Origin: Candidatus Thorarchaeota archaeon
GTDB lineage: Archaea > Asgardarchaeota > Thorarchaeia > Thorarchaeales > Thorarchaeaceae
Reading direction: 5' to 3'
Assembly: GCA_048882385.1 (NCBI GenBank)
Contig: JBHLRQ010000036.1
Location: 1-27,119 of the forward strand
DNA length: 27,119 bases
Under the pieces are notes generated by a model. That model saw nothing but the letters and a program-made list of their open reading frames with translations. It made no database searches and was not told the origin of the DNA. Made by a program: the position numbers and the translations under genes. Shown here one piece after another: positions 1 through 27,119 of the stretch. Every line of letters starts with the position of its first letter. The first letter of the stretch is position 1.

Positions 1-329
1 TTGACTTGTGTATTGCTGATGCTGATACAGTGACCTGGACTGCCATCAAGGTTAATGTCCAGTCCATTAATGATGTATGGAGTTTCAGACGAACCATCAC
101 CAGGCCATCCCTCTAAAGTTGCGGTGGCAGAGAAGTTATCATCTCCATCAATGATAATGGGAGCATGAGGTGTGCCTGCAAGGTAAAGTGGTCTTGATTC
201 TGGTTCTTCGATTGCTTCATTTGTCAAAGGAGTAAGCACATCTAAGTTATGTATTGGCATTATATTTCCAAGTAGTAAGATGATGATCAAACAAACCGTA
301 ATCGAAAAGACACCATTCTTTCCATACAT
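1..329 (-). CDS. Secreted/surface protein of the NosD/right-handed parallel beta-helix type (N-terminal part only, runs off the window)
   Basis: Not in the ORF track; translated by hand from ATG at 329: MYGKNGVFSITVCLIIILLLG...HAPIIIDGDDNF...GWPGDGSSETPYIINGLDI...CISISNT. Signal-peptide-like N-terminus and a GAAGGAG RBS upstream. The HAPI.I.G...GW.GDGS...PYII motif is typical of archaeal beta-helix surface proteins. Confidence 0.75.
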   Translation of the reverse strand, partial: MYGKNGVFSITVCLIIILLLGNIMPIHNLDVLTPLTNEAIEEPESRPLYLAGTPHAPIIIDGDDNFSATATLEGWPGDGSSETPYIINGLDINLDGSPGHCISISNTQV

Positions 330-509
330 GCATTTTTTCTCCTTCACTGCGAAAAAGACGATTGAGGTTTATTTATGCTGGTCTACATGCTTGGAGTCAA
401 TGTTGTGAAGCTACTTCCCATTTCCTTCGCAGAACTTCTCCTACTATTGGTTCGTATGCTTATTAATCAGAGTAGATAGACTAATCTTAGAGAGTTCAAT
501 TCGAGCTGG

Positions 510-554
510 TCAAAGCGAATATCTGTGCCTGTCTAGGAATTCTTGTTTCTTCGC
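510..554 (-). repeat. Copy C of the nrdD 3' end (encodes AKKQEFLDRHRYSL*)
   Basis: 35/45 nt identical to 2888-2932. All 10 mismatches are synonymous third-codon positions. Confidence 0.9.
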
Positions 555-673
555 TGAACACTAGTATATTTGCAATGTCATCAGCTCTAGGTCTGTATAG
601 GGACAGAAAAAACACCCAGAGGAAGGAGGCTTTTTAAGAAAGGTCAGTGACGGTCTAGAACTAACTGAAAGAT

Positions 674-1192
674 GTGGACAGGATGGAGAGAAGAACCAAG
701 ACTGTAGCCTTCCTCATGATTGGTGGGTTTCTATACACATGCTACATAGTTCTCAGTGGATGGATAATGGGGCTGAATCACCTCTATGACCTCTATTCTG
801 GTCAGGTCTGGAGCAGTGGACCAATGATACTAATCTATAGGACTTCAATCTTGCTGCCTATTGTCGATATTGCAGGAGTGCTAGTAATTCTTGGTGCTGT
901 TGTATACTACAGAACATACGAACCAACTAAAGAACAAGTTGTTGTAGTGAGAGGAAAACTAGTCCTGTTAGCGGGCTTCGTTATTGAAACTATCGCCATA
1001 TTGATCCACGCGTTTGGTCTTCTCGTAGCATTCAGTTATCCAGAGGCAGCCTTGCAAACTGTGGACTACATAGCCGCATTGATAATGGGAGATGTAGCTT
1101 CGTTAGGGATTGGTATTTTAGCGTTCGCCACCACTATGGTTGGAATTCTTCTAGGTGGAGTTCACAAAGGGGTGGAGTTCAAAGTGTCGTAA
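674..1192 (+). CDS. Hypothetical integral membrane protein (about 4 TM helices), cassette gene
   Basis: 172-aa ORF with four long hydrophobic segments and a TATA-like TTTTTAAG near 631-638. The start may be ATG 683. Confidence 0.7.
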   Translation: MDRMERRTKTVAFLMIGGFLYTCYIVLSGWIMGLNHLYDLYSGQVWSSGPMILIYRTSILLPIVDIAGVLVILGAVVYYRTYEPTKEQVVVVRGKLVLLAGFVIETIAILIHAFGLLVAFSYPEAALQTVDYIAALIMGDVASLGIGILAFATTMVGILLGGVHKGVEFKVS

Positions 1193-1266
1193 CTATGATC
1201 AAAAAGATTGCATTTCATGAGAGTTCAACAAGCACGGTCACAACTCTAGATAATTTTGAGTAGAAT

Positions 1267-1338
1267 CTATAGAGCATATCGATGCCGGTCTAGGAACTCC
1301 TCCTTCTTGGCAGGATTGAATGACGAAAGTGACTGGAG
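1267..1338 (-). repeat. Copy B of the nrdD 3' end (encodes LQSLSSFNPAKKEEFLDRHRYAL*)
   Basis: 20/23 aa identical to the NrdD C-terminus LQALSSFNPAKKQEFLDRHRYSL*. 1292-1320 matches 2913-2941 at 27/29 nt. Confidence 0.92.
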
Positions 1339-1423
1339 GAATTCATGCAAATAGACTGTCGAGATCAGCCTGAATTCTGTTGGTAGACTTGTTCATGCCT
1401 ATAAAAATCGGTAGTTGCAGGTA

Positions 1424-2206
1424 TTATCGATTATGCACGAGAGCAATGTCCTTAGTCTTGTACACATAGACCTCTCTTCTACTCTTGGTTCTCATAATAG
1501 TTGCAGCTCCATTTTGCCATTTCTTCATTGCTTTCAGTGTGGGCTTGCCTTCGTCACTGTTCAGCCAGTCTGTGATCTCATGCACATCAGGATCATCGAT
1601 GGCTGCTATTGCCTTGGTCACCTTCACTCCTCTTCCGATAGTTTCAAAGAGGCTCTCCTGTAACCAGCGTTTGCGTTCACTGCCATCTTCCTCAACTGGG
1701 ACGAGCCAACAACCAAAGCCATAGGACGTTCCAAACACGTACTTTTGATAGAACCTCTCGAGCTCTTGTTGATAGTGAACGACCATTTGATCGGGTTCTC
1801 TGCCTTCTATCTCGATGCTTACTTCATGGGTCTGCTTTACCTCGTCCAATACTATTGTGATGATGGGAGCTACTGATCTACACTTCTCTTTATACTCGTC
1901 ACTGGAGGGATCACACTCATCATCACAGAAAAAACAGCGAACGATCTCATTCTCTATCGCCACCATATAGTCAGCGTCTATGTTATAGGGATACCATTTC
2001 TTATATTCGAGCTCTTTCCGACCACTCCGTGCTTTGTGAATCTGTTTCTCAATAGAGCGTACTGTGTCATGTATCATCTCCTCTACGACAGTAACTGTAT
2101 CATCTAAGGAAACTCCTCTCTCTTGGATGTACTTTAAAGCAGCACGCTGATGCTCCTTTCGCATAGTCATGATTGAACCGGATAGTGCTATTATTGTTTC
2201 GTACAT
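1424..2206 (-). CDS. Hypothetical soluble protein, cassette gene
   Basis: 260-aa charged ORF containing CFFCDDEC. No family recognised. The start may be ATG 2170. Confidence 0.7.
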   Translation of the reverse strand: MYETIIALSGSIMTMRKEHQRAALKYIQERGVSLDDTVTVVEEMIHDTVRSIEKQIHKARSGRKELEYKKWYPYNIDADYMVAIENEIVRCFFCDDECDPSSDEYKEKCRSVAPIITIVLDEVKQTHEVSIEIEGREPDQMVVHYQQELERFYQKYVFGTSYGFGCWLVPVEEDGSERKRWLQESLFETIGRGVKVTKAIAAIDDPDVHEITDWLNSDEGKPTLKAMKKWQNGAATIMRTKSRREVYVYKTKDIALVHNR

Positions 2207-2227
2207 TTTCTTTTGAGTGAGAAGGAG

Positions 2228-2279
2228 TTACAGGAGTATCGATGCCGATCTAGAAATTCCTGCTTCTTTGCAGGATTGA
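2228..2279 (-). repeat. Copy A of the nrdD 3' end (NPAKKQEFLDRHRYS, then a 1-nt deletion before TAA)
   Basis: 2258-2279 is identical over 22 nt to 2919-2940; the rest differs synonymously. It abuts the stop codon of ORF 2280-2819. Confidence 0.92.
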
Positions 2280-2819
2280 CTACACTTGAAATTTGATCTC
2301 TATTATGCCACTTGCCCCACAATACTGACAAGTATAGACCATGTCTTTATGAACTGCATCCAAGTCAATATTACCATCACAGTTCGGACATTCCATCGGG
2401 GTGGAGATTCTTTTAAGTAGTGAGAATTGTGATACTCCAATGTGGCGTCGTGATCCTTTTGGAATCTTCAGTGCTATTTTGTGATTTTCAAACTCAACAA
2501 TTGTCTTTGCAAAAAGAGGGACAAGAAAGAATATTGTGACTCCCACAGAAATGACTATGAAGTCCGCTGGGACCCAAGGACGCTCTATTAAAAACCAAAC
2601 CCACGCCCAGAAGAAAAACATTGAAGTGAAACCAGTAATCAATACGGTCACGCAGCGGTTTTCTGAACTAGCAGCCTTGATACAGCTGTTCGAACAAAAA
2701 GTTCCCTCTCTGTGAGTAAGCCATCTATCACTTTGAGGTGAACCACACCAGTCACAACGTTTTGTCTTGGACGCGTCTAGAATTATGTGTATACGTGGCA
2801 GGTCTTTCTCTTTAGCCAA
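2280..2819 (-). CDS. Membrane protein with two TM helices flanked by two putative Zn-binding domains, cassette gene
   Basis: CDWC...FCSNSC at the N-terminus, two hydrophobic helices, CPNC...CQYC at the C-terminus. TTG start with RBS-like GAGGT and TATA-like TTTTTAAC upstream. Confidence 0.78.
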   Translation of the reverse strand: MAKEKDLPRIHIILDASKTKRCDWCGSPQSDRWLTHREGTFCSNSCIKAASSENRCVTVLITGFTSMFFFWAWVWFLIERPWVPADFIVISVGVTIFFLVPLFAKTIVEFENHKIALKIPKGSRRHIGVSQFSLLKRISTPMECPNCDGNIDLDAVHKDMVYTCQYCGASGIIEIKFQV

Positions 2820-2887
2820 CCCCTAACCTCATGCCCATTTCTTCATGAGGCGTTAAAAAGTTTCAAGTCCTTGGTAGAACTGCAATG

Positions 2888-5029
2888 TCAGAGTGAATAC
2901 CTGTGTCTATCAAGGAACTCCTGCTTCTTTGCAGGATTGAAGCTCGACAAAGCCTGTAGGTACCCTGTAATCCTGCTGAATACTTCCATACCAACAACTC
3001 CACACTTTGGACATGCAATTCTTGAGAGCTCTTCTATCGAGGTGAAACTAGTAGTTCTCCAATCAATACCTGTTTGGTAGTTACAGTTTCCACAAACACA
3101 CACATCTTTGGTGAAGCTCCAGTAAGAATTCAAGGTGTCAGTTGCAATCTTCTTTGTCAGTTCCCACAGAGCAATAGGATCTGGGTTCGCCTCACCTAGA
3201 TAGATGTGTGTAAGAGCTCCACCATCCATGAATGGGTGGAACATTCCTTCTTTCCTGATTCGTTGTGAAAGTGGCAGATTGGCATTGACATCTAGTGTTG
3301 TGCTGTTAGTATAATAGACATTAGGTGCATTTCCCTTGAGATACCTACGCATGCCAGGGTAGGCTTTGTAATCCTTGGCTGCAAGACGACCAGCCGCACT
3401 CTCAGCGGGTGTTCTAGTCACGCCAAAATGAAGACCTGTTTCTTCTTGAAACTCTGCAGCTCTCTGTTTCAAATGTTTGAGTACTTTGATTCCAAAACGC
3501 GTACCTTCAGCTTCGTGAAGATGGTGGTCTGTCATCACCATTGCCATCTCATCAAAACCTACAGTCCCAAGCAAGAACTCACGTTTGTTCATGTCGATCA
3601 GGGGATCACCGTTTGGTTTTGGCTGAGTATAGAATGGGACACTTCCACTGCCAATCAGTTTGTCCATGAGTCGTTTCTTCTCAAGAATGACCTCCTTAGA
3701 CAGCTCTACAAAACTATCAACCCTCTCAAAGAACCTGTCCTCATCAGTCCTGCCTAGCCAAGCAGCACGTCCAAAGTTGGGAGTGACCATCTGAGAAGCT
3801 CCAAACACCATGTTTCCGCTCAAAAACTCCTCCAGTTCCTCGTCACTACTTGCAGTCCAGAGATGTGAACAGCAACTGCTACATCCTGCCTCGATTTTTG
3901 ATCGCCAGTTGAGATAGTTCTCAAAATAGGGAGAACCATGCTTTGCTGTAAGCTCTGCTACAAGTTCCCATGAGGGCTCATATTCAGAACCCATGAACTC
4001 TTTTCTCAGTACAATGTTGGGTTTTGGAAAACCAAAGCCCTTGCCCTTCACATCACCTTTCAACATGACATCCATAAAGGCGTTGAAGAAGAGTCTCGCT
4101 TCTTCTTCATAGTCCCCATATGTAATCTCTGTTTCTTTACCTCCGGGCAGGACTGCAGGAACATCACGCATAATCTTTGGAATGCCTGGCGTGAGGTCAA
4201 CACTTGAAAAGATGACTTGCCCTCCACGAGCAACATACTGTTGAGTGAGTGTGAATACGAGTTGCTGTGCGGCTTGCTTGATCTTCTTATACGGTTGACC
4301 TTTCATGAATGGAGCAAGAAAGGTGTTGAAATAGAAGTACCCTTGACCACCAGCAAAGGAGCTCTGGGCAGCAGCTAGCCAGATTGCTGAGTGATTGACA
4401 GCCACAGAGAGATGTTGAGCAGGACCTGCAGCACTTGAGTGCATTCCGCCTAATCCATCCGGAGCGATACCCAGTTTTAGAACCTGGCGAAGATCCCACG
4501 TAGCACAGTAATCTCGTGTGCTGAAATATTCCCTGTCTTTGATGTAGATATCTCCCCTGAGGTGAGCATCTGCAAGATGAGGGGGTATCGAGAGGTAGGT
4601 ATGTTGTTCCATCACTTGATCATGGACCAGCTTCGCAATGGTTTCAGGATTACGCATTAGGTTTGCATTGTATGTATGGTCACCGGGATTATTGATGAGC
4701 ATAGTAAGATCATGCATCGGAATTCCAACACGAGTGTATAGGATACGTTCCTTTTCGAAGCCCATTTCTGCTAAGATACTGTTACACATCTCACGGATGA
4801 GCGGTCCAGACAAGAACTTGATACCAGAAGCAACAATTCGGTCCATTACCTTGACTGCAATCAAATGAGCATCTGCATGAAGAAGACCTGCTTCAAGAAT
4901 GAGGCTATCAATTATCTTGCTCGCATCGAAAGTTTCCATAGTACTACTGGTTGTACGAACCTTCGGCATCTTCTTCTCTCTGGCTTTGAGATCCTCTGCA
5001 GATGTGATTGTACTTCCTATGTCAGTCAT
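2888..5029 (-). CDS. nrdD: Anaerobic (class III) ribonucleoside-triphosphate reductase with N-terminal ATP cone
   Basis: ATP cone (VRTTSSTMETFDASKI), AHLRGDIYIKD, DYC, GGQ, SCC, TPAES, YYTNS, a CxxC...CxxC metal site and the glycyl-radical motif RITGY. Confidence 0.96.
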   Translation of the reverse strand: MTDIGSTITSAEDLKAREKKMPKVRTTSSTMETFDASKIIDSLILEAGLLHADAHLIAVKVMDRIVASGIKFLSGPLIREMCNSILAEMGFEKERILYTRVGIPMHDLTMLINNPGDHTYNANLMRNPETIAKLVHDQVMEQHTYLSIPPHLADAHLRGDIYIKDREYFSTRDYCATWDLRQVLKLGIAPDGLGGMHSSAAGPAQHLSVAVNHSAIWLAAAQSSFAGGQGYFYFNTFLAPFMKGQPYKKIKQAAQQLVFTLTQQYVARGGQVIFSSVDLTPGIPKIMRDVPAVLPGGKETEITYGDYEEEARLFFNAFMDVMLKGDVKGKGFGFPKPNIVLRKEFMGSEYEPSWELVAELTAKHGSPYFENYLNWRSKIEAGCSSCCSHLWTASSDEELEEFLSGNMVFGASQMVTPNFGRAAWLGRTDEDRFFERVDSFVELSKEVILEKKRLMDKLIGSGSVPFYTQPKPNGDPLIDMNKREFLLGTVGFDEMAMVMTDHHLHEAEGTRFGIKVLKHLKQRAAEFQEETGLHFGVTRTPAESAAGRLAAKDYKAYPGMRRYLKGNAPNVYYTNSTTLDVNANLPLSQRIRKEGMFHPFMDGGALTHIYLGEANPDPIALWELTKKIATDTLNSYWSFTKDVCVCGNCNYQTGIDWRTTSFTSIEELSRIACPKCGVVGMEVFSRITGYLQALSSFNPAKKQEFLDRHRYSL

Positions 5030-5334
5030 GCGTACCTCTGGACCTCCTCACGAATAGCCTCAACGCTCGGGACTTCTCCACTATAGAGAAGTCGAAGTTT
5101 GCCGCCATTTTCAATAATGATTGAGGGAGTACTGGCAATGAAGAGTTGTTGTTCAAGAAGTCTAAACTCGAAGTCGGGATCCATTCTTTTAAGATCAATT
5201 GTTTCAATCCGAATATTGTTGGACCCATAAAATGCCTCATTGATTACTGCTTTCGCTGCAGGGCAATTGGCACAGTTGTCCTGCGTAAACAAGTATAGAG
5301 TTGGCTTCGTGGCTAGTCCTCCCGGCGATTGCAT
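5026..5334 (-). CDS. Thioredoxin/glutaredoxin-like protein (NrdH-like)
   Basis: CANC active site and STPS cis-Pro motif. 4-nt ATGA overlap with the nrdD start. Confidence 0.88.
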   Translation of the reverse strand: MQSPGGLATKPTLYLFTQDNCANCPAAKAVINEAFYGSNNIRIETIDLKRMDPDFEFRLLEQQLFIASTPSIIIENGGKLRLLYSGEVPSVEAIREEVQRYA

Positions 5335-5462
5335 TAAACACTCCCTCTCGGCAAGAAGGGGTAAAACAAGATGTGGTATTCGGATAATAAAAGCATGACG
5401 CCGCTCGGAGTCGGCTTGTCGCCTTGTTCTAGGCCAACCGGGGGAGTCCTTGTTTCAGACAT
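5334..5462 (-). other. Candidate leader of the redoxin-nrdD operon: 42-aa uORF and/or structured RNA
   Basis: ATG at 5462 opens MSETRTPPVGLEQGDKPTPSGVMLLLSEYHILFYPFLPRGSV*, whose TAA overlaps the redoxin ATG (TAATG). The region is GC-rich with possible hairpins. Confidence 0.3.
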
Positions 5463-5729
5463 TTTATCAACAGTTATCGTCCAGACCTCCCACTTAAGGT
5501 CATACCAATTTTCAACAAACCCACACCCTTCAAAACCACTATTTTGCAGTTCTGAACACTGGAATCAGCACAATCATCTAGTGAATGATACCAAGATATG
5601 AAACAAAAAGAGAACTGAGTTTGGCGCGATTCAATGTTGGTATATGCTCAAAATGCATTGTGATTGGTTGGATGAGGAAAACTAGAATAAGTGGTCCGAC
5701 ACTCTTTGAATGAACAAGGAGATAGTACA

Positions 5730-6353
5730 GTGCCAACATATGTGAGAGCAAGGACTCCTCTAGACGGGTGGACTCGCATTGTTAGGAAAATCATGGATAC
5801 AGGGATGACCCGCATTGATGAGAGGGAGAGTGAAACTCGCTGGCACGATAATGTCATGATCCATATAGTAGACCCATACTCAGAGCGCGTCAGTGAGAAG
5901 TATCCATTCAGCGAAGAGATCCTTCGTGACAAATATGCGACACAATTACTCAATCCAGACAGGTTAGATTTTGATTATACATATGGTGAGCGGCTCAATG
6001 CTTGGGGTGTTGAAACACTCAACCAAATCGACTATGTAATCAGAAAGCTAAAAGAGAGTCCTAATTCAAGAAGAGCTGTGGCTACAACATGGGATCCGAG
6101 GAAGGACATGTTTGTTGATGAAGTTCCATGTTTGAATCATTTTGTTTTCATGATGCGCGAGGGTGTTCTTGACATTTCTGTTATGATACGTTCAAACGAT
6201 ATGTATGGAGCATGGCCAGCCAATGTTTATGCGCTTGGTGAGTTTCTGACCTATGTTTCAGAGAGGACTGAACTAAAACCAGGTACGATTACCACTCTTT
6301 CAGTCAATGCACACATCTACAAACACGATTGGGAGAAGGCTGAAAAAATCTAA
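5730..6353 (+). CDS. thyA: Thymidylate synthase (short archaeal ThyA type)
   Basis: FDYTYGERL, SRRA, catalytic VPCL, RSND and NAHIY motifs. Likely GTG start at 5730 after AGGAG. Confidence 0.9.
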   Translation: MPTYVRARTPLDGWTRIVRKIMDTGMTRIDERESETRWHDNVMIHIVDPYSERVSEKYPFSEEILRDKYATQLLNPDRLDFDYTYGERLNAWGVETLNQIDYVIRKLKESPNSRRAVATTWDPRKDMFVDEVPCLNHFVFMMREGVLDISVMIRSNDMYGAWPANVYALGEFLTYVSERTELKPGTITTLSVNAHIYKHDWEKAEKI

Positions 6354-6453
6354 AAGCACGAGGCGGTTCATTCATATAGACCTTTAACCTGAAAGTCTTT
6401 GCAGGTTTCAATTAGTATCCATGATTTGCAGAACATCAATGGAGTGAAACTAT

Positions 6454-7065
6454 ATGGATGATATCGATAAAAAGCTTGTATCAATCTTGCAGAAAAATGG
6501 TAGAACTAGCCTTTCAGACATCGGTAAAGAGCTAGGGATGTCACATGTCGCAGTGAGCAAAAGGCTTGACAAGCTCGTTAGTTCCGATCTTGTCCAAATC
6601 ACTGTTGGTGTCAATTCGGAGTTTCTTGATACCAAGATCTTCTTCATGGCTCTTGAAACAGAGGACATGGATGTGGCAGAGCGTATTCAAGAGGGTTACA
6701 AGAACTGCCCAAGACTATTGATGTTCGCACCAGTCACAGGAAGATACAACATCTTTGCAGTCATGGTCGCAGAAGATACGTGGAGTTTGGAATCAATAAT
6801 TGGTACATGCAGTATGAGAACCGAACCAGGAGTAAGGAAATCAGAAAGCTGGTTTGGGAATGCCCCAGTCTTTCCAAAATACATTCAGCTTGATCTGGCC
6901 CCCAAAACAACTGGATCAGCAATATCGCCATGTGGAAGAGATTGTGGAGCCTGCAAGAGGTATAAAGCAAACAAGTGTTTAGGGTGCCCACCAACGAGTG
7001 TCTACAGAGGAACATTATGGGCGTCTCCTGTGAAGAGTAAGAAAAAGAAAAAGAGCAAGAGTTAA
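6454..7065 (+). CDS. Lrp/AsnC family transcriptional regulator with Cys-rich C-terminal domain
   Basis: [36 protein letters not shown]-domain VTGRYN motif, and tail PCGRDCGAC...CLGC. Confidence 0.88.
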
Positions 7066-7099
7066 CTCTGATGACGACGTGCACAACCACGTGAAACCA

Positions 7100-7669
7100 A
7101 TGACTGACGTCTTCATCCACCCACTTGCTGTTGTTGACGATGGAGCTAAGATTGGCGAAGGAACGAAAATCTGGCATTTCGCTCATATCAGAGGAACAGC
7201 ATCAATTGGGAAGAACTGTAACATCGGAAAAGATGTCTATGTTGATGCGGATGTCATAATAGGAAATAACGTCAAGATTCAGAATGGTGTTTCAGTCTAC
7301 AAAGGTGTAACCATAGAAGATGATGTTTTCTGCGGACCTCACATGACATTCACAAATGATCTATACCCTAGAGCATTTGGAGAATCATGGGATATTGCTA
7401 AGACACTCGTCAAAAAGGGGGCTTCAATTGGTGCTCATGCTACAATCATATGCAACACAAATCTTGGAGAGTATTGCATGGTCGGAAGCGGAGCTGTCGT
7501 TACAAAAGATGTTCCAGACCACGGCTTAGTTGTTGGAAATCCAGCTAGACTTGTGGGATATGTATGTGTATGTGGACACCCACTTACCGAGGAAATTGAG
7601 AGAGATGAGAAGTCCAAAATAATGAGATGCACTAAATGCAACTCTGAGATTGAAATATCAGAAGACTAA
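7100..7669 (+). CDS. Hexapeptide-repeat N-acetyltransferase (WbpD/WlbB-like) with C-terminal Zn ribbon
   Basis: [48 protein letters not shown], then CVCG...CTKC. Confidence 0.88.
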
Positions 7670-7692
7670 CAGAAAAGGAGTGTTTCCCTCCA

Positions 7693-9789
7693 TTGTCCCA
7701 TTTATACAAGAAATTCGTAAAGGAGAGAGTGGCAAACCTAGTTAGTCAGAAGAATAACATCCGCAATGTTACAATCATCGCCCATATTGACCATGGCAAG
7801 ACTACTCTAAGCGACTCATTGATTGCTGCCTCTGGACTTTTATCAAAAGAAGTTGCAGCCTCTGCAAGATTACTGGATTACGACTTCATTGAGCAAGAAA
7901 GAGGCATCACTATCAAAGCATCAGGAATCTCACTTGTGCATCCATTTAATGAAAGGGACTATTTGATCAACCTTGTGGACACGCCAGGCCACATTGACTT
8001 TTCAAGCCATGTCACGAGAGGACTTAGACTGACTGATGGAGCAGTCATTGTCGTAGATGCCATTGAAGGAATAATGGTCCAGACAGAAACTGTCACCCGG
8101 CAGGCTATGATGGAACTTGTAAGACCGGTTCTTTTTGTAAATAAGGTCGACAGACTCATCAAAGAGCGTCGACTGACTGGACGGAAAACTGCCGAGGAAA
8201 TCAATAAAGTGGTTCGTGAATTCAATGCGATGCTCGGAAAATATCTGGACGATGAGCTATTGGAGCAGTGGGAAGTTTCCTTCAGTAAAGGTTCACTTGC
8301 AGTAGGTTCAGCACTTGACAAATGGGGATTGGATATTGTTACCTTGAGAGATAAGACCGGTGGTAGTGAACAGGCATCGGACCTCACGAATGCATTTCTT
8401 GAGATATTGGAGGAAATTGAGGATGTCTATCGGTCTGGGAGAAGGAAAGAACTTGCAGAAAGGTATCCAGTTGCTAGAGTCGTTTTGGATTCAGTTATTC
8501 GTGTGATTCCCGATCCAAGTACCGCACAGTCCTATCGAATTCCTTCATTCTGGGAGGGCGACATAGAATCGAAAATAGGTAAAAGTCTGTTAACATGTAG
8601 CGATGATGCACCATGTGTTTGCATGGTCGGAGAAGTACAACCGGATAAACATGCCTTAACGGTCGTCGCAGTTCGAATTTTTTCGGGGGTTCTCAACCGC
8701 GCTAAACCATTGATAAATCTAAGAACAGATGAGGAAAGGAAATCTTTGCAAATTGGTCTTCATATGTCAAAGACACGAGTTGATCTTCCCAGCGTACCAG
8801 CTGGGAATCTAGCATTCATAACTGGTTTGAGAAACATTGCAGTAGGTGACACATTAGTTAGTAAAAAGACCAAAGACATGAAGCCTATGAGTAGTTTACA
8901 ATATCCAACGGAACCTGTTGTTACTTACACAATTGAACCAAAGAAACTGTCAGAATTGGGAAATATCCAAGGACCAATCGAAGAATATGTAGGAACTGAC
9001 CCAGCACTGGAGTTTGAGGTAAATTCAGAAACCGGCGAAATGCTTCTATCAGGTGCAGGAGAACTTCACATAGAAATTACCGTTGAAAAATTAACTAGGC
9101 AAGGCATTGATATTCAGCTCGGTAAACCTATGGTTCTACTACGAGAACAAATGACACAGGACGGGGTTCAGAGTACCGGAGGTTCTGAAACTACCAGCAC
9201 ATTCACTACACGAGTTGTTTTGACATCAGATGATTCACCTCCCGAAAGTAAGGGAAATGTTCTAGATACAGATCCAGGATCAGCAAGTTGGTTAGTAGAC
9301 TCGTCATCCAAAATCAATCCATTTGATGACGAAACTGACTGGATCAGGGACGCTTTCAGAACTATTCTTCGAAGTGGCATTAAAAGTGGAGAGAGAATGC
9401 GTAGAATTGGAGTTATTATTGAGAAGGCAGAAATCAAATCAGAATCTCCTGAAACATCATGGAGAGATATTACGCAACCATTACTCGATGCTATAAGAAC
9501 CAGTATAAACTCAGGAAAACCCGTTGTACTAGAACCTTGGATTCATCTTGACATGAGCGCACCCGAAGAACATGTAGGAGCATTGACATCTATCCTATCC
9601 AAGAGGAAAGGTCAGGTACTTGAAATTGATTCAGAAAGGTCCCTCTTTCGTCTTGCAGCTGAAATTCCAGTGAGGGAATCCTTTGGACTCGCAAATGAGA
9701 TTCGTACTGCTACATCCGGTTGGGCAACTTGGGGAGCTGAAGCTGGGGGTTACCGTGACATCAAGAATCCGGATATCAGATATAATTAG
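7693..9789 (+). CDS. Divergent elongation factor 2 paralog (aEF-2p-like translational GTPase)
   Basis: AHIDHGKTT, RGITI, DTPGH, NKVD, GAGELH and LEP motifs are present. Domain IV is divergent and lacks the HRG diphthamide loop. Confidence 0.88.
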   Translation: MSHLYKKFVKERVANLVSQKNNIRNVTIIAHIDHGKTTLSDSLIAASGLLSKEVAASARLLDYDFIEQERGITIKASGISLVHPFNERDYLINLVDTPGHIDFSSHVTRGLRLTDGAVIVVDAIEGIMVQTETVTRQAMMELVRPVLFVNKVDRLIKERRLTGRKTAEEINKVVREFNAMLGKYLDDELLEQWEVSFSKGSLAVGSALDKWGLDIVTLRDKTGGSEQASDLTNAFLEILEEIEDVYRSGRRKELAERYPVARVVLDSVIRVIPDPSTAQSYRIPSFWEGDIESKIGKSLLTCSDDAPCVCMVGEVQPDKHALTVVAVRIFSGVLNRAKPLINLRTDEERKSLQIGLHMSKTRVDLPSVPAGNLAFITGLRNIAVGDTLVSKKTKDMKPMSSLQYPTEPVVTYTIEPKKLSELGNIQGPIEEYVGTDPALEFEVNSETGEMLLSGAGELHIEITVEKLTRQGIDIQLGKPMVLLREQMTQDGVQSTGGSETTSTFTTRVVLTSDDSPPESKGNVLDTDPGSASWLVDSSSKINPFDDETDWIRDAFRTILRSGIKSGERMRRIGVIIEKAEIKSESPETSWRDITQPLLDAIRTSINSGKPVVLEPWIHLDMSAPEEHVGALTSILSKRKGQVLEIDSERSLFRLAAEIPVRESFGLANEIRTATSGWATWGAEAGGYRDIKNPDIRYN

Positions 9790-12086
9790 CGTCTCAGATA
9801 GAATCGTCTATTCATAACTGCCCCGAGTATCGAGAGAACACGACGATCGATAAGAGATATACTGTCCATCATTCTCAAGGACCTAGTTAAATTGGAAAAA
9901 ACTGAATTAAGATAGGGTTGTGCTTCAACCATTTCGGATTTTTCAACCATTTCGAGGTAGGCATTGGCAATTTTAATCAAACCAAGCCAGTCATCAGTAA
10001 GCAGGTAACTATATTGACGCTCATCAATTGCGCGTGGTGATCCTTCGAAGCGATTTCTGTCTATATAGGCTGCATATTGATTTTCTAATGCCAAGGCGAA
10101 TCTTCTCAAAACCAGAGAAATAGTGGCAGAAGTTGCTCTAATGAATTCTGAGGATTCCGAAATCTCAGATTCTGTTGAAACGACATCACCAAAAGCGATT
10201 GCCGCTCCATAAAACCCAGTTGCCAGTTCAGAGTAGTCTTTATTGTCAAAAAATGCTTGGAAAGTTTGAACCAGGTAAGTTTGACCCAACCAGTATTGAG
10301 CGAGGAGAGCATCCATGGCGAGTACAGCATCATCAACTGGTGGTTGAACGCGTCCCCCAATCTCAAGGTTGAGTAGTTCTATGTTCATTTTCGCGGTAGA
10401 GAGAGCTGCAAAGAGACCAGCAACACCAGCAAGTTGAGAATCACTCTGACTCATGCTTTTTGATCTTTCAAGAAGAATAGCCCATGCGTGTTCGAGGTAT
10501 GGTACAACAAGTGATACACCGTGTATAAACATAGAGTCCTCTTCAACTTCTACATCTTCGAGAATTCGGTCCACATCGTTTAGCAGACGTAATAGGCGAG
10601 GTGGGATGTCACCACCGTGTCTTGTAATTAGCCAAACAATATCATATGTTGCTATAGCTACTTCCACATAAGCTCGAGGGTCGGTTGCAAAGAGAGGTAT
10701 ATACAGTGCAAGAATCCCTCGCAACGAATCTTGTGTTTCTTCATCTGAGCGTTCATCTAAACGCATCTGTGAAAGAGCCAGACCCAACCGTGATCCTAAA
10801 AGTTCTAATTCCGAAATCCGACCTTCTTGCAACTGTTTTTCTCGAAGATTCACCGCATGTCTGAAAGATTCTAAACCAATGGGCCAAAACTCATCACACT
10901 CAGTGCTAAGACATACCCAACCAATTGTATTCTCAGTCCGTGCAAGGTCAATGTCAATTTCAGGATACGAGTCTTCAAGCTTCATGAGAATAGTCTTAGC
11001 ATTATTCAAGTGTTCAATGGATTTTGTCATATTCTCATGATCGCCCAGGAGTCCATGAGCAAATCCAAGTCCTGCTAGTATTTTGAAGACGCGTGTATTT
11101 TGCTTAGGCGTTTTTTCCTCAATTCGATCATAGATTCTAAGTCCTAATTGGAGTCTTTTAATAGCCTGAGGCACACCTTCTCTCCAACCATTGACTAAAA
11201 TATTTGAACCAATTGTAACATGAGCTAGTCCGACATCATCCAAACCCACCAAACCTGATTTGAATGCAATATCAAAGAGCTCCGCTGCCTTATCACCCGT
11301 TTCTCGAGCTATCTGATACGCAATAGAATCGTCTCGAGTGTAGTTCACACCAAGCTGAAGATTGATTGAACCAAGTTTCACTTGATCACTATTATTACGT
11401 GCGATTCTCTCCAAATTTTCGAGAATGTTTCGCGATTCCTCGTAGAGACCCAATTCAGTAAGAACACATGCATAATCAAATGAGACCTCATATGAGAATT
11501 CGGTCATCGAAATTTCTCTGCTGATCTCTATCAAGCGATTGAGAAGTAGTTCTGCCCCCTCATAGAAACCCACATCAATTAGGGCCCAGCTAAGATTGTG
11601 AACCTCATATAATGCAAGGTGAGTTGTTCCATCATGTCTTCTGTCATATATCGCGTTCAGAGTCATTAGAACCTCATCTGCTAGGAAGGGAAGTAGTGGT
11701 CGAAGATTCAAACGATTAGCAGCATTCAAAGCTTGAGAGAGCTCGCCAAGAATGTCCACCAGGGTGGGTATTGCTTCAATGTCGGGAAGAAGCTCACACT
11801 CTGACCTACGGTGACTGTTAGTGTATCGTGTGTCTAGCAGCATCAGCATTTCAGGAATAGCTCGTTCTTGATGAAATGATAACCTGATAGCTAGTTCTGT
11901 AAGCTTTGCACTCGCGAGTCCTGGTCTGCGAAGGATTATTTCTTCAATCGATCGAGCCACATCGAATAGGATATTCGACTCATCCGTGTCGTTAAAAGGA
12001 ATATTCTGCACAGCTGAAAGCCCATCATCAAGAGACAAATTTGCGCAGAGTATGTCTCTTAATGTGACAATCAACTGTGGTTGCAT
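9786..12086 (-). CDS. Large alpha-helical (TPR-like) protein
   Basis: 766 aa, Leu/Ala/Glu-rich, with TPR-like helix pairs (YACVLTELGLYEES, LGFAHGLLGDHE, NTIGWVCL). Confidence 0.7.
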   Translation of the reverse strand: MQPQLIVTLRDILCANLSLDDGLSAVQNIPFNDTDESNILFDVARSIEEIILRRPGLASAKLTELAIRLSFHQERAIPEMLMLLDTRYTNSHRRSECELLPDIEAIPTLVDILGELSQALNAANRLNLRPLLPFLADEVLMTLNAIYDRRHDGTTHLALYEVHNLSWALIDVGFYEGAELLLNRLIEISREISMTEFSYEVSFDYACVLTELGLYEESRNILENLERIARNNSDQVKLGSINLQLGVNYTRDDSIAYQIARETGDKAAELFDIAFKSGLVGLDDVGLAHVTIGSNILVNGWREGVPQAIKRLQLGLRIYDRIEEKTPKQNTRVFKILAGLGFAHGLLGDHENMTKSIEHLNNAKTILMKLEDSYPEIDIDLARTENTIGWVCLSTECDEFWPIGLESFRHAVNLREKQLQEGRISELELLGSRLGLALSQMRLDERSDEETQDSLRGILALYIPLFATDPRAYVEVAIATYDIVWLITRHGGDIPPRLLRLLNDVDRILEDVEVEEDSMFIHGVSLVVPYLEHAWAILLERSKSMSQSDSQLAGVAGLFAALSTAKMNIELLNLEIGGRVQPPVDDAVLAMDALLAQYWLGQTYLVQTFQAFFDNKDYSELATGFYGAAIAFGDVVSTESEISESSEFIRATSATISLVLRRFALALENQYAAYIDRNRFEGSPRAIDERQYSYLLTDDWLGLIKIANAYLEMVEKSEMVEAQPYLNSVFSNLTRSLRMMDSISLIDRRVLSILGAVMNRRFYLRR

Positions 12087-12149
12087 GGACTAGTCTCCTC
12101 TCACTGAAAATGCGATGGTTGGGTGCTTTAAAGGTTTCACAGAAAACTT

Positions 12150-12860
12150 CTATCGGTCAATAACAAAGTCATGCCATTCTCTAGAGGTGTCTGTACCCCT
12201 CATTCTCTCCATTCTTAGCTGATGGACCGGTATGGAGCCTCTATCATCTATTCTAAAACGGAGGACTGCATCTGCTAGGTATGAGAAGGTTGCGTATGTC
12301 TTCTCATCATGTACTCCCTCTTCAAGTACATACATGATACTATGAGAACTCTGCGTGACTCTTCCACTCAAACGCTGGACAGCTCGAGGCATTGTTAGGG
12401 GATTAGAGTGAAGAATAAGAGTAGAGAGACTGTCAATTACAACTCGTGCAACCACCAAATCCTGCAATACTTCAGATAGGACAATTCCAAGCTCGCTAAT
12501 ATCATCAACCTTTGCTAGTGATCTTGCACTACCAGCTTTTGGTGCACCCATCCTTTCGGAATATCCATCAATGAATACAAACTTTCCTGAAGCTTCTTGT
12601 TCTTCAATTGACCAACCATGCCGACTCATATCGTTTCTGACAACTCTGGGTGAAACATCTGTAGTGACGAATACTGCTGGAAAACCCAGCTCAATTCCTT
12701 CAGCAAGAAAAGCTTCAGCGTATGTAGTCTTTCCTGACCCAAGTGGTCCAACTAACATATAGGAAACCTGTGTAAGCTGACCAAACTTAACAAGTTCACT
12801 AATCATAGGACTAGCTTTGGCTGGTTCAAGAGTTCCTGCTGAGTCCTGTTTCTCAACCAC
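12150..12860 (-). CDS. KaiC/RAD55-like RecA-superfamily ATPase, single domain
   Basis: Walker A GPLGSGKT, Walker B VVIDSLS and ERMRG. The catalytic EE position reads TD/DV. Confidence 0.85.
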   Translation of the reverse strand: MVEKQDSAGTLEPAKASPMISELVKFGQLTQVSYMLVGPLGSGKTTYAEAFLAEGIELGFPAVFVTTDVSPRVVRNDMSRHGWSIEEQEASGKFVFIDGYSERMGAPKAGSARSLAKVDDISELGIVLSEVLQDLVVARVVIDSLSTLILHSNPLTMPRAVQRLSGRVTQSSHSIMYVLEEGVHDEKTYATFSYLADAVLRFRIDDRGSIPVHQLRMERMRGTDTSREWHDFVIDR

Positions 12861-12884
12861 TTTGAGTACCCCACATGTTTCACA

Positions 12885-13631
12885 CTAATGTCCGGGACTA
12901 ATTTCACCAGGCCATACACGGATACCTTCATCTGTGATTCTCATTGAATGAATCCTTGAGCTGTGTTTTGAACCTCTCAATTTGAGAACCTCAATCGACC
13001 GAGAACGTGATGTGTCTGAAATTTTCTCGTTGTACAGTACAATGACACCTGATGCTAAGAACGCTTCGATATCAAAGACACCCAGTCCATGATCCTGGGC
13101 TGGAATCTCACTTGTTAGGAGAAGGGTGCAACCTGTTCGTGTGAGATTTGCAGTTAGTTTGAAGAACTCTTCGCGGAGAATGTCACGGCTCTTAAACTTG
13201 TAAGCCATAATCGAAAGCGTATCAAGAACAATCCGTTTTGCCTTGATCTTATTGACGTGATTCATGATGATTGCCTCTAATCCTGAGAGGTCGAAACTCG
13301 GATACTCGCCAATGGTCACAGGTGTGATCTCTTTTGATGGAGAGAGATCTACAATGGAGATCTTCTTTTCCTTCACAAGTTTATCAAGATCCATTCCAAA
13401 TTGAAGCATGTTCCTCTTGATGAGATGAGGAGGTTCCTCCAGGGTGACAAACACTCCTGGTTCATCATAATCGACAGCTCCTCTATAGATGAATTGAGTG
13501 GCAAGTATACTCTTTCCAGTACCAGCCTTACCTGCAATGAGGATAGTATCACCTCTTGGGAAGCCACCCTCAGTCAGTTCATCCAACCCGGGGATACCTG
13601 TCTTTACTCGTTCTATTTCGTGGTCGCTCAT
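12885..13631 (-). CDS. KaiC-like RecA-superfamily ATPase, single domain
   Basis: RVKTGIPGLD..GGFP, GKAGTGKS, TLEE, VLDTLS and VLKLRGS motifs. Confidence 0.92.
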   Translation of the reverse strand: MSDHEIERVKTGIPGLDELTEGGFPRGDTILIAGKAGTGKSILATQFIYRGAVDYDEPGVFVTLEEPPHLIKRNMLQFGMDLDKLVKEKKISIVDLSPSKEITPVTIGEYPSFDLSGLEAIIMNHVNKIKAKRIVLDTLSIMAYKFKSRDILREEFFKLTANLTRTGCTLLLTSEIPAQDHGLGVFDIEAFLASGVIVLYNEKISDTSRSRSIEVLKLRGSKHSSRIHSMRITDEGIRVWPGEISPGH

Positions 13632-13960
13632 TTTGACGCACCCTTTTTCTTCGTCTTTACTCCAACACCAAGCACCATTTTCATCAGCATGTCTCGTTCA
13701 GGGATACCAGTCACTGAAACACCTCCAATCATCACAGTAGGTAGTGCAAATATTCCATACTCTTCTGCTGCTTCAGGATTCTCTGAAACATTGATGATTT
13801 TAAGTTCGAAGGTGGCTGATCCAAAGTCTTCGATTGTTTCTCTAATTACTTCTTCAGCTCGTGGACAGAACGCGCATGAGTCGGACTTGAACAAGACGAT
13901 TTCAATAACATCATCATCATCCTGTTCTGATGACTTCCGACTCTTTTTCTTGTCCACCAA
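13628..13960 (-). CDS. Thioredoxin-family protein
   Basis: CAFC motif and AEEYGIFALPT. 4-nt overlap with the KaiC-like gene. Confidence 0.85.
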   Translation of the reverse strand: MVDKKKSRKSSEQDDDDVIEIVLFKSDSCAFCPRAEEVIRETIEDFGSATFELKIINVSENPEAAEEYGIFALPTVMIGGVSVTGIPERDMLMKMVLGVGVKTKKKGASK

Positions 13961-14076
13961 ATGGTCGCACTCCTGGTTTTGAGAAACGCATGGTTCAAAT
14001 CAAAGTTAGTCACTTGAATGTTTTGAGGATGTTAGGAGCCTGGAAAAATGCTCTGAATGGCAATATCCAGGTAATA

Positions 14077-14454
14077 TCATGCTCGCATCAGGCGGCGAAT
14101 CTTAGTTGCAGCTTTACCAATTGGTCTCGAGTGATATCGAACACTTTTTGGCATTACAGCGGCTAGGATCAACGCACCAGAACTCCTGCCAATCTTCTTG
14201 AACACGGCTTTTCCTTCAGTACACCGCAAACTAATATCTCGAATTTCTCCAAGCATGAGTTCCTTCCTAACACGTTCTGCGGAATCAGTAATGAAACTTG
14301 AAACAGCAGCAACCACATCCTTGTCCATTCCTGGAGAGACAGCAGACGCAATTGAGAGACCATCGCTCCTAACAAGAGAGGAGAGTGTAAATCCACCATC
14401 CTTGTTCATAGACTCAAGGATTTTTGGAAGTGCGGTATAATCAGGTCGTTGCAT
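14077..14454 (-). CDS. Roadblock/LC7 domain protein
   Basis: LVRSDGLSIAS...VAAVSS...AERVRKELMLG is the roadblock signature. The likely start is ATG 14454 after GGAG; the longer ORF-track version overlaps the GTPase gene. Confidence 0.85.
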   Translation of the reverse strand: MQRPDYTALPKILESMNKDGGFTLSSLVRSDGLSIASAVSPGMDKDVVAAVSSFITDSAERVRKELMLGEIRDISLRCTEGKAVFKKIGRSSGALILAAVMPKSVRYHSRPIGKAATKIRRLMRA

Positions 14455-14590
14455 TGTGAAGTACTCCATTAACTCAGCTTCGTACACTCGAGTTATGCGC
14501 TTCCCTAATAAACCATGTGAGATTGAATTGGTGTACAGTAGAGATTTAAATGCGATAGACCTTTGCAGTAGAGTACGGAGTCGTAAGGGA

Positions 14591-15139
14591 ATGTCCGCTG
14601 AGTACCGTTTCAAAATTGTCATGTTAGGAGACGGTGCTGTAGGCAAAACAGCCATGACGACCCGTTTCACACAGAACTTCTTCGATGCTGACTATAAGCG
14701 GACAATCGGAAGTGATTTTGCCATCAAACGCCTTGTAATTCCTGACATTGATACTAAGGTGACATTGCAAGTATGGGATCTTGCAGGACAGCCCCGATTC
14801 GAGTCAGTTCGGCAGGGATTCTATCGTGGTGCTCGAGGCGGACTTCTCCTTTATGATGTTACAAGACGTCGAACATTCCTGAATGTCGAGCATTGGAAGG
14901 AAGAGGCTTTCAAAAATCTAGTAAAAGAAATTCCACTGATTCTTGTTGCGAACAAAGTTGACCTCAAAGACTGTAGAGTGATAACAACCGAAGAAGGTGA
15001 AGAATATGCCAAAAAGAACGATTTCCTCTACACCGAATCAAGTGCACTTACAGGGGAGAATGTGGAGCATGCATATGAAACTCTCTGTAAAATAATGATA
15101 GAGGAATCGAAGAATTCAGCTGAAGAGAAATTAATCTAG
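14591..15139 (+). CDS. Rab-like small GTPase
   Basis: GDGAVGKT, RTIGSDF, WDLAGQ, NKVD and ESSAL motifs. No C-terminal Cys prenylation motif. Likely start ATG 14591. Confidence 0.95.
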   Translation: MSAEYRFKIVMLGDGAVGKTAMTTRFTQNFFDADYKRTIGSDFAIKRLVIPDIDTKVTLQVWDLAGQPRFESVRQGFYRGARGGLLLYDVTRRRTFLNVEHWKEEAFKNLVKEIPLILVANKVDLKDCRVITTEEGEEYAKKNDFLYTESSALTGENVEHAYETLCKIMIEESKNSAEEKLI

Positions 15140-15142
15140 TTT

Positions 15143-16276
15143 TTATTTTGTAGGAGTTCCTTTGAGAAGACCAAGTTCTCTTTTAGATTGCCACACAACA
15201 TAGAATATCTTCTTTGTCGCGAGTGTTTCTTCATCGTGTTGTGCACATAAAGTTTCAAACTTCTGAACATATTCCTCTCTGTTTTCTGGCGTCAGATTCG
15301 CTTTGATTTCATCTAGAAGGTCTTCAAACGGCTTTAGAGTGCCTGCCAAATCCCTCACATCCCAACGAATAATGGCACCAGTCCCATCAGAAGTGATGAA
15401 TGTTGATGCCTTTGGATACCATTCAATTCCATCGATTTCGCCAATGGTTGACGCCTCACCTTGGATGGTAAAGGTATCAGTTTCCCAAAGATACAGCACC
15501 TTATCACTAGATCCTGAAGCGAGGTACTTGCCATCTTCACTGAAGGTCAATGCACGAACCTCAGTTGAATGACCCTGGAGAACTTGTTCCATCTTCATCG
15601 GAGATTCAGTCGCGTTCCATATAATCATGTAATTGTCAGATGCACCTGATGCAAGTCGACTTCCATCATTGGTAAATCGCACTTGATGAACTGCAGCTCT
15701 GTGTTCTTTATGTCGTTCAATCATCTTTCCAGTGTTTGAATCCCATTCACAGATATTTGCGTCAACAGAACCTGAAACTATTCTGTTGTCATTAGGATCC
15801 CAATCGCATGTAACTACGTAAAAGCCATGCCCCTTTAATTGGTGTAACTTTGAACGGTTCTCAATGTCCCAGATTATCAGAGAAGTATCACCACTTCCGG
15901 ATACCAGTTTGTTTCCATCAGGAGAGAATGATAAGGATAGGACTGGATATGTGTGTCCCTCCAAGGTTCCAAGGCAATCACCAGTTCGGATGTCCCAGAG
16001 TTTCACAACTCTTTCAACGCTTCCGGAAGCGAGAAGGTCACCATTTGGACTAAATGCAATTGAGGTGCACAGAAACTCATCCTGCATTCGCTGCATCTCT
16101 TCACCATTATCAGCCATGTATAGGCGGATACTCCTATCTTGCATCGCTGCAGCATACATCCGACCGATTTTATTCATAGCAAAACGTCGAGTGATATCAG
16201 AACCATGCGCCGCCTGCGGTTTCAGGATTGTTGGTTTCAAGAAAATTTCGAAATCTTGACTCTCCATGGATGTCAC
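15143..16276 (-). CDS. WD40-repeat beta-propeller protein with short helical C-terminal extension
   Basis: Repeated GH...LASGS.D..I.WD units (about 7 blades) followed by a roughly 65-aa helical tail. Confidence 0.93.
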   Translation of the reverse strand: MTSMESQDFEIFLKPTILKPQAAHGSDITRRFAMNKIGRMYAAAMQDRSIRLYMADNGEEMQRMQDEFLCTSIAFSPNGDLLASGSVERVVKLWDIRTGDCLGTLEGHTYPVLSLSFSPDGNKLVSGSGDTSLIIWDIENRSKLHQLKGHGFYVVTCDWDPNDNRIVSGSVDANICEWDSNTGKMIERHKEHRAAVHQVRFTNDGSRLASGASDNYMIIWNATESPMKMEQVLQGHSTEVRALTFSEDGKYLASGSSDKVLYLWETDTFTIQGEASTIGEIDGIEWYPKASTFITSDGTGAIIRWDVRDLAGTLKPFEDLLDEIKANLTPENREEYVQKFETLCAQHDEETLATKKIFYVVWQSKRELGLLKGTPTK

Positions 16277-16447
16277 TCACAGAATCGGCTCTAACTGGTC
16301 AGACCGTGAAACAGCGTAAAAGTGTTATTAATGCATCATACTACGCACAGATTTATTTCGTCGTTTGCTAAAGACTATGAAGAATTTCTTGCCACATCAC
16401 AGTAACCATTATCAAGAGGAACAACGGGCATCAAAGGAGGGACACCC

Positions 16448-17668
16448 GTGGCTGAAGACGATGATAGAAAGCTTTCATTAACACTTGGTGGAGGAGAATC
16501 CGTAAGTCGTTTTAGGAAAGCAGTGAAGGGTGTCTTGAAGAAACCTAATGATGTTGTTAACAAAATGTTGGGTAATCTCACGAGTATTCAGGCATGCAAG
16601 GATGCGGCTTTGACTGGTGATGATGACCTTAGATTGCTTGCAGTCTGCAGACTTGGTGAGTTTGGTGCTGAAGCTTTTGAAGCCATCGAGATCTCACTTG
16701 TTGATGATAACCCACTAGTTCGAACAGTGGCAGCTGGAATGTTAGCTTACACTGAAGATCAAGAAGCTATAGAAATTTTGAAACCTTATCTCTCTGATAA
16801 TAATGAAACTGTAAGGGATACAATTCAATACTCACTGAACTGGTTGGAAGAGAATGCCACAGAGAAGGAACATGGGACCAAAATTCCTGACAAGTGGGAA
16901 GATGCAGCTGATGTTCTTCTCAGTACTGATTCAATTCCATTAAAAACTGAAGAAGATGTGGAGGTTATTAGCACCTACACTGCGTTTCCAGAGAGTCTTG
17001 AGTTAGGGATGACAGTTGAAAACAATACTCTGGAAACAATCTATGAGGTTTCCATCAAGATTTTGTTGTATCCAAACGAGAGCCTCATGCCTATTGATCC
17101 ACTGAGTCAACTCATCAAGTCAATAGAACCAGGGAGTATTGAAGCACTGATTTTCGGATTCAAAGTCATCAATGAGGTAGTGGAAGGAGAGTTTGTAAGC
17201 TCAGTCCAATTCATCAATGAAAAAGGGGAGGATGTCGCTGCAATATCGGGAAACATTTTCGTGAGGTCCTTGTTCGAACAGATTATTCCTCTAGAAGCAA
17301 CTACTGAAGATCTATTAAGTCTGAAATCTGAGATGAAAGAATGGAATAGAGAACACTCTCTTGAGATTGAAGGAAAGGCTCTTTTCAAGACCGTGAACAA
17401 ACTCTTTCAAACGTGGAACCTTCACGTAGTCCAGTCAGAGAAGATACAGAGGGATGGAGTGTTCATGGGTGTAGTTTCGGGGATGGGAGAAGGGAGAATC
17501 CATGGAAACAAGTTATCAGTAACCCTTACTGTTGTTGGAAAACTTGATGACAATCTATCGAAGATTAGAATTGATGTTCTTTGCGAAAATCAAGAAGTCC
17601 TTCATACAATAGCGAGTGTTCTCTTTGAAACCATCCAACGAGAACTTGGTGTCATTGAAATCGATTGA
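16448..17668 (+). CDS. HEAT-repeat protein with adaptin/coatomer appendage-like C-terminal region
   Basis: PBS-lyase-type HEAT repeats (LVDDNPLVRTVAAGML, LSDNNETVRDTI), an Ig-like beta-sandwich (LGMTVENNT..IYEVSIKI) and an alpha/beta platform-like end. The appendage assignment is inference. Confidence 0.7.
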   Translation: MAEDDDRKLSLTLGGGESVSRFRKAVKGVLKKPNDVVNKMLGNLTSIQACKDAALTGDDDLRLLAVCRLGEFGAEAFEAIEISLVDDNPLVRTVAAGMLAYTEDQEAIEILKPYLSDNNETVRDTIQYSLNWLEENATEKEHGTKIPDKWEDAADVLLSTDSIPLKTEEDVEVISTYTAFPESLELGMTVENNTLETIYEVSIKILLYPNESLMPIDPLSQLIKSIEPGSIEALIFGFKVINEVVEGEFVSSVQFINEKGEDVAAISGNIFVRSLFEQIIPLEATTEDLLSLKSEMKEWNREHSLEIEGKALFKTVNKLFQTWNLHVVQSEKIQRDGVFMGVVSGMGEGRIHGNKLSVTLTVVGKLDDNLSKIRIDVLCENQEVLHTIASVLFETIQRELGVIEID

Positions 17669-17671
17669 TAT

Positions 17672-18238
17672 CTATGCCAGTCCGCCTGCTTCAAGTATCT
17701 TGATTGCTAATTCTAAGAAAGAAGCTTCGACGTTCAATCCAGTTTTTGCAGATGTTTCGAGAAAGGATGTATGCACACCATTCTTAGCGATTTCTGAGGC
17801 TAGCTTCTGACCCTCTTCTGTCGTTACAAGGGTCTGCTGCATTACTGGATTATCCTTGAACTGGTCTCGAAGATCCGTCTTGTTTCCTATGACAACAATT
17901 GGTATCTTCTTGCCTGCATTGGTCCAGCACTCTTCGACCCAGTTCATGAGGTTCTCAAAGGATTTCCTCTCAACTGTGGAATAGACTCCTAGAGCTCCCT
18001 GAGCACCTTTGTAGAAAGTTGACCGCACACTCTTGAAGTGCTCCTGACCTGCAAGATCCCATATTTGTATACTAACGTCGTGACCGCCCTCGAGTTGCAT
18101 CTTCTTGACAGCGAAGTCTGCGCCGATGGTAATCATATAGTTAGCCCTAAAACCTTCTCCCATGTAGGTTCTTCGGAGACTGGTCTTACCGACGCTTCCA
18201 TCTCCCATCAATACAACCTTGAACAACGCAGTGACCAT
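17672..18238 (-). CDS. Rab-like small GTPase
   Basis: GDGSVGKT, ITIGADF, WDLAGQ, GNKTD and ETSAK motifs. No prenylation motif. Confidence 0.95.
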   Translation of the reverse strand: MVTALFKVVLMGDGSVGKTSLRRTYMGEGFRANYMITIGADFAVKKMQLEGGHDVSIQIWDLAGQEHFKSVRSTFYKGAQGALGVYSTVERKSFENLMNWVEECWTNAGKKIPIVVIGNKTDLRDQFKDNPVMQQTLVTTEEGQKLASEIAKNGVHTSFLETSAKTGLNVEASFLELAIKILEAGGLA

Positions 18239-18485
18239 GATTTGTCACCTGTATGGTGATATGTCTAGAGGACACTAGCGCCGTATTTGATATTTCCGCT
18301 ATTTGAGTCTATGCCGATTGAATAACAGGCTTTACTTTCGGGAGACTGTCCCCCTCATACTCATACATTTGGACAGACTAAGGAGTTCCACAAAACCCAC
18401 AACAAGTGGTGGTATAACATACTGGCCCGACAATCCATAGACCGTCTTTGGATCAGAGGGTAACGCCATTAAGAGGGTGAAGACC

Positions 18486-18791
18486 GTGGGACGAACAGTC
18501 CGCACTTATAGAGATGCAATTAGGATTGAAGAAACTCGGTGGAAAGAATTCAGGCGCACTCTCAGACCGACTCAGAGAGACCAGTTCGACCGCATATTTG
18601 ACTATGCAAGAGGCTTTGCAGACGCAGGTACTATGATGGTGACACCTCGTGTCATAGAGGTGGTTCTGCTATCCGCAATCCTTGAGATGCTTGGTGAGAT
18701 TGACAAAATCAAAGCGAGGGTTCAGGTCTTAGAAGAGAAGATTGAGGAGAAAGCCCCTGATGAAGAAGACTGGATGGCTCCTGGACTGTAG
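18486..18791 (+). CDS. Small helical PolB2-associated protein (arCOG07300-like)
   Basis: GRTV.TYR...E..RWKEFRRTLR...FDRIFDYA pattern, overlapping the polB2 start. Start is GTG at 18486 or 18477. Confidence 0.75.
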   Translation: MGRTVRTYRDAIRIEETRWKEFRRTLRPTQRDQFDRIFDYARGFADAGTMMVTPRVIEVVLLSAILEMLGEIDKIKARVQVLEEKIEEKAPDEEDWMAPGL

Positions 18792-21036
18792 TGTGGACCA
18801 GGAGAAACAAGCACTGACTCTCTGGATAAAGAGTGATGGGAGGACGAGAGGTTACACCTATCGTGGGTTCAATCCCTCTGTGTTTGTCAGCACAGATTTG
18901 ATCAAGAGCAGGGACTGGAGCGAAACGGACATCCTACGTGCAGTCAGTGAACATCCAAAGGTAGTGGACACTGAGATTGTGTCCAAGTATGCCAGTGTCT
19001 ATGATGACGAGATGACACCAGTCCTTCAGGTATCCACCACACCAGATGCGCTACGAGAAGTAGCAGAAGACCTAGAGAAACTACCTGGAGCCACTGTGTT
19101 TCATGCAGACATTGATCCAGTTCAGCAGTTCTTCATAGACAGGACCATGTTTGCCTTTGGACGTATCGAAATCGATCTAGGAAAAGAAGATGAGATTGTT
19201 AAGATCACCTTTCTTGATGATCGTGAGAATCCCGAGTACGACATTCCCGAACTTGAAGAAATAGGCTTCGAGGTGTTTGTTGATACAGACCAGATATTTC
19301 CCAAGATGGAAGACCGGATACACCACATCGAGATCTACTATAGGGGGAGGACAATTCACATTGAAGATCAGAGTGAGAGAATAATCCTCCAACGTTTTCA
19401 GAGTGCGATAGACAGGATAGACCCTGATGTAATCAATACTGCAAGGGGAGATGAGAGTCTCTTCAGGTATCTCAGTCTACGTGCAAGGGTCAATGCGATG
19501 GACCTGATACTCTCTAGGGACGGGTCACCGTTGAAAGTTGTTCACAGAGAAGCGCAGTCATTCTGGCAGTACAATCGTATTGTGTTCAGGTCCGGAACGC
19601 AGGTCACACTGAATGGAAGAGTTCACATAGACCGAGGAAAGACGGGTATGCATTTCTTCTCTCCGACAGGACTGGAAGGAGTTGTGGAGAGCTGCCGACT
19701 CGCCCTAGGTCGTCCACAGAGGGTCTCACGAATGACAATCGGAGGTGTGAATGCAGCTGTTCAGTTCTACAAAGCATACAAAATGGACATCCTGATACCT
19801 CCAGTGAAACGAAATCCTGAGTTTCTCAAGTCTATTAATGAACTGACAGCCATTGACAGAGGAGGTCTAATTCTTCAGCCAAGACCTGACATCTACGAGA
19901 ACGTGGCAGAATGCGATTTCTCGTCCATGTATCCAACATTGATGGTCAAGCAGAACATCAGTCCAGAAACAATCTGTACCCTGACAAGCTGTCCCTATGA
20001 TTACAAGCACTGCATCGAGATTCCTCAGCAGAGTTTCAGAATCTGCACTCGCAAGAGGGGAATAGTATCAGAGTCACTAGAGTTACTGGTCGAACGCCGT
20101 ACTGCCTTCAAGAAACTGATAGAAGGAGGAAGAGATGCCAAAAAGTATGAGCATATACAGAATACTCTGAAGGGAGTGCTGGTTTCGTGTTTTGGGTATC
20201 TCGGATTCAAGAATGCAAAGTTTGGGAGAGTGGAAGCTCATACTGCTGTCACTGCTCTATCAAGAGAGGTCATGCTCAAGACTCAAGAGATTGCAGAATC
20301 AATGAATCTTGAGATGATACATGGTATTGTAGACTCCGTCTGGCTGAAGGGAGAGATCGATCATGAGAACATTACGGAATTCTGCAGGCAGGTGACTAAA
20401 GAGGCGGACATAAAGATGTCACCCAAAGGAGTCTACAGATGGATGGTCATTCCATCCTCACGACTGCACCCCTCAGTTGCGCCACTGAACAGATATTATG
20501 GAGTCTATAAGAATGGAGGAATAAAGACACGTGGGATTGAAACCAGACGGCGTGATACATGTCTCTATGTAGGTGATTGCCAGAAAGAGATAATCAAGAC
20601 CCTTGCACGAGGCTATGACAAAGCAGGATTTCTTAGACAGATACCTGCGGCAAGAGCTGTTTGTCAGGAGTACATAGGCAGACTTCATGATGATGATGTC
20701 GACCTCAGAGACCTCATTCTCAATTCAACACTCACAAGAGACCCTCATGCATATCGTGCCACATCAAGAGCTGCAGTGGTAGCTCAGCAGCTAGTCAAGG
20801 CCGGGAGAGAACTACACGCGGGACAAAAGGTCCGCTATATCATGACTAGCGCAGACTCAGACAACCCACTGCGGAGAGTGTGTGCACTGGAGCTTTTTGA
20901 TAAATCAACCAGATACGACCCTGATGCATACGCCAAACTCTGTCAACGGGCTTTTGAGAATCTCATACCTGCACAATACCTAGATTCAACAGAGGATTTT
21001 GATTCGGAGCAGACAATTCTTGTTCCGAACTCGTAG
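18760..21036 (+). CDS. polB2: Family B DNA polymerase, PolB2 group
   Basis: Motif A DFSSMYP, motif B LKGVLVSCFGYLG, motif C HGIVDS (instead of YGDTDS), NRYYG and RGIE. Exonuclease motifs are degenerate. Confidence 0.9.
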   Translation: MKKTGWLLDCSVDQEKQALTLWIKSDGRTRGYTYRGFNPSVFVSTDLIKSRDWSETDILRAVSEHPKVVDTEIVSKYASVYDDEMTPVLQVSTTPDALREVAEDLEKLPGATVFHADIDPVQQFFIDRTMFAFGRIEIDLGKEDEIVKITFLDDRENPEYDIPELEEIGFEVFVDTDQIFPKMEDRIHHIEIYYRGRTIHIEDQSERIILQRFQSAIDRIDPDVINTARGDESLFRYLSLRARVNAMDLILSRDGSPLKVVHREAQSFWQYNRIVFRSGTQVTLNGRVHIDRGKTGMHFFSPTGLEGVVESCRLALGRPQRVSRMTIGGVNAAVQFYKAYKMDILIPPVKRNPEFLKSINELTAIDRGGLILQPRPDIYENVAECDFSSMYPTLMVKQNISPETICTLTSCPYDYKHCIEIPQQSFRICTRKRGIVSESLELLVERRTAFKKLIEGGRDAKKYEHIQNTLKGVLVSCFGYLGFKNAKFGRVEAHTAVTALSREVMLKTQEIAESMNLEMIHGIVDSVWLKGEIDHENITEFCRQVTKEADIKMSPKGVYRWMVIPSSRLHPSVAPLNRYYGVYKNGGIKTRGIETRRRDTCLYVGDCQKEIIKTLARGYDKAGFLRQIPAARAVCQEYIGRLHDDDVDLRDLILNSTLTRDPHAYRATSRAAVVAQQLVKAGRELHAGQKVRYIMTSADSDNPLRRVCALELFDKSTRYDPDAYAKLCQRAFENLIPAQYLDSTEDFDSEQTILVPNS

Positions 21037-21037
21037 G

Positions 21038-22381
21038 CTATTCAGTTACTGCATGAGCTTGAAGGGCAATCCGTGGTCGCAATTCACGAACTGGAATTCC
21101 AGTTTCTTTTGATACACGAAATACATCTTCAGCCTCTGGTTTAATATTCAGAATACTCCCGTCTGCACTACGAGAAACCTTAACCCGGACCATGAAATCT
21201 TTCCCATCAATCTCAAGACTACAGACAATGCTTTCACGTATGGCCTTAAGCCGCTGCCAAGTTGTATATCGAATACCGGTGGTTCCAAGAGTTTTGATCA
21301 GGACATCAGCGATGCCCTTTAAACCAACTTTTGGTGCGATGACTTTGATAACGTGACATGGACGATTCTTCTTCCCAATGGCTGGAATAATTGTCACATC
21401 ATAAGCAAGTCCTTCGTCAAGAAGGGCATCAAAGAGTGTACCAAGAGTTTCTCCATCAACATCATCTACAGTAGTTTCAATGACAATAACATCATCTTCA
21501 TTCCATGCATCTTGTACTTCTGAAATCTCTTCAGTTTTCGATTTGCTGGCTTTGGTAGCTTTAGTAGATTTGGACTTTGCAGGTTTTACCTCAGCTACAG
21601 CAGGAGTTTGCTCCTCTGGAACCATTGTTTCTCCAATGATTATTGATAGCATGTTTGATAACTTGCCCAAGTCACGAGTACCAAAACCAAACCCTTGGTT
21701 TTGAGCAACAAAGTCTTCATGGGATTCTACGAATTTATCAGCTATTGAAATCAGTATTGCAGCTCCTGTAGGTGTGAGAACCTCTGTTTTTGCGTCTCCA
21801 TTGTGATACGGGACTTTATGAGCGGAAAGCATCTCAGCTACTGCTGGCACTGGAACCTCAAATTCCCCATGTTCAGTTTCAACAGTACCACTGCCTACAG
21901 CTACCTTGGTAGCAAGAATCTCAGCTGATCCAAGCAGACCTGTTTTTTCAAGAAGATATGCAGTTCCTACAAGATCGAGTACAGTGTCAACGGAGCCAGT
22001 TTCATGGAGATGTAGTTCATCGATGGGTTTGTCATGTGCTTTGCTTTCAGCTTCAAGTATAACATCCAGACCTTTCAACGCAATTTTCTTCCCTTCAGGA
22101 GATAACTCAACCTCTTCAGAAACAGCCTCAATTACTTCTCTAAGTGAGGACGGGCTCATTCGTATACCGGGATTTCGTGTGATTTGCAATTGACGCCCAG
22201 TTGTTCCTCCATGGGAATGAGAAACTACATTCAATCTAAAAGATGGATCGTAAATCAAAAGACTAGCAGCAACTGGAAGAAGTACATTATCTTCGCCAAT
22301 TAGATCAATAAGTGCAGCAAGAAACATGTCTCCTGCAGCTCCAGCGGTTGCTACATCTATTAGTATTGTCTTCTTCGTCAA
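21038..22381 (-). CDS. larC: Nickel-pincer cofactor biosynthesis nickel insertase
   Basis: GAAGDMFLAAL, HLHETG, TPTGAA, ETTVDD, KKNRP, TTGIR and KPEAED motifs. Both domains are in one ORF. Confidence 0.9.
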   Translation of the reverse strand: MTKKTILIDVATAGAAGDMFLAALIDLIGEDNVLLPVAASLLIYDPSFRLNVVSHSHGGTTGRQLQITRNPGIRMSPSSLREVIEAVSEEVELSPEGKKIALKGLDVILEAESKAHDKPIDELHLHETGSVDTVLDLVGTAYLLEKTGLLGSAEILATKVAVGSGTVETEHGEFEVPVPAVAEMLSAHKVPYHNGDAKTEVLTPTGAAILISIADKFVESHEDFVAQNQGFGFGTRDLGKLSNMLSIIIGETMVPEEQTPAVAEVKPAKSKSTKATKASKSKTEEISEVQDAWNEDDVIVIETTVDDVDGETLGTLFDALLDEGLAYDVTIIPAIGKKNRPCHVIKVIAPKVGLKGIADVLIKTLGTTGIRYTTWQRLKAIRESIVCSLEIDGKDFMVRVKVSRSADGSILNIKPEAEDVFRVSKETGIPVRELRPRIALQAHAVTE

Positions 22382-22526
22382 CGATAAGGTCTCCTTGAAA
22401 TGTTGTTTCCCCTAGAGAATTGGCATCGCGTCAGTTTTTCTTTCTTTCGTGATTGTCATCAACTCGTTAGAGTCGAACTAAATAAGATTGTCAGCTCTTG
22501 TTTTTAAAATTCTAATTCGTAGAGCC

Positions 22527-23306
22527 TCACTTTGACGAAGATTTTCTCCATTGGTCGAATATCGCCATATACATGCATTCTGCAGGAGGAATCCACATTT
22601 CAGATGAATCAAAGGATTGATCAACAAACTCAACAGGTGCATTCCTGATTATTGCCAAGGGAATTGACTCATTGGATTCGCCCATCACTGCAGTACATGC
22701 AGAAGCAAGATTGTCAGCTATTGCTCTTCTAGTTATTCGCAATTCATTCCCAAAGAGATCAGCCCTTCCTCTATCATCAGCAACTGGACGAAAGCCAGCT
22801 ACGCCAAGTGCCATTCCCACATTACCTAGTCTGAGCGGCTGAGTACGACTATCAATCACCAGAACTCCAATTGTCTTTCCAAGCCTCTCTTTTACTTCAC
22901 TTCTAATTCGCATAGCACTGGCACGAGAATCCTTTGGCAAGAGGGAAGCGTGTCTTGGGGGAACATTTGACTTATCAACACCTGCGTTCGCCATCAATGT
23001 GTTGTTCTTGATTGTCAGGAGAACGTGAGGAATTCCACCTAGAATCTCATCAGCTTCTCTCAAAACCAATTCAGCAACCTCAGGCACCATCTCATACTTT
23101 TTTGCTAACTCTCTTGCCTTGTCGGAAACATCAACTGTTGAGAGTTTCACAATTCGACCTTCCGTTGTACCAAGAGGGGTTTCTGCTACAGCAAGGATGT
23201 CATTGTCCTCAAGCTCAAGTCCAGCATGTTTCATACTTTCAAGGAGTACATCTAAGATATCATCTTGTTCCGTGATGATTCTGGTCTTGATTGGATACAC
23301 ATGCAT
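22527..23306 (-). CDS. cofE: Coenzyme F420-0:L-glutamate ligase
   Basis: ANAGVDKSN, DSRTQPLRLG, D.RG..DLFG.EL.IT..AIAD and MGESNESIP motifs. Likely start ATG 23306. Confidence 0.88.
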   Translation of the reverse strand: MHVYPIKTRIITEQDDILDVLLESMKHAGLELEDNDILAVAETPLGTTEGRIVKLSTVDVSDKARELAKKYEMVPEVAELVLREADEILGGIPHVLLTIKNNTLMANAGVDKSNVPPRHASLLPKDSRASAMRIRSEVKERLGKTIGVLVIDSRTQPLRLGNVGMALGVAGFRPVADDRGRADLFGNELRITRRAIADNLASACTAVMGESNESIPLAIIRNAPVEFVDQSFDSSEMWIPPAECMYMAIFDQWRKSSSK

Positions 23307-23346
23307 AAAACTACCCATCAAGAGCTTTGGAGACCTGAAGATAAAG

Positions 23347-24759
23347 TCATCCACGACTCGATTTCTGTAATTTCATTCTCTCAGGCATGATGCATCGATC
23401 GCCCTTTCGTCCACCCATCGGGCAATTTGTTGTACCCAAGGAGTTCATACATCTTGCAGCGACTGCTGCACCCATTGCAAGCCCATCTTCAACAAATAGG
23501 AGGTCATGCTTTGTAGACCAAGGAGTACCGTCAGCTAAACGAAGGTTCTCAGCGATGAGTCTAGGTTTCTGACCGGTGGTGATAGCTCGTCCAGTTAGAC
23601 CCAGGGATGTGTTCTCCCGGATCAATCCTTCTGACTCAACAAGTGATAGAATACGTTGAACAATTCTTGACTGTATAACATCAATAAAGGAAATTAGCTG
23701 GTCAACGCCTCCTGAGTCCGTAATCATTTGACCCAAATTTGTAAGTTCATCTAATCTAGAACCATTAATTCCAGCATCCACACCTATCAAGACAGTTCCA
23801 GATTCTTCTGCGGCTAATGCATTAACCGGGACTGTACCAAACCGCTCCTCAGAGGGATGAACTTTGGACACTCTTATAATACTATGAGCCTGTTCCTCCC
23901 AAGCTGAGTCGATTATCAATCTCTGAGGTTTATTTGAAGATGGAATATCGAGGACACAACCAGTCTTCATGTCAACCAAACCTGAACCACGTGCAAGAGC
24001 ATCGGGTATTGCTCCTGCAAGACCAGCAAATGAACCAACAGTTTTTGCATATGGGAAACCAGAATCCGTGACACGACCAGCCAGAGTAGTTCCGAAATCT
24101 AGAGTCATGATAGGATTTCGAAAATCAATATCCGTACTCTTAGCGGCACCCTTGAGTCCAGCACTCACAAGCTCTCCTTCCATTTCATTTGCAACTATCT
24201 CAGTATTTGACGGAGGAAGAGAACTTGCGACAGCTCCATCAAAGTAGACTTTCCTAAGCCAGGTATATTCTTGAATATCTGAAGGAAGATTTTCAGCAGA
24301 AATTGAAGCTGTCATTTTTCTAGGTGGGATTCCTGCAGCAAGACAACCATCAGCCAGAGCCTGGACAATCGTGCCAACCTCTGATGGACTAGCAAAACTT
24401 GCTGTAACTCCAGTCGAGCGAACCACAAAGTGAAGGTCGCGTTCTAGGTCAAGTCGTGCTCTCTTGACTGTGGTCATCAGAATATCAGATACAAATTCTG
24501 AAACTGATTCCCGTGTCAGATCGACTCCGAAAACAGTTCTTCCAAAAACCGTCTCAGCTTTTCCTGGAGAGCGAACATCTCTTGTCATCCGAACTTCTTT
24601 TTCTATCTCAAATATCTCTGCAGTCTTCAGATTTGTAGAAACCAGTACACACTTTGTTGTTGTATTTCCAAGTTCTACTGAAGCGACAGTATAGAAAGGA
24701 CCTTTACGTAAGGATGAAACTCCAATGGACCTTGGTTTCACGACTCTGTCCTTTCTCAT
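23347..24759 (-). CDS. Methanogenesis marker protein 14 (DUF2114-like, actin-like ATPase fold)
   Basis: VASVELGNTTTKC, VRMTRDVR, FVVRSTGV, NEMEGEL, DFGTTLAG, GLAGAIPD, GLTGRA and ARCMNSLG motifs. Confidence 0.88.
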   Translation of the reverse strand: MRKDRVVKPRSIGVSSLRKGPFYTVASVELGNTTTKCVLVSTNLKTAEIFEIEKEVRMTRDVRSPGKAETVFGRTVFGVDLTRESVSEFVSDILMTTVKRARLDLERDLHFVVRSTGVTASFASPSEVGTIVQALADGCLAAGIPPRKMTASISAENLPSDIQEYTWLRKVYFDGAVASSLPPSNTEIVANEMEGELVSAGLKGAAKSTDIDFRNPIMTLDFGTTLAGRVTDSGFPYAKTVGSFAGLAGAIPDALARGSGLVDMKTGCVLDIPSSNKPQRLIIDSAWEEQAHSIIRVSKVHPSEERFGTVPVNALAAEESGTVLIGVDAGINGSRLDELTNLGQMITDSGGVDQLISFIDVIQSRIVQRILSLVESEGLIRENTSLGLTGRAITTGQKPRLIAENLRLADGTPWSTKHDLLFVEDGLAMGAAVAARCMNSLGTTNCPMGGRKGDRCIMPERMKLQKSSRG

Positions 24760-24774
24760 AACAGTAACTCCTTG

Positions 24775-25710
24775 TCATAGAAGTTTCTTGAAGGGATGTT
24801 CTGTAGGAGGTTCTAGACCAAATTCAAGATTCGATGATTCTGCAGCAAATACATCGCACATGGCAACTACAGGAAACACGCGCTCTGCATTCTCAATAGG
24901 ACCATAGAGTACAAAATCAGCTCCCATCATTTGGACTATTAGATTTGATGCAACATCAGCAGTTCGAAAGCCTTCAGGATTTACTTTCTTATGCTTCCTC
25001 AACCAAGACCAAGATGAAGGAGCATTATGTACACCAGAACCAGTTGGATAGCCATAGACAGTCTTAGATACAAACGTAAATGCAGCAGCTGAACCAGCTC
25101 CAGCACCCATGGCAGTAACAGCAGTATCAATCAGTGGCTTAGTAATGCCTAGGTCACTGCTTAGAGGTAGAAGTCCTTTGTCGAGATCAAGTGCACCTTC
25201 ATCTAAAACCTTCCTTCGACCCGCAATCGATGGATCTTGGGGATTGAATGCTAAGATAATGGCACATTCGTGTTGGATATCTCGTAGTGAGTCTATCTCT
25301 TCATTTGTGGCAGAAACATTGATTGAGTTGTAGATTGCACGATCCAAGAGACCTACTTCCTCGGAATGTTTCAAACCTGCTACTCGAACCATTGGTTCTG
25401 TAGAATCAATGAGAAAAGGTGCTGATGTTAAGTCACAGACAAAATCGAGGTACTTTATCATTGCACTTTCAGTTTCAGAAAAAACCTGAACAAGAGCAGG
25501 ATTTCCAGTTAATTCAGACATTTCATCTTGTTTTTGTATCAGAGCGGATGCTACATCTTTGTCAAAGGTTCCACGTTTGGTGTCATTGACAATTTTATGA
25601 CCCCCATAGAATATTGTACCTGCTAGTACAGTCGAGGTTTCGCCTGGGTTGCCACCGATTCTTACTCCACCAATATTGTGGATTATCTGCTCTTTCTCAA
25701 AAACAAACAA
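24775..25710 (-). CDS. mtrH: Tetrahydromethanopterin S-methyltransferase subunit H
   Basis: F.FEKEQ..IGG.PGE..TVLAGTIFY, FLIDST, RAIYNSIN, HNAPSSW and GADFVLYGPIENA. Likely TTG start at 25710. Confidence 0.93.
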   Translation of the reverse strand: MFVFEKEQIIHNIGGVRIGGNPGETSTVLAGTIFYGGHKIVNDTKRGTFDKDVASALIQKQDEMSELTGNPALVQVFSETESAMIKYLDFVCDLTSAPFLIDSTEPMVRVAGLKHSEEVGLLDRAIYNSINVSATNEEIDSLRDIQHECAIILAFNPQDPSIAGRRKVLDEGALDLDKGLLPLSSDLGITKPLIDTAVTAMGAGAGSAAAFTFVSKTVYGYPTGSGVHNAPSSWSWLRKHKKVNPEGFRTADVASNLIVQMMGADFVLYGPIENAERVFPVVAMCDVFAAESSNLEFGLEPPTEHPFKKLL

Positions 25711-25714
25711 TTTC

Positions 25715-26401
25715 CTAGACCTCCCTAGCAAATAGTATAGTTCCGGATTCCTCATCTTGGACTTCAATGACTGCGATTGATGGATGTTCTGATACTATGG
25801 CATGTGTCTGCTGAGCAGTGACAAGTGAGTTCGAAGAATCGAATATCACGCCAAATTCTGGCAGCAGCATCACATCACCGCTAATTGGTGGTTTACGTGT
25901 AGACTTTGCAGTCACCTTGAATTCAATCCACATCGCACCACCAGAATATTCTCCAGGGTCATTAGATTGAAGTTCTTCTACTTTAGCCGCAATGATTGTT
26001 GAGTCGTTTTTGTTTATCATTTCAACTAGCTCTACTTGGTCTCTGAATTGGTCAATTCCCTCGATTGGCACATTCTCTATGTAGGGTATAGCACCTTCCG
26101 CATCGATTATCTTTCGTGTTTCTCGATTGACACCGTTGTGATAAAGGGCTCTAAGAGACCTTCCAGTCAAATGCCCGGGAACCTCAGGTCCTGCGAGAAT
26201 TAGATATCGAATGTTCGGATTAGAGATGATATTAATAATGACACGTTCTATTCCTATATTCTCAGTCTTACAGGTACCAATTATTGCATAATCTGCATCA
26301 ACTTCGATTTTCTTTCCAAGGGTACATACTGCCACACATTTGGTTGGATCCTTGACATCAAAATCACCAGGGACAGGAGGCCAATCTTGTTCTAGATTCA
26401 A
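25715..26401 (-). CDS. mtrA: Corrinoid protein MtrA, soluble form without C-terminal membrane anchor
   Basis: WPPVPGD, CKTENIGIERVIIN.ISNPNIR, GPEVPGHLTG (Co-ligand His) and GAIPYIEN. Likely TTG start at 26401 after AGGAGG. Confidence 0.92.
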   Translation of the reverse strand: MNLEQDWPPVPGDFDVKDPTKCVAVCTLGKKIEVDADYAIIGTCKTENIGIERVIINIISNPNIRYLILAGPEVPGHLTGRSLRALYHNGVNRETRKIIDAEGAIPYIENVPIEGIDQFRDQVELVEMINKNDSTIIAAKVEELQSNDPGEYSGGAMWIEFKVTAKSTRKPPISGDVMLLPEFGVIFDSSNSLVTAQQTHAIVSEHPSIAVIEVQDEESGTILFAREV

Positions 26402-26414
26402 ACAATAATCCCTC

Positions 26415-27119
26415 CTATTCAAAAGATGGCGGGTCGAAAATAACCCGGTCTAGATCAAGTGCACTATTTGCTTCTGCAACAGCTGATGCTATAGCATTTG
26501 CAATGAGTGCAACAGATGCAAAGATCTCCTTTGAGTGAAGCAAAGACCCAAACATGATGGCATCTGTCGCAAACAACTGTGCAGCTACAGTAGCAGCAAC
26601 GATGGTTGCTATCTGAGTCGATGTATCATCAAGTCCCTTCTGTCTGATGAACCTCCAGGCAGATGGTGCGTTGTGAGGAGCAAGACATGTGGGAAGACCT
26701 AGTTCAGATTTAACAGCGAGTGTCGTTCGGTGCTCTAGTCCATAGCCAGCCCCAACAGGCATAGTGGCGGGATCTATGATTACCTTTGTTATTCCTAGAG
26801 ACTCTGAGAGCGTAAGGACATCACGAATAGTGTCCATTCGTTCTGGTAGTGATGTTGCCTTAGGAGACCATCCAAGGATGACAGCCATCTCAATTGAACT
26901 TTGTTTCAACCTCTCCTTTTCTTCGTCCTTCATTGAGAGATTTATTGAATTGTAAATGGCACGATTGACCAAACCTGTTTCTTCGCAGTATTCAATTGCT
27001 CGAAAACGAGCATCAGAGTTTGTCGATTCGAACATGAAAGGTCCTTCAAAGTTTTCAGCAAGCCAGGAGAGGTGTTTTTCCATAGCTTTAGGAGTTCTAC
27101 CAAAAGCTTGAATCACAAG
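26415..27119 (-). CDS. mtrH: Second, divergent MtrH paralog (5' end outside the window)
   Basis: PFMFEST, RAIYNSIN, IIDPA and HNAPSAW motifs. The frame is open to the window edge. Confidence 0.82.
   Translation of the reverse strand, partial: LVIQAFGRTPKAMEKHLSWLAENFEGPFMFESTNSDARFRAIEYCEETGLVNRAIYNSINLSMKDEEKERLKQSSIEMAVILGWSPKATSLPERMDTIRDVLTLSESLGITKVIIDPATMPVGAGYGLEHRTTLAVKSELGLPTCLAPHNAPSAWRFIRQKGLDDTSTQIATIVAATVAAQLFATDAIMFGSLLHSKEIFASVALIANAIASAVAEANSALDLDRVIFDPPSFE

Follow-up and report, generated by a model that had tools for sequence, protein, structure and literature searches.

The 3′ end of nrdD, the gene for the anaerobic ribonucleotide reductase, is very probably (probability about 0.85) the entry point of a true exchangeable gene-cassette system in a Candidatus Thorarchaeota archaeon. 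It has the appearance of a gene-capture site because copies of the nrdD tail are joined, in related species, to different genes that were recently exchanged. The window, i.e. the whole 27,119-nt stretch of DNA that was analysed, is contig C36 end to end. The anchor gene of the array, called as an ORF, encodes 713 amino acids; full-length matches that are 79–91% identical were found in genomes of the genus and family, and the translation shows a glycyl-radical-type C-terminus. The features of the locus are as follows.

2888..5029, minus strand: nrdD (ORF)
2888..2962, minus strand: functional tail c0, the last 24 codons plus stop and the active insertion site, the right part of which moves with the first cassette in relatives
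2906..2936, minus strand: conserved core of about 30 nt (pattern match at 2910-2935; peaks of conservation and linkage)
2919-2936, minus strand: 6+6+6 dyad in the core, TCCTGC-AAAGAA-GCAGGA
2280..2887, minus strand: cassette A (ORF 2819..2280), a 179-aa membrane protein with a C-terminal zinc ribbon (weak Zn-ribbon Pfam matches)
2225..2279, minus strand: displaced copy c1, 17 codons with one base missing near the end (repeat detection and tblastn)
1342..2224, minus strand: cassette B (ORF 2206..1424), a 260-aa protein of unknown function (ORF)
1267..1341, minus strand: displaced copy c2, 24 codons plus stop, frame intact (repeat detection and tblastn)
581..1266, plus strand: cassette C (ORF 674..1192), a 172-aa membrane protein antisense to nrdD (ORF)
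564..580, minus strand: 17-nt scar resembling the nrdD stop codon and the first bases of cassette A (repeat family)
510..554, minus strand: displaced copy c3, 14 codons plus stop, beginning at the left edge of the core (repeat detection and tblastn)
1..509, minus strand: start of cassette D (ORF 347..3), a beta-helix (NosD-like) surface protein (Pfam Beta_helix/NosD)

The first-pass annotation of the window had described three direct copies of the nrdD tail downstream of the gene, with one gene per unit in units of about 0.66, 0.96 and 0.76 kb. Repeat detection gives copies at 2231-2299, 1271-1339 and 514-554, with start-to-start spacings of 661, 960 and 757 nt. Each unit contains one ORF (179 aa, 260 aa and, on the opposite strand, 172 aa), and the fourth gene that had been placed past the last copy does start there. 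When the last 39 residues of NrdD were searched against the whole 3.7-Mb assembly by tblastn, the copies were recovered at E = 1.5e-9, 5e-6 and 2e-4, with no match at E < 0.1 outside C36 and C148, the contig that continues the array. DNA identity among the tail copies in the window is 61–78%. The description of the copies as recoded agrees with the differences at codon positions 1, 2 and 3 (22, 11 and 60 in an alignment of the genome's own copies that covers 121 codons) and with 50 synonymous compared with 19 non-synonymous changed codons, counts for which the copies were aligned via a protein search that is itself biased towards a synonymous pattern.

Leftwards the array runs on beyond the contig. 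The minus-strand end of C36 is identical to the start of C148 over 77 exact bases, both lying within a single uninterrupted ORF, and C148 adds four further tail copies (1711-1749, 2650-2727, 3311-3398, which is frameshifted, and 4861-4902). The ORF of cassette D goes on for 549 codons in C148. The two contigs, when joined, hold seven displaced copies and seven cassettes spanning approximately 7.7 kb; cassettes A, B, D and F are in the sense orientation with respect to nrdD and C, E and G are antisense. The 17-nt scar is possibly the remnant of a deleted unit, a chance likeness also being conceivable, and the proposal that the newer cassettes lie nearest nrdD is plausible.

Extra nrdD tail copies are present in 17 of the 28 genomes of the genus, and arrays were also found in two other genera. 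The approximately 52 displaced copies in these 17 genomes are all in direct orientation, and no inverted copy was detected at E ≤ 0.5 among the 28. The gaps between copies range from 457 to 4625 nt, and a single ORF (threshold, ≥ 70 aa) is contained in 36 of 44, where one complete ORF takes up most of 0.46–2.2 kb. Cargo is variable between relatives: when 167 ORFs from the arrays, from just beyond the arrays and from beside nrdD in genomes without extra copies were clustered, 79 were singletons. The variable, repeat-bounded cargo that the first-pass annotation predicted is therefore seen from genome to genome, and the order of genes 3′ of nrdD is not fixed. The sub-kilobase size proposed for the units holds in the window (661–960 nt) but not throughout, as a unit of 4.6 kb with three large genes is found in one relative. 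In another, G030, a 16-kb island (type I R-M, nucleases, TBP) separates nrdD from a decayed tail. Contigs from sediment metagenomes carry at least five different sequences after the nrdD stop codon (loose ends at 2886-2898). No copies dispersed away from nrdD were detected by genome-wide tblastn and a pattern scan. The Asgard affiliation of the host is supported by a true actin (PF00022, E = 2.6e-132) and by a cassette whose closest relatives are in Candidatus Thorarchaeota. No description of such an array was found in the literature searched.

Exchange between species was measured as identity at four-fold sites. For nrdD this identity is 0.32–0.46 (21 pairs) and the gene families flanking the arrays on the far side have medians of 0.33–0.42, whereas the median for a luciferase-like (LLM) monooxygenase cassette is 0.74 (45 pairs) and two further cassettes reach 0.90 and 0.94, which argues for recent exchange of the cassettes. 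The exceptions are two post-array gene pairs that are also high (0.92 and 0.81). The cassettes have thus moved between species long after the species diverged. Those in the window recur elsewhere: a homologue of cassette A (43% identical) is the first cassette in G001; cassette B, the protein of which has no Pfam match, occupies the first position in G002 and the second in G013 (four-fold-site identity 0.79–0.80); and a homologue of cassette C (82% aa identity; four-fold-site identity 0.87) adjoins an nrdD tail in G008. The LLM cassette is widely shared, and its nearest relatives outside the Thorarchaeota are in the Chloroflexota and Actinomycetota. A ParA-like gene is present in one cassette.

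Cassettes common to different species show that the mobile unit is circularly permuted, consisting of the right half of a tail up to and including the stop codon, the cargo and the left half of the next tail. In the three different contexts of cassette B, homology begins inside the upstream tail and stops inside the downstream tail. The LLM cassette has the same tail-internal boundaries in 10 contexts, in one of which the upstream tail is a working nrdD end. Linkage across the 84-nt tail follows the same division. Pairs that share the upstream cassette (40) are more alike than background only at positions 1–36 and pairs that share the downstream cassette (44) only at positions 67–84, while positions 37–66 are equally alike in every class, including 1793 unrelated pairs. 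The switch from left to right linkage thus lies between positions 37 and 66, and every join of a left with a right half falls in the core of about 30 nt. Conservation of the core is 0.83–0.89 compared with about 0.6 in its flanks (47 dead or displaced copies); it is also the peak of synonymous-site conservation in 12 functional tails, and the three shortest of the genome's own copies start at its edge. The functional tails of G002 and G003 bear the right-half signature of their first cassette; the last 6–12 codons of the working nrdD belong to the first cassette, whichever that is. As the first cassette supplies the end of nrdD, the gene is kept intact while the older tail shifts downstream.

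The nrdD gene had been proposed as the site of capture, and an array is indeed present there, but the site is not unique. Tail-only duplications also occur 3′ of genes for an EtfA-like protein, AdoHcyase and actin, and a scan of 2582 ORF tails of this genome gave no anchors beyond these four. The duplication at the actin gene extends beyond the stop codon into a terminator-like hairpin.

How the cassettes move can be proposed from this organisation. The intermediate would be a cassette circle with one complete tail, and reciprocal recombination inside the core would both insert and excise it. The reaction might be catalysed by a site-specific recombinase acting in trans, encoded by an unbinned plasmid or virus or belonging to an unrecognised family, analogous to the mobilisation of integrase-less CIMEs or CALIN cassettes. 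The odds on such a step are about even. As had been noted from the sequence, there is no recombinase in the window, none being found in Pfam scans of 14 of its ORFs. A six-frame search of the genome (95% completeness) for PF00589, PF00239 and PF01797 gave no tyrosine recombinase, serine recombinase or Y1 transposase, and controls for the PF00589 search were positive in 14 of 14. Pfam scans of 27 cargo proteins from the arrays gave no recombinase, transposase or integrase-fragment domain, and neither recombinase nor transposase domains were found when the 10 ORFs of the 16-kb G030 island were examined. PF00589 was detected in only 8 of the 28 genus genomes, never on an array contig, and is absent from the array-bearing G001, G002, G013, G014 and G017. 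Six integrase loci of relatives have no adjoining nrdD-type tail, and one degenerate-pattern scan of IMG/VR returned a viral nrdD gene only and no attP. Other features also argue against a site-specific enzyme: it would need several specificities, since tails are duplicated after three unrelated genes; the left arms, of approximately 0 to 30 codons and derived from nrdD alleles, would be unnecessary for it; and the arms of the dyad are just 6 bp and could reflect codons for N-P-A-K-K-Q-E.

A dedicated enzyme would be superfluous if the permuted cassettes were moved by the general RadA pathway with the duplicated tails as portable homology, either by Campbell-type pop-in and pop-out of circles or by unequal exchange or SDSA with incoming arrays of related species. 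Archaeal recombination is able to work on short homology, and only the 3′ tails of very conserved genes would suit such a process, because it needs homology across species and a gene that is kept intact. The negative searches agree with this explanation, as do the duplicated EtfA-like, AdoHcyase and actin tails, all from strongly conserved genes, the copy lengths of 12 to approximately 60 codons, the derivation of the left arms, in recoded form, from foreign nrdD alleles and the reach of the actin duplication past the stop codon. It is nevertheless unlikely on balance, as efficient recombination would have to rely on a very short homology, the core of about 30 nt, in which unrelated copies are only approximately 80% alike. 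Crossovers also seem limited to that core, which is conserved at synonymous sites and in copies that are dead. Furthermore, the left boundaries are not spread but group around residues 16 and 27 of the 39-residue query, and many more conserved genes exist than the four that serve as anchors.

The arrays could also be the scars of kilobase-sized, integrase-bearing plasmids or proviruses that integrated serially at the nrdD 3′ end and were each later trimmed by deletion, in the manner of tycheposon islands. Direct duplication of a 3′ end with a replacement end borne by the element is the hallmark of such integration, and the 4.6-kb unit, the G030 island and the ParA-like gene would fit it. In addition, other mobile elements are reported to attach at nrdD (10.1101/2025.07.27.667033), and growth of islands by this route is outlined in 10.1101/2020.12.28.424599. 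This origin is improbable given that the units are compact, one complete ORF filling most of the 36 single-ORF gaps, and that the scanned cargo holds no integrase fragment. A given single-gene unit turns up, with unchanged boundaries, in more than one species and position at low synonymous divergence, which means that the small unit itself moves. An artefact, whether a collage of strain variants or chance similarity, is suggested by the fragmented metagenome bin, the contigs of which break at 77-nt overlaps (one break is within the array), but is extremely improbable because the copies reach E = 1.5e-9 with nothing elsewhere in the genome, reversed-pattern controls gave 0 matches in 41 genomes, and the same pattern lies inside long contigs (e.g. 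679 kb, 197 kb and 83 kb) from many independent assemblies, which excludes misassembly.

The exchangeable cassette system at nrdD resembles several known ones in part. Like integrons, it has mostly single-gene cassettes arrayed beside a fixed entry point, the cassette is permuted with split recombination sites at its ends, cargo varies among relatives, and arrays last without a neighbouring integrase. The interpretation of the locus as an integron-like capture hotspot is supported to this extent, but it is no integron in the family sense because it has neither IntI nor an attC fold. In place of attI/attC there is the coding 3′ end of a housekeeping gene, and the cargo is of mixed orientation and not co-oriented. 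DNA folds of four tail copies on both strands gave z-scores of −1.75 to +0.52 with no attC-type hairpin, the only pairing being the 6-bp dyad, in c0 and c1 only. Integron arrays, those of archaea and CALINs among them, are described in PMC9668308.

Like integrative elements that stack in tandem at a gene end, the units have direct repeats that copy the target 3′ end, incoming DNA restores the end of the gene, older units are displaced outward, and units without an integrase may be moved in trans. Tandem accretion at gene 3′ ends is known from SCC elements at rlmH, from CIME/ICE accretion and from e14 at icd. Unlike these elements, the nrdD units are 0.46–4.6 kb without mobility genes in the 27 scanned cargo proteins, most genomes of the genus have no integrase match, and the repeats are only 60–80% identical, differing mainly at synonymous sites. 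Tycheposon islands, for their part, are described at tRNA genes (10.1101/2020.12.28.424599).

The orphan modules of tpsA/cdiA/rhs share with the nrdD array a short conserved piece of the main gene before each module, growth by displacement and reshuffling within that piece. In those loci the piece precedes each alternative, toxic C-terminal domain, an immunity gene is present and the protein is altered; at nrdD, by contrast, the repeat coincides with the gene's own terminus, the protein is unchanged and the cargo consists of separate, unrelated genes. An array of orphan C-terminal modules was rejected, as the nrdD copies reach the stop codon and encode the same residues and the cargo ORFs are read in a different frame or from the opposite strand. 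PMC3848433 treats the displaced 3′ cassettes of polymorphic toxin genes.

The same gene end also serves as a safe harbour for Tn7-like elements. Tn7-type elements insert outside the gene, duplicate a short target sequence and bring in tnsABC/tniQ. Here, the nrdD tail is duplicated over 13 to 47 codons, and no tnsA/B/C or tniQ was among the matches of the scanned cargo in a general Pfam scan. The use of nrdD by these elements is reported for archaea and bacteria, with one Promethearchaeota (Asgard) case (10.1101/2025.07.27.667033).

Flexible islands and minimal mobile elements likewise give related strains different whole-gene cassettes at a shared locus, with conserved sequence as the recombination handle and no element-encoded enzyme. 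Both are exchanged via homologous recombination in conserved flanks. Unlike the nrdD array, these loci lie between two different conserved genes and accommodate one cassette at a time; the nrdD handle is duplicated at each insertion and cassettes therefore pile up. Replacement and additive flexible islands are discussed in PMC4033161.

Tentatively, the nrdD, etfA, ahcY and actin tails may be reusable docking sites of a gene-capture system general to Thorarchaeota, perhaps also to other Asgard archaea, and distinct from both integrons and classical integrative elements. Single-gene circles would enter and leave at the core of about 30 nt through an unknown recombinase or the cell's own machinery, and the arrays would shuttle genes between species, among them genes that came from bacteria, e.g. 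the one for the luciferase-like monooxygenase. The genomes of Asgard archaea are large and contain many genes taken up from bacteria, and little is known of how these genes enter. The nrdD locus is a concrete and repeatable route: the end of an essential gene serves as a safe harbour, where small cassettes accumulate and are swapped between species without a recognisable integrase. If the mechanism is new, whether through an unknown recombinase or recombinase-free short-homology capture, it would be an additional class of gene-capture platform beside integrons and a docking site for genetic work in Thorarchaeota and other Asgard organisms. The actin gene, which is 97–99% identical across the genus, bears the same signature, and the process therefore acts at core eukaryote-like genes too.

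The gene for the anaerobic ribonucleotide reductase, nrdD, is followed in this genome by displaced copies of its own 3′ tail, all in direct orientation. The three copies that the first-pass annotation had proposed in the window are real and correctly placed, as established by a repeat search and by tblastn. With the last 39 NrdD residues as query against the 3.7-Mb, 256-contig assembly, copies c1, c2 and c3 gave E-values of 1.5e-9, 5e-6 and 2e-4, and no nrdD-tail match at E < 0.1 was found anywhere in the assembly off contigs C36 (the window) and C148. The window copies are spaced 661, 960 and 757 nt start-to-start and have a DNA identity of 61–78%. The leftward extension of the contig that had been proposed as a check was achieved through the start of C148, which shares 77 exact bases with the minus-strand end of C36, within one continuous beta-helix ORF. 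Four more copies on C148 make the array larger than first noted. The components are as follows.

Window 5029..2888, minus strand: nrdD, 713-aa ORF
Window 2279-2225, minus strand: displaced tail copy c1, read downstream of nrdD; repeat search agrees
Window 1341-1267, minus strand: displaced tail copy c2, read downstream of nrdD; repeat search agrees
Window 554-510, minus strand: displaced tail copy c3, read downstream of nrdD; repeat search agrees
C148 1711-1749, 2650-2727, 3311-3398 (frameshifted) and 4861-4902, same orientation: four further tail copies
Cassette A: zinc-ribbon membrane protein, 179 aa
Cassette B: 260-aa protein of unknown function
Cassette C, antisense to nrdD: membrane protein, 172 aa
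Cassette D: NosD-like beta-helix protein, ~640 aa
Cassette E, antisense, L051:1757-2602: luciferase-like monooxygenase (LLM)
Cassette F: membrane protein, 157 aa
Cassette G, antisense: FIMAH-domain protein

The whole array covers ~7.7 kb, with seven units and seven displaced copies; unit lengths, calculated stop-to-stop from the coordinates, are 661, 960, 757, ~2181, 978, 671 and 1504 nt. Genes for a GNAT acetyltransferase and a clostripain-like peptidase lie past the last tail copy, and on its upstream side nrdD is flanked by housekeeping genes. Just upstream of c3, a 17-nt stretch (window 564-580) matches the stop codon of nrdD together with the first bases of cassette A; it could be what a deleted unit left behind, or a chance match. 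Further upstream of nrdD, at 7-16 kb, are two adjacent KaiC/RadA-like ATPase genes and a family B DNA polymerase (window 12150-13631 and 18742-21036), and window 15143-16276 encodes a WD40 protein with strong eukaryote-type profile matches.

The array is a lineage-wide property. When 61 related genomes were searched with NrdD, 15 members of the genus, our own among them, showed short matches to the tail alone downstream of nrdD; two others came from tblastn of fetched loci, giving 17 of 28, a figure that leaves uncounted the many remaining genomes in which nrdD is at a contig end or unassembled. Approximately 52 displaced copies are present in the genus, all in direct orientation, with no reverse-orientation match at E ≤ 0.5 by tblastn in the fetched loci; one genome (G025) has no extra tail copies within 15 kb. 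Across 41 genomes of the family, a pattern scan (reversed-pattern controls, 0 matches) found multi-copy arrays in two further genera. Genome G065 has nrdD and one copy, and G068 has nrdD and one copy plus a separate three-copy contig. G030 has a single decayed tail copy 16 kb downstream of nrdD. The intervening 16-kb island (L039:2142-18317) encodes a type I restriction-modification system (HsdM/S/R), PD-(D/E)XK and Hjc-like nucleases, a nucleoid-protein-like gene and a TBP paralogue; no integrase was found in it.

The arrangement of one gene per unit, first noted in the window, holds across the genus, with a single ORF in 36 of 44 inter-copy gaps (457–4625 nt; greedy choice of non-overlapping ORFs ≥ 70 aa). 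Gene content after nrdD differs between relatives, as the first-pass annotation had anticipated: 167 ORFs, comprising those in the arrays and just beyond as well as those beside nrdD in genomes without extra copies, fell into 26 clusters and 79 singletons. Pfam names among the cargo include an ABC transporter pair, beta-helix proteins, a ParA-like ATPase, a TPR protein, a Cys/Met PLP enzyme, a hydrolase and zinc ribbons, and many cargo proteins have no Pfam match. Sediment-metagenome contigs from four of 20 runs (X1, X4, X8 and X9) contain at least five different sequences right after the nrdD stop (loose ends 2886-2898). Two small alignment skips, of 122 and 80 nt and each from a single low-depth contig, map to nrdD or to sequence upstream of it; they were set aside.

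The copies had been described as recoded, and the excess of third-position changes bears this out: among 121 aligned codons of our copies there are 22, 11 and 60 differences at codon positions 1, 2 and 3 (50 synonymous and 19 non-synonymous codon changes), and among 976 codons from all genomes 211, 122 and 454, a split somewhat biased in this direction by alignment through protein search. The tail copies thus appear to be recoded beyond plain decay. Some changes speak for descent from other working nrdD alleles; a 47-codon copy in G026, for instance, spells a Leu-Ser-Ser stretch with six-fold codons that are wholly different. Distal copies are damaged: c5 has lost its stop, c6 is frameshifted and several copies in relatives have internal stops. 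A gradient of decay with distance from nrdD is hinted at by our own copies and has no clear sign in the relatives, and none is claimed.

The limits of the mobile unit can be read from cassettes that recur with different neighbours. Cassette B occurs in three genomes, second in our array, first in G002 and second behind another first cassette in G013. Aligned with its flanks, the shared sequence starts within the upstream tail (last ~20 nt, including the stop codon) and stops within the downstream tail (first ~40 nt). The upstream tail in G002 is itself the working nrdD end, so that the last codons of nrdD there belong to the cassette. Similarly, the LLM cassette is preceded in all 10 contexts by a right-half signature ending ...CACTGTAG, which in G003 is the end of the functional nrdD, and is followed every time by a characteristic left half. 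In a linkage profile, 64 tails were sorted by upstream and downstream cassette family and compared along the 84-nt tail against a background of 1793 unrelated pairs. Pairs with a common upstream cassette (n = 40) are above background only at positions 1-36, those with a common downstream cassette (n = 44) only at positions 67-84, and positions 37-66 are equally alike in all pair classes. This profile indicates a unit that runs from a right half through the cargo to a left half, with all half-to-half joins lying in a ~30-nt core, which is too uniform for the crossover point to be resolved to better than ~30 nt.

Conservation of the core is 0.83–0.89 in 47 dead copies versus ~0.6 on each side, and its synonymous positions are conserved in 12 functional nrdD genes. 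It contains the dyad TCCTGC-AAAGAA-GCAGGA, and its left edge is the start of our three shortest copies (c3, c4 and c7). A sliding comparison of nrdD between G014 and G016, for recombination tracts running into the gene, was flat at ~0.83 to the stop and is uninformative because the first cassettes differ.

Cassettes have moved between species recently, as seen from identity at four-fold sites (approximated by codons for A, G, P, T, V, L, R and S that agree in their first two bases). For nrdD this identity is 0.32–0.46 and saturated (21 pairs, seven genomes), and post-array gene families c2–c6 have medians of 0.33–0.42 (3–21 pairs per family). The LLM cassette has a median of 0.74 (range 0.66–0.85, 45 pairs), cassette B 0.79–0.80, cassette C 0.87 and two other cassettes 0.90 and 0.94. 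Contrary to the trend, the post-array pairs G007/G015 and G010/G026 are at 0.92 and 0.81 and one pair of family c4 is at 0.87; such pairs could come from close kin or be cassettes that escaped detection. Despite the small synonymous divergence, cassette genes B and E share just 0.81–0.90 amino-acid identity across genomes, so constraint on the cargo looks weak, which suggests relaxed or diversifying selection. LLM homologues (79% and 68% identity) occur without an nrdD tail in two other Thorarchaeota-titled records, and the next relatives are bacterial (Chloroflexota and Actinomycetota, 37–46% identity); the LLM cassette looks like a captured ordinary gene, ultimately of bacterial origin. One metagenome scan gave a single relative of cassette B (69% aa) with no nrdD tail nearby, maybe a native copy and silent on mechanism.

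A scan of 2582 ORF tails across the whole genome found the same tail-only duplication at three other genes only. Same-strand downstream matches were present for 45 tails, from which 38 explained by full-length paralogues and three low-complexity ends were dropped. The three genes are listed below.

L065 (own C34): EtfA-like gene, 406 aa with ferredoxin domain; three tail copies of 22–49 codons at +1.5, +3.3 and +5.0 kb
L066 (own C100): AdoHcyase; two tail copies of 59 and 15 codons at +4.1 and +5.5 kb
L067:2707-3849 (own C21): actin (PF00022, E = 2.6e-132); one tail copy at ~L067:4970-5026

One to a few genes, including those for hemerythrin-domain and BPL_N-domain proteins, separate the EtfA-like and AdoHcyase copies, and etfA tail copies are present in at least 10 genus genomes. 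The actin duplication comprises the last 18 codons and a terminator-like hairpin, 1.1 kb downstream, and a 312-aa antisense ORF of unknown function is the sole ORF in between; tail-only actin copies are found in seven of 28 genus genomes, including our own. No convincing motif is common to the four anchors; purine-rich AAGAAG strings occur in three, as is usual in Lys/Glu-rich ends.

The tight conserved core with its dyad, the confined crossovers, the clustered left boundaries and the restriction to four anchors favour site-specific recombination, with the enzyme supplied in trans, a reading to which we give a probability of about one half. The absence of an integrase or transposase, first noted for the window, now extends to the whole of our genome (95% complete), in which no tyrosine recombinase, serine recombinase or Y1 transposase was detected (control genomes were positive), and to 27 array cargo proteins scanned with Pfam for recombinases and transposases. 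PF00589 was found in eight of 28 genus genomes and is absent from several with good arrays; the 20 genomes in which it was undetected include one that is 97% complete in 50 contigs. The lineage seems either to lack a XerA-type enzyme or to have one that is not recognisable. Plasmids and viruses are routinely lost from metagenome bins, so absence of the enzyme from bins is weak evidence. General homologous recombination on short homology would agree with the lack of a recombinase, with arms that vary in length and derive from nrdD, and with four unrelated anchors that are all very conserved genes; we consider it less likely than the enzyme in trans. That the units are decayed larger integrase-bearing elements is improbable, being contradicted by compact, reusable single-gene units.

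Two candidate sources of an attachment site were rejected. The sole IMG/VR match to one degenerate pattern scan was a viral nrdD gene of 1553 codons, not an attP, and tblastn of four tails against six integrase loci of relatives gave one match (E = 0.008) within a 346-aa Bro-N-like ORF, judged spurious.

Systems suited to comparison include SCC/rlmH, CIMEs, e14/icd and minimal mobile elements. No description of arrays of this kind was found in the literature searched. A 2025 preprint reports two archaeal Tn7-like elements that use nrdD for attachment, one of them in a Promethearchaeota genome, and its portions covered here contain no tail arrays (10.1101/2025.07.27.667033); the searched parts of a paper on Atabeyarchaeia mobile elements likewise contain no such feature. 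Archaeal integrons, according to the relevant section of PMC9668308, require IntI and attC. No attC-like fold was found in the nrdD tails, and the array is therefore no integron in the family sense. The nearest concept is the tycheposon model, in which islands grow beside tRNA genes (10.1101/2020.12.28.424599). The integron-like capture hotspot of the first-pass annotation stands as a description of behaviour, since the array works like an integron or accretion island, but not as a class assignment, as the array fails the defining tests of both.

A separate observation concerns nrdD itself. In four genomes (G028:C20, G029:C63, G048:C1 and G057:C105) the NrdD match is split in two inside a single open frame of 1216–1247 aa. 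The split suggests an insertion of intein-like kind, placed near residue 226 in G028 and G029 and at other positions in G048 and G057.

Follow-up and report, generated by a model that had tools for sequence, protein, structure and literature searches.

The window, meaning the whole stretch of 27,119 nt that was analysed (C36:1-27119 of the source genome G000, a draft of 256 contigs with 95% completeness and 4.9% contamination), carries near its start nrdD and, behind the 3' end of this gene, an array in which partial copies of that end alternate with mostly unrelated accessory genes (Table 1). The partial copies are here called orphan tails, and the genes between them cassettes. The window starts at the end of its contig, where 77 identical bases overlap contig C148 of the same genome. 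Cassette 4 runs on into that contig, and beyond it follow four more tails and three more cassettes. The whole array of the source genome consists of one live and seven orphan tails with seven cassettes, in units of 661, 960, 757, 2181, 978, 671, and 1504 bp that mostly hold one gene each.

Table 1. Features of the array behind nrdD in the window (- and +, strand)
Feature	Position	Strand	Evidence or remark
Cassette 4 cargo (start), 2181-bp unit: NosD-type beta-helix protein	1..347	-	Family representative PF05048/PF13229
Possible second vestige of the nuclease C-terminus, weak alone	459..500	+	Control P about 0.04
Orphan tail C (AKKQEFLDRHRYSL, TGA)	510..554	-	
Cassette 3 cargo, 757-bp unit: 172-aa membrane protein	674..1192	+	
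Vestige, C-terminus of convergent NUMOD3-HNH nuclease (TVTTLDNFE-stop)	1234..1263	+	Profile score 13.6
Orphan tail B (LQSLSSF...RHRYAL, TAG), full length from the G|Y boundary	1267..1339	-	
Cassette 2 cargo, 960-bp unit: 260-aa protein without family	1424..2206	-	
Orphan tail A (NPAKK...RHRYS), one-base deletion before TAA	2228..2279	-	
Cassette 1 cargo, 661-bp unit: 179-aa zinc-finger membrane protein, function unassigned	2280..2819	-	
Live 3' tail of nrdD, RITGY G-Y codons to stop; the duplicated stretch	2888..2965	-	Orphan-tail starts
nrdD, class III anaerobic ribonucleotide reductase, host gene of the array	2888..5029	-	PF13597, E 2e-133; 713-aa ORF
Glutaredoxin/thioredoxin-like gene upstream of nrdD, outside the array	5026..5334	-	Same order in L158/L159

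The junctions of tail C, tail A, and the live end are bridged by contigs of an independent assembly (run X4, possibly the source sample), and the live-end junction is bridged also by a contig of the public run X8. A contig of run X7 that links position 501 to 1288, with 28 other letters between them, was discounted: its short side measures 46 nt at 85% likeness and may belong to another organism. No family was found for cassettes 1-3, and cassette 2 is without a Pfam, PHROG, or Atlas assignment. Homologues of cassette 1 form the first cassette behind nrdD in G001 and G099; its identification as an HNH protein on one weak PHROG match was rejected, as the match rests on cysteine pairs. A search of positions 1-6000 against Rfam gave no match, and a scan for promoters and terminators, built for bacterial promoters and applied here to an archaeal host, stayed at chance level. 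Farther along the window (12150-18238) lie a pair of KaiC-like ATPase genes, a roadblock-type gene, two small GTPase genes, and genes for WD40 and HEAT-repeat proteins, by eye typical Asgard content. Homologues of a protein associated with the array carry the name Candidatus Thorarchaeota in their sources, and we read the gene content as agreeing with that group.

An earlier note, made from the letters of the window, had read the orphan tails as ends of once functional nrdD genes, and most of its counts were reproduced. Tail C and the final 45 nt of nrdD (2888-2932) disagree at 10 of 45 positions, all of them synonymous third codon positions; tail B keeps 20 of 23 residues in the span running from LQ to L; and the RHR motif is spelled CGG CAT CGA in tails A and B, AGA CAC AGG in the live gene, and AGG CAC AGA in tail C. 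The stop codons were given correctly for the live end (TGA), tail B (TAG), and tail C (TGA). The TAA assigned to tail A (2228-2230) lies one base out of frame, and the frame of this copy as it stands reads past the nrdD end. When 10 substitutions were drawn at random, the peptide was kept in 0 of 400,000 draws, whichever transition bias was tried, which rules against the neutral decay of a local duplication, as the note had argued.

It had further been proposed that each copy is a foreign nrdD allele. This is true insofar as a tail is partly a former live end, and it fails insofar as each tail is a hybrid and not the whole allele of one lineage. No clear best lineage emerged for any copy on comparison with foreign nrdD ends (best foreign match 31-32 of 36 nt, host 27-28), and with synonymous sites near saturation no donor could be assigned. 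As for a possible import of the present nrdD end, the tail window of the live gene is no more discordant than windows of its body (12 full genes, whose synonymous sites are close to saturated). In its last 45 nt, the live gene matches G003 at 40 positions and the tree neighbours G002 and G026 at 29 and 30; windows of 78 nt are low in signal throughout the gene. It follows from the alignment that recombination of copy B or C with nrdD would restore the reading frame.

Across the genomes compared, the orphan tails begin at nearly the same place. Out of 56 tail starts, 55 fall within 82 nt of the gene end and 26 at 70-82 nt, and nrdD is equally conserved upstream of this wall (59 orphans were analysed, three of which lay too near a contig end to be scored). 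A 225-nt orphan (G015:C101) sat in the live reference set for the tail comparisons and outside the orphan counts, and the first tail of G026:C231, which entered the counts as a live end, possibly belongs to a second copy of the gene or is itself a long orphan. The wall coincides with the G-Y codons of RITGY, which we take to be the glycyl-radical motif of nrdD, and has the same position in other genera. Within the tails, the last 18 nt follow the downstream cassette (agreement at variable columns of 0.60 versus 0.46, 10 clusters, p 0.0005), columns -78 to -46 follow the upstream cassette (0.56 versus 0.35, 6 clusters, p 0.001), and the middle is linked to neither neighbour. Judged by these agreements, orphan tails are hybrids, the 3' end of which belongs with the downstream cassette and the 5' part with the upstream one.

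The tails also decay along the array. An intact core was found in 8 of 12 first-position tails versus 3 of 20 later ones, and in 2 of 21 last tails versus 20 of 38 others; the correlation of position with decay is rho 0.38 (n 32) among genomes that are kin and not independent. Distal tails carry stops, frameshifts, and substitutions, and most tails are without an in-frame start codon.

Within the genus, which is represented by 28 genomes, at least 20 carry orphan nrdD tails. Of the remaining eight, six are without an assembled nrdD end and two have a live end only. Elsewhere in the family, the tails occur in at least 13 genomes, which belong to eight other genera; these counts are lower bounds, as only flagged loci were fetched. 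Units have a median length of 973 bp (51 units), and their cargo spans unrelated enzymes, membrane proteins, and repeat proteins. In G068, one cassette is present in tandem copies, and in G030 a 16-kb island with restriction genes lies between tails. The order and rank of cassettes vary from genome to genome. Unit 2 of the window leads the array in G002 and takes second place in G013, unit 5 leads in G003, and units 4 and 5 stand in swapped order in G010. Unit 2 in G002 and unit 5 in G003 are tail-plus-cassette units directly behind a live nrdD, an arrangement that agrees with the earlier reading.

The exchange among relatives that the note had postulated is borne out by the cassettes, whose identity between genomes exceeds that of the gene they follow. 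Whole units are 85-91% identical for units 2, 3, and 5 (unit 2 is 86-87% identical over its full length in G002 and G013, unit 3 91% in G008) and 79-80% for unit 4 (in G014 and G010), as against 77-79% for the nrdD bodies. A control gene beyond the arrays follows nrdD distance (rho 0.82), whereas a luciferase-like cassette does not (rho 0.05, 44 pairs). The plain reading of these comparisons is that cassettes spread horizontally between species. A hemerythrin cassette was observed both in the etfA array of the source genome (L082:13351-14001) and in the nrdD arrays of G068 and G099 (L117:6586-7278 and L119:3907-4650), with 77-78% protein identity, which indicates that cargo can move between arrays of different host genes. 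Cassettes encoding TPR proteins, which repeatedly come first behind nrdD in another genus, were considered as a driver and rejected, since they are members of a host paralogue family.

A candidate for the driving enzyme was found beside nrdD itself. In G073, a broken NUMOD3-HNH gene has a stop that overlaps the nrdD stop, in the order tail, broken nuclease, module, orphan tail. A search of 86 genomes of the family with this gene showed that homologues abut nrdD ends also in G085, G075, G083, G016, G008, and G004. The gene is broken at full length in G073 and G085 and partial in the other five; no orphan tail was seen at the locus in G085. An intact gene of 311 aa (PF07460 and PF01844), convergent with nrdD, was obtained by a metagenome scan on one public contig pair (L158/L159), where nrdD is 89% identical to that of the window, the gene order is the same, and no orphan tail occurs in the 1.2 kb behind the intact nuclease. 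A scan of genome contigs gave no further case beside nrdD, and viral contigs gave one weak, irrelevant match with A1 and none with A4. About 30 related intact proteins are available, some homologues being named McrA in their sources. The assignment to the HNH endonucleases, which have a beta-beta-alpha-metal domain with a catalytic His and Zn cysteines, is based on a PF01844 match over the cut-off, a profile match to the GVE2 HNH structure 5h0m (E 1e-8), and invariant CxxC, HH, and CxxCH motifs; in the subfamily found beside nrdD, no evident counterpart of the central HNH Asn is seen, and the predicted model (mean pLDDT 78, pTM 0.38) gave weak HNH matches in a fold search.

In the source genome, the nuclease at nrdD is represented by vestiges only. 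These were sought with a profile of 14 residues of the nuclease C-terminus at a threshold of 9.6, the 99th percentile of 694 control gene-end flanks. A vestige above the threshold lies behind 19 of 123 tails, 13 of them outside the profile set and six profile sources that were scored without themselves; same-strand control flanks reach a maximum of 7.9. The vestige at tail B has a score exceeded by 1 of the 694 controls, and tail 6, on C148, is above the threshold as well. The candidate at copy C is borderline; it lies at the usual distance of 12-13 nt and is shared by the same cassette in G010, G014, G024, and G030. The other 104 of the 123 flanks, including those of the live end of the window and of copy A, are below the 99th percentile. 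A tblastn search of the source genome with four HNH queries gave no match, because the vestiges are too short or frameshifted.

At all three near-full nuclease loci, the motif of nrdD reads R-V-T-G, as it does at 3 of 35 others, two of which have a vestige. As a protective change would look like this, RVTG is a candidate resistance change; the association rests on three related elements. A sister subfamily of the nuclease adjoins tRNA-Met genes, and its copy in G022 lies between the tRNA and a 23-nt copy of the 3' end of that tRNA. At sites where no tail of a conserved gene was seen, the nuclease gene frequently closes a module that also holds primase-like and TGT/DpdA-like genes, and for this reason it may be cargo or a restriction-type enzyme. 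The module consists of a small ORF followed by archaeo-eukaryotic-primase-like, TGT/DpdA-like, and NUMOD3-HNH genes, and was seen at L166-L169 (G020, G063, G072, and G033), L121 (G073), and L174 (G015). In G033 it occupies a 4.4-kb contig with a 47-nt terminal repeat, and in G063 the HNH end recurs as a 170-nt repeat on either side of it; the module is possibly a mobile element not yet described.

We consider it probable that the array behind nrdD is a homing scar array of the WHO type with cargo, in which a nuclease replaces the end of nrdD and accessory genes are captured. The array would be WHO-like in its working, and the presumed enzyme is no member of the WHO protein family. A free-standing NUMOD3-HNH endonuclease would cut or nick alleles of nrdD that have no nuclease gene beside them, in the neighbourhood of the RITG|Y codons, which in the window puts the presumed cut or repair site near 2960-2970. 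Repair on the incoming DNA of a relative would then copy the donor's nrdD end together with whatever follows it, and the product would be rejoined to the recipient's old end either via the orphan tail of the donor or by short-homology end joining. In this way nrdD would stay whole with a new tail, the old one being displaced downstream behind the new block, which is the pattern that the arrays display. The nuclease gene would subsequently decay to a stub of about 10-14 codons or vanish, for which the loci described above provide a graded series, and its loss would reopen the site so that the cycle could repeat. Finally, recombination between tails would duplicate, delete, and reorder cassettes and move them between species. 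The tandem pair of G068 would fit this step, and changes of cassette order, tandem copies, and cross-species identity are all found as patterns.

Hybrid tails with spread crossovers and the tandem copies of G068 would, on the other hand, also arise if no nuclease took part. Homology-facilitated illegitimate recombination anchored in nrdD, followed by homologous recombination between tails, would then build the array, with HNH genes as frequent cargo. Tails are also found behind a number of genes unrelated to one another, and those at ahcY vary in length; both points speak for such a process, which has been proposed for T6SS and Rhs arrays in the part of the source available (PMC5361080). It does not predict the wall at 70-82 nt across genera, the clustered starts at etfA and actin, or the constant spacing at which nuclease stubs follow cassettes of many kinds, and we therefore regard it as unlikely. 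The fixed 5' boundary and the 16-kb island of G030 could also be explained by tandem integrative elements, if the integrase of a passing virus or ICE used the nrdD 3' end as attB and restored it, the cassettes being remnants without integrase or satellites. Accretion at the 3' ends of housekeeping genes is established for integrative elements, and matches to PF00589 lie elsewhere in the genome in 8 of 24 other genomes of the genus. They are absent from the other 16, which suggests that no XerA-type resolvase is conserved among the genus genomes searched. No integrase was detected in 125 scanned array proteins (95 cluster representatives plus 30 of 98 proteins of a second batch, 68 being unscanned) and none in the source genome, which at 95% completeness has 0 matches to the families for tyrosine recombinases (PF00589), serine recombinases (PF00239), LAGLIDADG enzymes (PF14528), HNH enzymes (PF01844), and reverse transcriptases (PF00078). 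A single crossover should moreover link a whole tail to its downstream cassette, whereas only the last 18 nt are linked, and the junction in G073 cuts through the primase-like gene. This explanation thus has a small chance of being right.

Two further explanations are less credible still. Many first-position tails keep their peptide intact, as would be expected if the copies were kept as small peptides or RNAs; decayed distal tails, the general want of an in-frame start codon, and the Rfam result for 1-6000 make this very improbable, and the same holds for neutral local duplications in the light of the simulation. A misassembly in which strains mixed within one metagenome bin were joined would suit a contaminated draft of many contigs, and many arrays do end at contig breaks. 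The copies differ at many sites, however, the architecture recurs in 33 genomes, and contigs of public runs bridge three junctions, so that we give an artefact next to no weight. A diversity-generating retroelement would have a reverse transcriptase and leave adenine-specific variation; the differences here are at third codon positions and involve any base, and the source genome has no PF00078 match.

Orphan 3' ends are not confined to nrdD. In the source genome they were observed also on contigs C34 (L082), C100 (L083), C21 (L084), C56 (L086), C5 (L087), and C1 (L085), behind etfA (three), ahcY (two), actin, a gene for a 2274-aa surface protein, a metallo-hydrolase gene, and an mvhD-like gene, host names that were given in part by the look of the sequences. 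Tail arrays at etfA, ahcY, and actin occur in relatives of the source genome too, with clustered starts at etfA and actin. No remnant matching five HNH queries was found in these arrays, which may have been made by other nucleases or have another cause. Duplicated gene heads upstream of genes were sought in a weak scan with mechanical start codons, and only paralogues were found. In G028:C20, G029:C63, and G080:C5, frames of about 1247 codons were observed for nrdD, which probably bear an intein.

At actin, an in-frame insertion of 30 nt that ends in a stop codon was observed about 60 nt before the stop in G034 (L088), G073 (L091), G063 (L092), G065 (L093), and G070 (L094); G072 shows the same span, and the insertion is absent from G000, G015, G081, and G083. 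In three of the five it can be folded so that a 9-bp stem stands above a 4-bp helix that has a 3-nt bulge. This is a relaxed form of the bulge-helix-bulge motif, and once the insertion is taken out at the bulges, the conserved FQKMW is read again. The insertion is hence a candidate for an endonuclease-spliced intron in the mRNA of Asgard actin, on which nothing was found among literature titles. Orphan actin tails start at or just after the insertion site in all 12 examined. In G083, the main actin gene and a divergent paralogue of it (L095:2332-3453, 41% identical) have almost the same tail and terminator.

A wider reading, possible but less likely than not, is that in Thorarchaeota and other Asgard archaea the 3' ends of nrdD, etfA, ahcY, actin, and tRNA genes are integron-like platforms of gene capture run by NUMOD3-HNH nucleases. 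The linked primase-polymerase would join ends, the TGT/DpdA-like enzyme would provide self-protection, and cassettes would later spread between species and genera by short-homology repair without the nuclease. If so, relatives of eukaryotes would have a general integrase-free means of gaining accessory genes, and the last codons of their core genes would be mosaic. If the homing model of the nrdD array is true, it likewise describes an integrase-free way of collecting genes. Homing of this kind has so far been shown in yeast nuclei and fungal mitochondria, and the present loci point to an archaeal chromosome, with a homing site as cassette collector in a lineage where most searched genomes are without a tyrosine recombinase. 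A specific enzyme, a site, and a candidate resistance change can be named. In practical terms, nrdD, actin, etfA, and ahcY of these archaea may have 3' ends whose history departs from the species tree, and the arrays account for recurrent contig breaks behind these genes.

Among known systems, integrons and tandem islands at the 3' ends of housekeeping genes also hold ordered cassettes of one or few genes at one site. Integrons and CALINs are defined by IntI and attC; no integrase was found among the scanned proteins of nrdD arrays, and the repeats there are coding gene ends. As far as the available part of the report goes, archaeal Tn7-like elements lie beside nrdD, which makes this gene a known target class, and Tn7 leaves a 5-bp duplication outside the gene (bioRxiv 2025.07.27.667033); no TnsABC or TniQ Pfam family was found among the 125 scanned array proteins. 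The displacement arrays of Rhs, CDI, and T6SS loci resemble the nrdD array in being integrase-free, in growing next to the gene, in their orphan 3' ends, and in horizontal exchange, according to the accessible text (PMC5361080). Their payload is a variable toxin tip with an immunity gene, whereas here the tail peptide is constant and the genes are unrelated. The accessible portion of a paper on Asgard mobile elements (PMC11529989) describes other things, and a literature search that covered few subscription papers yielded no account of such arrays in archaea.

Closer parallels come from free-standing endonucleases. The seg and mob genes of T-even phages, which perform intronless homing, include HNH enzymes beside ribonucleotide reductase genes, as here, and these cut conserved coding sequence and co-convert its flanks; both flanks are homologous in phage crosses, and the part of the source available describes no duplicated gene end or cassette stack (PMC2988022). 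The mORFs of fungal mitochondria (Allomyces atp6; Glomus atp6, atp9, cox2, and nad3) share with the nrdD array a fused foreign C-terminus with synonymous differences, a native C-terminus displaced behind an endonuclease ORF, and several host genes per genome. They differ in being organellar, in using LAGLIDADG or GIY-YIG enzymes, and, in the text available, in showing usually one event per gene and no cargo (PMC3630166, PMC4019555).

The closest model is that of the WHO elements at FBA1 in Torulaspora and Lachancea, where gene fragments start at the cut site and act as the second homology arm (PMC7282813; Coughlan et al. 2020). As far as the available part of that paper goes, the WHO enzyme is an intein-like LAGLIDADG-zinc finger protein of the yeast nucleus, and the enzyme here a NUMOD3-HNH protein of an archaeal chromosome; WHO tails measure about 400 nt and nrdD tails 30-82 nt; and, unlike in WHO clusters, the units at nrdD are mostly unrelated accessory genes, the nuclease is a stub, cassettes cross species and genera, and cleavage is predicted only. 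An active WHO unit consists of a resistant 3' end, an intact nuclease, and a downstream fragment; at nrdD, G073 has a broken nuclease between a tail and an orphan tail, and L158/L159 an intact one with no orphan tail within 1.2 kb. In both systems, on the same portion of the text, the nuclease gene immediately follows the host gene (at nrdD an intact copy in L158/L159 and broken or partial copies in seven relatives), and fragments share a common start, with the newest unit nearest the gene and the older ones decayed.
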